Positions 1 through 64,000 of a stretch of DNA of 64,000 nucleotides are shown here, piece after piece (position 1 is the first letter of the stretch; each line of letters starts with the position of its first letter). Under the pieces are notes generated by a model, which was not told the origin of the DNA, did not search any database, and saw only the letters and a list, made by a program, of their open reading frames with translations. Made by a program: the position numbers and the translations under genes. The stretch is taken from positions 32,001 to 96,000 of the forward strand of contig JANNBC010000054.1 in the NCBI GenBank assembly GCA_031385045.1, in the 5' to 3' direction. This stretch comes from a bacterium. Lineage in GTDB: Bacteria; Bdellovibrionota_C; UBA2361; CALJRW01.

Positions 1-1
1 T

Positions 2-265
2 ATTTATCCGTTAAAATATTTTTTTACGCAAAAGTCTTCTGACAAAGACAATGCTGTTTCGGCACAAGAAGTTCAAAATCAGATTAAAGAATTAATTAAG
101 CAAGAAAGCCAATTAGATCCAATTAGTGATGCTGGACTTTCTGCTAAATTATCGGAACAAGGAATTAAAATTGCCAGACGAACTGTAGCTAAGTACCGTG
201 AAGAACTAGGAATTCCATCCACTGTGATTCGCAAGAAAGATTATTCAGTTAAAGCTTCTCTTTGA
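2..265 (+). CDS. rpoN: RNA polymerase sigma-54 factor, 3' partial
   Basis: Frame 2 reads IYPLKYFF...PISDAGLSAKLSEQGIKIARRTVAKYREELGIPS (RpoN box); TGA at 263-265; followed by hpf as is usual. Confidence 0.95.
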   Translation: MYPLKYFFTQKSSDKDNAVSAQEVQNQIKELIKQESQLDPISDAGLSAKLSEQGIKIARRTVAKYREELGIPSTVIRKKDYSVKASL

Positions 266-319
266 AAATCAAATAAGCTAAAATTAGAACAAGATAGACT
301 TTTAAACTAAACTTTTAAA

Positions 320-637
320 ATGAAAACTATGAACGACCACAACGTAAACTTTAACTTTACATTTCGTAATACTGACGCCAGTGATGCAGTAAAAGACTAT
401 GCGACAGAAAAGCTAACGATCAGCCTAAAAAAATTCATCCATCAGGATGTGGATGCTCACGTAATTTTAGATGTTGAAAAACGTCGTCAAATCGCTGAAT
501 TATCAGTGCATTGCTATGGTCAGGACTTCAATTGCAAGGAAGAAAGTGAAAGTATGTATAAATCACTAGACGCTATTGTTGAGAAAATTTCTAAACAGCT
601 AAGACGTCATAAAGATAAAGTTACCGACCATCATTAG
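320..637 (+). CDS. hpf: Ribosome hibernation factor HPF/RaiA (short form)
   Basis: 105 aa, TFRN...Y..KL...SMYKSLD...KQLRRHKDK pattern; position directly after rpoN. Confidence 0.9.
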   Translation: MKTMNDHNVNFNFTFRNTDASDAVKDYATEKLTISLKKFIHQDVDAHVILDVEKRRQIAELSVHCYGQDFNCKEESESMYKSLDAIVEKISKQLRRHKDKVTDHH

Positions 638-847
638 AATTAGCTTGATCCAATGATCAAATAGACTGGCGAAGTAGATAAGAACAATATCTATTTCGCC
701 TTTATTGCATCTAACACCTATAATTAAATGCTAATCCTTAGTCCGCAGTTAAAAATCCCCCAAACTGCCCTTTTCATAATTTGATTTCCACTATTCCTTA
801 ACTTGTCGTATGATTTCGCAGAGTTTTAAATTCTTGCGAGTCGTAAT

Positions 848-2551
848 TTGAACACTGTTCTGAATAATAAAATCCTAGCTCTCGGTTTGCTAATCTTGCT
901 ATACCTGCTGATTAATGTTCCAAGTTCGATCACTAAGCCTTTCTATTCTAAAGGTGAGCCAAGAGAGGCACTGTCTTCTCAGTACATGCTAAAAACTAAT
1001 AATTGGGTAATTGCTAAAAGATATGGCGATGAGATTCAAACTAAACCACCGTTTAGTCATTGGATTAGCGCAGTTAGTTCACTGCCAGCAGGCAAGGTAT
1101 CAGAATTTACCTCGCGCATCCCCTCGCTACTCTTTAGCTTTTTAGTGCTAGTTGGTTTCTATTGTTTTTTAAGCAAACAGACTAACCCACGAATCGCTTT
1201 TTACTCCTGCTTGTTTTTATTGCTAACTCCAGAATGGTTAAGAGCCTCGCAAACTAGCCGAGTAGATATGACGCTGGCCGGAGCCCAGACACTAGGAACC
1301 TTAGTTCTTTATCAATACTATTTAAGTAATTTTAAAAATAAAAAATTAGTCTTACTTGCCTCCCTCCTCTTCGGAATGGCCTTCCTAACAAAAGGACCAG
1401 TCGGCTTAGTCTTGCCACTTGCCAGCTTTGGAGGATTTTTATTAATCAAAAAAATCGCTTTTAAAAAGATCCTGTTAGAATCGATACTAATTGCCACCAT
1501 TGCTTCAATCCTACCCTTATGTTGGTACTTATTTGCTTATAAACAATTAGGAGATCAGTTTATTCAAGTTGTGTTCCTAGAAAACTTTCAGCGTCTTAGC
1601 TCGACAATGAGCGACGGAGAAGAACCGCATGAGCATTCGTTTATTTATCTTTACAGCACAGTAATACTGGGACTTCTGCCTTTTTCATTATATTTAATTG
1701 CTGGACTGAGCGAATTTAAATTCAAACAGTCTCTCCGAGAATTATATAAAAAAATCTTACAAAACGATCTTTATCTATACTTTGTAGTTTTTACTTTGGT
1801 AACAGCATTATTTTTTGCAATCCCAAGTTCTAAACGCAGTGTTTACCTACTACCAATCTACCCATACTTAGCTTTCTTTCTGACAATTTATTTTCAAGAA
1901 TTTAAGAACCTACGTTTTTGGAAAATTATTAATTACACCTTACTCTCACTAATAAGCTTTTTAGGTTTAGTTGTACTAATATTTTTATTACTAGACTTTA
2001 ATCATCTGCCCCTTAGCGAACGTAAATTACTGGAATTAAATTTTTACCAAACTCTCTTTAGAAAAGACTTTGGTCTTAATCTGCATGGACTAGTATTAGT
2101 AGCACTGACCTTAATTCCTTTAATTTTTAAATTAGTACTTAAGAGGTTCCCAAAAATTGAACTGCAATTCTTGACTGTCACTTACATTATATTATTAATT
2201 TTGATTAGTAACTTTGTTCTTCCACGACTTTCAGAAGGCTTAACAACGAAATATTTAGCAAAATCATTTGAAGCAAAAATCCTACATCCCGAATTACCAA
2301 TCTATAGTTATAATTTTAGAGATTATGGTCTTAACTTCTACCTGCATGGTCATATTCAGGAATTTCCTAAAACAGTCACTTCGGCAATACCCGAAGAGCA
2401 GTTTTATATGATTTGTAAAGAATTAGAATGTCAGGACGCAACAACTTCCTTGGCAGAAGAATATACAGCTCAAAAAATTGATTCTGGATACTTTAGTTTT
2501 GAATGGCCTTCTAAGCAGTATACGCTTTATTATCTTACTAAAAAGATTTAA
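848..2551 (+). CDS. ArnT/PMT-family (GT-C) membrane glycosyltransferase
   Basis: GEPR, KPPFSHW, SRIPS, DMTL, LTKGP, KRSVYLLPIYP motifs; many hydrophobic segments. Confidence 0.85.
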   Translation: MNTVLNNKILALGLLILLYLLINVPSSITKPFYSKGEPREALSSQYMLKTNNWVIAKRYGDEIQTKPPFSHWISAVSSLPAGKVSEFTSRIPSLLFSFLVLVGFYCFLSKQTNPRIAFYSCLFLLLTPEWLRASQTSRVDMTLAGAQTLGTLVLYQYYLSNFKNKKLVLLASLLFGMAFLTKGPVGLVLPLASFGGFLLIKKIAFKKILLESILIATIASILPLCWYLFAYKQLGDQFIQVVFLENFQRLSSTMSDGEEPHEHSFIYLYSTVILGLLPFSLYLIAGLSEFKFKQSLRELYKKILQNDLYLYFVVFTLVTALFFAIPSSKRSVYLLPIYPYLAFFLTIYFQEFKNLRFWKIINYTLLSLISFLGLVVLIFLLLDFNHLPLSERKLLELNFYQTLFRKDFGLNLHGLVLVALTLIPLIFKLVLKRFPKIELQFLTVTYIILLILISNFVLPRLSEGLTTKYLAKSFEAKILHPELPIYSYNFRDYGLNFYLHGHIQEFPKTVTSAIPEEQFYMICKELECQDATTSLAEEYTAQKIDSGYFSFEWPSKQYTLYYLTKKI

Positions 2552-2561
2552 TCATTTTAGC

Positions 2562-4382
2562 TTAAGAGTTCAAATAGAGCCGATCAATCTGTTCTTGATA
2601 ACCTTGATAAACCTTACCCACTTTAACTTTCATAGTTGGAGTAAGGTAACCATTTTCAATACTAAAGTCTTGATCAATTAAAGCAAATCTTTTGATTGCT
2701 TCATAACTAGCAAGTTGATTATTAACTTGGATAACTTCGCTCTCGATCAAATCTATGATAGGTTTTTGGCTTAAATAATCCGAGCCAAGAGTAACTCCTT
2801 GTCTCTGAAAATATTCCATCAGGGTATCTTTATTAATAACAATTAAGGCAACAATAAAAGGTCGATCGTTACCAAAAAGAACAGCATTATCAATAAACTT
2901 GGACTCTTTAATTTTATATTCAATTGGATTGGGAGCAATTTTCTTGCCATAAGAAGTCACAATAATTTCTTTCTTGCGTCCAGTAATTGTTAAATAACCT
3001 TCGGAATCAAGACTCCCTAAGTCTCCCGTATGAAACCAGCCATCCCCTTTCCAACTTTCGGTGGTAGCTGCTGGTCTACGCCAATAGCCCTGACAAACAT
3101 TTGGTCCACGAAAAATTATTTCCTGATCTTCGGCGACCTTCACTTCAATTGTGGAATCAAGGACTGGGCCAACAGTGCCAATCTTATTTTTACCGATACG
3201 ATTAATATTTGTAGCCACACAGGTCTCCGTTAAACCATAGCCTTGCAAGATGGAGATACCTAGTCTTTCAAAAAATAAATTTGTCTCGGCGTTTAATTTC
3301 GCTCCACCAGAAACGACAAAGAAAAAATTATCTCCAAAAATTCCTTGTTTTACCTTCTTACGAATTGGCTTGAGTAAGTTATGTAGAATTTTATATTTAA
3401 AAGAATTATTTTTTTCTTTAGCTACTTGAATAGCCAATGCTAATAACTTTGCTTGAAAACTTGCCCCCCTAGCGCGAGCTTTTAATTTATCTTCGACCTT
3501 CTCCAGAATCCGAGGAACAATTGGAAAAACATTAGCATTAGCATCTTTAATATCTTGAACTAATAACTCAGGGTCAAACTTAGAATTCTTTGGATCAATG
3601 GAAGGAAATTTTAAGGAACAATCCGTTAGCAAACCAAGATATGCCATCAGCTTAGCAAAAGAATGCGCCAAGGGTAAAAATAAAAACAATGAAGGATGCT
3701 CTACTAAGATGCCGCTATTTAGAACTTGGCTAATATTAGCTAAGTGATTGCCATGCGTCTGGACAACGCCTTTTGGTAGTCCAGTTGTCCCCGAGGTGTA
3801 GACGATGCTTGCTAAATCAGCTTCAGTTAATTTTTCAATTTCAAAATGGGCATAATTAGTATTTGGTGTTTTTAAGATCTCACTTAAATGCACGACAAGC
3901 GGATTAGCAGTTACTGCTTCTAATAAGATAAATTTCTTAAAGCTTAGCCTTGCTTGATGTGCTGGTCGATCCTCTACTTCAGGAACAGCAATCTCTTGAT
4001 CTACCAAGCTTAATAACTTATCTAACTGCTCTTGATTTTCAGCAATCACAACAGAGGCACTACTATCATAAAGTAAGTAAGCAATTTCGTTAGGAGTTAA
4101 GGTTTGATAAACCGAGACGGAGGCAGCCCCATTAAACATGATTGCAAAATCAGCAATTAACCACTCCGGCCTAGTATTAGATAAAATTGCTACATTATCA
4201 CCCTTACTAAGTCCAAGGTCATGAAGATAATTAGCCAAAGTAACTACTGAAGTAAAAAACTCCCTGTATGTTAGTGTCTGGAAGCATCTTGGAGTTGCGA
4301 TAACTTTTGGCAAAAGTTGCTGAGAAACAATTCGATCTGGGCAATTTTCAAATTGTTCAATTAATTTTTTTACTAAATTCAT
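2562..4382 (-). CDS. Long-chain fatty acid--CoA ligase (AMP-binding)
   Basis: YTSGTTGLPKG, GYGLTE, WFHTGDLG, GRKKE, LTPTMK motifs. Confidence 0.9.
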   Translation of the reverse strand: MNLVKKLIEQFENCPDRIVSQQLLPKVIATPRCFQTLTYREFFTSVVTLANYLHDLGLSKGDNVAILSNTRPEWLIADFAIMFNGAASVSVYQTLTPNEIAYLLYDSSASVVIAENQEQLDKLLSLVDQEIAVPEVEDRPAHQARLSFKKFILLEAVTANPLVVHLSEILKTPNTNYAHFEIEKLTEADLASIVYTSGTTGLPKGVVQTHGNHLANISQVLNSGILVEHPSLFLFLPLAHSFAKLMAYLGLLTDCSLKFPSIDPKNSKFDPELLVQDIKDANANVFPIVPRILEKVEDKLKARARGASFQAKLLALAIQVAKEKNNSFKYKILHNLLKPIRKKVKQGIFGDNFFFVVSGGAKLNAETNLFFERLGISILQGYGLTETCVATNINRIGKNKIGTVGPVLDSTIEVKVAEDQEIIFRGPNVCQGYWRRPAATTESWKGDGWFHTGDLGSLDSEGYLTITGRKKEIIVTSYGKKIAPNPIEYKIKESKFIDNAVLFGNDRPFIVALIVINKDTLMEYFQRQGVTLGSDYLSQKPIIDLIESEVIQVNNQLASYEAIKRFALIDQDFSIENGYLTPTMKVKVGKVYQGYQEQIDRLYLNS

Positions 4383-4533
4383 GGCAATTTTTTAAGATGA
4401 TGGTCTGTAAAGTTTATTTTACTTTGCTAGCGACAGATAGTCATTACAAAAAGTCTACTTTAACTGAAAAAAGAAGATCCCAACCTAAATCTTTTAGCTT
4501 GCCAACGAAAAACGATCCTAATTAGTATTAATT

Positions 4534-5088
4534 TTAGATCAAACTTGCTAAATCTACGGAGCGATAGGTTGATGGCTTACGAACCTTTCCAGAAATGTCT
4601 TTTCCAACACCGTAAAACTTACCCTGAATGGCAATGACTTCAACTGTTTTAACTTCTGCTGGCCAAGAAACATTTTGATCTAAATGCCACTGATGCTCAG
4701 CTAACAAATCGGCTGGCCCTGACCAATTATTTAATAAGACAAATTTCTCAAGATTATTATCGGCAACTAACTCAAAGGCTTCTTCTAATTTTAAATTAAA
4801 AGCTAGCATGTTCCAATACATGGTATAGGCAACATCGGCCAAACCATCTAACATTTCTTTCTTATCTATTTTACTTTCAGCAATCTCATAAGTTAGAGAG
4901 TTAGGATCGGCAATCACTTGTCCCTTAATTGATAATTCAATCCCTAAGCCCTGAATTACATACTCCAATGTTTCTGAAAGTAATAACTGCGCACCAAGCT
5001 TACGCAATGATTCCGATGCCTCAGCTGGATCCGCAATAAATTTTTGCCCAGCAAGTTGCATAAATAATTTTACTTTATCTGATTTCAT
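4534..5088 (-). CDS. All-alpha NTP pyrophosphatase (MazG/PRA-PH/dUTPase-like)
   Basis: SETLEY, EMLDGLADVAY, AFELVADNNLEK and C-terminal GKVRKP motifs. Confidence 0.65.
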   Translation of the reverse strand: MKSDKVKLFMQLAGQKFIADPAEASESLRKLGAQLLLSETLEYVIQGLGIELSIKGQVIADPNSLTYEIAESKIDKKEMLDGLADVAYTMYWNMLAFNLKLEEAFELVADNNLEKFVLLNNWSGPADLLAEHQWHLDQNVSWPAEVKTVEVIAIQGKFYGVGKDISGKVRKPSTYRSVDLASLI

Positions 5089-5093
5089 AGCGC

Positions 5094-7475
5094 TTAATTT
5101 TTTAAAACATTAATTAACTCTTCTTGAGTTGGGTAAATTTGCCGAAAATCAATTTCCTTGGCATCCATTACCTGATTTAATAGCTCTTGCTTTTTCTTTA
5201 AATTCTTAGAAATTATATAATCAATCGAACAGGCATTTAAAGAAATGATATTAACACTCTGAGTTTGTCCGATTCGGTAAATTCGGTCAATAGATTGCAA
5301 CCAGTGTTCCGCATTCCAAGTCTTATCTAAATAGACGGCGCAACTTGCAGCTGTAAGATTAATCCCTACTCCCCCTGCTGCCGGAATGGCAATTAAAATC
5401 TTAGTACTACCTGCCTCGGAGCTTTGAAATTCATTGACATATTTTTGTCGATCAATTGTTTTAACTTCCCCGTAATATGGACGGGTGTGATATGCTTGAT
5501 AGCGAATAACTAGCTCGCGCACATTTTCTGTAAAATTTGTCCAAATAACTAATTTTTGATCTTGAGCAATCACCTCCTCCACAATCTGATCTAATTCTTG
5601 AAATTTGATTGGCTCCCCCTTCCAAGTGGAATCAACGATTCTTGGATTTGAGGCAATCTGCACTGCTCGCAAGAATTGCTCTAAGATATTATCAATTGAT
5701 CGCTGATATGCTTCTCCCGCTAAAGTAGTTAATTGCACAAGTAATTCCTCGCGAATTTGATCGTAGCGGACTAATTGATCGCCAGTTAACTTTAAATCAC
5801 GCCGAATAAAGATCTTTGGGGGTAAATTAATTACTTCCGATTTCTTACGTCTTAATAACAGCTCTTGAAAGCGATACAAATATTCCTGGACGGCTTGTGG
5901 TTTAAAACTTTTAATACTAAAGCGACTCCACTTTGAACCAAGCTCGGCAACCTTTTCCAGCCATTCATAATAATTGGCTCCAAAACGCTCACCCTGATCT
6001 AAAAGAAATTGTTGCGACCAAAGATCTGAAAAATCTCGTGGTGAGGGGGTTCCACTTAAGAGCACACGCCTCGGGCAATACTTCGCTAATTTTACAATTG
6101 CTTTAAAAGTTATACTAAGAGGATTTTTTACCCGCTGTGATTCATCTAAACAAAGAAATGTTTTTTTACTGCTAGTTAGTTCGGCTAACTCTAGAGCAAC
6201 ATAACCAAGGCGCGCCTCCTCATAATTTATAACAAGAACATCTGGCTTGATAATCCCCTCTTTGATTTTTTTCAAAAATTTGATTCTAGTTACTTTAGTA
6301 TCTGGAGTAGTTGCAAATGTTAATTCTGGTAACCAGCGTTTAATTTCTTCTGTCCAGTTTAGAACTAATGAATTCGGACAGATTACTAGTAAAAGCTCGC
6401 AACCTTTATTTCGCTTCACTTCTTGATAGGCAGTCAAAACACTGAGGGTCTTTCCAAGTCCCATATCATCGGCAATAAAACAATTTTGCTGTTTTAAAAT
6501 CCAAGCGATTGCTACTCGTTGATGCGGATAGAGCTTACTAGCTAGGCTTTGATTTTGTATCTTCAGATCGAAGTCTTTTAACTGATTAAAGCGATCCCGC
6601 TCGCTTAGAATCTGAGAACGAAAACGAATTTTATTTAAATAATCAATAAAAACTTGAGATTTAGGAATTTGAGCAATTTCTACAGTCTCAAAAATTTCTA
6701 GTAATTTAGAATCATACAACGTCACAAGGGTTACTCCTTCACGTTCTTCAACTGTTTCCCAAAAAGGATCTTCTAAATAATCTGGAAAAATTCTAGCTAA
6801 ATCTTTAAAGCTAAATTGCCCCTTTAAAATTAAAACAGGTCGTCGATTCAAATCCAGCGTAAAGCAATTCTCTGGTGTCACCACACCTAACAGCCATTCA
6901 GAAAATCCATCAGTACATGATTCTAGGTATTTATTCCGAAGAGCCAACAAATCGGATCTCGCTTCTTTACTTAACCAAATGCGAACACTCGCTAGTCGCG
7001 CCTTCCAAATAATTTCTGATAAGTTTTGTAATTTTAATTTACTACTAAACTGCTTACGATCATTAAAATGAGCAATCTCTGGTAATAATGTTTTAAGCTT
7101 TTTAGTTGATGCTGACTTTAAACCATAAGTCTGATCTGTATTTTTTTGAACTAATGGAAATAATAAACAATTTTTTAAATCAGTAGCCGTTGGTTGATGT
7201 TCGCGATTAATAATCTTACTTCTTAACTCTTGAGTTTCTAGCAAATAGTCCTTGGTTTCCTGTTCTACAAGAACTACCTGATTCTTTTCCTGAAATTTCT
7301 TGATTAGTAAACTAATCTGCTCAACAGGTAAGGAGTACTCTTTTGCTTTGCTCTGATACTCAGCACCGGCAATTGATTTAATCAGTTTAACAGCCGGGCG
7401 ACTAGCTAAGACTTTTAAATGAATCGAATCCTTTGATTTATTAAATCTGATAATGGCGACAGGCTTTTCGGTCAT
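5094..7475 (-). CDS. SNF2-family helicase/ATPase with a long N-terminal extension
   Basis: LYPHQ, ADDMGLGKT, CPNSLVLNW, LDESQ, LSGTP, LLRRKK, GGVGINLT, QSIDRIYRIGQ. Confidence 0.9.
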   Translation of the reverse strand: MTEKPVAIIRFNKSKDSIHLKVLASRPAVKLIKSIAGAEYQSKAKEYSLPVEQISLLIKKFQEKNQVVLVEQETKDYLLETQELRSKIINREHQPTATDLKNCLLFPLVQKNTDQTYGLKSASTKKLKTLLPEIAHFNDRKQFSSKLKLQNLSEIIWKARLASVRIWLSKEARSDLLALRNKYLESCTDGFSEWLLGVVTPENCFTLDLNRRPVLILKGQFSFKDLARIFPDYLEDPFWETVEEREGVTLVTLYDSKLLEIFETVEIAQIPKSQVFIDYLNKIRFRSQILSERDRFNQLKDFDLKIQNQSLASKLYPHQRVAIAWILKQQNCFIADDMGLGKTLSVLTAYQEVKRNKGCELLLVICPNSLVLNWTEEIKRWLPELTFATTPDTKVTRIKFLKKIKEGIIKPDVLVINYEEARLGYVALELAELTSSKKTFLCLDESQRVKNPLSITFKAIVKLAKYCPRRVLLSGTPSPRDFSDLWSQQFLLDQGERFGANYYEWLEKVAELGSKWSRFSIKSFKPQAVQEYLYRFQELLLRRKKSEVINLPPKIFIRRDLKLTGDQLVRYDQIREELLVQLTTLAGEAYQRSIDNILEQFLRAVQIASNPRIVDSTWKGEPIKFQELDQIVEEVIAQDQKLVIWTNFTENVRELVIRYQAYHTRPYYGEVKTIDRQKYVNEFQSSEAGSTKILIAIPAAGGVGINLTAASCAVYLDKTWNAEHWLQSIDRIYRIGQTQSVNIISLNACSIDYIISKNLKKKQELLNQVMDAKEIDFRQIYPTQEELINVLKN

Positions 7476-7639
7476 GATTTCAGTGAAATTTGCATAATTG
7501 TTACGCTAGTAGCTCAAATAAGACTAGAATGATCATATTAATTTAGTACTAAATATTGTCTTAAAAAATCATTTGCTGATATTTATAATCTTAAGTAGTG
7601 GTGTTTTAAAAGGTTGTTAAGATGTTTTTTCAAGGGATA

Positions 7640-7840
7640 TAAACCCTCCGCAGATGAAATTTGCGGAGGGCGAGCGTAATCTTGGCTTTAGCTAAGTTAC
7701 GCCGTAAAAGACAAAACCAATACTCATCGCAGATGCGTAGGGTTTGGTTGTGTTTTCTACGGCACAACCTGTCTTCGACAGGATTTTGCTCGCTCACCTT
7801 TCTTTTCATTTTTTATCAAAAATGAAAAGCGGTGAGTATA
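7640..7840 (+). repeat. ~200-bp structured repeat, copy 1 (MITE-like; inverted relative to 9211-9413)
   Basis: Reverse complement of 9211-9413 aligns end to end; imperfect terminal IR TAAACCCTCCGC / GCGGTGAGTATA; multiple internal hairpins. Confidence 0.9.
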
Positions 7841-7869
7841 ATTTTTTTACCCACTTTGCTTAAATTGCA

Positions 7870-8577
7870 ATGAACAACGAAAAACTTCAAATCAATACAC
7901 CTGCAACGGAGCAGAACCAATCCCAGATTAACCTTACTGGTGAATCCGTTCATTTAAGCTCTGGAGCTATTGCCTTTAAATCTACTGGTTTAATTAAGCA
8001 GACACCAGCTTTTAGAGTTATTTCTAATAAATTAGCCCCGTTTAACTATAATCCAGTACCAAGTTATAAAATTCAAGATACGATTTATGTAGTAGCCCTA
8101 GGCTCTGCTGGCTTTACAGCACAAAGAATTAAAACCGATAATCGTCAAGAAAGATTAAACCAAATCCACAGGGCTTGGAATATCCAAGTTTTGAAGGACT
8201 TTTGGAGTCATATGGTAGCTCATCCTCTGCCAGAAGAGGAGCTTTTTGCTGAATTTGGATTAATCATTGCTTGTCGTAAGTTTGTGATTCAAACAGCAGG
8301 TGAATCGAAGGAAGTTTGGGACACCACAATTTGGAAAGTTAATCAGGGAGAAATTAAAGCCTACCATCAGTTTATCTCGAAGCAAGAACCAGTTCCAATG
8401 TCACTACAACTAGACTCAGGACAAGTAGAACGAATTTTCTTGTTAAATGAGAAAGAGGCCTTGCACTTAAATTCAGAAACTAATGAAATTGAATTAATGC
8501 AAGTGACTGAAGGCGCAAAACTACTAGCCACAAACGAAGTCGAAAGCTTAGAGGCTTCTACAAAAAAAGTTGCTTAG
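7870..8577 (+). CDS. Hypothetical protein
   Basis: 235-aa ORF, no recognised motif; lies between the inverted repeats. Confidence 0.7.
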   Translation: MNNEKLQINTPATEQNQSQINLTGESVHLSSGAIAFKSTGLIKQTPAFRVISNKLAPFNYNPVPSYKIQDTIYVVALGSAGFTAQRIKTDNRQERLNQIHRAWNIQVLKDFWSHMVAHPLPEEELFAEFGLIIACRKFVIQTAGESKEVWDTTIWKVNQGEIKAYHQFISKQEPVPMSLQLDSGQVERIFLLNEKEALHLNSETNEIELMQVTEGAKLLATNEVESLEASTKKVA

Positions 8578-8580
8578 AGA

Positions 8581-9063
8581 TTAGTTAGCCTTACTACAAT
8601 CGACAAAGCTTATTGCTGCAGTCTTTAAATCAGCTACGCTACCTTCCGCTAAGGTTGGAGAATCTGATAATTCCAACGTTGCTACCAGCTCAATCTCAAT
8701 TAGAGACCCAAGTGGCAAGCCCGCGACTTGAACTGTTGAACGAGTCGGATAACCAGGCCCAGGCCCCATCCACTTTGCATAGATCTCATTTACAATACTA
8801 AAATCCCGAAGATTAATCATAAAGATTGTAGTTTTTAAGGTGTAAGAGAAATCTAATTGTAAAAAGTTAAGAATCGTCAAAAGATTTCGCATCACTTGTT
8901 CTGTTTGACCTTGAATTCCACCATCAACAATTTTATTGCTTATTGGATCTAAGGGAATCTGCCCAGAAAGATAGACTAAATTATCAATAATTGTAGCTTG
9001 GGAATACGGCCCTAAAGCTTCTGGAGTATTGGGAACACCATTGATATAACGAATTGTAGACAT
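8581..9063 (-). CDS. ridA: RidA/YjgF-family enamine deaminase with ~30-aa C-terminal tail
   Basis: ALGPYSQA, LSGQIPLDP, KTTIF, YPTRSTVQV, LIEIE. Confidence 0.9.
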   Translation of the reverse strand: MSTIRYINGVPNTPEALGPYSQATIIDNLVYLSGQIPLDPISNKIVDGGIQGQTEQVMRNLLTILNFLQLDFSYTLKTTIFMINLRDFSIVNEIYAKWMGPGPGYPTRSTVQVAGLPLGSLIEIELVATLELSDSPTLAEGSVADLKTAAISFVDCSKAN

Positions 9064-9210
9064 AACTGATTTTTAAATTTAGTCAGAAGAAATTCTATCT
9101 AAAACCTAGTAGTTTTTTATAGTAATCATTTTTTATAGAATTACTCTAGACCTAGTATTATCAAAGAATCTCTAAAAAAGACAGTACTGTAAATAACAAA
9201 ACAAGGTACT

Positions 9211-9413
9211 TAAACTCACCGCTTTTCATTTTTGATAAAAAATGAAAAGAAAGGTGAGTGAGCAAAATTCTGACGCAGACAGGTTTTGCCGTAGAGAACA
9301 ATACTAAACCCTACGCAAATTAGCGGTGAGTATTGGTTTTGTCTTCTACGGTGTAACTTGGCTTAAGCCAAGATTACGCTCGCCCTCCACAAATTTCATC
9401 TGCGGAGGGTTTA
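9211..9413 (-). repeat. ~200-bp structured repeat, copy 2
   Basis: Inverted copy of 7640-7840; terminal IR TAAACTCACCGC / GCGGAGGGTTTA (10/12 match). Confidence 0.9.
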
Positions 9414-9451
9414 AATAGATTTTTTATATCAACTATAGTACTTTTTCTCCC

Positions 9452-10984
9452 ATGGATTTCACTAATGGCCTTCGGGCATACGCTAGATTACGTAACGCAA
9501 AGTTTAAAAGCTCCCCAATTAAGCTTCAAGAAAGGCAACTGCACAAATTACTAAAGAAGGCTGAAAATACAAAATTTGGTCAGGATCACCACTTCTCTCA
9601 AATTAAATCAGTAAGTGATTATCAAAAACTAGTTCCACTTCGCAAGTATGAAGATTTCTGGAAAGAATATTGGCAAGCAAGTTTTCCAATCCTAGAAGAT
9701 ATTACCTGGCCTGGTCGTATTCCCTATTTCGCTGTCACCTCAGGAACAACTACTGGAGCGACAAAGTACATTCCTTTAACCAAGGAAATGGAAAAATCAA
9801 ACACTAAAGCGGGCTTAGACTTATTAGTTTATCACTTAAATAACTACCCAGAGAGTAAGCTACTTTCTGGTAAATCATTTTTCCTGGGAGGAAGTACGGA
9901 ATTAGTAGAACAAGCGGAAGGAGTATTCAGTGGTGACTTAAGTGGTATGGTCGCTAAGAACATGGCTTGGTTTGTTAAACCATTTTATTTTCCCCCAGCA
10001 GATTTAGCTTTGCTATCTAATTGGGAAGAGAAAATTGATACCTTTGCCCGAGAATCATTAAAGCAAAAATTAAAATTAATTTCTGGGGTTCCCTCATGGA
10101 TGTTAATTTTTTTTCAAAAGCTCTTTGACTTACGTCCCGATGCCCAAAATTTAATTCAAAACCTTTTCCCCGATTTAGAAGTGCTAGTACATGGAGGAGT
10201 TAACTTTGCTCCCTATGAAAAACAATTTCGAAAACTAATAGCGGGAAGCAATATTCAATTTCGAGAAGTTTATCCAGCGAGTGAAGGATTCATGGCAATT
10301 GCTGACCGAGGCTCAGGGGAAGGTTTAAAACTAAACTTAGATCACGACATTTTCTTTGAGTTTGTTCCACTAAGTGAGCTTGATTCCCCGAATCCTACTA
10401 GGCATTGGGTCGGAAATATTGAAAAAGAAATTAATTATGCGATTGTTCTAACTAGTTGCTCTGGAATGTGGAGCTATATTGTTGGTGATACTGTTAAATT
10501 TGTTGATACGAAAACTCCCCGACTCCTTGTTACAGGTAGAACTTCCTATACACTTTCAGCCTTTGGTGAACATTTAATTGAAGATGAAATCCAAGATGCG
10601 ATTAGTACCGCCAGTAATGATATTAATAAATCAGTCAGCGACTTTTCCGTTTCGCCAATCTTCCCAGAAACTCCAGCTGATCTTGGGGGACATATTTATA
10701 TTGTTGAGTTTAAGGAGGGAGATCTGACTACCCCTGAAATTGAAAGATTTGCTAAAGTGCTAGACCGCCGCTTATCAGAAAGAAATGAAGATTACGAAGC
10801 CCATCGCGCTAAAGGTTATGGACTAAACCCTCCTAAAATTATTGTTGCAACACCAGGGACTTTCTCTGGATGGATGAAAAGTCGAGGTAAATTAGGCGGA
10901 CAAAATAAAGTCCCAAGAATTATTAATGACCAAGAATTATTACAAAACTTACTTAGTTATCTAAAGGAAGTGCCTACTAAATAG
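9452..10984 (+). CDS. GH3 (auxin-responsive GH3-like) acyl-adenylate/amido synthetase family protein
   Basis: AVTSGTT..TKYIP, YPASEGF, YIVGDTV, GKLGGQNKVPR. Confidence 0.85.
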   Translation: MDFTNGLRAYARLRNAKFKSSPIKLQERQLHKLLKKAENTKFGQDHHFSQIKSVSDYQKLVPLRKYEDFWKEYWQASFPILEDITWPGRIPYFAVTSGTTTGATKYIPLTKEMEKSNTKAGLDLLVYHLNNYPESKLLSGKSFFLGGSTELVEQAEGVFSGDLSGMVAKNMAWFVKPFYFPPADLALLSNWEEKIDTFARESLKQKLKLISGVPSWMLIFFQKLFDLRPDAQNLIQNLFPDLEVLVHGGVNFAPYEKQFRKLIAGSNIQFREVYPASEGFMAIADRGSGEGLKLNLDHDIFFEFVPLSELDSPNPTRHWVGNIEKEINYAIVLTSCSGMWSYIVGDTVKFVDTKTPRLLVTGRTSYTLSAFGEHLIEDEIQDAISTASNDINKSVSDFSVSPIFPETPADLGGHIYIVEFKEGDLTTPEIERFAKVLDRRLSERNEDYEAHRAKGYGLNPPKIIVATPGTFSGWMKSRGKLGGQNKVPRIINDQELLQNLLSYLKEVPTK

Positions 10985-11032
10985 CAACCTAGGCTCTTGT
11001 CCTGTAGAAAAAGTCCCATTATAATAACTACT

Positions 11033-11701
11033 ATGAAATATCTAATCACTCTACTACTCTTACTTACTTCCGCCTCAAATATCTTGGCAGAAAATCACCC
11101 CAGAACCAACGTCGAAATGGAGTTAGCTAAAGATGCTCCAGTAGCTAATGAACTAGCCATCGCCATGAACTACATGATGGAGATGCTTCCTAAGCTTAAA
11201 GCGCACCGTGATCAATTAGCTAAGGGAAATATTTCTACTTTTGAAATGGGAACAGTTGCCCGTGATTTCTATAAGCTTTATGCCTCAGGATATTTGATGT
11301 GTTCAATTATGCATGGAATCTGCCAAGAGTTTTTAGATACGATCTTAGAGATCGATCTAATAAATTCAAAAATTACTGGAAAAGTTTCCTGCTTAAATAC
11401 ATTAAAAATGTGGAAAGCCTGGCTAGATAATGATATGGAACAAAGACATAGCCACCAAACAAAAATTACTCATGTTAATTTAGTGAGTAAGTTTAACCAA
11501 GAAGAACGTCCGAAATATCACCACTGTAGCAAAACAATTGAAGATCTAATTGCTGATTCTACAATTAGTCCAGCAGCATTTTTTAAGAAGCGTTATGCCG
11601 GAGACCTAGAGACGCCCGATTACATTCAGAAGACTATGGATTTCTTTAATTTCGTCAAAGAGAAAAACTTAGATGTCTACACTTCTGTCGGAATGAAGTA
11701 A
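11033..11701 (+). CDS. Hypothetical secreted protein
   Basis: ATG at 11033 gives a signal-peptide-like MKYLITLLLLLTSASNILA; the ORF track starts upstream at a TTG (10997). Confidence 0.7.
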   Translation: MKYLITLLLLLTSASNILAENHPRTNVEMELAKDAPVANELAIAMNYMMEMLPKLKAHRDQLAKGNISTFEMGTVARDFYKLYASGYLMCSIMHGICQEFLDTILEIDLINSKITGKVSCLNTLKMWKAWLDNDMEQRHSHQTKITHVNLVSKFNQEERPKYHHCSKTIEDLIADSTISPAAFFKKRYAGDLETPDYIQKTMDFFNFVKEKNLDVYTSVGMK

Positions 11702-11702
11702 G

Positions 11703-13214
11703 CTACTTGGGATCGGAAACTCGACGAGAGAAATCAGTGTGCATCCGGTAAAGAGGAATAAATCCTTGATATAATTGTTTAAAAAATTGATAGTGCTCCT
11801 GATACGCTTGCACTGTATCTAAATTAGGCTCTGCCACGGTGCCAATCTTAGTCATCTTATGACCTGCATCTTCTAGCGAAGAAAACTCTTTCAAATAAGT
11901 GAACCCTAAAATAGCATTGCCAATTAGACATGGTTCTTCATTCTGCGATCTTGAGAGTTTTAAATTTAAAACATTTGCTAGGATATCTACCCAAATATCT
12001 GCTTGTCGCACTCCTCCTCCACCAATCTGAACTTCGTTAATTTCAATTCCGCTCTCAGTCAAACTCTCCTTAATCATATTTAGATTAAAAGAAACTCCTT
12101 CTAAGACGGAACGAACAAAATCTGCTTGTTTATGATATTCTCTGAGACCAAAAAAACTGGCCGAGCAGATACTTCCAATATTAATATCTCGCTCACCAGT
12201 TAAGTACGGCATAAAAAATAAATTATTACTGCCAACAGGGCTTTCATGCGCTAAGCGATCTATTTGTTGATAATCAATCTCTAATAGATTTTCCTTGATC
12301 CACTTTAAAGCTAATGCCGCATTATTTGTAGCACCACCAATTAGATATTTTCCTTCCATTAAATAAAAGGGCTGATAGCGCATCAACTTACTATCATCTA
12401 AAATTAAACGATCACTTAAGACTCGCAACATCCCAGAAGTTCCAATATTAGAAACCGCCTTGGCCGTCTGTAAACAATTCATTCCTAAACAAATTGCTCC
12501 ACCATCATAAACACCAGGAATAATCCGACAGTCAGTACTAACTCCGATCAACTTACAAATTTCAGCTTTAATCAGAAAAGCTTCTCCCGCAGGCTCAATA
12601 ATTTCTGGCAATTGATTAGTTTTTAAACCAACTAAATCAAGAATATTTTGTGACCACTGCTGATCAGCAATCCTTAAAAACTGGGTAGGAGATTCGGTGC
12701 TGGCCTCACTAATCAATTTGCCTGTTAAGGAGAATAGTAGCCATGCTTTAGAAGATAAATAATATGCTCCACTTTTTAAAAGTTCAGGATTCTTCTGCTG
12801 AAAATAAAACAAGCGCGGCAAGATTGACTGCATGAAGCTCGGGCAGCCAGTTTCTTGATATAACAAAGAGGCATCAGTTGCTTTTAAGAATTCTTGATAT
12901 GTACGACGACTACGGGTATCTAATAAAGTCGACATGTTAGAAATTGGCTGGAAGTTTTTATCTAGTACTACTAAGCCATATTGATAGGTGGAAATTACAA
13001 TTAGTAGGACTTGTGATTCATAACCAATTACAGCCTCACGACAAACTGTTAGTACGGCATCCAATAGCTCGGAAGGAGAATGCTCCGCAGCTCGAGACTC
13101 AACTCTTAAAATATTTTGTGCTCGTCGAACAACTTTAATTAGCCGTCCCTCCGAAGTCACTAAACTAGCTTTAATATTACTAGTTCCAACATCGACACTT
13201 AAAACTAAGCTCAT
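11703..13214 (-). CDS. gntK: FGGY carbohydrate kinase, gluconokinase-like
   Basis: DVGTSNIKA, IGTSGMLR, GGATNN, PYLTGER, RSVLEGV; same operon as zwf. Confidence 0.7.
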   Translation of the reverse strand: MSLVLSVDVGTSNIKASLVTSEGRLIKVVRRAQNILRVESRAAEHSPSELLDAVLTVCREAVIGYESQVLLIVISTYQYGLVVLDKNFQPISNMSTLLDTRSRRTYQEFLKATDASLLYQETGCPSFMQSILPRLFYFQQKNPELLKSGAYYLSSKAWLLFSLTGKLISEASTESPTQFLRIADQQWSQNILDLVGLKTNQLPEIIEPAGEAFLIKAEICKLIGVSTDCRIIPGVYDGGAICLGMNCLQTAKAVSNIGTSGMLRVLSDRLILDDSKLMRYQPFYLMEGKYLIGGATNNAALALKWIKENLLEIDYQQIDRLAHESPVGSNNLFFMPYLTGERDINIGSICSASFFGLREYHKQADFVRSVLEGVSFNLNMIKESLTESGIEINEVQIGGGGVRQADIWVDILANVLNLKLSRSQNEEPCLIGNAILGFTYLKEFSSLEDAGHKMTKIGTVAEPNLDTVQAYQEHYQFFKQLYQGFIPLYRMHTDFSRRVSDPK

Positions 13215-14218
13215 CAGCGAATAATATTTAAATTCAACCCAGGAACAAACGATTCCCTTGGTACTCGTTTCTCAACAAAGACTGCTCTAAGATTATTAAC
13301 CATAGTTTCACCCATTCCCTTTGAAGACTGATCACTATAACCACCTAAATGTGGAGTAACAATCACATTGTCTAATGATAACAAAGGATGACTAGAATCA
13401 ATTGGCTCACCTTCGACAACATCGGTAGCATAAACTTTAATTCGACCGTTTTTTAAATATTTGATAATTGCTTGGTCCTCAACTAATTCTCCTCGAGCCG
13501 CATTACTAATAATCACGCCTGGCTTCATTAGCGCACAAGATTTTTCATTAATCAGGTGATGAGTCTTATCGTTGTGTGAGCAATGAAGGGAAATAAAATC
13601 AGACCGCTGGAATAAATTTTCTAGGGTACTAACTTGATAACCAAAACCTTCAATCTCACGAGCAGATAAGTTCGGGTCATAAACTAATATTTTAGCATCA
13701 AATCCTCGCTTTAAGATTTCAGCTGTTCTTGTTCCAATATTTCCTAAACCAATAATACCGATAGTTTTTCCAGTAATTTCAGTGCCAATATAATTAGCTC
13801 GTTTAGCCCAATTATTTTGATGAGTTGCTAAATCACCTTGCGGAATCCAACGAGCCGCACTCATTAATAATCCGACAGCGTGTTCAGCTACAGAGTTACG
13901 CTCAATCGGTCCAGCAACTTTAGTAACAATAATCCCTTCCAGCTGTGCCGTTGGTATATCAATATTATTAAAGCCAATTCCATGTCGAGCAATGATTTTT
14001 AACTTTGGTAGTTGCTTTAGTAAGTCTGCTGGATAATCAGGATTTGTACTAGCAATAATTCCATCGAATTTACTAAGTAGTGGTTGAAATTCTGAAGTTG
14101 TAATTTCCTTACTAACTTTTAAGACCTCAACTTCAGCGAATTCTCTTAGGGCCATTAGATGCTCTGGGAAAACTTGTCCAAAACTACTCGAGTTAACAAT
14201 AGCTAAACGCACTGTCAT
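13214..14218 (-). CDS. D-isomer-specific 2-hydroxyacid dehydrogenase
   Basis: RHGIGFNNID, VAEHA, GIIGLGNIG, NAARG, TPHLGG; probable start MTVRL at 14218. Confidence 0.9.
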   Translation of the reverse strand: MTVRLAIVNSSSFGQVFPEHLMALREFAEVEVLKVSKEITTSEFQPLLSKFDGIIASTNPDYPADLLKQLPKLKIIARHGIGFNNIDIPTAQLEGIIVTKVAGPIERNSVAEHAVGLLMSAARWIPQGDLATHQNNWAKRANYIGTEITGKTIGIIGLGNIGTRTAEILKRGFDAKILVYDPNLSAREIEGFGYQVSTLENLFQRSDFISLHCSHNDKTHHLINEKSCALMKPGVIISNAARGELVEDQAIIKYLKNGRIKVYATDVVEGEPIDSSHPLLSLDNVIVTPHLGGYSDQSSKGMGETMVNNLRAVFVEKRVPRESFVPGLNLNIIR

Positions 14219-14220
14219 AC

Positions 14221-15702
14221 TTAGATCTTTTTCCAAGGGTTCATTAAATTAACGACTAGCTTACTAACCTCTTCTGGTCCTTCAGAACCAGGCGAATAGT
14301 GATAAAGTGGAATAGAATTATCTTGCTCCCAGGCCTTTAAAATTGGATCCAGTACATCCCAAGACTCCTCAACTTCATCATCACGAATAAATAGTGTTTG
14401 ATCACCTCGTAGAATATCTAAGATTAAACGCTCATAAGCATCAAACATAACCTCAGAGAAAGACTCATCATACTCAAAATCCATCTCCACTGGGCGCATT
14501 TGCATATCTAATCCTGGAGGCTTGGAATTAAATTGAATAGAAATCCCTTCATTCGGCTGAATTTGAAAAGACAAGACATTTGGAGCAATTTGAAAGTTCT
14601 TAAGATTTTTAAAAATTGCCGAAGGAGTCTTTTTGAAATAAACATTAATCTCAGAATGTCGCTTAGTTAAACACTTACCACTGCGAAGAAGGATTGGGAC
14701 TCCATTCCATCGCCAGTTATCAATTTCTAACTTAAGGGCGACATAAGTTTCAGTTTGACTATCAGGCTTTACACCAGGATGTGCTAAATAGGCTTCGACT
14801 TTTTTGCCATTAACTTCACCTGCACGATACTGAGCTCGAATAACATTCTCCGCAATTGACTCGGCATCAAATCTTTTAAGTGATCTTAAGACTTTAACTT
14901 TTTCATCTCGAATTGAACGAGAATCTCCAATTGTTGCAGGGGGCTCAATACAAATTAAGCTGAGTAGTTGAAACAAGTGATTTTGAATCATATCCCGTAA
15001 ACAACCTGATTGATCATAATATCCAGCACGACCAGCAACATCAACCGATTCCGCAACTGTAATCTCAATCTGATCAATATATTTATGATTCCAAATTGAT
15101 TCAAAAATAGCATTTGTAAATCTAAAGAGAAGAATATTTTGAACTGTCTCTTTTCCTAAATAATGATCAATCCGATAAATCTGTTGTTCATTTAAGTATT
15201 TAGAAAAAACACGATTAAGATTTTTAGCAGAAGACAAATCTTTTCCAATCGGTTTTTCAACAATAAGATCCGTTCGATACCCCTGATTATTATCAGAGAT
15301 AAATCCATTCTCTGTAAGTTTTATTAAAATCTGCTCATAAAGATTAGGAGACGTCGCCAGATAAAAGAAATTATTTGCTGGCTCTTTACTAACCTTAAAG
15401 GACTCTAATTTTTCACGTAGCTTGATGTAAGCGGAGATGTCATTAGCATCCATTGGTAAATAATTGATCTTGGTCGCAAAATCGGCCCAAGTTGATTCGT
15501 TATAGTTACTGTTATTAGTAATGAAATAATCTTGCAGATTTTTAGCGAACTCATCATCGCTATAAATAGTTCGGGAGATACCCAAAATCTTAAAATCTTC
15601 CGCCAAATGGCCATTTAAAAATAGATTATAGAGAGCAGGAAAAAGCTTCTTTAGCGCTAAGTCCCCGTTTGCTCCAAAGATAATGAAATTTGAGTTACGC
15701 AT
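14221..15702 (-). CDS. zwf: Glucose-6-phosphate 1-dehydrogenase
   Basis: IFGANGDLA, EKPIGKD, RIDHYLGKETVQN, RDMIQNH. Confidence 0.97.
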   Translation of the reverse strand: MRNSNFIIFGANGDLALKKLFPALYNLFLNGHLAEDFKILGISRTIYSDDEFAKNLQDYFITNNSNYNESTWADFATKINYLPMDANDISAYIKLREKLESFKVSKEPANNFFYLATSPNLYEQILIKLTENGFISDNNQGYRTDLIVEKPIGKDLSSAKNLNRVFSKYLNEQQIYRIDHYLGKETVQNILLFRFTNAIFESIWNHKYIDQIEITVAESVDVAGRAGYYDQSGCLRDMIQNHLFQLLSLICIEPPATIGDSRSIRDEKVKVLRSLKRFDAESIAENVIRAQYRAGEVNGKKVEAYLAHPGVKPDSQTETYVALKLEIDNWRWNGVPILLRSGKCLTKRHSEINVYFKKTPSAIFKNLKNFQIAPNVLSFQIQPNEGISIQFNSKPPGLDMQMRPVEMDFEYDESFSEVMFDAYERLILDILRGDQTLFIRDDEVEESWDVLDPILKAWEQDNSIPLYHYSPGSEGPEEVSKLVVNLMNPWKKI

Positions 15703-15787
15703 CTAGATTACAAAATAGTTAACCTTGGCAACTATAGCCAAAGTTATTAGGTTTTACCAGTTTAAAGGCGGGGCGAGATTTTGCTAT

Positions 15788-15840
15788 GAATTAGTATTGT
15801 ATACTAAAACAGCTTGAGTTTTAGTATACAATACTAATTC
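15788..15840. promoter_or_regulatory. Perfect 23-bp-arm palindrome in the zwf / GH31 divergent intergenic region
   Basis: GAATTAGTATTGTATACTAAAAC-agcttga-GTTTTAGTATACAATACTAATTC; regulatory role is inferred from position only. Confidence 0.55.
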
Positions 15841-15868
15841 TAAAATCCTAATAAAATCCCAGAAAGAT

Positions 15869-18025
15869 ATGACCGAAACTAGACTTTACCGATTTGGAAG
15901 CCCTGATCAAACTGATTCCATCCGCCATCAGCCTCAACCTGAAAAATCTTGGAATTCATCGGTAAACCTCCAGTACTATCAAACTTTCAATCAAACAAAT
16001 TTTAGCTTAAGCCTTAATCCCGAAAGTTCTATTTATGGATTAGGGCAAAACATCGGTCCAATAAATCGTCGAGGAGCAACGTATCGCTTATTTAATATGC
16101 AAGCTCGTCCCCAAACTCCTGACTGCCGTGCCGTGAATGGTCCCTATGCCTTTAGCATTATAAAAAATAAAAATTCCTGCCAGGGAATATTAATAGACTG
16201 CCCTGCAGAAATTAATTTTGATTGCGGATTCACAAAGCCAGACTTGTTATCGATCTGTATTGAATCTTTAGATTTCGATCTATATTTAATCGAAGGAATT
16301 GATGTTAAGGATATCTTAAAAGAATATACTAGCCTGACAGGCAAATCCTACTTACCCCCCAAATGGGCCTTTGGTTTTCAACAATCAAGATATAGCTATA
16401 TGAATGCCAAAGAGGTTCAGGAAATTGCTCAGAACTTTCGTAGCCGGCAGATTCCTTGTGATGCAATCTATCTTGATATTGATTACATGGAAGACTACAA
16501 AGTATTTACTGTCGATCCAGAGCCTTTTCCAAACTTCGCTAACTTTACAAAAGAGATTCAAGGACAAGGATTTCACTTAATCCCGATTATTGATCCAGGT
16601 GTGAAAATTGAATCTGGTTATAGCGTATACGAAGAAGGAGTTAGCAAGGGATACTTCTGTAAGAACGCTGAGGGTCAGGACTATATAGCAGCCGTCTGGC
16701 CAAGCCTGATTCACTTTCCTGATTTTTTACGAGCAGAGGTTCGCGAGTGGTGGGGAAATTTATATAAATTCTTTACAGATCTAGGTATATCAGCTTTCTG
16801 GAATGATATGAATGAACCAGAAATTTTTTACTCCCCCGATTCAATTCAGCAGTTAAAAAAGAGAGTAACAGAGTTGGACTACACTGCTTGGCGAGATCTT
16901 GATCCAATCCATTATAAAATTAATTTAGATCGCTTCATGTTAAACAGTGAAACTTTCTACCCAGATTTTTTTCATCAAACCCCTACTGGTCTAGTTCCCC
17001 ACCAAGAACTACATAATTTATATGGATTTAAAATGCTACAAGCTGCAAGTGAGGGATTGCAAAAACTAAATCCAAATCAACGATATTTTCTAATTTCTAG
17101 AAGTAGCATGCTGGGTGTAAATCGTCTTGCTGGTGTTTGGACAGGAGATAATAGTAGTTGGTGGGAACACTTAAAGTTAAATATTCAAATGGTTATTTCC
17201 TTAAACCTCTGTGGTGTCCTCTATTCCGGAAGTGATATTGGAGGTCATTGTGGTAATGCTGACGAAGAACTGTTAATCCGCTGGACACAACTTGGCGCCT
17301 TCCTTCCGCTCTTTAGAAATCACACCGAAAAAAGTTCTCGTCGACAAGAGCCCTGGGCATACTCCTCTACTGCAACCGAAATCATCAAAGATGTAATTAC
17401 CCTTAGATATGCTTTGATTGATTACCTTTATTCTGAATTCCTAAAGGCCAGAGAGCAAAACCTACCTTTTATTCGTCCAGTATTCTTAGAATTTGCAGAA
17501 GCTGGCCTTGATGAAATTAATGATCAATTTCTCTGTGGCGCATCCCTAATGATTGCCCCAGTAATTGAACCCAATGCTCGTCACCGAACTATAATCTTAC
17601 CAGAGTTTAATTGGCTATACTGGTGTGCCAGTAAACATGATCAATATAACTTTCAAGTCTTAGCACCTGGGATTCATCGTCTACTTGTAGCTCTAAACCA
17701 AATTCCAATTTTTATAAAAGAAAATCATTTAATTTTATTAACTGAGCCAGAGCAATTTCAAGGCGAGAAGATTAAATCTGAAGCAATAATTATTGGATTA
17801 ATCAACCAAGAATCAAGCTTCACTTTTTATTATGATGATGGGGTAACAATTAATTCTGAGATCCAAAAAATTAAATTTAAAGTGAGCTTAAAAAATAAGA
17901 TTTTAGAAATCGAGCAACAGCTTTTACCAATAACAGCGAAACCTCCATATCAAAATTTTAATTTTATGATCTATGATTTAGCTGGCAATCAGTATTACAA
18001 GCAAATTAGTCTTAGCCTTACTTAA
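15869..18025 (+). CDS. GH31 alpha-glucosidase-type glycoside hydrolase
   Basis: PPKWAFG, YLDIDYM, WNDMNEP (nucleophile), HNLYG, WTGDN, DIGG, RNH. Confidence 0.92.
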   Translation: MTETRLYRFGSPDQTDSIRHQPQPEKSWNSSVNLQYYQTFNQTNFSLSLNPESSIYGLGQNIGPINRRGATYRLFNMQARPQTPDCRAVNGPYAFSIIKNKNSCQGILIDCPAEINFDCGFTKPDLLSICIESLDFDLYLIEGIDVKDILKEYTSLTGKSYLPPKWAFGFQQSRYSYMNAKEVQEIAQNFRSRQIPCDAIYLDIDYMEDYKVFTVDPEPFPNFANFTKEIQGQGFHLIPIIDPGVKIESGYSVYEEGVSKGYFCKNAEGQDYIAAVWPSLIHFPDFLRAEVREWWGNLYKFFTDLGISAFWNDMNEPEIFYSPDSIQQLKKRVTELDYTAWRDLDPIHYKINLDRFMLNSETFYPDFFHQTPTGLVPHQELHNLYGFKMLQAASEGLQKLNPNQRYFLISRSSMLGVNRLAGVWTGDNSSWWEHLKLNIQMVISLNLCGVLYSGSDIGGHCGNADEELLIRWTQLGAFLPLFRNHTEKSSRRQEPWAYSSTATEIIKDVITLRYALIDYLYSEFLKAREQNLPFIRPVFLEFAEAGLDEINDQFLCGASLMIAPVIEPNARHRTIILPEFNWLYWCASKHDQYNFQVLAPGIHRLLVALNQIPIFIKENHLILLTEPEQFQGEKIKSEAIIIGLINQESSFTFYYDDGVTINSEIQKIKFKVSLKNKILEIEQQLLPITAKPPYQNFNFMIYDLAGNQYYKQISLSLT

Positions 18026-19133
18026 TAAATTCCTGGGTAAGGCTTTGGACCGCTTCAGATAAGAGACTGCGAGTAGCTGAAATTGTCTCTGCCACGGTCA
18101 TCCCTGATTTTTGCAAACTAAAAACTTTAGCAATACCGAAGTTTTGTGCCTCTTGTTCCGAAATCTTGGAAGAACCAGCAATCACGGCAAATTTACAGGA
18201 CTCCATCTTTCTACTTAAAAGACCAGAGACAACTTTCCCAGAGAGTGATTGTTGATCGAAACAGCCTTCTCCAGTTAACACCCAATCAGCAGTAGCTAAT
18301 TCCCGATCTAGTCCAATCAAGTCCATAATCACTTGAATTCCAGACTTAAGATTGGCATTAAAAAAAGCAAGCGCACCACCAGCTAATCCACCGGCAGCAC
18401 CAGCACCAGGAATATTGATGATATCTTTTTGAAATTTATTTTTTAGTAACTCAGCAATATGATTTAGTGCTAAATCTAATTGCTGACAGTCCTCAGAGCT
18501 TGCTCCTTTTTGTGGGCCATAAATAAAAGAAGCTCCATTTGATCCACAAAGTGGATTATTGACATCACAAAGCACTGTAAGTTTTGGCATTACTTGATCT
18601 GGCGCTAAAATCTCTTTCACTTGAAGTAATTCCTCAGCACCAAGAGAAACGGGACTACCATCTTCTTTTAAAAATTTCCATCCAAGTGCAACGGCAGCTC
18701 CAGTTCCTAAATCATTTGTAGCACTTCCACCAACTGCTAAAAAAATTTCCTCTGGGTAAAGTTTTAAAGCATCAAGAATCACCTCCCCCACTCCATAGGT
18801 AGTAGTAACCCAAGGGTTTAACTGATCTTTTGCTAAATGAGTTATGCCAGCAGCTTGAGCCATCTCAATAAAGACAGATTTTTTTTCTGGTAAGTAGAGA
18901 TACTTAGCCATTAACTTTTGCTGAGGCAAAGGCCCCGATACCAGCACATTTCTTACCTCTACCCCAGGCAGACTTGCTAAAACTTCTAAGGTCCCTTCCC
19001 CACCATCAGCAATCGGGCACTCCTTGATCTCCAGAGCAGGATTTATTCTAGCTAATTCTTTAGCTACCAAGGAACAAACCTCAGAAGCAGATAAGGAACC
19101 TTTAAAACTATCAAATGCTAAAACTATTTTCAT
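18018..19133 (-). CDS. Glycerate kinase (GlxK/GarK family)
   Basis: DSFKGSLSA, PIADGGEGT, GGSATND, GPQKGA, GAAGG, TGEG.FD.QS. Confidence 0.93.
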   Translation of the reverse strand: MKIVLAFDSFKGSLSASEVCSLVAKELARINPALEIKECPIADGGEGTLEVLASLPGVEVRNVLVSGPLPQQKLMAKYLYLPEKKSVFIEMAQAAGITHLAKDQLNPWVTTTYGVGEVILDALKLYPEEIFLAVGGSATNDLGTGAAVALGWKFLKEDGSPVSLGAEELLQVKEILAPDQVMPKLTVLCDVNNPLCGSNGASFIYGPQKGASSEDCQQLDLALNHIAELLKNKFQKDIINIPGAGAAGGLAGGALAFFNANLKSGIQVIMDLIGLDRELATADWVLTGEGCFDQQSLSGKVVSGLLSRKMESCKFAVIAGSSKISEQEAQNFGIAKVFSLQKSGMTVAETISATRSLLSEAVQSLTQEFIK

Positions 19134-19140
19134 GACCTAC

Positions 19141-21024
19141 TTACGCTTTCGCAAACCAATAAACTTGATATGGAGCTAAGCTAATCACGGAATTCTTTGT
19201 TAATTCATGTTCTTGTTTAGTAATCAAATCAATCCACGAACCTTCTGTTAATTTAGTTTCGGCAAAAGAAACTTTTTGTGCTGACTGAGAAACATTGGTT
19301 AAAGCAAACAACTGATTGTCATCAGCCAAGTTACTTAACAAACAAGCAACCAAACTTTCCGAGTCTATTTCAACTGGAGAAATTTTGGCATTAGGATCAA
19401 AGGCACTACAATTAGAGCGAATTTTTAATAACTCTTTAACGCCAGCAAAAATCTTAGCCATTTCATTAGTTGGTGTATCTAACTTGGACTGTAATACTTG
19501 AAAATTAAAGACTTCTCGATTAACGGTGCGATTCTCATCTAATCCTTCAGTCGGAAGATAATTTTTAGCGCCAATTAAACCATTCCAATAAATGGCTGGT
19601 ATCCCAGGAATACATAAGCCCATCGCAGTTACTGCCAAATATTTTTTAAGACAAAGATCGAAATCTTGAGCTACGTTTGGATTATTAATTAAATCCCAAG
19701 GAGTTGCGCAAATTTCATAAATAATCTTTTTACCACCAGGTAAGATCGCAAAATTTGGTCGACCACCATGTTGCTCCACCAATAATTCAGAGAATTTTTC
19801 TAATTCTGATTCCGGCAAAATCCCCCTTGCTGGCTTTAAGCCTAATCCATCATGACTACCTAGGACCGTAGTAAATTGATGCCCTCCAAATTGCTTAATT
19901 GTGCCTAACCAACCCTGATAGTACTTGGCATTCTCAAAATGAACAGCATGGACCGCTAATGGAAAGTGAGAAAACTGGTAAGCCAAATCAGCTTCGGGAT
20001 TTTCTGGTGTTCCAATATAAGTAAAAGCTTTGTCTTGTGGTTCATTAACTTCAGAGATTGTTACTAACTCTGGTGCCACAATTTTTAAGATATAATTCCA
20101 AGCTTCTAATAACTGGTGACATTCCTTTTCATGTAAAGAAGTAGATCCTAAGCGCTTCCAAAGATATCCAATGGCATCAAGTCTCAATAACTTAGAACCA
20201 CACTCCATGTAAAAAAGTACAATTTTTAAAGCTTCTAAAAAGACTTTTGGATTTTGGTAATTTAGATCAACCTGCCTGGTATCTTCTTCACCACTTACAA
20301 GTTTAGCTCGTGAAAAAGTTGTCCAAACATATCCTTTCCCAACAACTTCCTCATTGGGCTTTACTTCGCCTAAAATTGCGGACAAGCCAGCATTCGTGGC
20401 AACTACACGATAAGCAGTTAAAACTGGAAATGCTCGAGGACGCGAAAGATTTTCTAGCTCCTTAGCCGTGGGTTGATTTGCTTCAGAGTATGTAACAACA
20501 TAATTTAAATATTCATGATACTTGGCAAAATCCGGATGATCACTTTTTAGATGCTCGGCAATTAATGCTTTTTGAACTAAGGGATTATCAATCGAAGCAT
20601 GATTAGCCACAAAATCAAACATTAGCTTTGTTTGCTCGCCAAGCTTAGCAATGTCATTCCAGTCACCATAATCTGGATCAACTTGATAATAATCTTTAAC
20701 TGAAAAACCACGATCTGTATCCCAAGGAAAGAATGGCAAAAGATGGGTAATTGGTAAGTAGTTAGGAATATTATTTTGTTTTAAAAATTTTCCAAGTGTT
20801 TGGATCGGATTTAGCTCGGCACTTTCAATTTGGTTAGCATAGCAAATTAAAGCCAAGTCTTTTTCGTTTAGATCGAGAAACGCCGAAGTAGTTTTAACAC
20901 CTTGTTTTTTTTCTTGAAAATTAGCAAAGAGTTTTTGAACATCTACAACTAATTTCTTAGAAGCTTCTGATCCATATACTGAATCAAGACAAACAGCGAC
21001 ATCATTCCAAGTAAACTCTCTCAT
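19141..21024 (-). CDS. GH13_18 sucrose-phosphorylase family; probably glucosylglycerate phosphorylase
   Basis: HLLPFFP, DFVANH, WTTF, QVDLN, RLDAIGYLWK, SEVN, SHDG, YEIC; ExN/YE rather than the EIH/YQ of sucrose phosphorylase; next to glycerate kinase. Confidence 0.75.
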   Translation of the reverse strand: MREFTWNDVAVCLDSVYGSEASKKLVVDVQKLFANFQEKKQGVKTTSAFLDLNEKDLALICYANQIESAELNPIQTLGKFLKQNNIPNYLPITHLLPFFPWDTDRGFSVKDYYQVDPDYGDWNDIAKLGEQTKLMFDFVANHASIDNPLVQKALIAEHLKSDHPDFAKYHEYLNYVVTYSEANQPTAKELENLSRPRAFPVLTAYRVVATNAGLSAILGEVKPNEEVVGKGYVWTTFSRAKLVSGEEDTRQVDLNYQNPKVFLEALKIVLFYMECGSKLLRLDAIGYLWKRLGSTSLHEKECHQLLEAWNYILKIVAPELVTISEVNEPQDKAFTYIGTPENPEADLAYQFSHFPLAVHAVHFENAKYYQGWLGTIKQFGGHQFTTVLGSHDGLGLKPARGILPESELEKFSELLVEQHGGRPNFAILPGGKKIIYEICATPWDLINNPNVAQDFDLCLKKYLAVTAMGLCIPGIPAIYWNGLIGAKNYLPTEGLDENRTVNREVFNFQVLQSKLDTPTNEMAKIFAGVKELLKIRSNCSAFDPNAKISPVEIDSESLVACLLSNLADDNQLFALTNVSQSAQKVSFAETKLTEGSWIDLITKQEHELTKNSVISLAPYQVYWFAKA

Positions 21025-21175
21025 TGGTAATTTATTATATTAAAATACGGACTATTGAACTTGATTTGCGAAGCAACTATTCAAGTAAATAAGACCGTAA
21101 TTAAATACTAAATGTCTAGAAATTTGTCTAAATTGATTTTACCTAGAATTCTTGGGAAAGTGACAGGCTCTACAA

Positions 21176-22351
21176 CTACTCTGTTAATTGATAACTCGTC
21201 ATTAAAGGCTTTAATTCACTACTAATTTGAGTGAGTCTCTTAGATGCCTGAGCTCCAAGACTATCAATCGTCTCACAAATGATCTCAGCTAAAGCTAGAG
21301 GAGCAGCAGATACTGACTGATATCGTCGGCAATTTTGCCCCTCGGCAACTCGAGCTAATTCACCATCATATTTACCTTGAGTATTGGGCAATTGAATAAA
21401 AGTGTCAGACTCACTTAATTCAGTAACAGCAGGAACATCATTCTTGGCATCCCCAGCAAAGATCAATTTGGAACTTGCTTCTCCCGCCTGACTAAGCAAA
21501 GATCTGGCTAAACGAATAGCTAGGCCTTTACCTTCTTGGCATGCCAGCGGGCAAACCGAAATTGCTTTGGAAGAACGACTGAGAAAAATATCTAATTTAG
21601 CAGCTTCCTGGTTTAACTGATCCCAATCTTGCTTAGAGATTAAATCTAAGCCACTAGGCATAAATGGCACTAGCTTTCCAGATACTTTATCTCTAATAAA
21701 AACAGGACTATTCCCTTCCCGATTGCAAGATCGTAAAGCCTCAGCTTCGTTTTTAAATCCTAGATAAGTAATAACATTTCTTAAGAGATCACTATCTTTA
21801 GCGGCCTCAGAAATCGCTCTTAGCTCCCAATTTGAAGAGAATTGTTCACTCCCAATTGCTTGATTAAGTATTTTTTGAAAGTGTGAACTATCACTTAAAA
21901 AATCTCGTGTCTTAGTAACAAGATCATCTAAAGTTACACCAAGTAAATATTTAACTGTGTCTGACTTCTGATCTAGAACCTTAATAACATCTACTGGTAA
22001 AATTGCTTCTAGCATTGTTGCTAGCTGGGAGTTATTATTAGCAATACTAATCACACAGCAATTCTCTGTTGCTGTAATCACAGGAACACTCAAATGCACC
22101 GCAGAAACTTCTGTCGCAGTTTTATTAGTAGCAATAATTGGGATGACCGGTGAGAGTAGACTAGCCGCCTCTACCACTAGTTGCATGATTGGTTGATAGA
22201 TTTCAGATCTACTTAACTCATGAGGAATTAATGTTCCATCAATGTCAAAGGTGAAAGCCGGCTGAGCAAGTAGCTCTTGAGTTAGGGCTAGTATATTTAA
22301 TCTTTTTGTAGCTACTGGATCCATTACACAACAAAACAATAAATCAAACAA
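21176..22351 (-). CDS. HAD IIB phosphatase, MpgP/GpgP-like (glycosyl-3-phosphoglycerate phosphatase)
   Basis: FDIDGTL, ATNKT..EV, ENCC, K.G, GDAKND; start uncertain (ATG near 22324 plausible). Confidence 0.7.
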   Translation of the reverse strand: MFDLLFCCVMDPVATKRLNILALTQELLAQPAFTFDIDGTLIPHELSRSEIYQPIMQLVVEAASLLSPVIPIIATNKTATEVSAVHLSVPVITATENCCVISIANNNSQLATMLEAILPVDVIKVLDQKSDTVKYLLGVTLDDLVTKTRDFLSDSSHFQKILNQAIGSEQFSSNWELRAISEAAKDSDLLRNVITYLGFKNEAEALRSCNREGNSPVFIRDKVSGKLVPFMPSGLDLISKQDWDQLNQEAAKLDIFLSRSSKAISVCPLACQEGKGLAIRLARSLLSQAGEASSKLIFAGDAKNDVPAVTELSESDTFIQLPNTQGKYDGELARVAEGQNCRRYQSVSAAPLALAEIICETIDSLGAQASKRLTQISSELKPLMTSYQLTE

Positions 22352-22377
22352 TCACTGACTTCGCCCCTAAGACCAAT

Positions 22378-24009
22378 TTAATTTTTGGAATTAACAAATG
22401 GTAATAACTCATCTGGAGTAATCCCTTGTTTGCTTCGATCAAGGATATCATTTACTTCACCAAACAAATCATCTGGATGCATTCCACGGTTAAGTAAATC
22501 ATTCAGAGTTAATCTGCTAGCATTTGAGATTGCTCCATTTCGCTTATCACTTGTAATTGCCTGATGTTCCGTAACAATTATAGAAGAGCAAAACTCTAAT
22601 AACTCCTGAAGCGCCTGCATGTTAGGTTTTTGTAAGCCAAGCTCTTTCGCCATATCGTATTTGCGAGAAATCATTAAACCACCTAAAGCCTCAGTAATAT
22701 TTTTAATATGATTAATCTCGCGATCAGAAATCCGAATATCCATTTCTACAATTACTGCCTTGAAAAAGCCTCTGAAGATCTCTCGAGCCATATCTTCTAA
22801 AGTATTTCCGGAAGTCTTCCCTTGCTCTTCTAACTCTTGCACGTTAGCAGGTTGGTTGTGATGGGCATAAGTACCAATTAGAACATTAGCAATCTGGGAG
22901 ATCTCAGCCTTACCATTTTGAACCAAAGAGGCCATGTGTAAGTTCTTGCTAGTCTCATCAAAGTACCCACCACCAATTGGCACATCTTTTAAGATATCCA
23001 TACGAAACTGACGCTCACCAGACAGTTGATAGGTAACTTCTTTTAAAACTTTGGATACAACGCCTAGCTTATCACCAAGAACATAATCAACTGCTTCAAT
23101 AAAAGGAGTCATAACTGCGTTAAGTCTTCCAGTTTCTACTCCAGCAGAATTAATTCGAAAAAAAGAAGCAATTGAAGCAACACAATCATGCAAAGCCGTA
23201 TGCATAAAGCCAGCAAGATAAGCAGAAGCTGGAAGCTTTAAATCTGTATCCATGGAAGAATAGAATCCATTATGATCAGATACACCATCGCGGAATTGTC
23301 TAGCTAAGACTGCAAGCGAGGCAACATACATTGCCGTTCCTTTTCCAGAGTGCTTTAACTCAGGAAGGTTCAATCTATCCCAAAGCTGATGAAAGCCGAT
23401 ATGGTTTGGATAAACAAACTCCAAATTGCCAATATGCCCTTTATCTAAATCGGGAGTGGTATATGCAGAAAGTCTTTCTCTCTCCAAAGCCAGCGCACTC
23501 GCATCACGAGTATATTTAAAATCATCTCCTGGATAATTTGGAGTAGCGAAGATTCGCAGATATAGACCGTTGTGACCTGGTATAGAAAGATTGGTATAGG
23601 CATTATTTAGCTGTGTTGCTGCCTCAGCAACCTTAACTCCAATTGATGTTAAAGGAGAATGCTCCCCTAGGGCATCCCTAGGCATTGTTGGACAACAAAT
23701 ACTTAAAGATAGTGGACGTTGCTCTACTGCAATTCGCTCCTGAAGTAATTTTTGGAAACCATGATCAAGCCTTAAATGTGCAAGACTATCAGAAAACTCC
23801 AGCTGCTGAGGTGTTAATTTTCCCTGCATCTTAGCAGTAGATAAAATATTTAAAATTTCATCAGTGGAAGGAGGAAGACCTTGGCCTAACGTAACATCTG
23901 GAAGCTTAGCTACGTGTCGAATAAACTCTACAGGCTTGGGCCCGAAGTTTTGAATTTTTTGTGACATTATAGGAATTCTAGTTAAATCAAGTTTAGCGTC
24001 ATTCAACAT
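22378..24009 (-). CDS. Divergent GT-A glycosyltransferase, glucosyl-3-phosphoglycerate synthase-like, paralogue 1
   Basis: GKGTAM, DTD (DxD), GRLN, YQLSGE, AHHNQ correspond to GpgS-family GKG/DxD/GR/LxGE/H motifs; gene context. Confidence 0.6.
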   Translation of the reverse strand: MLNDAKLDLTRIPIMSQKIQNFGPKPVEFIRHVAKLPDVTLGQGLPPSTDEILNILSTAKMQGKLTPQQLEFSDSLAHLRLDHGFQKLLQERIAVEQRPLSLSICCPTMPRDALGEHSPLTSIGVKVAEAATQLNNAYTNLSIPGHNGLYLRIFATPNYPGDDFKYTRDASALALERERLSAYTTPDLDKGHIGNLEFVYPNHIGFHQLWDRLNLPELKHSGKGTAMYVASLAVLARQFRDGVSDHNGFYSSMDTDLKLPASAYLAGFMHTALHDCVASIASFFRINSAGVETGRLNAVMTPFIEAVDYVLGDKLGVVSKVLKEVTYQLSGERQFRMDILKDVPIGGGYFDETSKNLHMASLVQNGKAEISQIANVLIGTYAHHNQPANVQELEEQGKTSGNTLEDMAREIFRGFFKAVIVEMDIRISDREINHIKNITEALGGLMISRKYDMAKELGLQKPNMQALQELLEFCSSIIVTEHQAITSDKRNGAISNASRLTLNDLLNRGMHPDDLFGEVNDILDRSKQGITPDELLPFVNSKN

Positions 24010-24264
24010 ATAGGTCTTATGAAATCAAAGCAATATTTAGAGCTTAAAGTAACAGTATGGTTATGACTACTAGGAGAATTATCGTGATTAAATAATCAAC
24101 AATTTTGGGCCAAACGTTAAGATATTTGAAATGTGTCGATTAAGGCTTATTCTAATAAAAATAATCTTTAATTTATCTAATTTAATATTAAAAATACTAT
24201 AAATTATTGTAATTTCTGAGTGAAATTAGCAGAAATTCAAGCAAGATAACTAGGCTATCTTTGT

Positions 24265-25881
24265 CTATTCAAAACGCCTTAAATCACTTGGCTTAATTCC
24301 ATCAGAGCTATCTTTTAAAATAGTATTAACTTCTCCAAAAAGCTGTCGACTACCAGCTCTTAATAAAACATCTTGCAATGTAAGGCGCGGAGAATCCGTA
24401 ATTTGACCAGCAGCATAAGCCGTATTTACATTGTTAAATTCAGTAATAATCGCTCCACAGAAATGAGTCAGTAAAGACTTCAAAGCTTTTTCATTAGGGG
24501 AATTTAAACCAACATCTTGAGCCAACTCACTTTTTTGCCCAATCATCATTGCGCCATACTTGTAAGTTAAATCAGAAACTTGGGCGATCTCTTCCGGATA
24601 AATTCTAAATTTCATTTCCGCAACAATAGCCCTAAAAAATCCTTGAAGAATTTCGGAAGCCATATGCTCCAATGTCCTTCCAGAAGAAGCATTGTTTTGA
24701 GCAACCAGCTCATCGCGATTTGCAGGCTGGTTATGATGCGCATAGGTACCAATTTGCACATTAGCAATATCACTTTCCCTTAATGGATAATTTGGATCGA
24801 TAACCTTACTTGCTAAATCCAGATTGATACTAGTTTCATAAAAATATCCTCCACCAATTGGAATATCTTTTAAAAGATCTGTGCGGAACTGTCGTTCACC
24901 GGATAACTGATAATTAATTTGTCTAATAACGCCCATCACCTCCCGAAGACCTGGTCTATGCTTTGTATTCTGACCAAGGACACGCTCAAATGCTTCCATA
25001 AAAGGTGTCATGATTGCATTTAATCTACCAGTCTCAACGCCCTGCGCATTAATTCGAAAGAAGGAGGCAATTGAAGCCACAGAATCATGCAGGGCAGAAT
25101 TCATAAATCCTGCTAAGTAAGCAGACGATGGAACTTTTAAATCAGTATCCATCGCAAAATAAAAACCATTTCGATCAGGTATTTGCGCTTCAAATTGACG
25201 CGCTAAAACTGCTAGAGAAGCCACAAACATTGCCGTTCCCTTCCCAGATTTCTTTAACTCAGGAAGCTCCAACTTGTCCCACAAATTAAAAAACCCAACA
25301 TGATTTGGATAAACAAACTCTAATTTTCCAATTTGATTTCCTCGCAGATCAGGATGTGTGTAAGCAGATAAACGAGTCCTTTCTAAATCTAAAGACCTTT
25401 GATCCGTAGCATAAACATCAAAATCTTTTCCTGGATAATTTGGTGTAGCAAAAATACTCATCAATACGGCAACTCGTTTTTCCGCATCAGGAACATTTGG
25501 GAAATTTGGAATCTGATGATACTCATCAAACAATTTTTTTGCTGCGTAAGCTACTTTTCCACCTATAGCTGGCAAAGTAGTATTCTCACCTAGACTATCT
25601 CTAGGCATCGTAGGACAGCAAACATTCACTGCCCAAGATCTACCATTTAAAATTCTTTGAGTGAGTGAATGACGAAAATCTGAACCAAAAGTTAAATGAG
25701 AAAGATCGGTGTAAAGTGATCTTTGCTCATTAGTTAAGGAACCTTCTTGAGACTTTTTTTCTAGGGTTTGTAAGATCTCATCAGTAGATGGAGGTAGGCC
25801 GTTAGCTAAGTGTCCCTTGGGGTATAAAGTAGCAACTGTACGGATGAATTGTTCCGGACTAACACCAAAGGTATTCAACAT
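24265..25881 (-). CDS. Divergent GT-A glycosyltransferase, GpgS-like, paralogue 2
   Basis: Clear paralogue of 22378-24009 (shared CCPTMPRD, IFATPNYPG, GKGTAM, MDTDLK, ETGRLNA, YQLSGERQFR, GTYAHHNQPAN); ATG at 25881 likely start. Confidence 0.6.
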   Translation of the reverse strand: MLNTFGVSPEQFIRTVATLYPKGHLANGLPPSTDEILQTLEKKSQEGSLTNEQRSLYTDLSHLTFGSDFRHSLTQRILNGRSWAVNVCCPTMPRDSLGENTTLPAIGGKVAYAAKKLFDEYHQIPNFPNVPDAEKRVAVLMSIFATPNYPGKDFDVYATDQRSLDLERTRLSAYTHPDLRGNQIGKLEFVYPNHVGFFNLWDKLELPELKKSGKGTAMFVASLAVLARQFEAQIPDRNGFYFAMDTDLKVPSSAYLAGFMNSALHDSVASIASFFRINAQGVETGRLNAIMTPFMEAFERVLGQNTKHRPGLREVMGVIRQINYQLSGERQFRTDLLKDIPIGGGYFYETSINLDLASKVIDPNYPLRESDIANVQIGTYAHHNQPANRDELVAQNNASSGRTLEHMASEILQGFFRAIVAEMKFRIYPEEIAQVSDLTYKYGAMMIGQKSELAQDVGLNSPNEKALKSLLTHFCGAIITEFNNVNTAYAAGQITDSPRLTLQDVLLRAGSRQLFGEVNTILKDSSDGIKPSDLRRFE

Positions 25882-26220
25882 AGATAACCTGATATTAAAA
25901 AAGCACCGAACACCAGTTGATAACACAGCAAAGAAAGGTAAGCAAAGGCTAAAATGAACTAGTCTTTTTTATAATGTTTTCTCTCCCAGTTTTTTAATGG
26001 GATCACACTATGAGCTAACTAACAAAAAGTTAACTTACAGCTTGCTGATATTAGTCTTAATCCACTCATAACTGTACTAATTTCTATTGGATTTTCTATA
26101 ACTACTATGAGAAATGTACCCTCGGTAAAGCACATTACTGACAAGATTGACTAAGAACTGATACCAAATATATTAAGAAAAAGTGCTAATCCACTAAACT
26201 GTCTACAAGAAATTCGATCT

Positions 26221-27447
26221 ATGATAAATCAAGATGTAAAAAGTATGGCCGCTCTTCACTGGGCACAATTTCCTTTTGTAGGTGGAGTAGAGCGTCACCT
26301 AGAAACTATTCTTCCGCAAATTGCCAAAGCTGGTGTAAATATTTCTGCTCTTTCCGGACGTTATCCTGGTGAGCCATTAAGCGCAATTACTCAGGGTGTT
26401 AATCAACAGAGATCCGAATTATTACTACTACAACATATCAAAGAAAATCGAGATCAAATTCAGCCGGAGCAATTAGTTGCAATGTATCGCCAGTTTATTG
26501 ATACGACTAAACCAGAAGTCCTTTTTGCTCATAACCAACATTTTGGCTATCCAGAATATGCTGGCGCACTGTTAGATCTGACTAAAGAAAAAGGTATTCC
26601 GGCGGCAATTGTTTTGCACAATGATATCTTTGTAGGCAGAGATTATAGCGAGACAAAATCAATTGTTGCCATGCCCTGGGATCGAGTTGTCTCAATTAGT
26701 TTATACTTAACAGCAGTGACTATCCAAGAGCATCCTAACTTTTTAGGAAATCATATTGAAACCATCCCTCACGGAATTGATACTGACATGTTTCGTCCAT
26801 TAACTGCCGATGAAAGAAAAGCAGAAAGAGCTAAGCACGGCTGGGGAGACCGACCAATTGTGATTAATCATTCTAAAATGATTGAGAAAAAAGGAACATT
26901 AGAGACTGTCCTAGCAATTGCTCAAGTAAAAGAAAATCATCCAGAAGTTTTATTACTACTTTGTGGTGGCACTCCAGCAATAGCGGACTCCGGACAAGCT
27001 CAACAATATTGGGCAGAAATCCAATCAGCAATTCGCGAACATGGATTAGAAAAGAATATTTTAATCCAAAAATATCACCCCGATGAAATCCCAACAATTG
27101 TGGGACTTTGTGATGTAGCAATCCAATCGAGCATTAAACATGAAGAGCCCTTTGGCCTTTGTCCTGTAGAAGCAATGGCTTGCGCAGTTCCAGTTATTGC
27201 CACAAGAAGTGGTGGAATCCCCGAGTCGATTGTTGACCAACAAACTGGTTTCATTATCGAGAAAGAGCCTTTAGCTGATGTACCTCAAGCTATCGCTAGT
27301 CGGCTTGATCTTCTATTATCTAATGGCAATCTTAGAAATATGATGGGACAAGCTGGCCGAGCTCGGGTCATGGCAGATTTTACAAAAAAAATAATGGCTG
27401 ATAGATTTATTGAGTCTGCTAACGGCTTATTAAATGACGCAAGATAA
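26221..27447 (+). CDS. GT4 family retaining glycosyltransferase
   Basis: GGVERH, HGIDT..F.P, KKG, EPFGL..VEAMAC, GGIPE. Confidence 0.9.
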   Translation: MINQDVKSMAALHWAQFPFVGGVERHLETILPQIAKAGVNISALSGRYPGEPLSAITQGVNQQRSELLLLQHIKENRDQIQPEQLVAMYRQFIDTTKPEVLFAHNQHFGYPEYAGALLDLTKEKGIPAAIVLHNDIFVGRDYSETKSIVAMPWDRVVSISLYLTAVTIQEHPNFLGNHIETIPHGIDTDMFRPLTADERKAERAKHGWGDRPIVINHSKMIEKKGTLETVLAIAQVKENHPEVLLLLCGGTPAIADSGQAQQYWAEIQSAIREHGLEKNILIQKYHPDEIPTIVGLCDVAIQSSIKHEEPFGLCPVEAMACAVPVIATRSGGIPESIVDQQTGFIIEKEPLADVPQAIASRLDLLLSNGNLRNMMGQAGRARVMADFTKKIMADRFIESANGLLNDAR

Positions 27448-29800
27448 GATTGATAAAAACACTTTAGAAAATTATTTAAACCCTACAGAATGGAGGATTT
27501 CCGAGAAATCTTTTGATGTAGCTAAGATTAATTTTTACGAAACATTATTCACAATTGGCAATGGGTTTCTAGGAACTAGAGGAAGCCTAGAAGAAGGTCA
27601 CTCTGGTGCTCTTCCCGGGACATTCATCAATGGTATCTATGATCACTTCGATTCTTTTGTTGTTGAATTAGTTAATGCGCCTTCTTGGTTTGACCTAGCA
27701 ATTCTTGTCGATGGCCATCAACTAGATCTTGAGTCCTGCCAAATATTAGATTTTGAAAGATCACTTGATCTAAAAGCTGGCTTATTATTTCGTCGCACAC
27801 GTTTTCAAGATCAATCTGGAAAAATCACCCTACTAGAATCTCTCCGTTATGCCAGCATGGCAAATAGACATCTAATGGAGACTAAAGTTCGTCTAGTACC
27901 AGAGAACTATAGTGGTGAGATTGAAGTTATTAGTAAAACTTCCGCTAATTTTGAAAACCTTGGATTAAAAGATGCCTCCAAGCGAGAAATTCCGGTAATC
28001 CCAGCAACAAAATGGAAAAAATGGAATAAAAGTATTCACTTTGCTCCAACCGCAACAAAATTATCAGCCGATGGAATTGGATTCGAGTTTAAAACTCTAG
28101 AGCGACCATATAAATTTGCCTACGCATCTAAATTACAAATCTCTAAGGACTCGGCGATCAAGCAATATAGCCAGAGTCAAGAAATTTCTGAAGTTGCTAA
28201 ATGCACCTGCCAACAAGGTGAAGCATTAGTCATTGAAAAACTAACAGCAATTTTCACCAATCGTGAAACAAAAGAAACTTCCCTAATCGACGTAGCATTA
28301 GCCGCAATTAAAAATGCTAAAATAAATACATTCGAGGAAAGATTAAAGGCTCATCAAAAAGCTTGGGATCAAATTTGGGATTCTTCTGACTGTCTGATTG
28401 AGGGCAATGTTCAAGATCAAAATGCTCTCCGCTTTAATCTTTATCAGATGTTAATAGCAGCAAACCCAGAAGATCCAACAGTGAACATTCCCGCAAAAAG
28501 TCTATCGGGAGAGGGTTATAAAGGGCATATTTTTTGGGACACCGAAATATTTGCTCTGCCATTTTTCATCTACACCCAACCGGAATCAGCCAAGGCGTTA
28601 CTTCGCTATCGCTACAACACATTACCAGCTGCCAAAGCTTATGCTCAGGAATCTGGATGCCTAGGTGCAAGATATGCTTGGGAGTCAGCGGACACTGGAG
28701 AAGAAACTGCTCCGAAATGGTCCTCAGATGGACAACAAAGATTTTGGACAGGTGAAAAAGAAATCCATATTACAGCTGCTGTGGCCTTTGGCTTAGTTCA
28801 TTACTACCAAGTAACTGGAGACAATGATTTTTTAAATAATTATGGATTAGAAATCCTTCTTGAGACTGCCAGATTTTGGAATACTCGATTGGAACTTAAT
28901 GCTGAAAAAGATCACTATGAAATTAATGATATTATCGGACCGGACGAATTTCATGATGAAGTAAATAATAATGCTTATACGAATTACTTAGCTCGTTGGA
29001 ATCTACAACAAGCAATTAAGTTTTATCAGCAGCTAAAAAATAACGCCCCAGAGAAACTGGCGACAGTAGTTGCAAAGATCAATTTCAAAGAGACAGAGCT
29101 AGAAGATTTTAATCATAAAATTAATAAAATCTTTATTCCCTTTGATTCTAAAACAAATTTGATTGAACAGTTTGATGGCTACTTCAATCTAACAGAAGTC
29201 CCAATCGTAGAATTCGATCACAATAATATGCCAGTATACCCTAAAGGGTATGGTCGCTATACCTGTGGCACAACCACTTTAGTGAGACAGGCTGATGTGA
29301 TCATGCTGAACTACTTGTTACCAGAGTGCTTCTCCCCAGAAATCATTAAAACTAACTATGACTTCTATGATGAGCGCACAATGCACATCTCATCACTGAG
29401 CCCAAGTATTCACGCAGCACTAGGTGCTAGACTCGGAAGAGACGAACAAGCCTATAACAATTATACTCGTACAGTTTATCAAGACTTGCATGATAACATG
29501 GGTAATACAGATTTAGGAGTTCACTTAGCTTCTTGTGGCGGAACTTGGCAAGCAACAGTGAATGGTTTTGCTGGAATGGAATTCGTTGCTGGGAATTTAA
29601 AATTTAATCCAAACTTACCAAAATCTTGGACTTCCTTAAAATTCAATCTAAAAGTTCGCAATGGTAAAATTTCGGCAAAGTTTACTAACAAAACTGCTGA
29701 GTTTGAATACCAATCAGAAGAGAATCAACCAATTGAAATTACAATTGGCAATCAAAAGCTGACGATTACACCAAACACTACAAAATCAATTCAACTTTAA
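27434..29800 (+). CDS. GH65 alpha-glucoside phosphorylase (kojibiose/trehalose/maltose/glucosylglycerol phosphorylase family)
   Basis: ETLFTIGNG.LG.RG, KSLSGEGYKGHIFWDTE, GPDEFH, RQADV, SSLS. Confidence 0.92.
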   Translation: MTQDKIDKNTLENYLNPTEWRISEKSFDVAKINFYETLFTIGNGFLGTRGSLEEGHSGALPGTFINGIYDHFDSFVVELVNAPSWFDLAILVDGHQLDLESCQILDFERSLDLKAGLLFRRTRFQDQSGKITLLESLRYASMANRHLMETKVRLVPENYSGEIEVISKTSANFENLGLKDASKREIPVIPATKWKKWNKSIHFAPTATKLSADGIGFEFKTLERPYKFAYASKLQISKDSAIKQYSQSQEISEVAKCTCQQGEALVIEKLTAIFTNRETKETSLIDVALAAIKNAKINTFEERLKAHQKAWDQIWDSSDCLIEGNVQDQNALRFNLYQMLIAANPEDPTVNIPAKSLSGEGYKGHIFWDTEIFALPFFIYTQPESAKALLRYRYNTLPAAKAYAQESGCLGARYAWESADTGEETAPKWSSDGQQRFWTGEKEIHITAAVAFGLVHYYQVTGDNDFLNNYGLEILLETARFWNTRLELNAEKDHYEINDIIGPDEFHDEVNNNAYTNYLARWNLQQAIKFYQQLKNNAPEKLATVVAKINFKETELEDFNHKINKIFIPFDSKTNLIEQFDGYFNLTEVPIVEFDHNNMPVYPKGYGRYTCGTTTLVRQADVIMLNYLLPECFSPEIIKTNYDFYDERTMHISSLSPSIHAALGARLGRDEQAYNNYTRTVYQDLHDNMGNTDLGVHLASCGGTWQATVNGFAGMEFVAGNLKFNPNLPKSWTSLKFNLKVRNGKISAKFTNKTAEFEYQSEENQPIEITIGNQKLTITPNTTKSIQL

Positions 29801-29803
29801 TAA

Positions 29804-30466
29804 ATGACCATGAATAAATTTGCTTGTATCTTTGATCTTGATGGTGTCATTGTTGATACTGCTAAATACCATTACCTTGCTTGGAAAAGACTTGCCGAGG
29901 AACTAAAGATTGAAGGATTTGATGAAGCTAAAAATGAAGAATTAAAAGGCGTTAGTCGTGATAAGTCTTTAGATATTATCCTTGAGCTTGGCAACGTAAC
30001 TCTCTCCGCTGAAAAACGTAACCAAATGCTAGAAAGAAAAAATAATTGGTATATTGAATTTATTAGCACAATGGATGCTAGCGAAACCCTACCAGGAGCT
30101 AAAGAATTTCTAGAATTATTAAAAGCTAATCAGATTAAATTTGGCTTAGCTTCTGCTAGTAAGAATGCGGAACTAGTCCTAAATAAAATTGGCTTATTAT
30201 CGCTGTTTGATACAATTGTTGACGGCACAAAAGTTGCTAAGCCAAAACCAGATCCAGAAGTCTTTACAAAGTGTGCTGACAACCTTGGTATGTCCTATGA
30301 AAAATGCATTGTCTTTGAAGATGCTGTTGCCGGAGTTACTGCGGCTAATCAAGTAAAAATGAAAACTATTGGAATTGGTAATCCAATAGTCTTACATCAG
30401 GCAAACTTGGTAATTGATTCCCTAGCTCATTGCGATTTGAAAATATTAGCCCAATTACTCGGCTAA
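29804..30466 (+). CDS. pgmB: Beta-phosphoglucomutase
   Basis: IFDLDGVIVDTA.YHY.AW, LKGVSR, SASKNA, KPDPEVF, FEDA; follows GH65. Confidence 0.95.
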   Translation: MTMNKFACIFDLDGVIVDTAKYHYLAWKRLAEELKIEGFDEAKNEELKGVSRDKSLDIILELGNVTLSAEKRNQMLERKNNWYIEFISTMDASETLPGAKEFLELLKANQIKFGLASASKNAELVLNKIGLLSLFDTIVDGTKVAKPKPDPEVFTKCADNLGMSYEKCIVFEDAVAGVTAANQVKMKTIGIGNPIVLHQANLVIDSLAHCDLKILAQLLG

Positions 30467-30491
30467 TTAATCTTAACTTAGAAAGGTATTT

Positions 30492-31853
30492 TCAACTAAG
30501 CTCTTCAACACCACGAGCTACTCCAATCATTGGAATAGAAATTTTCCCTGTTTTGACTTCCAGTGGTTTCATTAAATTTAAGGTAATTTTTTGCTCAAGA
30601 TTCTTTGATAAGGTAGCTAACTGAGCTTGCAGAGTAGTCCAAAAAATTGGCACCTCTCTTGAGAGCCTAGAATCAAGAGCAATGTTTAATACGTCTTTTG
30701 AGCCAACTAAATTAGCAACAGAACCATAGGCGACGGCCGAACAGAGCTCAGCACCCCTAACTAATAATTCACTAGAAAGCTCGCTGAGGAGTTGAAGAAC
30801 AATGTCATTATAAACTTGGCGATTACTACGTCGATTTAGAAAGAATTCTGGATCGGAAATAATTAATGATAAGTCGCGACTACGAAATTCAACCCATTTT
30901 TCACTACCCATATTCTTTAGTGACTCCGCTAGTGGTTGTAACTCAGTAATCTCCTCAGCCAAAACCAGAATGTAGCTACAAAAGATTCTTGGTAAAAAAT
31001 TACCCACAGAGATATGTTCAATTGTTAGAGCTGGTTGAAAATCGTCAATAAAATCAGCGGCAGTTTTGATCTGGCAATCATCTAAGTAAAATCTCCCCCC
31101 AATTTCTGAATTGCAAATCATATAATTACTACGATCGCTAATCCCTAAATCTTTTTCTGACTTAAGAATAGTTGCGTTAAGACCAGTAGAAGCGACCATT
31201 CCCGCATCAGCCTGAGGCAGTGATTTCATCGTGAGCGGAGTATCATTAGCAATTAGAAAAGTCTTAACTGGAATATTTCTTTTTCGCAAAGAGTCCACAA
31301 CTTCAACACCTAAATCTCTCCCATTCACCAAATCTTTTGTAAACCACTCTCCCTTAGTATATTCATCAACCTGAGTAACTAGTCCGCTAATTCCAGTACC
31401 GGGCCAAGGTTTATTATCCATGGCGTTGGACCAAACTAGGCCACAGCCTGTGACAGAATCTCTTGGTATCCCGGCAGTAACCAAGCTTCTCTCCACCTGA
31501 TTTCCTAACATTTTGCAAAATGCCGTGAAAGGATTATCACCAAGGGCAACATCTAACATTTCCAAGTTCTTATTTTCAAATAACATGCGCCATTCCACAG
31601 AACTACCATGATTAATCTTGACCGCTGCTTTGGTCGAAGTTCCCCCAATATCAATTGTTAAAATACTACTCGAATTGAGTTTTTGATTAGCAATAGTTAG
31701 ATAACTAGGAAGGGCTTCAAAGGCTGGCTTGAGATTTTTTCCAGCATTAGCGTTGGCTAACTTGGCATAATCATACAAGGAGTCTAAACTTAACCTTGCC
31801 GCATAAAAATTTAAGTTTTTTAAAGAAGATTGGATTTGGTTAGGGTTGCTCAT
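30492..31853 (-). CDS. Hexokinase-family (eukaryote-type fold) sugar kinase
   Basis: TIDIGGTS, TKG.W, IANDT, STGLNA, ICNSEIG match hexokinase DLGGT/NDT/GTG.NA/N.EWG motifs. Confidence 0.6.
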   Translation of the reverse strand: MSNPNQIQSSLKNLNFYAARLSLDSLYDYAKLANANAGKNLKPAFEALPSYLTIANQKLNSSSILTIDIGGTSTKAAVKINHGSSVEWRMLFENKNLEMLDVALGDNPFTAFCKMLGNQVERSLVTAGIPRDSVTGCGLVWSNAMDNKPWPGTGISGLVTQVDEYTKGEWFTKDLVNGRDLGVEVVDSLRKRNIPVKTFLIANDTPLTMKSLPQADAGMVASTGLNATILKSEKDLGISDRSNYMICNSEIGGRFYLDDCQIKTAADFIDDFQPALTIEHISVGNFLPRIFCSYILVLAEEITELQPLAESLKNMGSEKWVEFRSRDLSLIISDPEFFLNRRSNRQVYNDIVLQLLSELSSELLVRGAELCSAVAYGSVANLVGSKDVLNIALDSRLSREVPIFWTTLQAQLATLSKNLEQKITLNLMKPLEVKTGKISIPMIGVARGVEELS

Positions 31854-32035
31854 AAATCTTAAACACAGGTAAATTAAACTTTAAGCTTGCTAACTAATAA
31901 TAGTGAAAATAATTAAAGTTGTTAAGAGCAAAATATGAAATCGCCTTAAAGGCAAAGAGTCACTCTCTATTTCCGTACTCAAGCATTTTGACTGGAACAA
32001 TCTTACCAATATGCTAAAGTTCCTTAGCTTATAGA

Positions 32036-32080
32036 GAATCCAAAAATGGATTTCCTTAAAGGAAATCCATTTTTGGATTC
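32036..32080. repeat. Perfect 45-bp palindrome upstream of lysC
   Basis: GAATCCAAAAATGGATTTCCT-taa-AGGAAATCCATTTTTGGATTC. Confidence 0.9.
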
Positions 32081-32086
32081 GGGCTT

Positions 32087-32147
32087 TTCAAATCCTGGAT
32101 TCCTGTCACGCCATAGCTTTAGCGCAGGCGGGATATCCAGGTTTGAA
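32087..32147 (+). repeat. Long hairpin capped by the REP-like motif (core 32109-32130)
   Basis: TTCAAA-CCTGGAT...CGCCATAGCTTTAGCGCAGGCG...ATCCAGG-TTTGAA. Confidence 0.65.
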
Positions 32148-32166
32148 TGCCTAAAAACAACAAATA

Positions 32167-32225
32167 TAGTCAACCCAACAGGAATTCCGAAAAAAATTTT
32201 CGGAAATTCATTCTTGGGTTTACTA
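32167..32225. mobile_element. Minimal 59-bp member of the TA-flanked MITE-like family
   Basis: TA|TAGTCAACCCAA...TTGGGTTTACTA|TA; same ends as the elements at 37317 and 59236. Confidence 0.75.
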
Positions 32226-32255
32226 TATTTATAATTCTAAAGATTAACAAAACCT

Positions 32256-33590
32256 ATGATCATCATGAAGTTTGGCGGAAGTTCTGTTGGAAATGCTGAC
32301 CGCATCAGATCAGTTAAGCAAATTGTTTCAAACTATCTATCCGAAAAGCCAATTATTGTATGCTCCGCCATGGGAAAAACAACTGATCAATTACTACTTG
32401 CAGGTCAAAAAGCGCTCTTAAACGGAATAGTAGATTGTCAGGAAATTATTACCAGCCACCTAACTGCCTGCGAAGAATTAAAAATCAACCCTGAAATTAT
32501 CAAAGACCTTTTAGTAGAATTAGAACAATTACTAATTGGCATTAAACAAATCAGAGAAATTTCTCCGCGCACAAAAGACTACCTAGTTTCTTTTGGTGAA
32601 AGATTAGCAGTTCGAGTAATTGCTACAAGTTTTAACCAAGAAGGTTTAAAGGCTAAATTTTTTGATTCTTGGGAAATCGGTATCAAAACTAATAACAAGT
32701 TTATGGAAGCTAGCTTACTTCCCGATGCCTATGATCAAATTAATCAATATTTAGGATTTCTAAAAACTGACTATCAATTTACGCCAGTCATTACTGGATT
32801 TATTGGGCAAGCGCCATGCGGATCAATTACTACGTTTGGTCGAGGTGGTAGCGATCTAACATCTAGTATTTTAGGTGCAGCACTAGAAGTAAACGAGATT
32901 CAAGTCTGGAAAGATGTTGATGGATTAATGACTGCTGACCCTCGTAAGGTGCCCAATGCCATTCCAGTAAATAAAGTAAGTTTTGAAGAAGCATCAGAGC
33001 TCTCCTATTTTGGAGCAAAAGTTCTACACCCCTTATCTATGATGCCGGCTAAAGAGAAAGGCATTACCGTGCGTGTTAAGAATTCCTATAACCCGGAAGC
33101 TCCTGGGACAATTATTACCTCAGAAACTGATTACTCTTTAGGGCCAGTTAAATCAATTACTAGCAAAAATAATATTACTCTAATTGATATTGTTTCCTCA
33201 AAACTATTAGGTGCCGTAGGTTTCGTATCTAAAGTTTTTAATGCTTTTGAGAAATTTGATATTTCAGTTGATGTCTTAGCTAGCAGTGAGGTTAGTATTT
33301 CACTAACAGTGGATCAACATGAAGACTTGGAAAAATTAGTTGCTGAACTATCAGAATTTGCAAGTGTCCGCACACTACCAAATCATTCGATTGTTAGCCT
33401 GATTTGTAATGCCCAAAACTCCTCCTTGATTCTTAGTGATTTATTCTTGGCACTAGCAAAAGAAAAGTTAAATCCAAAGATGCTTTCTCAAGGTGCATCT
33501 AAATTAAATATTAGTCTAGTCTTTGAAGAACAAGATGCTGATCGCGCTTTAAATATTGCCCACAGTTCACTTTTAAATCTGAGAAATTAA
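32256..33590 (+). CDS. lysC: Aspartate kinase
   Basis: MKFGGSSV, SFGERL, GRGGSD, DVDG.MTADPR, GAKVLHP, C-terminal ACT domains. Confidence 0.95.
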   Translation: MIIMKFGGSSVGNADRIRSVKQIVSNYLSEKPIIVCSAMGKTTDQLLLAGQKALLNGIVDCQEIITSHLTACEELKINPEIIKDLLVELEQLLIGIKQIREISPRTKDYLVSFGERLAVRVIATSFNQEGLKAKFFDSWEIGIKTNNKFMEASLLPDAYDQINQYLGFLKTDYQFTPVITGFIGQAPCGSITTFGRGGSDLTSSILGAALEVNEIQVWKDVDGLMTADPRKVPNAIPVNKVSFEEASELSYFGAKVLHPLSMMPAKEKGITVRVKNSYNPEAPGTIITSETDYSLGPVKSITSKNNITLIDIVSSKLLGAVGFVSKVFNAFEKFDISVDVLASSEVSISLTVDQHEDLEKLVAELSEFASVRTLPNHSIVSLICNAQNSSLILSDLFLALAKEKLNPKMLSQGASKLNISLVFEEQDADRALNIAHSSLLNLRN

Positions 33591-34346
33591 ATGATTAAAA
33601 TCGCTATTGTTGGATACGGGAAAATGGGGCAGGTCATTGGTCGAATCGCTAAAGAGCGAGGACATCAAATAGTTGTGATTGATCCACATCATCCCGATGC
33701 GGACTTTGCTGATGTCACAGCAGATTCCCTAAGTGAGGTGCAAGTTGGAATAGAATTTACCAATCCAGAAGTAGTGATTACCAACATCAATAAATTTAAT
33801 GCCTTAAAAGTTCCCTTGGTTGTGGGAACAACAGGTTGGTATCAAGAAATTGAAGAAGTTAAAAATCATGTAAAAGATGCCAAGAATGGTTTAATCTACG
33901 CCTCTAATTTCTCTGTCGGAGTGAATGTATTCTTTAAAATTGTCGAAGCAGCTGCCAAAATTATTAATAAATTCCCTGAATTTGATATTTCGGGCCTTGA
34001 TATCCACCATAATAAAAAAGTGGATAGTCCTTCTGGCACAGCAATGACAGCTGCTCAGATTTTAATTGATAATATTGGTCGAAAAAGTAAAGCTGTCTAT
34101 GAGAAACTAGACCGTGCACCTCAGCCTGATGAAATTCACTTTGCCAGCCTACGTTCCGGAAATGTTCCTGGTACTCATCAAATTTTCTTGGATTCTCCAG
34201 CAGAAAGTGTCAATATCGAGGTAGTCGCTCGAAATCGTGAAGGCTATGCTCTAGGTTCGGTCATTGCGGCTGAATGGCTCTTTGATAAACGAGGTTTTTT
34301 CAAGTTTGAAGATTTAATTGATCAAATTATTAGCAATGGAAACTAA
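33591..34346 (+). CDS. dapB: 4-hydroxy-tetrahydrodipicolinate reductase
   Basis: GYGKMG, GTTGW, ASNFSVG, HHNKKVDSPSGTA. Confidence 0.95.
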   Translation: MIKIAIVGYGKMGQVIGRIAKERGHQIVVIDPHHPDADFADVTADSLSEVQVGIEFTNPEVVITNINKFNALKVPLVVGTTGWYQEIEEVKNHVKDAKNGLIYASNFSVGVNVFFKIVEAAAKIINKFPEFDISGLDIHHNKKVDSPSGTAMTAAQILIDNIGRKSKAVYEKLDRAPQPDEIHFASLRSGNVPGTHQIFLDSPAESVNIEVVARNREGYALGSVIAAEWLFDKRGFFKFEDLIDQIISNGN

Positions 34347-35226
34347 AGGATTATACACCGCACTCGTTACCCCGTTTAATCAGGATGGTAGTCTTGATCT
34401 TGCCGGCCTAGCAGAAAATATTGAATTTCAAATCGCTTCTGGAGTTGATGGAATTATTCCAATTGGCACAACGGGCGAAGCTCCAACACTTGATGACTCT
34501 GAAAAAATTGCAGTGATTAAAACGTCAATCAAGGTTGCAAACGGACGTATCCCTGTGATGGTTGGCGCAACAAGTAATTCTACAGCAGTAACAATTGCTA
34601 ATTGTAAATTAGCAAAAGAACTCGGAGCAGACTCTTTATTAATCGCTACCCCTTATTATAATAAACCAACTCAAGATGGTATTTATCAACACTTTCAAGC
34701 AATTACTTCAGCTGTTGATTTACCGATCATGGTTTATAACGTGCCGGGGCGTTCAGGAGTAAACATTGAGACCTCAACTGTTGAAAAAATTGTTACCACA
34801 CTACCTAAGATCACTTCAATTAAAGAAGCCTCTGGTAACATCAATCAGATTGCTGATGTCATTAACCAAATTCAAAATAAGGTGAAGAACTTTAATGTCC
34901 TCTCTGGCGATGATGCCTTAACAATTCCTACAATGGTTTTTGGTGGCAAGGGTATTGTCTCCGTGGTTTCCAACTTAGTTCCAAAACAATTAAAGCAGAT
35001 GGTTGACTTAGCCCTCGCTGGTGATTTTAAAGCTGCCACAAAAATTCACTTTGAATTACTACCACTGTTTAAGACTGCCTTCGTAGAATCAAATCCGATT
35101 CCAATTAAAGCGATGATGAGTCTAGCCAAAATGAAAGCTGGGCCATGTCGCCTTCCTTTAAGTAATTTAACTCCTGAGAGTCAGGAAGTCATTCAAAAAA
35201 CTTTACGTAATTTAAATCTTATTTAG
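34336..35226 (+). CDS. dapA: 4-hydroxy-tetrahydrodipicolinate synthase
   Basis: TALVTPF, GTTGE, PYYNKP, YNVPGR, IKEASG, SGDD, NPIPIK; ATG at 34336. Confidence 0.96.
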   Translation: METKGLYTALVTPFNQDGSLDLAGLAENIEFQIASGVDGIIPIGTTGEAPTLDDSEKIAVIKTSIKVANGRIPVMVGATSNSTAVTIANCKLAKELGADSLLIATPYYNKPTQDGIYQHFQAITSAVDLPIMVYNVPGRSGVNIETSTVEKIVTTLPKITSIKEASGNINQIADVINQIQNKVKNFNVLSGDDALTIPTMVFGGKGIVSVVSNLVPKQLKQMVDLALAGDFKAATKIHFELLPLFKTAFVESNPIPIKAMMSLAKMKAGPCRLPLSNLTPESQEVIQKTLRNLNLI

Positions 35227-36441
35227 ATGTATACCAGCAAAACTAATTTCCTAGACTTAGCTAAACAATATGCTTCCCCGCTTTATGTTTATGAACTTGA
35301 TCAAGTTAAAAAACGTTATGAAGAACTAAAAACTGGCTTAAATTATAAGCAACTCAAAGTTCATTACGCCATGAAGGCTAACTACAATCTTCATCTATTA
35401 AAATATGTTAACTCCCTTGGAATTGGCATTGATGCTGTGAGCCCAGGGGAGATTTACCTAGCACTGAAAGCTGGCGTTGCTAAAGAAAATATTATTTTTA
35501 CGGCAAATAATTTAACAAACGAAGAAATTTCTGAAGCCCAAGCCCTGGGAGTACTTTTTAATCTTGGTTCGCTTTCTGAAATTAAACGCTACGGAGAATT
35601 ATTTCCGAATCAAAAAATTTGCATTCGCGTTAACCCTGATGTGATTGCTGGAAGCCATGCTAAAATCCAAACAGGTGGACCTTTAAGTAAATTTGGCATC
35701 CTACTCGAACACCTAAATGAGGCCCTGAGCATATGTAAACAATACAACCTAACTGTTATCGGTGTTCACAAACACACTGGTTCTGGAATTAAAGATCAGG
35801 AAAAATACTTACAAGCAGTTGATAACCTCCTAGCTATTGTTACGCCAACAAATTTTCCAGGCTTAGAATTCGTAGATTTTGGAGGAGGCCTCTTCGTCCC
35901 CTATCATCCAGAAGAAAAAGAAATTGATTATCAAAAGTTTGCCCCAGCAGTTTTAAGTAAACTTCTAGCTACAAATAAGCTTTTTGATCGAGAATTAAAA
36001 TTATACTTCGAGCCAGGAAAATTTTTAATTGCTGAAGCTGGGCACCTAATCATCCAAGTTAATACGATTAAAGATAATAATGGACATTTAATTGCTGGAA
36101 CTAACTCTGGATTTAATCACCTAGCACGACCTGTGATGTACGATGCCTATCATCACATCGAAAACCTTAGCAATCCAAATGGAGTAACTAAAACTTACGA
36201 TATTGTCGGTAATATCTGTGAGACGGGAGACAACTTCGCTTCCTCCAGATCTCTGCCTGAAATCCGCGAGGGAGACTTCTTAGTGATCCATAATGGTGGA
36301 GCTTACTGCTACTCTATGGGAAGCGTCTATAATCTAAGAACTCTACCTGCTGAAATCTGCACACTAGCCGGCGCAGTTGTCTATCATCGACCAAGACAGT
36401 CTAACCAAGACTTTATTAACAAACTCTATGACACTTACTAA
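35227..36441 (+). CDS. lysA: Diaminopimelate decarboxylase
   Basis: YAMKAN, DAVS.GE, SKFG, DFGGG, EPGK, ICETGD, GAY. Confidence 0.95.
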   Translation: MYTSKTNFLDLAKQYASPLYVYELDQVKKRYEELKTGLNYKQLKVHYAMKANYNLHLLKYVNSLGIGIDAVSPGEIYLALKAGVAKENIIFTANNLTNEEISEAQALGVLFNLGSLSEIKRYGELFPNQKICIRVNPDVIAGSHAKIQTGGPLSKFGILLEHLNEALSICKQYNLTVIGVHKHTGSGIKDQEKYLQAVDNLLAIVTPTNFPGLEFVDFGGGLFVPYHPEEKEIDYQKFAPAVLSKLLATNKLFDRELKLYFEPGKFLIAEAGHLIIQVNTIKDNNGHLIAGTNSGFNHLARPVMYDAYHHIENLSNPNGVTKTYDIVGNICETGDNFASSRSLPEIREGDFLVIHNGGAYCYSMGSVYNLRTLPAEICTLAGAVVYHRPRQSNQDFINKLYDTY

Positions 36442-37273
36442 AATTCCTTTTACCAAAATGCATGGCTTAGGTAATAATTATATTTACCTTAATTGCCTGG
36501 AAGCTAGCCCCGAGAACCCAGAAGACCTAGCAATTAAAGTCTCCGATCGAAACTTTGGAATTGGTAGTGACGGACTAGTTTTAATCATGGGAAGCGAACA
36601 GGCAGATTTTCGCATGCGAATGTTTAACTCTGACGGATCGGAAGCACAGATGTGCGGGAATGCTGTTCGCTGTGTTGCGAAATACCTTTATGAAAAAAAT
36701 CTTACAAAGCTAACCAGTATCAAGTTAGAAACTAAGGCTGGGATTAAAATTCTAAACCTAAAGTTAAAAAATAATCTAGTAACAGAAGTCAGTGTTGATA
36801 TGGGCGCCCCAATCCTCAAGAGTAAGCTTATTCCCGTTGCCAGCGAAGAACCGCAACTGACTAACTACCCAATAGAATTTTTTGGTGAGCAATTTAAAGT
36901 CAACGCTGTCTCCATGGGGAATCCCCATCTCGTAATTTTCGTACCAGAAATAACGGATCGTCTAGTACTTCAACTAGGACCAAAAATTGAACATCACCCG
37001 CTATTTCCAGAACGAATCAATGTAGAATTTGCTAAAATAATCAATCGCCAAACAATCGCCATGCGTGTATGGGAACGTGGTAGTGGTGAAACTCAAGCCT
37101 GCGGAACAGGAGCCTGTGCGGTGGCAGTAGCCTCTGCCCTAAACAACTTAAGCGATCGTCAAGTTACCATAAAACTACTTGGAGGTGACTTAGATATTAA
37201 TTGGCAAGAAAACGATCATGTCATTATGACTGGGCCTGCGGAGTTTGTATGTGATGGAGAATTTTACTACTAG
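36428..37273 (+). CDS. dapF: Diaminopimelate epimerase
   Basis: FTKMHGLGN, NSDGS..QMCGN, GNPH, ERG.GET.ACGTG; ATG at 36428. Confidence 0.96.
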   Translation: MTLTKIPFTKMHGLGNNYIYLNCLEASPENPEDLAIKVSDRNFGIGSDGLVLIMGSEQADFRMRMFNSDGSEAQMCGNAVRCVAKYLYEKNLTKLTSIKLETKAGIKILNLKLKNNLVTEVSVDMGAPILKSKLIPVASEEPQLTNYPIEFFGEQFKVNAVSMGNPHLVIFVPEITDRLVLQLGPKIEHHPLFPERINVEFAKIINRQTIAMRVWERGSGETQACGTGACAVAVASALNNLSDRQVTIKLLGGDLDINWQENDHVIMTGPAEFVCDGEFYY

Positions 37274-37276
37274 TAG

Positions 37277-37768
37277 CTAGCGATAGATATCCTTACGATG
37301 TCCTAATTTAAGGATATAGTAAACCCAAAAAGTAATTTCCGAAAAATCAGCAAAAATAAATACCTCAGGAGTCAATTGAATCCCTGAAGGAATTAGTATA
37401 ATTCAAGAACGATCCTTGCTAAACCTTCGGTTTAACAGAGTTTATTCTTGGGTTTACTATATTTTTCTTTTGGCTCCCTCTGGTCGCTAATATAGTCATA
37501 ACTCTATAATTTTAATTTCCTAACGGAAATTACTTTTTGGAATGACTATAATAATTAACTTCTTATTTTCGACACTATAAATGACGCGATAGTCTCCAAT
37601 CCGAACTCGATAGAGATCCTCATATCCCGAAAGTTTTTTATGTCCAAAGGGATAAGGATTAAGCCCTAGCTGGACTATCACACTAACAACTCGCTGTTGG
37701 TAAGACTTACTAATTTTCTTTAATTGCTTTTCAGCTGTTCTAGATATTTCAATCTGAAACTTAGACAT
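37277..37768 (-). pseudogene. relE: RelE/ParE-family toxin interrupted by a 232-bp element
   Basis: N-part has A.KQLKK, KKLSGYEDLYRVRIGDYRVIY; removing 37317-37548 and one TA restores KKLIIILKLGHRKDIYR* (85 aa). Confidence 0.88.
37317..37548. mobile_element. 232-bp composite MITE-like element with TA target duplication (37315-16 / 37549-50)
   Basis: Unit A 37317-37459 (TAGTAAACCCAA...TTGGGTTTACTA), spacer, unit B 37493-37548 (TAGTCAT...ATGACTA); inverted copy at 59236-59465; empty site reconstructs an intact ORF. Confidence 0.88.
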
Positions 37769-37979
37769 TGATTTTCAACTCACTTAACACTTCACTAAAA
37801 GGTCGGGTGGGTTCTTTTCTGAGCTTTGGGATGTCTGCAATATCAGCGACCTCCTCTAGTTTTTCAATAATACAATCCTGAACAAAGCGATTGATAATGA
37901 AACCTTTTGACTTACAATATTTCTTCAAGGCTTCAGCTATTGCTTGATCGAGACGGGTAGTAATTTGTTTTGTAGCCAT
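37761..37979 (-). CDS. Antitoxin, ribbon-helix-helix-like (RelB/CopG type)
   Basis: 72 aa, KQITTRLD...L..YC, IIEKLEE..DI; overlaps start of toxin gene. Confidence 0.75.
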   Translation of the reverse strand: MATKQITTRLDQAIAEALKKYCKSKGFIINRFVQDCIIEKLEEVADIADIPKLRKEPTRPFSEVLSELKINV

Positions 37980-37984
37980 AACTT

Positions 37985-38014
37985 ATGGTATCATTTGATG
38001 TCATTTGATGTCAA
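37985..38014 (-). promoter_or_regulatory. Putative sigma-70 promoter/operator of the TA module
   Basis: TTGACA-18-TACCAT, 5 nt before the ATG; contains a tandem 10-bp CATCAAATGA repeat. Confidence 0.6.
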
Positions 38015-38075
38015 GTTAAAAACCAAACGTAACCCTATTCTGCAACTATCTAGTTGGTAGAAATATTAAAATACT

Positions 38076-38104
38076 TTGACAATCCTCCCTGAGATCATTA
38101 AATT
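38076..38104 (+). promoter_or_regulatory. Putative sigma-70 promoter of dapL
   Basis: TTGACA-17-TAAATT upstream of ATG 38137. Confidence 0.45.
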
Positions 38105-38136
38105 GTGCCCTAAATTTCATTACTTCAATCTTAAAT

Positions 38137-39345
38137 ATGGTTCAAAGAAACAAAAATATCGCGAAACTCCCTGCTGGCTACCTATTCCCTGTGATTGCTA
38201 AGAAGCGTCGTGAATATCAAGAAAAAAATCCTACAGCTAAAATTATTTCACTAGGAATTGGTGATACTCCTGGGCCACTTCCAAAAAACATCACAGATGG
38301 CTTAGTAAAAGCTGCCGAAGGAATGGGAACAGCAGAAGGTTATTCTGGCTATCCAGACTTGGGCTTGCTAAAGCTTCGACAGTTAATCAACCAAAGATTT
38401 TACAACAACCAATTAGACCCTGACGAAATTTTGATTTCGGATGGAGCTAAGTGTGATGTCGGAAGACTTCAAGTCCTCTTTGGTGCTGATGTAAAAATTG
38501 CCGTGCAAGATCCTGTCTATCCGGCATATGTTGATTCCAGTGTTGCACTTGGACAGACTGGTGAATTTAACCCAGAGACTAAACAGTTTGGAGGCATTAC
38601 CTACTTACCGTGCAATCCCGCCAATAATTTCTTTCCAGACTTAACTCCAGCAAAAAATTCAGATTTGATTTTTATCTGCTCCCCTAATAATCCAACAGGG
38701 GCTTGTGCAAATCGCCAACAACTAACTGAGTTGGTTGCCTTTGCCAAAGCTAATAAGGCCATCATTATGTACGATGCTGCTTACAGCGTCTTCATTCAAG
38801 ATCCAGAACTTCCAAAATCAATTTTTGAAATTCCCGGAGCTAAAGATGTGGCGATTGAAATGCACTCTTTTTCTAAGTCCGCTAGCTTTACTGGAGTTCG
38901 CTTAGGTTGGACAGTTGTACCGAAAGACTTAAAATTTGATGATGGATCTTCCGTATTAAATGATTGGATTAGACTAACAAACACAATCTATAATGGGACC
39001 TCACACATTACTCAGTTGGGTGGGATTGGAGCACTGGAAGATTCTGGCTGGGAAGAAATCAAGCAAATGACTGCTGAGTTTTTAGAAAATGCCAGGTTAA
39101 TCAAAGACGCATTAGTTAAAAAAGATGTCGAAGTTTATGCTGGAGAAAACGCTCCCTACCTTTGGGCTAAAATCCCAGGCCGAACATCTTGGGAAACTTT
39201 TGATTATCTCCTAGAGCAAGCTCAAATTGTTTGTACTCCTGGTTCTGGATTTGGAATTGCAGGCGAAGGATTTGTTCGCTTTAGTGCCTTTGGCAAAAGA
39301 GCTGATATCCTAGAAGCAATCAAGCGACTAGAAAAGTTTCTATAA
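38137..39345 (+). CDS. dapL: LL-diaminopimelate aminotransferase
   Basis: GYLFP.I, ISLGIGD, SDGAKCD, QDP.YP.YVD, PNNPTG, SFSK.A.FTGVRLG, PGSGFG..GEGF.R.SAF. Confidence 0.93.
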   Translation: MVQRNKNIAKLPAGYLFPVIAKKRREYQEKNPTAKIISLGIGDTPGPLPKNITDGLVKAAEGMGTAEGYSGYPDLGLLKLRQLINQRFYNNQLDPDEILISDGAKCDVGRLQVLFGADVKIAVQDPVYPAYVDSSVALGQTGEFNPETKQFGGITYLPCNPANNFFPDLTPAKNSDLIFICSPNNPTGACANRQQLTELVAFAKANKAIIMYDAAYSVFIQDPELPKSIFEIPGAKDVAIEMHSFSKSASFTGVRLGWTVVPKDLKFDDGSSVLNDWIRLTNTIYNGTSHITQLGGIGALEDSGWEEIKQMTAEFLENARLIKDALVKKDVEVYAGENAPYLWAKIPGRTSWETFDYLLEQAQIVCTPGSGFGIAGEGFVRFSAFGKRADILEAIKRLEKFL

Positions 39346-39569
39346 AGATCTTCAGCAAAAAAGACTTGAAGTAAAACAAGTATTTTTCTCCAATCCTTTT
39401 TGCAACTAGGATATTGAAATTACACTGTAAAATATCATTTTTCAGGCTTGCGATATTAGCCAGAACCTAGCAATTCATAAGAAAATTTTGAATAAGATCA
39501 CTAATAATGCTAAACTTTGGATACCAAATTAATGCTAGCTACCTAGTATTACCAATAATCTAAGCTAAA

Positions 39570-40346
39570 ATGAAGAACGAATTAAGCATCTACGCCTACT
39601 ACATCGGTAAGCAGGTAGATTTAAAAGATTTTAAAAAAGAGAAAATCCTAGCACGCGATCCACTGCTAATTGATCTAAATAAAGATCGTCTAGTCGCAGT
39701 CTTTCGTTATGGCGTAGTGGTAATGTTTAATTGCCCAGAAGATCTTAAAGATTATATTAACGATAAGTTAATCCCCGAAGACCTAGGGGAGAAACCAATC
39801 CTACTTAGCGAAAAATCTAGACTCTTAATTGATCCTGATGGACAAGAAATTGCAACGGAGGAGTACATTCAAATTAAATCAGAAAACATTGAAAAATTTC
39901 AATTAATTGCTGAAATCCTAGCTCGCCACCTAGCCCTAGATTATTTTGAACAAACCGTAATCGATACTTTCAATAAATTACAGAACTTAATGAATAAGTT
40001 CGATCTACAAGCAACCAATCGTTATAAATCTAACGAACTTTACTCCTTAATTGAAGATGCCTTAATTGATAAAAGCAAACTTCTAGGACTAATTCAGTTA
40101 GGTGATAAGCCAGACTTAATTTGGGAATATCCTGAACTAGAAAAATTTTATAACCACCTAGATAACCACTTTGAAGTCCGCGAACGTTACAAAGTTTTAT
40201 ACGAAAAATTAGAGCTAATTGACTCTACCGCTAAGTCCTTACTAGAGGTTACTAACGTCCGTCATAGTATCCGCCTAGAGTGGTATATCATAATACTGAT
40301 TGTATTTGAGATTTGCTTAACACTTTACGATAAAATTTTTGCTTAA
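39570..40346 (+). CDS. RMD1/DUF155 family protein
   Basis: FRYGVVVMFN, DKPDLIWEYPELE.FY..L...FE..ER...L..KL, RLEWYIIILI.FEI. Confidence 0.85.
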   Translation: MKNELSIYAYYIGKQVDLKDFKKEKILARDPLLIDLNKDRLVAVFRYGVVVMFNCPEDLKDYINDKLIPEDLGEKPILLSEKSRLLIDPDGQEIATEEYIQIKSENIEKFQLIAEILARHLALDYFEQTVIDTFNKLQNLMNKFDLQATNRYKSNELYSLIEDALIDKSKLLGLIQLGDKPDLIWEYPELEKFYNHLDNHFEVRERYKVLYEKLELIDSTAKSLLEVTNVRHSIRLEWYIIILIVFEICLTLYDKIFA

Positions 40347-40373
40347 GAAGCGCAGTTTTAGTAAAAACATCAA

Positions 40374-41588
40374 GTGTTAAATAACAAACTTGAAATTACT
40401 ATCCCCCAGACAAATAAAGAGGCCTATGCCTTAGCGACTAAAATTGCGGAAAGTGCAGTCCCCGTTGGAGAAAACTTTAATGTTAAAACTTGGCGCAAAA
40501 GGATTGCTCGTAAAATCAACAAATCAACTCGGACGGCATCAGATGAAGAGCTAAGGACTATCAACCAAGCAAGCACTTTTGCAACAGCAGAATTTAAAAA
40601 ACTAGGTTTCCATAGCTTCCCTAAAAATGTTGGATTAATTAAGGAAGAATATCGTCGCACCACTGGGGCCTTAGATCTTGCCCGTGGCGCTGCTTATCAA
40701 GAGTTTCGCGGAATCTACCTCAGAGAAGAGGTAATCGAAAGTACTCCGAAGCTAGCCTTTGGCGTAGCAGTCCACGAACTCACTCACCTCTCTGCTCCAA
40801 TTAGCCTGGGACAAAATAACTACATTTCAATGGGTCTCTTAATGCACGGAGTGGGCGGTTCACGATTTTCTTTACTAGAAGAATTTGTTGCCGTTGCACT
40901 TCAAGTGAGAGCATTAAAAAGTATTGGCTTTCAAGAAGTTACCGAGGATAAACTACTTAACATCGCTCCTGATTCAAACTCATCTAGTATGCTTCAATTA
41001 GCAGCAATCTATGGAGAAATATATCAAACTCCAAAATATCAAAGTCAATGCATCCGACATAAAATTACCTTAGAAGATGCTGATTGGTGCAATCCACTGA
41101 GAATTCAAAAACAATTTACAAAATGTGGTATGCGAGCGATTTTCCCATACCAAATAAACCTCCCTTCACTAATTCTTAAATCCCATGACGAAGAAAACAG
41201 ATCTGGATATGGCGTTGCTTTTCAATCATTTGTAGATTTAACCTTTGAAATTGGCAAACGTTACTCAAGTAATTACAAATGTCGCGCAAACTTTGAAGAT
41301 TTACTAATTAAATATCATCAAACAAGAGATGTTAAGTCTGCTTTAAAATATATTTCTGGGGCAGTTGGGACTTCCGTAAACAAACCATTAGCTTTTCTCT
41401 GTCCACGAATCGATTTCAAAGATTCTGAACTCATTCGTGATAATTTACTATTTAGGATGTATGTTGATGCAGGTAAAATTACTAATACAGCAAAAAGGGA
41501 TAGTCTAAGAAGAGGACTATCCCTACTCTCGGCTAAAAGAGATCAGATCAAATTAGAATATATTCCATCAAGAAAATTAGTAACCTAA
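40374..41588 (+). CDS. Hypothetical protein with HExxH (possible Zn metallopeptidase)
   Basis: AVHELTH followed ~30 aa later by LLEEFVA. Confidence 0.5.
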   Translation: MLNNKLEITIPQTNKEAYALATKIAESAVPVGENFNVKTWRKRIARKINKSTRTASDEELRTINQASTFATAEFKKLGFHSFPKNVGLIKEEYRRTTGALDLARGAAYQEFRGIYLREEVIESTPKLAFGVAVHELTHLSAPISLGQNNYISMGLLMHGVGGSRFSLLEEFVAVALQVRALKSIGFQEVTEDKLLNIAPDSNSSSMLQLAAIYGEIYQTPKYQSQCIRHKITLEDADWCNPLRIQKQFTKCGMRAIFPYQINLPSLILKSHDEENRSGYGVAFQSFVDLTFEIGKRYSSNYKCRANFEDLLIKYHQTRDVKSALKYISGAVGTSVNKPLAFLCPRIDFKDSELIRDNLLFRMYVDAGKITNTAKRDSLRRGLSLLSAKRDQIKLEYIPSRKLVT

Positions 41589-41595
41589 CTTTTGA

Positions 41596-42027
41596 TTAAA
41601 CCCCATCAACACAAGTCATTCCACCACGAGACGACTTAGTATCTCGACATCCATTGCGGCGCTCCCGATCAGAACACTTACTAGATCTTTCATGAAACCC
41701 AGAAGGACAACGATCTGGTTCTTCGTGTTGAATAACTGGCGGTGGTGTAACTGGACGATGACTATTCTCCCACTGGATGCGCTCTCTTTCCCGCTCAAGT
41801 TGCTCGCGCTCTTCTCTTAAACGATCCCGTTCCCAACGATCTCGGTCTCTTTCCCGATCATAATCAGAACGAGAATCATACCGAGAGTCATATCTAGAAT
41901 CATAGCGATCATAACTTGAGCTTGGACGATAAGTTCCCCCGTTATCTGGATAGTAACCATCATCAGGAACACAAGCCGAAAGCATTACGCTAGAAAGACA
42001 AACAAAAGCAATAATTTTTAAACGCAT
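41596..42027 (-). CDS. Putative lipoprotein with low-complexity R/D/E region and Cys-rich C-terminus
   Basis: Lipobox LSAC; YDSR repeats; four Cys near the C-terminus. Confidence 0.7.
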   Translation of the reverse strand: MRLKIIAFVCLSSVMLSACVPDDGYYPDNGGTYRPSSSYDRYDSRYDSRYDSRSDYDRERDRDRWERDRLREEREQLERERERIQWENSHRPVTPPPVIQHEEPDRCPSGFHERSSKCSDRERRNGCRDTKSSRGGMTCVDGV

Positions 42028-42129
42028 ATTTTAAGTATTAAGTGCAAAAACAAGTACCTGATCAATATATAATCTTCGGACAGTAGATTACAAGTAATTA
42101 TTCACAAGCAACTAGCAAATAAATCAGGA

Positions 42130-43221
42130 TTACAAGGTGCCTTTTGTACTTGGAAGCCCCACTTGCCCCGAACTGGCAACAGCCTGCCTAATTACCTTAC
42201 CCAAAGCCTTAAAAGTTGCTTCGATTTTATGGTGTTCGTTATCACCTTCTATTTTGATACTTAAATTACACTTGGCACTATCAGAGAAAGACTTAAAGAA
42301 GTGTGGGAACATTTCTGTTGGCATGTCACCCACTTTTTCTCTTTTAAACTCTGCTTGCCAGACAAGCCAAGGGCGACCTGAAAAATCAAGTGCGACTTGA
42401 ACTAAGGCATCATCCATTGGTAGTGTAAAACCATAGCGATTAATTCCTCGCTTACTGCCCAGAGCCTGTGAGATTGCCTCTCCAAGTGCCAAGGCGGTAT
42501 CTTCAATTGTATGATGCTCATCAATTTCTAAATCACCTGCAACATTTAATACTAAATCAAAACCAGCATGAAAAGCTAACTGTTGTAACATGTGATCAAA
42601 GAAACTAAGTCCTGTCTTAATCTGAATCTGACCTTGTCCATCTAAGTTTAAGCTAAGATTAATCTTAGTTTCTTTGGTATTACGCTGATAATTGATGACG
42701 CGACCACTTGCTAGAATAAAATTAGTAATCTGAGACCAGTCGTTACTAATAAATGTTGCTTCCGAGCACGATTCACTACCCATATAAATTGACTTACTAC
42801 CAAGATTTTTAGCAAGCTCCACATCGGTTAAGCGGTCACCAATCACCCAAGAATTTACCAAATCAAATTCGGGACTCAAGTATTTAGTTAACAGTCCAGT
42901 ACCTGGTTTTCTAGTTGTTAGCTTTTGCTCAGCAAAAGATCGATCAATAAAAATATCACTAAAACTAACTCCCTCACTAGCAAAAATATCTAACATGAGC
43001 TTTTGAGCAGGCCAAAAATCCGCCTCTGGAAAACTAGCGGTCCCTAGACCATCCTGATTAGTAATAATTACAAACTGGAAATCACTAAAATCGGCTAATT
43101 TTTTTAGAGAGGAAATCACCTTTGGCAAAAATCTTAATTTATCTAGGCGATCTATTTGAAAGTTATCATCTGGTTCCCAAATTAATGTTCCATCGCGATC
43201 AAAGAAAATTACTTTTTTCAT
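42130..43221 (-). CDS. hisB: Bifunctional histidinol-phosphatase / imidazoleglycerol-phosphate dehydratase
   Basis: [57 protein letters not shown]. Confidence 0.96.
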
Positions 43222-44261
43222 ATTAGTTCCAAAGCTTTGATTAATTGTTGATTTTCAGTCGCAGTACCGACAGAAACTCGTAAACAATTCTCTACCAGAG
43301 AGTGCGCGCTAATTCTTCGAACTAATAAACCTTGAGATTTTAAAAACTCGTAGGCAGTTTCGGAATCAGCAACTTGAATCATTAAGAAATTGGCATCACT
43401 TGGGTAGAGTTTTAAAACTTTAGCGTTCTGAGACAAGGCAATAATTAATCGGTTTCGCTCTGCTAATAATTCTTTTACTGAATTAGTAGTAAATTCTGCG
43501 TCCTGTAAGGCTTGAGTTGCCCGCAGCTGTGTTAACAAGTTAATGTTATAGGGCATCTTAATTGTATTAAGAATTTCAATAATTTCAGAACTTGCAAAAG
43601 CTATTCCCACACGCAAGGCTGCTAAACCACAAGCCTTAGAAAGAGTTTGCAGAATAATTAAATTAGGGGAATTAACTATTTCTGTAATTAAAGATTCCTG
43701 TGTAGAAAAATCGATATAGGCCTCGTCCACAATCACAATCCCTGAAAACTCTTTAACCAAATTAATTAAATCACTTCGCTTAACAGAATTGCTTGTCGGA
43801 TTATTTGGCGAGCAAAGAAATAAGATTTTAGTTTTGGCTGAGAAACTAGCAATTAAAGCGGGAACATTTAACGAGAAATTTGGTAGCAAATCAACCTTAA
43901 CTACTTCAATGTTATTAACAGAAGAGGCAACTGCATACATCCCAAAAGTTGGCGGGGTAATAATTACTTGGTCACTTCCTGATGCACAAAAAATTCGGAT
44001 TAAGAGATCAATAATCTCATCACTGCCATTTCCAATAAAGATTTGATTACTAGCAACTTTTTTTAATTTGGAGATGACTTTTTTTAATTCTTTTTGATAA
44101 GGATCTGGGTAACGGTTTAAGTTAAGCAGATCGGGGCTCTTCGGGTTTTCATTAGCATCTAATAACACTAGTCCATCTCCGGAAGCTTCTCCACGTGCCG
44201 ATTTATAAGGTATTACTTTTAGAATATGTGGATTAACTAAATCCTTAATATTAATCTTCAT
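43218..44261 (-). CDS. hisC: Histidinol-phosphate aminotransferase
   Basis: LDANENP, NRYPDP, GNGSDE.ID, PTFGMY, PNNPT, DEAYIDF, TLSKA.GLA.LR.G. Confidence 0.95.
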
Positions 44262-45777
44262 AGAATATTTGATCTAAGTCAGTAGTAAGATTTTCAAGCT
44301 GCAAACCTGAACCGATCTTGATTGGGGCATCTAAATACTGGTAAAGCTTTCGAGATAATTGATTACAATAAACGTCAACTAAGGGAAAGGAAAGGTTAGA
44401 ATCTGGCACAATCAATAAGCGAGAGGTGCGTTTTACTGAGCTGACAATCGCCTCAATTGGCAAGGGCCAAATTTGCTTTAAAATAATTATTTCTGGCTCT
44501 AAAGAATCACTAGCTTCTAGAAAACTTAGAACTTCTTGACTTGCCTTACCCCAAGTTAAAATTGTAAAGTCATCGCCCACGCAGGAAAAATGATCTTGCT
44601 GCTGGCTAAAATCCGCTAATAAGGAATTGGTTAATAGATAATTTACTATTATTGCTGATTGGCTAGGCATACTTGGTTGATTCAAGTAATTAATTATAAT
44701 CGGGCAATTATTACTTCGAGCATACTGCAAAAGTAGATTAGTACTAAGATTTGTTAAATTTTCTGAAGCAATCTGAAGAGTTAATTTAATATCGAAATCA
44801 ATTTGATTAAGTTCTAAAAGATAAGCATCTAATTTTTGAGAGTTAATGACTACTTTAGTTACTTCATTGTTTATTAAGGAACTTCTAAGCACTTGAGTTG
44901 TTAAGCCAATTTCTGAAGCTCCTCGAATTTCGATTTCTAATGAATCCTTAGATTTTACATCAGGGACTAAAGGGTAAAGAACCTCAGCTGGATCTGTAAT
45001 GATAATTTTTCTTTGCTCTAAGACTTCATGAAAAACAACTAGAGGATTATAATTACTTTCCGCATAGCTTGTCGGAATTAAAACCAGATTAATTTCTGTT
45101 GAAGAATTAATCAGCCGATCAAAGCTCTCTAGAAGATTATACGTCTCCACAGGTAAGACGGAAACTCTTCCTTGCTGTTCCAAGAATATCTTTTCCAGTT
45201 CCAAAAAAGAAAGCGATCGATCGTCATAAATTAAAAAAAAGTCAGCCCGACCGGAAGACTTACCAACAGAATTAATCAGTTTTTGCAGTTCTGAAAGCAT
45301 TGCTAAGTTAAATTCTGCAATAACTGCTAAATTATAATCTGCTAAATCTGTTACTAAAGAAAAATCTGGATTCTTCAGGGCATAAAGATTTAATAATTGA
45401 TGTTCAACAAAATGCTTTGATAAATGACCTACAGCTAATTCCTTTCCCAGAATGCCTTGCACAAACTCAGTAGCCGTAATGCTGGTTAGCCTTAAGGCCT
45501 CACCTAAGAAATTAGGAGTTAAACTAACAATTAAACTATTTGGAGAGCAGGCTAATAAACCGGAGAGAACTATTGCCTCTAGATAATTGGCGCTCCCCTG
45601 TTCTAAGTTACAAGCGGTTTTAATCAGATTAATACGACTAATTGAGTGATATATCTTATTTAAAACCTGAGGAGAGTACTTATAAGGCTCATACTCAGTA
45701 TATTGATAATCAGACTTGGGATTAAAAGTAACTGGTAATGTCATGAAATTGCGCGGTAAATTGCTTTGTAAAGTCAA
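44251..45777 (-). CDS. Highly divergent protein with transketolase/2-oxoacid dehydrogenase E1-beta-like C-terminal domain
   Basis: C-terminal G.D.TILTWG, LKQIWPLP.EAI.SSVKRT.RLLIV, YLDAPI; the rest is unrecognisable; start uncertain. Confidence 0.5.
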   Translation of the reverse strand: MTLQSNLPRNFMTLPVTFNPKSDYQYTEYEPYKYSPQVLNKIYHSISRINLIKTACNLEQGSANYLEAIVLSGLLACSPNSLIVSLTPNFLGEALRLTSITATEFVQGILGKELAVGHLSKHFVEHQLLNLYALKNPDFSLVTDLADYNLAVIAEFNLAMLSELQKLINSVGKSSGRADFFLIYDDRSLSFLELEKIFLEQQGRVSVLPVETYNLLESFDRLINSSTEINLVLIPTSYAESNYNPLVVFHEVLEQRKIIITDPAEVLYPLVPDVKSKDSLEIEIRGASEIGLTTQVLRSSLINNEVTKVVINSQKLDAYLLELNQIDFDIKLTLQIASENLTNLSTNLLLQYARSNNCPIIINYLNQPSMPSQSAIIVNYLLTNSLLADFSQQQDHFSCVGDDFTILTWGKASQEVLSFLEASDSLEPEIIILKQIWPLPIEAIVSSVKRTSRLLIVPDSNLSFPLVDVYCNQLSRKLYQYLDAPIKIGSGLQLENLTTDLDQIFYED

Positions 45778-45899
45778 ATCTTATACTATACCGCCGATGA
45801 TATAGCTTTTTTCAAAACTTTTAAAGTTGCTATTGTTAGCACTAAAATTTTTGAAAAATATCTGAATCAGCAATTTTTTTCCGTAGCTAAAATTTAGAT

Positions 45900-46598
45900 A
45901 TGAATAATCCTAACCGTGCACGGTTACTTGGCGAACTACAATACCGTCTTAACTACACATTCAAATCTCCTGAGCTATTAGAAGCTGCAATTACTCACCG
46001 CTCGGCAAAGAAATCGAATAAAGGACAGGACTATGAACAACTTGAATTTATTGGTGATGCTGTCTTAGATTTAGCCGTTGCTCACTTACTGTTAAAAAAT
46101 CATCCTAAGAAAAATGAAGGTGAACTTTCCAAGATGCGAGCAGCTTTAGTTAACACTGAATCTCTAGCCCAGATTTCTAGAGAACTCTCAGTCGGCCTAT
46201 TGATTAACATGAGCCAAAGCGAGCAGAATAGTGGTGGTGCTGAGAAAAATTCCATTCTAGCTGACGTTGTTGAAGCACTGTTTGGAGCAATTTATTTTGA
46301 AGCGGGATTTAGTCGTACTTTTGAAGTTGTGAGATTAATCTTTGATGCCCGCACTCTAAAAGTTAAACCTAAAGATCCTAAAACGGAATTGCAAGAGAAA
46401 CTACATGCCTTATCCTTGCCATCTCCTGAATATGTGGTGGAGGATTCCTCTGGACCTGACCATGCGCCAATTTTTTCTACGGTAGTAAAAGTAAATGAAG
46501 AAATTTGTGGTCGAGGCTCTGGAAATTCCAAGAAAGCATCGGAACAAGCAGCTGCCCTGGAAGCTTTAAAAAACATCGCGGAACAAAACAATGGATAA
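45900..46598 (+). CDS. rnc: Ribonuclease III
   Basis: AITHRS, EQLEFIGDAVL, EGELSK.RA, ADVVEA.FGAIY, dsRBD DPKT.LQE...GPDHAP.F. Confidence 0.96.
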   Translation: MNNPNRARLLGELQYRLNYTFKSPELLEAAITHRSAKKSNKGQDYEQLEFIGDAVLDLAVAHLLLKNHPKKNEGELSKMRAALVNTESLAQISRELSVGLLINMSQSEQNSGGAEKNSILADVVEALFGAIYFEAGFSRTFEVVRLIFDARTLKVKPKDPKTELQEKLHALSLPSPEYVVEDSSGPDHAPIFSTVVKVNEEICGRGSGNSKKASEQAAALEALKNIAEQNNG

Positions 46599-47961
46599 TA
46601 ATCAAAATACTATACCTTTAATAGCTATCGTTGGTCGAACTAACGTGGGTAAATCAACTCTTTTTAACTTACTCTCCCATCAGAATTTGGCAGTTGTTGC
46701 CGACAGGCCTGGAGTTACCAGAGATCGAAACTATGTCGTCTTAAACAATTATAGACGGCCTTTCTCGCTAGTCGACACAGGTGGTTTGCTTGGCGAAGAA
46801 AATAATAAACTTGCGACTGCCGTTACGGAGCAAACAGAGATTGCCATTCATGAAGCTGATCTAATTCTAGCAATCTTTGATGGTAAAAATGGTCACCATC
46901 CATTAGATTTAGAAGTTGTTGACCTACTGCGTAGAAGTAACAAGCCAGTTCTTTGGGTTGTTAACAAATGTGATGGCAAAGATTTCGAGACAAGAGCAAC
47001 TGAATTCTACAATTTGGGCTTAGAAGAATTACATTTAATTAGCGCAGCACATAACCAAGGTATTCGCGATCTATTTAAGGCAATCTGGGATAAATTATTT
47101 ATTTTTGATCAAAAAGAATTAAAACCAGAAGAAGAAGACAATACAATTAAAGTAGCTATTCTTGGAAAACCAAATGCTGGTAAATCAACTCTAGTTAACA
47201 AACTGCTTGGCGAGCAACGACAAATTACCTCCCCAATTGCTGGAACAACTAGAGATAGTGTCAACATCACACTAACTAGAGATGGACAAGATTTCAAACT
47301 AATCGATACCGCAGGTCTTCGAAAGCAAAGAAACATTGGCAAAGAGACAATGGAACAAATTTTCTCTTTCCGCACATTAAAATCTCTAGCGGAATGTGAT
47401 GTTGCTGTTCTAATGCTTGACGGAGAAGAAGGTATTCCAACCCACCAAGATGCCAAGATTGCCGATCTGATCCACCAACGTGGCAAAGGTCTCGTAATCG
47501 TTGTAAACAAATGGGATGCAGTAGAAAAAGATCATCGCACCGTTAAAGAGTATCAAGATCAAATTAAACAAGTACTACAGTTCTGTAGCTATGCACCAAT
47601 TGTGTTTACTTCAGCATTAACTGGAAAACGTTGCCCTTCAGTCTTAGAAGCGGTGAAGAAGGTCTATGAAGCTGGGAAACTTCGTATTAAAACCAATGAA
47701 ATTAACAACATTGTAGAAGCTGCGATCCAGAAGAACCCACCTCCAATTTACCGAGGCCTGCCAGTTAAGTTCTATTTTGCGACTCAGATTGACGGGAATC
47801 CTCCAACCTTTGTTTTATTTTTCAATAATCCAAAGCGGATAACTGAATCATATACCAGATATTTGAAGAATTATATTCGTGCTCAGCATCAATATATAGG
47901 ATATGATATTAAAATCATTACAAGAAAACGTCGTAGTAAGTATGAACAAGATAAGTCATAG
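46591..47961 (+). CDS. der: Ribosome biogenesis GTPase Der/EngA
   Basis: Two G domains (GRTNVGKST, GKPNAGKST, GTTRD, DTAG, NKWD) and KH-like tail. Confidence 0.97.
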   Translation: MDNNQNTIPLIAIVGRTNVGKSTLFNLLSHQNLAVVADRPGVTRDRNYVVLNNYRRPFSLVDTGGLLGEENNKLATAVTEQTEIAIHEADLILAIFDGKNGHHPLDLEVVDLLRRSNKPVLWVVNKCDGKDFETRATEFYNLGLEELHLISAAHNQGIRDLFKAIWDKLFIFDQKELKPEEEDNTIKVAILGKPNAGKSTLVNKLLGEQRQITSPIAGTTRDSVNITLTRDGQDFKLIDTAGLRKQRNIGKETMEQIFSFRTLKSLAECDVAVLMLDGEEGIPTHQDAKIADLIHQRGKGLVIVVNKWDAVEKDHRTVKEYQDQIKQVLQFCSYAPIVFTSALTGKRCPSVLEAVKKVYEAGKLRIKTNEINNIVEAAIQKNPPPIYRGLPVKFYFATQIDGNPPTFVLFFNNPKRITESYTRYLKNYIRAQHQYIGYDIKIITRKRRSKYEQDKS

Positions 47962-48231
47962 GACACTTGTTCTAGATTAGATTTTTTTGCTACGGATTTT
48001 AAAACCATTCATAAAGTCTGTAAAAGTTATGAAAGATCAAATCCCCTCTAAGGGGTCAATTTACAAAGTAAATTGGGGGTGGAGATAACTAGCCGTTCAC
48101 AAAATTGGACAAAGTCGATTAGATTTTGACCACTAGAAGAACTAGACATATGCTCCTTAAAACCATTTGGTAGTAAACTTTACTGACCCTGTGAACGGGG
48201 CTACCCGGCTTTTTAAGAAAATACATTTAGC

Positions 48232-51174
48232 ATGACTGCCGATAAAATTTTGGAAAAAATCAGGGAGATCCTTTCTGCCCAATCGGTAAGTGACTACATT
48301 AGACCAATTACTGTAAATCGCCTTAAGCTTAAAGACTACCAAAAGCACCAAGAAGAACGAATAAAAGTAGCAAAAACGCTTGCTGATAATATTTACAACC
48401 TCTCCAATCTAGAACGGGTAATTGATCCTCAAGCCTATCAAAGTATTTTTAAAAGAAATCTTGCAGGTCGCACTTCAGAAGATAATCAATTTATCTTAAA
48501 ATATGCTCAGAAATATTTTCGAGAACATTTTGGTGAGGCAATTAAAAGAAATGGCGAAAGCCCAGAGATTATTGAACAGATTGTCAAAAGAACAGGCAAA
48601 GATACAAGAATTCAGTTTGAAGCAGTTATTGCTGGATTTAACGCCCAACAATTAGCCCAGAAAATTTATCGAATTGATCTAACACAAATCAAATCCCTTA
48701 CCTTAATTCAAACAGAATTAGAGCGTTTAGATCCGGAGCAGTTAAGAGAATTACAAGCAGAAATCAAAATCATCTACCTTCGAGAAATTGCCGAACTAAC
48801 CAATAAATTCCTCGATCCACAAAAACCTGATTTTCGGTGCCTACAGTTACTTCTTCAAAATAAAACTAATCAAGAAATAGAAAAAGTTATTAAAATCATC
48901 GAAGAAAGTTACTTACTAAAAGAAGGCCAAGATACTCCAGGCTTTACAAACTGGCTGGAGAAAAACTTTGCTGGATATGATCTACAAACAATCAAACGAG
49001 CTCTGTCAGGTCTAAATCTAAATTATTTAGCTGAAGAAATTAATTGGATCTTCACCAATAGTGAGCTCCTATGGGTTGATTTTGCTGGACTACAGACTCA
49101 AAAACTTGGAAAACTAATCCTCCATGTTGATCATAATCAATCCAAGACATCTCAACTAAATCGTGAAATTCGCCTTCGACCTTTTATTCAAGCAATTACT
49201 TACTTCTTGCATCAAACTCAATTTGAAAGTCTAAATGCTCTGATCTTAAGTTCCTATGGCTATCAACTTACTACAGAATTCTATTTACCCTTAGAAGAAC
49301 CAACGCCACTTAATAATTATCTAAAACTAGAAAAGGCGCTAACGGGTCTTGCCTCCAAGGATAGCAATAAAATGGAAGTTTGTTCTTCAGACTATCGTAA
49401 TTCGTTACATAATCTAACTAAGCAAGACAGCTCTTTTGATAACAGTCCTCCATTTAATATTATTCTTGCTAGACTACTTTTTATTTACACAATATCAGAA
49501 GAACAGTTAGTACTATTTAAAGACTCTTGTCTTTCTAATTCAAAAAATAATTTATTTGATATTTTACAAAAAAATCTTACTCAAAAAAATCATCGTTATG
49601 ATTATAGTAATCTGATTGAAGTTCTTTCTTCTGGCCTTGCCCAGCAAATAACTGATTTTGAAATTAATGATCATTTTGATCGATTGGTTAGTAGAAATTC
49701 CTTAACTGAAAATCTAAAATACTTAGCGGATGTTGAGCGAAAACTTCTGAACTTAATTGAGAACTTTGACATTACACCGGAAGAAAAAGCAGTTCTATTA
49801 ATTAATGAGCTACAAAAATTAAATCGCCAAGAACTTATTGATATTGATCGACTATTTTATTTTAAAAATGACTCGAGCCTACTATTAAAAATCAAACCAC
49901 TAATCTCACCGGCCGCGTTTCTAAAAGTACAAATTATTCTCTGTGGCTTTAATCCTAAACTAGAAGCTAAAAGCGTAATAGAAAATTTTAACTGGAAAAA
50001 ATTACTTCAACTTACACCACTCCAGGTCGCTTTATTAGATTCAGAATTAAAAAAAGCACATAGTATTACCCTACTTGATTTCCTAGAAAAACAAACAGTA
50101 AGTGAGGTTCCTGAAGATATCCTTTTAGCTCCAGCCTTTTTCCCATTAGCTAGCCAATTAAAACAAAAAATCTTAGAGCCTCAGGCCTGGGGAAATCTGG
50201 AGACAGAATATGTCTTAAATAATTTTCGAAATACACCAACCAGACTAAAAGCTCTAGAAGTTGCCTATAATTTACTCTTTAGCAATCAAGAGCTCTCCCA
50301 AGAGTCTAGTCTTGGCTCTTGGAGAAATAGTTTTATTGTTCAAGTTCAACAAAAAAATATCGATAAAATTGAATATACCAATCTACTTTCACTAGCAGAA
50401 GGGATTCCAATTACATTAATACCGGAGATATCTAAAATTACGACAGCAAGCGATCGCGGTATTGAGGATCTACATCAACTTGATTTAATCCTTCGAACTT
50501 ATCGACCAAATCTAAAGATTATCAAGATGCTCTACTTGATTTTTGATGGCGAACTAAGCTTACGTGAAAGAATTTATAAATTTAAAGTCTTACCAAGAGA
50601 TGAGAATCTTAGTCTGCTATTATTAGATGGATATGATCCCGAAAAACTTGCTCAGGAATTTATTACTCTCTTTAAATCTCCTAACAAACTTTCGGTACAG
50701 TCAATTTACGATTTGCTCAACCCAAAATATTCCACTGTGATTCCAATTAAGGATAATTGGAAAGAAGAAATGTATCATCAACTCCGTATTCGTTACGAGA
50801 TTTTTTGTGGGCGTAGACTAGTGACAGATATTCTAACGTTAGTAAAAGATCAAAGTGAGCTAGAGATAGTCCGAAAAATTTGTGACTTATTATATGGTGA
50901 TATGTCTACAAAATGCTTTGCCTTGCAACAAGCTTTATTAGCAACAAATGCGGATCCTAAGTTAATTGTGAAAAAATTGCAGAATTTTAAGCCATCTCAG
51001 GTTGAGCAAATGGATCATCTATACTCAAGCTACTTTGGGCTTAGCTTAGTAGAGGAACTTGTGAAATTCTTTCCAGACGATGAAGACGATCGCTTTGCTG
51101 AAGCACTTTTTCTAAGAAGTTCCGAGTGGGAGCAAGAAAAATTAAAACTTAAAATTGAGGCCGAAGAAAATTAA
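48232..51174 (+). CDS. Large helical hypothetical protein with degenerate annexin-like repeats
   Basis: 980 aa; recurring L..(R/K)(T/S)..(Q/E)...I...Y...(F/Y)G..L segments; annexin similarity is by eye only. Confidence 0.55.
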   Translation: MTADKILEKIREILSAQSVSDYIRPITVNRLKLKDYQKHQEERIKVAKTLADNIYNLSNLERVIDPQAYQSIFKRNLAGRTSEDNQFILKYAQKYFREHFGEAIKRNGESPEIIEQIVKRTGKDTRIQFEAVIAGFNAQQLAQKIYRIDLTQIKSLTLIQTELERLDPEQLRELQAEIKIIYLREIAELTNKFLDPQKPDFRCLQLLLQNKTNQEIEKVIKIIEESYLLKEGQDTPGFTNWLEKNFAGYDLQTIKRALSGLNLNYLAEEINWIFTNSELLWVDFAGLQTQKLGKLILHVDHNQSKTSQLNREIRLRPFIQAITYFLHQTQFESLNALILSSYGYQLTTEFYLPLEEPTPLNNYLKLEKALTGLASKDSNKMEVCSSDYRNSLHNLTKQDSSFDNSPPFNIILARLLFIYTISEEQLVLFKDSCLSNSKNNLFDILQKNLTQKNHRYDYSNLIEVLSSGLAQQITDFEINDHFDRLVSRNSLTENLKYLADVERKLLNLIENFDITPEEKAVLLINELQKLNRQELIDIDRLFYFKNDSSLLLKIKPLISPAAFLKVQIILCGFNPKLEAKSVIENFNWKKLLQLTPLQVALLDSELKKAHSITLLDFLEKQTVSEVPEDILLAPAFFPLASQLKQKILEPQAWGNLETEYVLNNFRNTPTRLKALEVAYNLLFSNQELSQESSLGSWRNSFIVQVQQKNIDKIEYTNLLSLAEGIPITLIPEISKITTASDRGIEDLHQLDLILRTYRPNLKIIKMLYLIFDGELSLRERIYKFKVLPRDENLSLLLLDGYDPEKLAQEFITLFKSPNKLSVQSIYDLLNPKYSTVIPIKDNWKEEMYHQLRIRYEIFCGRRLVTDILTLVKDQSELEIVRKICDLLYGDMSTKCFALQQALLATNADPKLIVKKLQNFKPSQVEQMDHLYSSYFGLSLVEELVKFFPDDEDDRFAEALFLRSSEWEQEKLKLKIEAEEN

Positions 51175-51208
51175 GTGGCCTTGGCTTTAGCTCCTCGCCA
51201 CCATTAAT

Positions 51209-51424
51209 CTATAAAACGCTTGCTAGGCCATTCATCACAGCAGCAATCCGAACTCCAGCTAAAATCTTATCTTCCGAGACTCCTCCTTCGATTAATTGTT
51301 TTTCATGGGCCTTAACACAAAATACACAACCATTAATTACAGAGACAGCAAGGCAAAACAACTCAAAGTCTAACTGATCATGTCCATGGCTACGGATTCC
51401 TGTCATTCGAAGATTTGCTGGCAT
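51209..51424 (-). pseudogene. ahpD: AhpD (alkylhydroperoxidase) C-terminal fragment
   Basis: PANLRM, DFELFCLAVSVINGCVFCVKAHE (CxxC), RIAAV; the N-terminal ~100 aa typical of AhpD are absent. Confidence 0.7.
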
Positions 51425-51646
51425 TGTTAGAATACTTATCCTTTCCCAGCACGTAAGGAAACTTTTCACTTACTCCAATCATGCAATTTACTGCGAATTA
51501 TTAAAAATATTGTCAAAAATCCTTTAAGTGCCTATCATTTAAACATTATCGACCTTAAATTAGGGTTCAGGTTTAAATAAAGTTCGATTACTGACGATAT
51601 TCATCACTAAACATTTCTATTTTCTGAGATAAAGGTTTATCAAATT

Positions 51647-52018
51647 ATGATTAAGCAAAAAAATAACGAAAAAGCATTTTTTAGCTTAAGATTCATAATC
51701 TACACAGGGATTTTTGCCCTTTTTATGTACTGCTCTTTTTGGGTTGGTCGCTTTTACTTTGATTACTATGCCGTCAAAGATGCTGCCCGAAATATCTTCT
51801 TAGAGGCTCACACCAAGAGTGATGCTCGAATCCTAGATGAACTAAAGGTTAAAATACGTCACCTAGGGACTCCAATTTTTGACGGAGATATTAAAATTAA
51901 CCGTAAACCTGGATCTGTTAACTTAAAAATTGAATATAGCGAATATCTTTTTATTGGAGATATCTCTCTACATAAGTTTAATTTTGTAATTGATGAGACC
52001 CGTTACTTTAAAAAGTAA
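51647..52018 (+). CDS. Small membrane-anchored hypothetical protein (DUF4845-like)
   Basis: One N-terminal TM, YFDYY.VK, I.I.R.......I.Y. Confidence 0.5.
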   Translation: MIKQKNNEKAFFSLRFIIYTGIFALFMYCSFWVGRFYFDYYAVKDAARNIFLEAHTKSDARILDELKVKIRHLGTPIFDGDIKINRKPGSVNLKIEYSEYLFIGDISLHKFNFVIDETRYFKK

Positions 52019-53337
52019 TCTTTAATCAATTCTTTAAACTGCCTGCCACGATCTTCAAAATCTCGAAACTGATCAAAGCTGGCTGCTCCTGGAGATAATA
52101 GGAATAGGTGTTTCAGATTTTCTGCTTCTGCTAATTTCATATTAGACCAAGCAGATGCCACTGCCTCCGATAATTTTTCAGTATAAGCCTTCGCTGGACT
52201 TCCTAACTCTTCAAAAACTGTTTTACCAGTAATTGAATAACAATATGCAAAAACTTCTGGGTGCTGATTTAAATAATCAATGATTACTTGCTGGGAAGTT
52301 CCTTTGGAATAGCCCCCCAAAAATAAATGAATTTGATATTCTGAGAAAGCTTCTAAAGCAGCCACAACTGCTTCTGGTGCAGTAGAAATACTATCATCAA
52401 TAGCTAGGAAATTTGCCTGCTCCAGAAAAACTTCCAGTCGATGAGGTAAACCTTCAAAGCGATTTATAGCTTCTTGAATTAACGGCAAAGATCCTTCCCA
52501 AGAAAAGCCCAGTATATCAGCCGAACGTTCTATAACTCCCAGTGCTCCCTGTAAAGAAGATTGCAAATGTTTTGGATAGAAATAAGAATTATTAATTGTT
52601 ATTTTTTGGCCACTAAGCAAGGAGATCTGGCGATCTATAATTGGATAATTAATCTGCTGATAATCAATCTGAGGATATTCTAAATCTAAAAAATCAGCTG
52701 TTTTTTGATTAATAACAAATAAATTCTTAGCTCCATCAGCAATATGTAATTTATCTTGATAGTACTGGGCAATGCTTAAATGCCAGCTTAAATGCTCTGG
52801 AAATAAGGATGTAATTACAGCAATGTCAGGTTTAATTTCTAAACTTGCTAATTGGTAACTAGATAATTCAATGACAGCGACATCAAAATCACTATCTACT
52901 AAATCCATCAGTGGTAAACCAATATTACCAGCAGCAACAACTTTCACACCAACGGCAGATAAGAGTTCCATTAGAAGTTTACTAAATGTACTCTTACCTT
53001 TACTCCCTGTTACACAGATCTTAAAGGCTGGGTTTAGATCAAAGAATAGCTGATTAGGTGATAATATCCTCACTCCACTTTGGAGCGCTAATTGAATCGA
53101 CTCTTGGTAAAGACTAACCCCAGGAGCTTTAAAGATAATAGAATATTTAGCAAGGTCCGAAGCTACAATCATCTGACTTGGTAGCGGCAAGGCCTCCGTA
53201 AAGGGCTGCTGATCGCAATAGATAATTTCTGAAATTAAAGCATTCTTTGCCAGATAGCGAATTAACGCTAAGTTTTCTCGGCCTAAACCATAAAAACAAA
53301 TTGACTTACTATGTTTAATTAACTCTAAGGTATTCAT
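52003..53337 (-). CDS. murD: UDP-MurNAc-L-Ala--glutamate ligase (MurD2 type)
   Basis: GLGREN, KAPGV, VTGSKGKST, GNIG.P, IELSSYQL, EHL.WH, PHRLE, DDSIST, LSPGAASFDQF..FEDRG. Confidence 0.9.
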   Translation of the reverse strand: MNTLELIKHSKSICFYGLGRENLALIRYLAKNALISEIIYCDQQPFTEALPLPSQMIVASDLAKYSIIFKAPGVSLYQESIQLALQSGVRILSPNQLFFDLNPAFKICVTGSKGKSTFSKLLMELLSAVGVKVVAAGNIGLPLMDLVDSDFDVAVIELSSYQLASLEIKPDIAVITSLFPEHLSWHLSIAQYYQDKLHIADGAKNLFVINQKTADFLDLEYPQIDYQQINYPIIDRQISLLSGQKITINNSYFYPKHLQSSLQGALGVIERSADILGFSWEGSLPLIQEAINRFEGLPHRLEVFLEQANFLAIDDSISTAPEAVVAALEAFSEYQIHLFLGGYSKGTSQQVIIDYLNQHPEVFAYCYSITGKTVFEELGSPAKAYTEKLSEAVASAWSNMKLAEAENLKHLFLLSPGAASFDQFRDFEDRGRQFKELIKDYFLK

Positions 53338-54625
53338 CTAAAATAATCTTAAACTTTTTAGGAATCAAATCTTCCCCCTGCAAGCTAAATAAATCTAGTT
53401 CGCTTTCTGCTGAAATTTGCTCAGTAATTTTTTGTACAATAAAAGAAGTATGATATTTTTTTTCTTTAATTAAAAGTCGAAATAATTCCCGACACTCGGA
53501 GTACTCACCAACACATTCCCAAGGCTTATCCTCTGCTAGTCCTGTTAATCGTTGAAACTCCAAGAGCAAATCCTCCGCTGCTAATAAATTCGCACCAAAA
53601 ATCTGGAACATCTTATGTTGATCTACAAAAGGAGCCATGCAAAGAAAAACAAAACAACACTTAGCGCATCTCCCACACCATTTTCTTGTCCGATCGCTAG
53701 AGAGTTTCTTAAACTGATTACAACTAGCAAAGATATCTAAATATTCATGGTGCTTGGCAAGTTGCCTAGCAATCCCAGCTTCAGAAAACTGTCTTAATAA
53801 TGAAAAATATTCCAACTCCCCATTAATTTGCGTTTTGATAAAATTATTAAAACGCTCTTCAAAATGAAAGGACTTACTATATTGATGATTCACTGCAGTA
53901 CCTAAATACTCCAGATTAGCTTCATTGGCGGACCTTTCATTCCCTAAGACCAAATACTTTTTTTGGTAAATCAATCCCGCGACAACACAAACTGCGCCAA
54001 GAATAGCTGAAAATGGCACATGGCCATTTAACCCTCCCTGCTCATTTAGCAACAACAATTTCGGATCGATCTTTCTAGTAATTTCTACTAAGGGTAGGTT
54101 CATTAATTCGGCAATCGCTTGTACTTGTGGGTTAACACCTAAGGTTAGAAGTAGCGGTTTCTCTGCTTTTAATATTTCCAAACAAAGCATCGAATCCTTA
54201 CCACCACCCATCGGAAGAATTATTCCTGACAAGGAATGATTATTTGAAGCTTTTAAGTTAGTTTCTAAGGCAACTGGAAAGTTAATTTTATCTCGTAGAT
54301 CTAACTGATTACGATAAGCAAACTCTTGTAAGCCTAGGAAAAATGTCTGATTAAAAAACTCGGCTTGCGCGGTACTTAACCAATAGTTGTGTAATGTAAT
54401 CTCATCAGGTACGCCAACTTTATAATAACTTATTCCAAGAATTAAATGCAGGTAAGCTAAACTTGTCGCTAGCTCAGAAAGATCAAGTTGCTTGAGGGAA
54501 ATATTTGGAAAACAAATCTCTTCCTGAAACTGATGTTGATCCAAAGAATAATTAAACTTCACAATCAGTGAGTCTGAAATTACTTCAGTCTGATAATCGA
54601 GGTAAGAAAAGTTTTTAAAATGCAA
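53315..54625 (-). CDS. murL: UDP-MurNAc-L-Ala-L-Glu epimerase (MurL-like)
   Basis: GISYYK, EF.YRN, GGGKDS, LNGHVP.SA, NERSA, VNHQYSKS, WCGRCAKC.FVFL, KPWECVG; overlaps murD. Confidence 0.82.
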   Translation of the reverse strand: MHFKNFSYLDYQTEVISDSLIVKFNYSLDQHQFQEEICFPNISLKQLDLSELATSLAYLHLILGISYYKVGVPDEITLHNYWLSTAQAEFFNQTFFLGLQEFAYRNQLDLRDKINFPVALETNLKASNNHSLSGIILPMGGGKDSMLCLEILKAEKPLLLTLGVNPQVQAIAELMNLPLVEITRKIDPKLLLLNEQGGLNGHVPFSAILGAVCVVAGLIYQKKYLVLGNERSANEANLEYLGTAVNHQYSKSFHFEERFNNFIKTQINGELEYFSLLRQFSEAGIARQLAKHHEYLDIFASCNQFKKLSSDRTRKWCGRCAKCCFVFLCMAPFVDQHKMFQIFGANLLAAEDLLLEFQRLTGLAEDKPWECVGEYSECRELFRLLIKEKKYHTSFIVQKITEQISAESELDLFSLQGEDLIPKKFKIILDEYLRVN

Positions 54626-54915
54626 AATAAATAGCTATTAATAGACCAGCTAATTTTATGATAAATTAGCAACTATGTAAAAAGCCCCGACTCGTAACCT
54701 TTTCCGTATTTATTTGTTAAAAGTTGCTCACGGCGAGACTAATTTAGTAGATAAATTTGCTGAAATCTTACTGAGCTAAAAGTCTCCGAGCAAGGCAACG
54801 CCCAAAGCTCGCCTAAAACCAGAATAATCCGCAACTTATTCCTTTTCTTAATATAAATTTAGGGCTAAGTTATAGTTGATTGAAATTACTTTAATACAAA
54901 CTCAGATCTTTCGTA

Positions 54916-55644
54916 GTGAACCTAGAAATCGAATTTAAATTTTTCATTGATCATCCCTCCCCTTCCTTCCTTGCTGACTTAAAAAACTGTCCTCAAAATA
55001 ACATTCTCTCTCAATACCTATTTAGTCTTCAAAAAAGCCAGGAGTTATTGATTCCTAAAGCACAGGAATTGAGCTCCGATCCTCAGCTCATTACTGTGGG
55101 AGCAGAATTAAAAGGTCGAGTCCGAAGTATCACTAATAATTTATCAAAACACTATTTGCTGGGCCTTAAAGGCCCTAAGGATGAGAAATTTAAAAAGTTA
55201 GATATTGTTTCTAAACCAGAATTAGAAGTTGAGATTACTGAAGCAGATTTTAATCTACTTAAAACACAGGCCGATCGTGGCTACATTGTTAAAAATAGAA
55301 CGGATGTTCCTTGTTCTGTTAAATATCAAGATCAAACTTATCAGTTTGTAGTAGAATTTGATCATCTCCTAGAAGTAAACGGTACTTCTTTAAAATCAAG
55401 GTTCTTAATCGCTGAAATAGAAATACCCGAATTAAACTCTAGTCACTTAATTCAGGTCATTCGTTCTGGGGAAATAACTTTGCATTTTATAAGCAAAAAT
55501 TACAATTTTAAGAATTTAAATCCAGTTGAAGTTGCCGTTAATTGCGCAGAAGATTATTCTGACTTGATGGCTAGCCGAAAACTAGTTAATAATATTGGCC
55601 CACAAGGACCAAGTGAACATTTAAAAAAATACTTTGATGAATAA
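54916..55644 (+). CDS. CYTH-like (triphosphate tunnel) domain protein
   Basis: N-terminal EIEFKF, RVR, LKGP, ELEVEI, K.R, AEIE. Confidence 0.6.
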   Translation: MNLEIEFKFFIDHPSPSFLADLKNCPQNNILSQYLFSLQKSQELLIPKAQELSSDPQLITVGAELKGRVRSITNNLSKHYLLGLKGPKDEKFKKLDIVSKPELEVEITEADFNLLKTQADRGYIVKNRTDVPCSVKYQDQTYQFVVEFDHLLEVNGTSLKSRFLIAEIEIPELNSSHLIQVIRSGEITLHFISKNYNFKNLNPVEVAVNCAEDYSDLMASRKLVNNIGPQGPSEHLKKYFDE

Positions 55645-56713
55645 GAATATTAAACTTCTAAACGATGCCGGCCAGTCAATTTGGTATGATAATCTATCCA
55701 AAGACATTCTAAGTAATGGAACACTTGCTTCCCTAATCCAAGAAGGACTAAGTGGACTAACTAGTAACCCAGCGATCTTTGAACAATCAATTGCTAAAAC
55801 TACTACCTACCTGGCAGAAATCTCAGAGTTAAAGAAACAAGGTAAAAACGCTATCGATATTTGTGACCGTTTAATGCTAAACGATGTAGCTAATGCTGCT
55901 GACTTACTCTTACCAACTTATCAGGCAACCTCTGGCAAGGATGGCTATGCCAGCCTTGAAGTGTCACCACTACTAGCAAATAATATATTAGAAACAATTG
56001 TTGCTGCTAAATTATTCTGGAAAGAACTAAATCGTCCTAACATTATGATTAAGATTCCAGCAACACCTGCTGGAATATCTGCCATTCAAGATCTAATTGC
56101 TTTTGGGATTAACATTAACGTAACACTAATCTTCTCCCCAATTGTTTATAAAAACGTCATTAACTCTTACCTTGCTGGTTTAAAAACGAGGCTAGAACAA
56201 GGCAAAGATATCTCTAGAATCCATTCTGTGGCTAGCTTTTTTATCTCACGAGCCGATACTTGGTTTGAAAATCAGCTACCAAACAAACCAGAACTAGGAC
56301 AGCTTGTTGGAAAAGTTGGTATTGCTAACGGCTTAAAAGCCTACGAAGTATTTGCAGAAAATTTCAGTAGTAATGAATTTCTAAAATTACAAGAAAGTGG
56401 TGCTAATATCCAAAAAATCCTCTGGGCCTCAACAGGTGTTAAGAATAAAAGCTTAGACTCTTTGCTCTATGTAAAAGAGCTACCTTACAATAATAGCGTG
56501 GCTACTCACCCACCAGCTCTAATTGAAGCAATTCTTAAGGCTGAAAACTTTTCACTAGTAACTTCTGAAATTAAATTTGAAGATGTCTTTCAAACCTTAA
56601 GTGATCATAATCTTAGCCTAGAAAAAATGTACCAAGATTTATTAAAAGAAGGTGTAGATAAGTTTGCTGATTCTTTTAATCAATTACTACAAGTCATTGA
56701 AAAGGCTGGCTAA
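55634..56713 (+). CDS. tal: Transaldolase
   Basis: GQSIWYD, G.TSNP.IF, SLEVSP, MIKIPAT, NVTLIFS, SVASFF.SR, LWASTG.K. Confidence 0.93.
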   Translation: MMNKNIKLLNDAGQSIWYDNLSKDILSNGTLASLIQEGLSGLTSNPAIFEQSIAKTTTYLAEISELKKQGKNAIDICDRLMLNDVANAADLLLPTYQATSGKDGYASLEVSPLLANNILETIVAAKLFWKELNRPNIMIKIPATPAGISAIQDLIAFGININVTLIFSPIVYKNVINSYLAGLKTRLEQGKDISRIHSVASFFISRADTWFENQLPNKPELGQLVGKVGIANGLKAYEVFAENFSSNEFLKLQESGANIQKILWASTGVKNKSLDSLLYVKELPYNNSVATHPPALIEAILKAENFSLVTSEIKFEDVFQTLSDHNLSLEKMYQDLLKEGVDKFADSFNQLLQVIEKAG

Positions 56714-57011
56714 CCATTAGCAAAAGTAACAAGAGACTTGCCATTACCGACATCACTGCAATTAAGCCCTAAATTATTGGCGGATACTTCCCTTGTTCGA
56801 TAGTTACTAGTAGTACTCAGCTAAGGAAATTTTTATTGATTGAGTTAGCTTTAAAGCTACAGAGTCCAACAATTAGTAACGCTATCTGGGCAAGGGTAAC
56901 CTAACTGAATGTATATTCCAGATTTTAGATTTAGTCTTAATCACAGTCTTTGTAGGGTGTAAAATACTACTAGAGGATCATTCTGCAGAAAGCATCCCGG
57001 CAGGGAATACC

Positions 57012-57539
57012 ATGATTAAAATTTGTAAACTTCAAGCACTCCAGATAATTAGCCTAATTCTAGTTTTCAATATTTATTTACTCGCAGAACCAAGTCTTGT
57101 GCTAAACGGCACAGGGAAAAGACAAGCAACTATTTTCAGAGTTAATGTCTATGAAGCAAAGCTATATCTAGAAAATAAATCTCATAACCCTGAAGATATT
57201 ATTAATTCAAAGCAAGATAAGAAACTCGTCCTTTTCTTTCTAAGAGATGTTAGTAAAAGCCAAATTAATGAAGCCTGGCAAGATGGCTTTGAAAGAAATT
57301 CCGCCTTTACGATCAAGCTTCAAAACAAGTTAGCACATCTTCAAAGTATGATGTCCGATGTTAAAAAAAACGATCAATTAACCTTTTATTGGAACAATTC
57401 AGCTGTGCAAATCTTACTTAATAATAATTTGGTGACAACAATTGAAGGAAATGATTTTCAAAAAGCCTTAATGCTTAACTGGTTAGGAGAAACTCCACCG
57501 AATCAAAGTTTAAAAGAGGGACTACTAGGTAATACTTAA
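57012..57539 (+). CDS. Chalcone-isomerase-like fold secreted protein
   Basis: LVLNG.G.R....V.VY...LYL, GF..N, F..AL...WLG..P....LK..LLG. Confidence 0.75.
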   Translation: MIKICKLQALQIISLILVFNIYLLAEPSLVLNGTGKRQATIFRVNVYEAKLYLENKSHNPEDIINSKQDKKLVLFFLRDVSKSQINEAWQDGFERNSAFTIKLQNKLAHLQSMMSDVKKNDQLTFYWNNSAVQILLNNNLVTTIEGNDFQKALMLNWLGETPPNQSLKEGLLGNT

Positions 57540-57614
57540 CCCGCATAATTCATTAGTGATTAGAAAGAAATAGAATTTTTTTCCCTCGCTACGTGTACTG
57601 TTGAATAATGCGGG

Positions 57615-59213
57615 TTAAGAAGCGAGTTGTAATCCCAAGGGTAGAAAAGAATGATGCTCCGGAGGTTGCCCTTGTCCTAATGCTAAAACATTATCGATTA
57701 AATCACGCTGAGTCCAATTGCTTTGCTCCAAAATCATTCTCCGAACTTCTGGCGGAAAGCCTTGAAATTGTCGATAAGAATAAGCACTATTTCCTTGATA
57801 GTGACCCGCCTGTCGATTCAAATTATTAAAATCATCATCTTTTAATCCCCGTATTCCATTAAGCTGATCTCGCCAAACTCCAAGAAACTCAGGATGATTT
57901 TCCCGGAGATATACTGGGAAGTTCTCGCAACGTGTTTTAGAACTACTGACAAATTTTAAACATTGATTCAGGTGAACATAAAGGGCATGACTCATCGTTC
58001 CTAAGCGCAGGCTGGTTGCTGCTGCTAAAGTTACAGGAAAATTGTCATCAGTGTGATTAATAATATCAACAGCCGAGATCAAAGGTTTAAATGCCCCACT
58101 AAAATCATCCCGAGCTAAAGCAATGTCTGAGTTATTTAAATTAGTAAGGACATGAATCTTGGCTTCTCTAGAAAGACGAATATTTGGATACAAAATATCA
58201 ATCAGCTGATCCTGGATTTTATAAATATCCCTAGCTCGCTCAAAGAATACGGGGTTATAACTAGCAGCCCCCTGCTCAAATAAGGCGACACCCATGGAAT
58301 TGCAACAGTCAATAAACTTTGAAGCATGCTCTTTTAAAACTCTGGAAATAGGATTTCTAATTTCTTCACTTGGATGATACAACAACATTTTCAAATCACT
58401 TTGAAAATGCAATCCACTTAAAGAACTTAAATCAGACATTAACTGATCGTAATTATCTAAGTGATACTGAACATACAAACCAACCTGTGAAGCTAAGAGC
58501 ATTGTTTTTAAACATGCATCTAAAAGCTTCATCTCCGGCGTAATATTCACTCCGAGTTTTTTATTATAATTATGTAACGGCTCAATTATTCGGTAGACAT
58601 CTAAATATTCTTTCTGCTGGAATTGTTCATAGGACACCTCCAAAGCTTTTCTTAAAAATGGAACAAAAGGAGGTTGCTCTAAGCATTTTAACTGATTTAA
58701 AAAATCACTATTATCCAAACTACTTCTGTTTGATAGGATTTCGCGAAACTCTATCATTTGTTTCTCTAGGGACATTTGTACTACATACAAAGGATGTGCA
58801 GGAGCAAAGTTTCCCGACATGATTAAATAAAATTCAGCATCTTTGAAAAAACCTTGATGATAATTAACTTCCGCTCGGACAAAATAAAATTCAGGCTGAC
58901 TCCTAAAATTTACCGAATCCAAGCAAGCTTTAGTCCAGCTTTCTACTTGTTCAAAATTATTTAAGATAATCTGAATTCTTAAAAAATTTACCAATGATTC
59001 TGCTTTCTCCTTAGGAATATTCTTTAAGATTTGATCGATTTCTTTTCTAGTAAAACTTAATTCCTCTGGAATACCCAATTCCGTTTGCAATAAAAACATT
59101 TGAATTCTTAACTGAGGAATATCCGCGTGAATAATTTGCGTGTTGGGTAGACTAGCACCAATAATGCTAGCGGGAATTATAATGGAAGGAGTTACAATTA
59201 CTTCGTCGGGCAT
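57615..59213 (-). CDS. Hypothetical helical (possibly TPR-like) protein
   Basis: 532-aa ORF; FYFVRAEVNYHQGFFKDA and CNSMGVALFEQG resemble TPR helices. Confidence 0.55.
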   Translation of the reverse strand: MPDEVIVTPSIIIPASIIGASLPNTQIIHADIPQLRIQMFLLQTELGIPEELSFTRKEIDQILKNIPKEKAESLVNFLRIQIILNNFEQVESWTKACLDSVNFRSQPEFYFVRAEVNYHQGFFKDAEFYLIMSGNFAPAHPLYVVQMSLEKQMIEFREILSNRSSLDNSDFLNQLKCLEQPPFVPFLRKALEVSYEQFQQKEYLDVYRIIEPLHNYNKKLGVNITPEMKLLDACLKTMLLASQVGLYVQYHLDNYDQLMSDLSSLSGLHFQSDLKMLLYHPSEEIRNPISRVLKEHASKFIDCCNSMGVALFEQGAASYNPVFFERARDIYKIQDQLIDILYPNIRLSREAKIHVLTNLNNSDIALARDDFSGAFKPLISAVDIINHTDDNFPVTLAAATSLRLGTMSHALYVHLNQCLKFVSSSKTRCENFPVYLRENHPEFLGVWRDQLNGIRGLKDDDFNNLNRQAGHYQGNSAYSYRQFQGFPPEVRRMILEQSNWTQRDLIDNVLALGQGQPPEHHSFLPLGLQLAS

Positions 59214-59235
59214 TTCATACAGACTACAATTAATA

Positions 59236-59465
59236 TAGTCATTCCAAAAAGTAATTTCCGTTAGGAAATTAAAATCATAGAGTTATGACTATAGTAGCGA
59301 CCAGCGGGAGCCAAAAGGCAAATAGTAAACCCAACAAATTAAATCAGTTAAACCGAAGGTTTATCAAAGGCCTTTAATCAGTTCGATGCTAATCCCAATG
59401 ATCTCACTAGTTCAAATATTATTATTCAGTAAACACTTTTACGGAAATTAGTTTTGGGTTTACTA
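59236..59465. mobile_element. 230-bp composite MITE-like element, inverted copy of 37317-37548
   Basis: TA|TAGTCATTCCAAAAAGTAATTTCCGTTAGG...TTGGGTTTACTA|TA. Confidence 0.88.
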
Positions 59466-59602
59466 TATTTAACTGTAGTTGATTTATGGACTTACGCAAA
59501 TGTTTTTTTGAGTTAGGGGCAAAACCAATTTGGCTTCCCCCTAACTAGCGCAATAAGTTGGCTAAACTTATAAGATAGCTGCCCTAGAAAGCAGAAACTA
59601 AA

Positions 59603-59692
59603 TGGAGGAGAGTGAGGGATTCGAACCCTCGGTACAGTTTCCCGTACACTCGCTTAGCAGGCGAGTGCCTTCAGCCACTCGGCCAACTCTCC
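59603..59692 (-). tRNA. tRNA-Ser(GCT)
   Basis: Cloverleaf; anticodon arm CTCGC-CTGCTAA-GCGAG; long variable arm; TTCGAAT; CCA encoded. Confidence 0.95.
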
Positions 59693-59824
59693 AAAGACCT
59701 ATAAGGTCTGCACATCGAGCGCTCCGTTGTTTCACACAACGCCACTCGCCTTGCAGGCGTTATTGGTTATTATAATAGATTTTATATGAATCTTGATTAA
59801 GACATTATCTATTCCAATTAGACA

Positions 59825-59857
59825 GTCCACCTTCGCTCCTATAGAGCTATGGCGGAC
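59825..59857 (-). repeat. REP-like hairpin copy
   Basis: Reverse complement GTCCGCC-ATAGC-TCTATAGGA-GCGAA-GGTGGAC. Confidence 0.65.
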
Positions 59858-59892
59858 GCCATTTTTGTTTTTTGCTCAGCAAAAACCAAAAA

Positions 59893-59980
59893 TGGCGGAG
59901 AGGGACGGATTCGAACCCCCGAAGCCTTGCGACTTGCCGGTTTTCAAGACCGGTGCCTTCAACCACTCGGCCACCTCTCC
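59893..59980 (-). tRNA. tRNA-Ser(TGA)
   Basis: Anticodon arm CCGGT-CTTGAAA-ACCGG; long variable arm; GCCA end. Confidence 0.95.
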
Positions 59981-60142
59981 GCAGTTTGGTCAGGCGAAAT
60001 TATAAAATAATGACTTTAAATGCAAGTTTTTGGAGAAATTACTTGGTAAATCTAGTAAATTTTTACCTTTGTCAGCTCTTTTTACCCCCGAATCACTAAA
60101 TGCCGAGATATCCAGCTCCCACTTGAGGGTAGTTTCACTGAT

Positions 60143-61861
60143 TTATTTAGACATCGGATCATAATCTGTCTGCATCCACTGATAATGCCAGTCCTTATTA
60201 CCCTTGAGCATGAGACCCAGTTTATATTTTTTAGAGCCTAACAAATATTTCGGGAGAATTAATTGAAAGCCAACATTTCGCGCCGATTCAAGTTGGAATT
60301 TTTCCTTAATGATCGCTTCGTCTGGATGTATCCATCTTGGGAAACAGATTCTGAAGTTTTGATTGCTCGCTTGATCTTTAGCTAAAAGACAAATCTTCTT
60401 GGGGGCTAAATTCTTTTCCGTAGAAATCATTGCCCAGCCAGCAATCACAAAAAAGTTAGCATCTTCTGCTTGTTGCAGAATTTCATAGGTTATCTGTGCA
60501 GTAGTCGCAGGAATAACTACATCTCTTTCTAAATAAGGAGCCAAAGTTTTAGGAGCTAAACTAGCCTTATAAATATTTTTCTCTTCCGCCTCTTTCATAA
60601 TCAAATCAACAGTTGGACGATGAGCATGTGGTATTTCAATCTCAGAGAAAAATCTAGAAAAAATCACCGACCTCACTTGCTGGAAATGAAAGTTCTTAGC
60701 GGTATCAATAACTTTAGGATTTGTGCGAAATAACCAAAAACTAGTGAGGAATAATAAGCAAAAAAATACCCCTCCTCTAATATAATTATTTTTAAGTCTT
60801 AAAATTAGAGCGATATAAGTTGTTAAGAAAAAAGCTACTGAGTAATAATTATATCTAGAAGTTAGCGCGTCCGCGATTGTCCCAGTGGAACCTCCACGCA
60901 GGATACATGCTGCCAATGGTACAAACATTAGAAAAATTGTAAAAAACTTCAATGTCTTTTGTTCGTTTGTCTCAGCTCTAAAATTGACAAATAATGCAGT
61001 TAAAACCAATAGCATGCCACAAGTAAAAGCTTGTGGCGCATTACCAAAACTAAAATATCCTCCTAGAAAAACAAAAGGAAATTGTAGAAGTTTAATAATA
61101 TCAGCCTGATCTTTTAAAAAGCTATAAATACTATTCGAATTTCCACTAATTACTTCACCAAAAACCCCCAGAGTCAGAACAAAAGTTACGATCAGTATTA
61201 TAATTCTTAGTAATAACTTTGATGGCCTTATATTCTTCCATGGCAAAAATACCGCCACCCAAACTGGAAGTAGAATAATCCCAACACCAGAAACAAGTAT
61301 TGCTAAGATCATGCAAAAAATACTTCGTAATAATTTTCTTTGCACAGCTGTCCAAAGTGCTAAAAGTGCTACAGATAAAATATAGCCATGAGTCAATCCA
61401 CTTTGTAACCAAAGATAAGTACCAAAAGGTATCGGTTGAAAAATTAAACATGGAATTAGAAGTGCTAGATAGACTAGCCAGGATTTTTCTTGTTTAAGAC
61501 CCTTAAGGAAAATTAGGCTCAGAACTATTGCTAATGTAATTGGTCCAATCCAGATAAAATTAGTTAGCAGTTCAAAATCTATTGGTAGTCCAAATAGATA
61601 CCGATAAATCAAAAGTACAAGCTTGGAAATAAAAACAACGGCTTCGTTATAAGGCTGAAAAAGAAGTGTTAATGAATGTGAACTTTCCCACTGATTATAA
61701 AAGTTTAAAATAGCTTGGAAATCATCACAGTAGGGGACAGGGTTTCTTAAATGAAGTAAAATATTAATCCAACTGAACAGAAAGCTAAGAAAGATAATAC
61801 TAAAAAGTAATTTGTGAAGAGTATTTAATCTCCATAGCTCTGACTTAATACGATTTTTCAT
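60143..61861 (-). CDS. Multi-pass membrane protein (possible GT-C-type surface-modification enzyme)
   Basis: About 11 hydrophobic segments; PYCDDF, QPYNE, SRY motifs; soluble C-terminal domain with GWA. Confidence 0.55.
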   Translation of the reverse strand: MKNRIKSELWRLNTLHKLLFSIIFLSFLFSWINILLHLRNPVPYCDDFQAILNFYNQWESSHSLTLLFQPYNEAVVFISKLVLLIYRYLFGLPIDFELLTNFIWIGPITLAIVLSLIFLKGLKQEKSWLVYLALLIPCLIFQPIPFGTYLWLQSGLTHGYILSVALLALWTAVQRKLLRSIFCMILAILVSGVGIILLPVWVAVFLPWKNIRPSKLLLRIIILIVTFVLTLGVFGEVISGNSNSIYSFLKDQADIIKLLQFPFVFLGGYFSFGNAPQAFTCGMLLVLTALFVNFRAETNEQKTLKFFTIFLMFVPLAACILRGGSTGTIADALTSRYNYYSVAFFLTTYIALILRLKNNYIRGGVFFCLLFLTSFWLFRTNPKVIDTAKNFHFQQVRSVIFSRFFSEIEIPHAHRPTVDLIMKEAEEKNIYKASLAPKTLAPYLERDVVIPATTAQITYEILQQAEDANFFVIAGWAMISTEKNLAPKKICLLAKDQASNQNFRICFPRWIHPDEAIIKEKFQLESARNVGFQLILPKYLLGSKKYKLGLMLKGNKDWHYQWMQTDYDPMSK

Positions 61862-61988
61862 TTTATTAATCTTGCAATAAGTAGATCAGATTCTGACATT
61901 TTTCTCAGCATACACATTTTCATTGACATTGAAAAACCTACTAGACTAAAATCAATTTAAACCTCAGCTTAAATCTTACTACAAATAA

Positions 61989-62993
61989 ATGGATAAAATC
62001 AGGAACATTATTAATTTCCTCTGCTTCACACTTTGCTTTTTAATACTTTTCAATAGTTCTGCGGATGCCATCTCAAGTAAACGTGGGATGATGGTTGGGC
62101 CCTCCCTGTCTTTTGCAGATTTAGATGCTTTAGATTCTTGGAATGTCAATGTAGTTAGATGGCAATTTACAAAACTTGCGAATAGAGACTCTGAAAATAT
62201 TACAGAATATCGATCTTGGCTCCAGTCTGTTTTAAATAATGTCATTGCACTTGCTCCTACCATGCAAGAAAAAGGGATTAAAGTAATAGTAGATCTCCAT
62301 ACCCCGCCTGGTGGATTTAGAATGGATCCGAATGGCTTTGCTGTTCATAAAATATTTGAAAATTCGACCCTAAGAAATGAATTTCTTAATTCTTGGTTAA
62401 CAATCACACAACAACTAAAGCCTTATTCCGCGATCTTAGTTCAAGGATATGATCTATTAAATGAGCCCGCAGTAGGATTAATCAACGGTAGCGTCACGAA
62501 AGCATTAACTGACAACTGGAGATACCTCGCTATTGATACTATGACAATGATTAAAAACATTGATGATGTGAGAATATTTATAGAGCCAGGATATGGCACA
62601 CCAGAAAACCTGGTGAGACTTACACCTATTACTGGCTTTTCTAAACTTGTCTACAGTGTTCACCATTATTTCCCTTTGAGCTATACCCACCAAGGGGTAG
62701 GTAGCTTTCCTGATAACATCACATATCCTGGAAAAGAGGTAATACAAGCTAGTCTGGATAAAGCAATTGCATACGAAACACGGCATAATGTGAAAATCTA
62801 TATCGGAGAATTTAGCGTAAATAAAGATGCTCCTGGCGCAGGTAAATTTCTTAGAGATAGCATCGATATATTTGAACAAAATAGTTGGAGCTGGACGTAC
62901 CACGCCTTTAGAGAAGCATCTGTTTGGGATGTTGAGCAAGGTAATCCAAACAGAAAAAGTATATTATTATCATATTTTGCCCTAAACCCTTAG
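61989..62993 (+). CDS. Secreted GH5 (cellulase-like) glycoside hydrolase
   Basis: Signal peptide; N.VR, IVDLH, YDLLNEP, YSVHHY, IYIGEF, W.WTY. Confidence 0.85.
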   Translation: MDKIRNIINFLCFTLCFLILFNSSADAISSKRGMMVGPSLSFADLDALDSWNVNVVRWQFTKLANRDSENITEYRSWLQSVLNNVIALAPTMQEKGIKVIVDLHTPPGGFRMDPNGFAVHKIFENSTLRNEFLNSWLTITQQLKPYSAILVQGYDLLNEPAVGLINGSVTKALTDNWRYLAIDTMTMIKNIDDVRIFIEPGYGTPENLVRLTPITGFSKLVYSVHHYFPLSYTHQGVGSFPDNITYPGKEVIQASLDKAIAYETRHNVKIYIGEFSVNKDAPGAGKFLRDSIDIFEQNSWSWTYHAFREASVWDVEQGNPNRKSILLSYFALNP

Positions 62994-63245
62994 ATCATTA
63001 AAAATCTTTTACGACATATAATCTTACTTATGCATTAAATTCTAACTAACTAATTAATGAATACAGTAAGGATTATGAGAAAAATGCTGACTCAAGTCGC
63101 ACATATGGCTTAGAATACCAAAAACTTAAGTGTTTACTATAAATTTAGACTCAGTTACTCAGAATTGACTAATATTATTGAAAATTTTATATTCCCTCAG
63201 TACTATTATAATTTAATAATATTAGTTAGTACATCTACGATTTGC

Positions 63246-63319
63246 GCGCTTTTAGCTCAGCTGGATAGAGCGTCTGACTACGAATCAGAAGGTCGGTGGT
63301 TCGAATCCTCCAAGGCGCA
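63246..63319 (+). tRNA. tRNA-Arg(ACG)
   Basis: GCGCTTT acceptor stem, TCTGA-CTACGAA-TCAGA anticodon arm, TTCGAAT; CCA not encoded. Confidence 0.95.
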
Positions 63320-63526
63320 TTTTCAATTCTTTCTGCAAGAAAGAATTGTCCTCCGAAGCTTTAGCGAAGGAGGATAATATCTTCCAACTGTCTGATTGGA
63401 GGATTCGAACCATCAAGAAAATACTGCGAATCCTATTTTTTGAGAATCGAAAAATATTATCCAAGGCGCATTTCAATCTTTTCTCCGAGAAAAGATTGAC
63501 CCACCGTAGCCTTGGCGAAGGTGGGT
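63310..63526 (+). repeat. Direct duplication of tRNA 3' end + hairpin + REP-like hairpin (63310-63374 and 63461-63526)
   Basis: CCAAGGCGCATTT(T)CAAT repeated; both following hairpins differ by compensatory changes. Confidence 0.8.
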
Positions 63527-63624
63527 TGATCGATGTCTTCTTACCCAAGAATCCTCCCCAAACATAAATACACCAGTTCCCAGTTCAATTTAAAAACAAG
63601 AAAGATAAACCAATACCAGCCTAC

Positions 63625-63999
63625 TTATCTACTCCCACTTTTTTGTTGAATAATCTCAGCAGATACCACAGGTGTTGCAACTGAAGTCCCCTCAATAACT
63701 TCTAGTTGCTGATTTCTAATATTAGCAAAGCTAAATTTATTCCCTTTAAGAATTAAAGCGTTATGAGTTAAGTGAATTTTAATTACACGCTTCTTAGTAT
63801 TATCTTCTAAAGATTTTTTAATTGATTGTAGATCATAGTTACCATCCTTTAAGCCAGCTTGGATTAAAATCTTAGCTAATTCTTTTTCCGATAAAGAAAT
63901 ATTCTCTTTTTTATTTTCGATTTGAACTTGAACCTCAGCATCTACATATTTAATATCCTTAAGTGGAACCTTAGTTTTTAGATTTCCTGTTAGAACCCA
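63625..63999 (-). CDS. Partial CDS (5' end outside window); possible S8 subtilase C-terminus
   Basis: Open frame to TAA at 63625-63627, ending ...IEGTSVATPVVSAEII..., which resembles the GTSxAxP catalytic-Ser motif. Confidence 0.5.
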   Translation of the reverse strand, partial: WVLTGNLKTKVPLKDIKYVDAEVQVQIENKKENISLSEKELAKILIQAGLKDGNYDLQSIKKSLEDNTKKRVIKIHLTHNALILKGNKFSFANIRNQQLEVIEGTSVATPVVSAEIIQQKSGSR

Positions 64000-64000
64000 A

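Follow-up and report, generated by a model that had tools for sequence, protein, structure and literature searches.

On the minus strand of this contig, a gene for a RelE toxin runs into a 232-bp repeat and stops there, and a second fragment of relE lies on the far side. Is this a toxin that the repeat holds in reserve and can release by leaving, or a toxin that is being lost? A preliminary description of the locus had proposed a small mobile element, a gene divided into two sound halves and, possibly, an on/off switch. Below we examine the gene, the repeat and the fate of the toxin, and then weigh the readings of the split.

The split relE gene and its displaced end

The toxin-antitoxin pair occupies the dapF-dapL interval in the window (the whole 64,000-nucleotide stretch of DNA that was analysed). 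The antitoxin gene comes first and overlaps the start of relE by 8 bp. It encodes a full-length RelB-like protein of 72 aa (37761..37979, minus strand; PF19807 at 28.3 bits against a cut-off of 27; NF046040 at 21.4 bits, under its cut-off of 50). Six homologues are 68-87% identical over 94-99% of the length, with P0208 at 87%, and the antitoxin is thus as intact as first supposed. A promoter-like site within short direct repeats (37985..38014, minus strand), a consensus match only, is a candidate operator. No intrinsic terminator was found in 37100-38200, an Rfam scan of the window returned three tRNAs and nothing else, and PADLOC gave no match.

The 5' part of relE comprises 73 codons (37549..37768, minus strand) and scores 44.5 bits with PF05016 (cut-off 23) and 32.4 bits with TIGR02385 (cut-off 27.9). 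The annotated ORF of 82 aa (37520-37768, minus strand) consists of this part plus read-in from the repeat, which, as originally noted, encodes the last eight residues. Beyond the repeat lies an orphaned 3' end, ILKLGHRKDIYR, of 12 codons and a stop (37277..37315, minus strand), so the missing C-terminus is indeed found in frame past the element. Among 5,652,598 six-frame 12-mers of the genome, this tail was the top match to a RelE tail profile (34.0 bits; runner-up, 20.9 bits) and its presence is therefore not due to chance. Its protein sequence is also identical at 12 of 12 positions to the orthologue in G002, a genome of the same family.

When the element and one TA were removed in silico, the resulting 85-aa protein scored 133.0 bits and covered all columns (1-86) of an HMM of homologues, whereas the annotated ORF reached 118.8 bits over columns 1-76. 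Five alternative choices of junction gave 111-129 bits. With an independent HMM, built from 142 of 150 distant representatives, the read-through again exceeded the annotated ORF (116.9 versus 107.6 bits). The reconstructed protein is thus the better RelE under both models, the comparison on which the preliminary description had staked its case.

The read-through is nevertheless not the canonical RelE that it had been called. One alignment column is missing at the junction, within the last beta strand, and the claim that both halves are undecayed is likewise not confirmed. In the read-through, the YRVIY strand and the HR motif stand at a spacing of 14. Among the representatives this spacing is 15 in 118 of the 125 that could be scored, 13 in five, 11 in one and 20 in one; among close homologues it is 15 in 45 of 47 scored, the other two being regex artefacts of 15. 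None of the 172 scored homologues has a spacing of 14, the pattern having left 25 of 150 representatives and 8 of 55 close homologues unscored. The natural shortenings go by two residues, as strand register would lead one to expect. The nearest orthologue, in G002, has 86 aa. With this residue missing from its last strand, the 85-aa allele cannot be considered canonical. The difference has two possible origins: loss of one codon from a short ATT run, whether ahead of the insertion, together with it or later, or an insertion other than a simple duplication of TA.

The split had also been called recent or reversible. A fairly young insertion fits the data (two private substitutions in this copy of the repeat and a sibling that is 97% identical), although its age is only loosely bounded; reversibility does not follow. 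By our estimate, the unchanged 12-residue tail limits divergence only to about a tenth of sites, and the lack of any amino-acid change relative to G002 fits a young insertion but would equally fit selection.

The neighbourhood appears to be changeable. In a genome of the same genus (G001), the dapF-dapL interval carries an unrelated ELM1-like gene (PF06258; G001:C63, L038:347-1360), and the G002 relBE pair sits elsewhere in its genome, not at dapF-dapL; the pair is therefore a passenger in a turnover spot. The relE copy of the repeat lies 44 bp after dapF. Together with a 194-bp family member that forms two hairpins (window 32032-32225, 31 bp upstream of lysC), it brackets the lysine/DAP operon. 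Elsewhere in the source genome (G000), a second, weak ParE/RelE-family match below the cut-off occurs in a 91-codon open frame (G000:C52:26313-26477, L111). In G002, long perfect 8-bp and 7-bp tandem repeats lie downstream of the intact relE orthologue (G002:C146, L037:1-140, 250-320).

The repeat family and its likely IS630 source

The repeat (37317..37548) is non-coding (no internal ORF of 50 aa), has an RNA fold z of -6.07 and is composite, with further end-like copies inside it near 37434-37460 and 37494. Its 25-bp terminal inverted repeats, A (37317..37341, plus strand) and B (37524..37548, minus strand), pair at 22 of 25 positions, and the 82-aa ORF takes its new C-terminus and stop codon from repeat B. 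On either side stands a TA (37315..37316 and 37549..37550, plus strand), in agreement with the 232-bp boundaries first given. Loose contig ends of other copies halt at 37314 and 37550, which gives sharp common ends. The two TAs are a presumed target duplication. No empty allele was seen, and the orthologous intervals of G001 and G000, considered as empty sites, had flanks that were too diverged (two intervals and one gene end compared). The earlier view that the insertion fixes both the boundaries and the TA duplication holds as far as the TA on each flank, but relE leaves 3 nt unaccounted for. Its frame prefers removal of 234 bp over 232 bp with these 3 nt still unexplained, and since the read-through is 3 nt short of a simple TA duplication into an 86-codon gene, relE alone cannot fix the junction exactly.

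In the source genome the family is represented by 50 BLAST segments that form about 33 two-ended copies (25 paired and 8 more pairs counted from the same listing). Members span 54-265 bp, many with nested internal ends, and the short ones are hairpins. The relE copy is 70-97% identical to the eight further long copies in G000 and 67-70% identical to ten in G001. A profile built without the flank picked up 20 paired copies, 18 of which have TA beyond each end; its training set had been seeded with a TA-containing motif. The dispersed family, its TA flanks and its IS630-like ends (see below) uphold the proposal of a genuine mobile, TA-targeting element.

A complete IS630 of 1.17 kb with 32-bp inverted ends, encoding 344 aa, is present in G002 (G002:C110, L048:1349-2518; NF033545 at 205.9 bits against a cut-off of 100). 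Near-identical fragments occur at seven further places, several at contig ends, and this IS630 was apparently active in the recent past. Its ends are identical to inverted repeats A and B at 21 of 25 and 19 of 25 positions, respectively, a level (19 of 25) reached by 0 of 2,828,409 windows of a shuffled genome, and sister subfamilies in G000 match them at 29 of 31. IS630 ends from G001 and G021 also align with the element; by BLAST alone, the end match to the relE copy is weak (E 0.07-0.6). Because its ends match those of a complete IS630 in a genome of the same family, we classify the element as an IS630-type MITE, likely a miniature transposon that is moved by an IS630-type enzyme, and the G002 element is, on sequence grounds, a candidate mobiliser. 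IS630 transposases are present in G001 and G002, and searches of G000 (94.9% complete) with Pfam, tblastn and blastn found none; we therefore infer the mobiliser from relatives.

We found no published description of this family, which is new but of a known, IS630-derived type. As described for RUP of S. pneumoniae, Correia (NEMIS) and ERIC, such elements are short, AT-rich and non-coding, with terminal inverted repeats, TA termini, a stable RNA fold and size classes; RUP ends resemble IS630-Spn1, RUPs inactivate genes and fusions of ORFs to element-coded sequence occur (PMC2229807). The present family differs from these accounts in sequence and host, is longer (230-265 bp, besides shorter forms of 54-194 bp), has ends nested inside its members and numbers about 33 copies rather than about 100. 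It also resembles ISY100 (IS630/Tc1/mariner), for which a TA target with duplication, an element that begins with TA and terminal inverted repeats of about 24 bp sufficient for mobilisation in trans are reported (PMC2170065). Unlike ISY100, it has no transposase of its own, nor was one found in G000, and the chemistry here is presumed.

Other insertions appear to have been milder. The copy at G000:C7:38068-38300 (L034/L101) encodes the last 12 residues and the stop of a 227-aa ORF, and the G001 orthologue of this ORF (59% identity) stops at 215 aa, the insertion point; the element-coded C-terminus looks harmless. A MITE that changes the 3' end of an effector gene has been described (PMC3189936). 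Removal of 25 copies in silico, 15 of which were re-read, revealed by eye no second split gene, and instead merely stop-free stretches upstream of normal starts. Judged in this way, the relE copy stands alone among those examined in dividing a recognisable gene, a pattern that one would expect if only insertions in intergenic or dispensable DNA persist.

The window contains further repeats. A third family member (59236-59465, 230 bp) is 76% identical to the relE copy, with its B half at about 90%, and lies 23 bp upstream of a 532-aa ORF without a Pfam match. A different repeat of 205 bp is present as two inverted copies (7637-7841 and 9210-9416; 91-93% identical) that flank a 235-aa ORF and another ORF, which we take to be RidA-like; these copies are either a second dispersed family or the borders of an invertible segment. 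More dispersed families of 110-240 bp are common to G000 and G001 (L074, L075, L076) and often adjoin MITE copies, and some of them match window positions 7640-7840 and 9200-9420. Direct repeats at 23069-23436 and 24968-25335 (76-78% identical, 1899 bp apart) are probably paralogous gene segments.

Consequences for the toxin

The displaced tail contains the predicted equivalents of two residues of E. coli RelE, Arg81 (37295-37297, minus strand), which aligns with the Arg of the tail, and Tyr87 (37283-37285, minus strand). The first of these columns is Arg in 126 of 150 representatives, 121 of which also have the downstream Tyr. The 82-aa ORF has Phe in the Arg column and lacks the Tyr column, as the element supplies Phe and then a stop. 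Arg81 has been described as the likely general acid and Tyr87 as stacking on or positioning the mRNA (PMC5027501), and a Tyr85His change is reported to have abolished the toxicity of a Streptomyces RelE (PMC4989188). With both equivalents lost from the 82-aa product, the suggestion that the toxin is probably disarmed stands.

An AlphaFold2 model of the 82-aa product, built on 44 intact homologues, keeps the fold, including a strand at 70-77 (mean pLDDT 83.8). Because the fold is kept to residue 77 in this model, binding of the antitoxin may persist, and catalysis is unlikely. A silenced toxin beside a sound antitoxin is a familiar outcome: a survey of Photorhabdus counts 185 toxin-only against 8 antitoxin-only pseudogenes (PMC13617665), and toxin-first pseudogenisation is, in the published part of the record consulted, the documented norm. 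The locus shares with the chromosomal RelE/StbE systems of that survey a two-gene operon with the antitoxin first, a truncated toxin, an intact antitoxin and a variable interval. It differs in its lesion, which here is a MITE insertion; the word MITE is absent from the main text of that survey.

One-way decay or reversible switch

We consider it highly probable that a MITE with IS630-like ends inserted at a TA close to the relE 3' end, likely in trans, leaving a likely inactive toxin and an intact antitoxin in a relBE pair undergoing one-way decay. In this sequence of events, an IS630 transposase acting in trans would have inserted the element by cut-and-paste with TA duplication, the truncated toxin would have lost its mRNase activity, and a further 3 nt, one unit of the ATT run, would have been lost at the junction before, during or after the insertion. 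The insertion would have been tolerated, the toxin being dispensable, and would be one irreversible step by which a chromosomal relBE pair decays.

One alternative is a reversible switch, in which the element leaves and active RelE is restored in part of the population. The displaced tail is intact, the element can fold back strongly, and phase variation by insertion and excision has been reported for IS492 (in epsG) and IS256 (in icaC), each likewise a mobile element inside a gene with preserved halves (10.1101/2023.04.27.538605, PMC13640169). Those elements, as reported, are autonomous and have demonstrated revertants, whereas no revertant was seen here and the expected products are frameshifted. 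The ISY100 transposase cleaves the 3' ends precisely and the 5' ends two bases further in, and the donor junction after religation reads TATATA (PMC2170065); a 2-nt footprint of this type would yield a frameshifted 76-aa product in silico, and slippage between the 4-bp end repeats, the longest present, a frameshifted 77-aa product. In-frame products are possible: removal of 234 bp gives the 85-aa protein, which is off register with the spacing that no scored homologue has, and removal of 231 bp, through a 1-nt footprint or an offset 2-bp microhomology slippage, gives 86 aa, the family length. Neither a cognate transposase nor Ku was found in G000. A donor break in a cell without Ku is more likely to be repaired from the sister chromosome, which restores the element, and this is the repair we would expect here. 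Even IS256 is reported to excise precisely far less often than it inserts. The right filled junction, moreover, recurs in a second study (run X3, below). Among the matches listed in literature searches, there was no report of a MITE in relE or of IS630-MITE phase variation. The proposal that precise excision acts as an on/off switch is not sustained, and we regard the switch as very improbable; the same holds for its most specific form, a reversible safety catch in which an offset excision of 231 bp rebuilds an 86-residue RelE in a subpopulation. The split of relE is most likely ordinary one-way toxin-antitoxin decay.

The assembly data bear both on the switch and on whether the junction is real. 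Independently assembled contigs of run X1, which may be the source sample of the assembly, tile the locus without differences and reach from unique flank into the element by 27 and 28 nt, again without differences. A contig of X3 spans the right filled junction, covering 82 nt on one side and 80 nt on the other. Its four differences all match the copy on C33, so its element part may be chimeric, and we used this contig as junction evidence only. An assembly artefact that joined a repeat into relE could be imagined from a 61-contig assembly, but the X1 and X3 contigs and the two private bases of this copy leave it almost no credence. No joint that skips the element was present in contigs of four runs (contigs drop rare variants, and X2-X4 are patchy at the locus), and metagenome contigs gave 0 matches to an exact junction pattern in which 0-8 inserted bases were tolerated. 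Searches for the relE and antitoxin loci found no close relative, and of 91 genomes from the order, G002 was alone in giving a DNA-level relBE match. These contig data are too thin to exclude a rare empty allele.

The remaining readings concern the order of events, the product and the mover. If the 3-nt loss had disabled relE first, the MITE would have landed in neutral DNA, with the same end state reached in another order. The homologue spacings of 15, 13 or 11, never 14, suggest that loss of one residue is not tolerated, and the closest orthologue has 86 aa; however, no further lesion is visible in either half of relE, and slippage in the ATT run after insertion accounts for the 3-nt loss equally well. 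We give this order a real but minor chance. It is improbable that the 82-aa chimera still functions, as a toxin or as a co-repressor with the antitoxin. The element's first codons extend the last strand, with the HMM aligned through column 76, the AlphaFold2 model retains the fold and MITE-coded C-termini are described (PMC2229807), but the Arg81 and Tyr87 equivalents are gone and a retained fold is uninformative on catalysis. As for the mover, the short family members are hairpins and G000 has two Y1_Tnp matches, both in keeping with a REP/REPIN-type repeat moved by a HUH (RAYT-like) nuclease. REP/REPIN repeats with a RAYT flank the gene for the HUH nuclease. Here, neither Y1 locus has a full element end, only short partial motif matches, and the ends match IS630 with TA flanks; there is very little prospect that the repeat is of this kind.

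In our preferred reading of one-way decay, the locus joins two known processes, spread of an IS630-derived MITE family and decay of a relBE pair that begins with the toxin. It would be a surprise only if a reversible allele were demonstrated, in which case the MITE catch would let an uncultured sediment bacterium activate its toxin stochastically. The locus is also an annotation trap, as the truncated ORF clears the cut-offs of both Pfam and NCBIfam and would pass for an intact toxin in a count. For this lineage, the MITE family and the candidate transposase of G002 could serve as a mini-transposon system.
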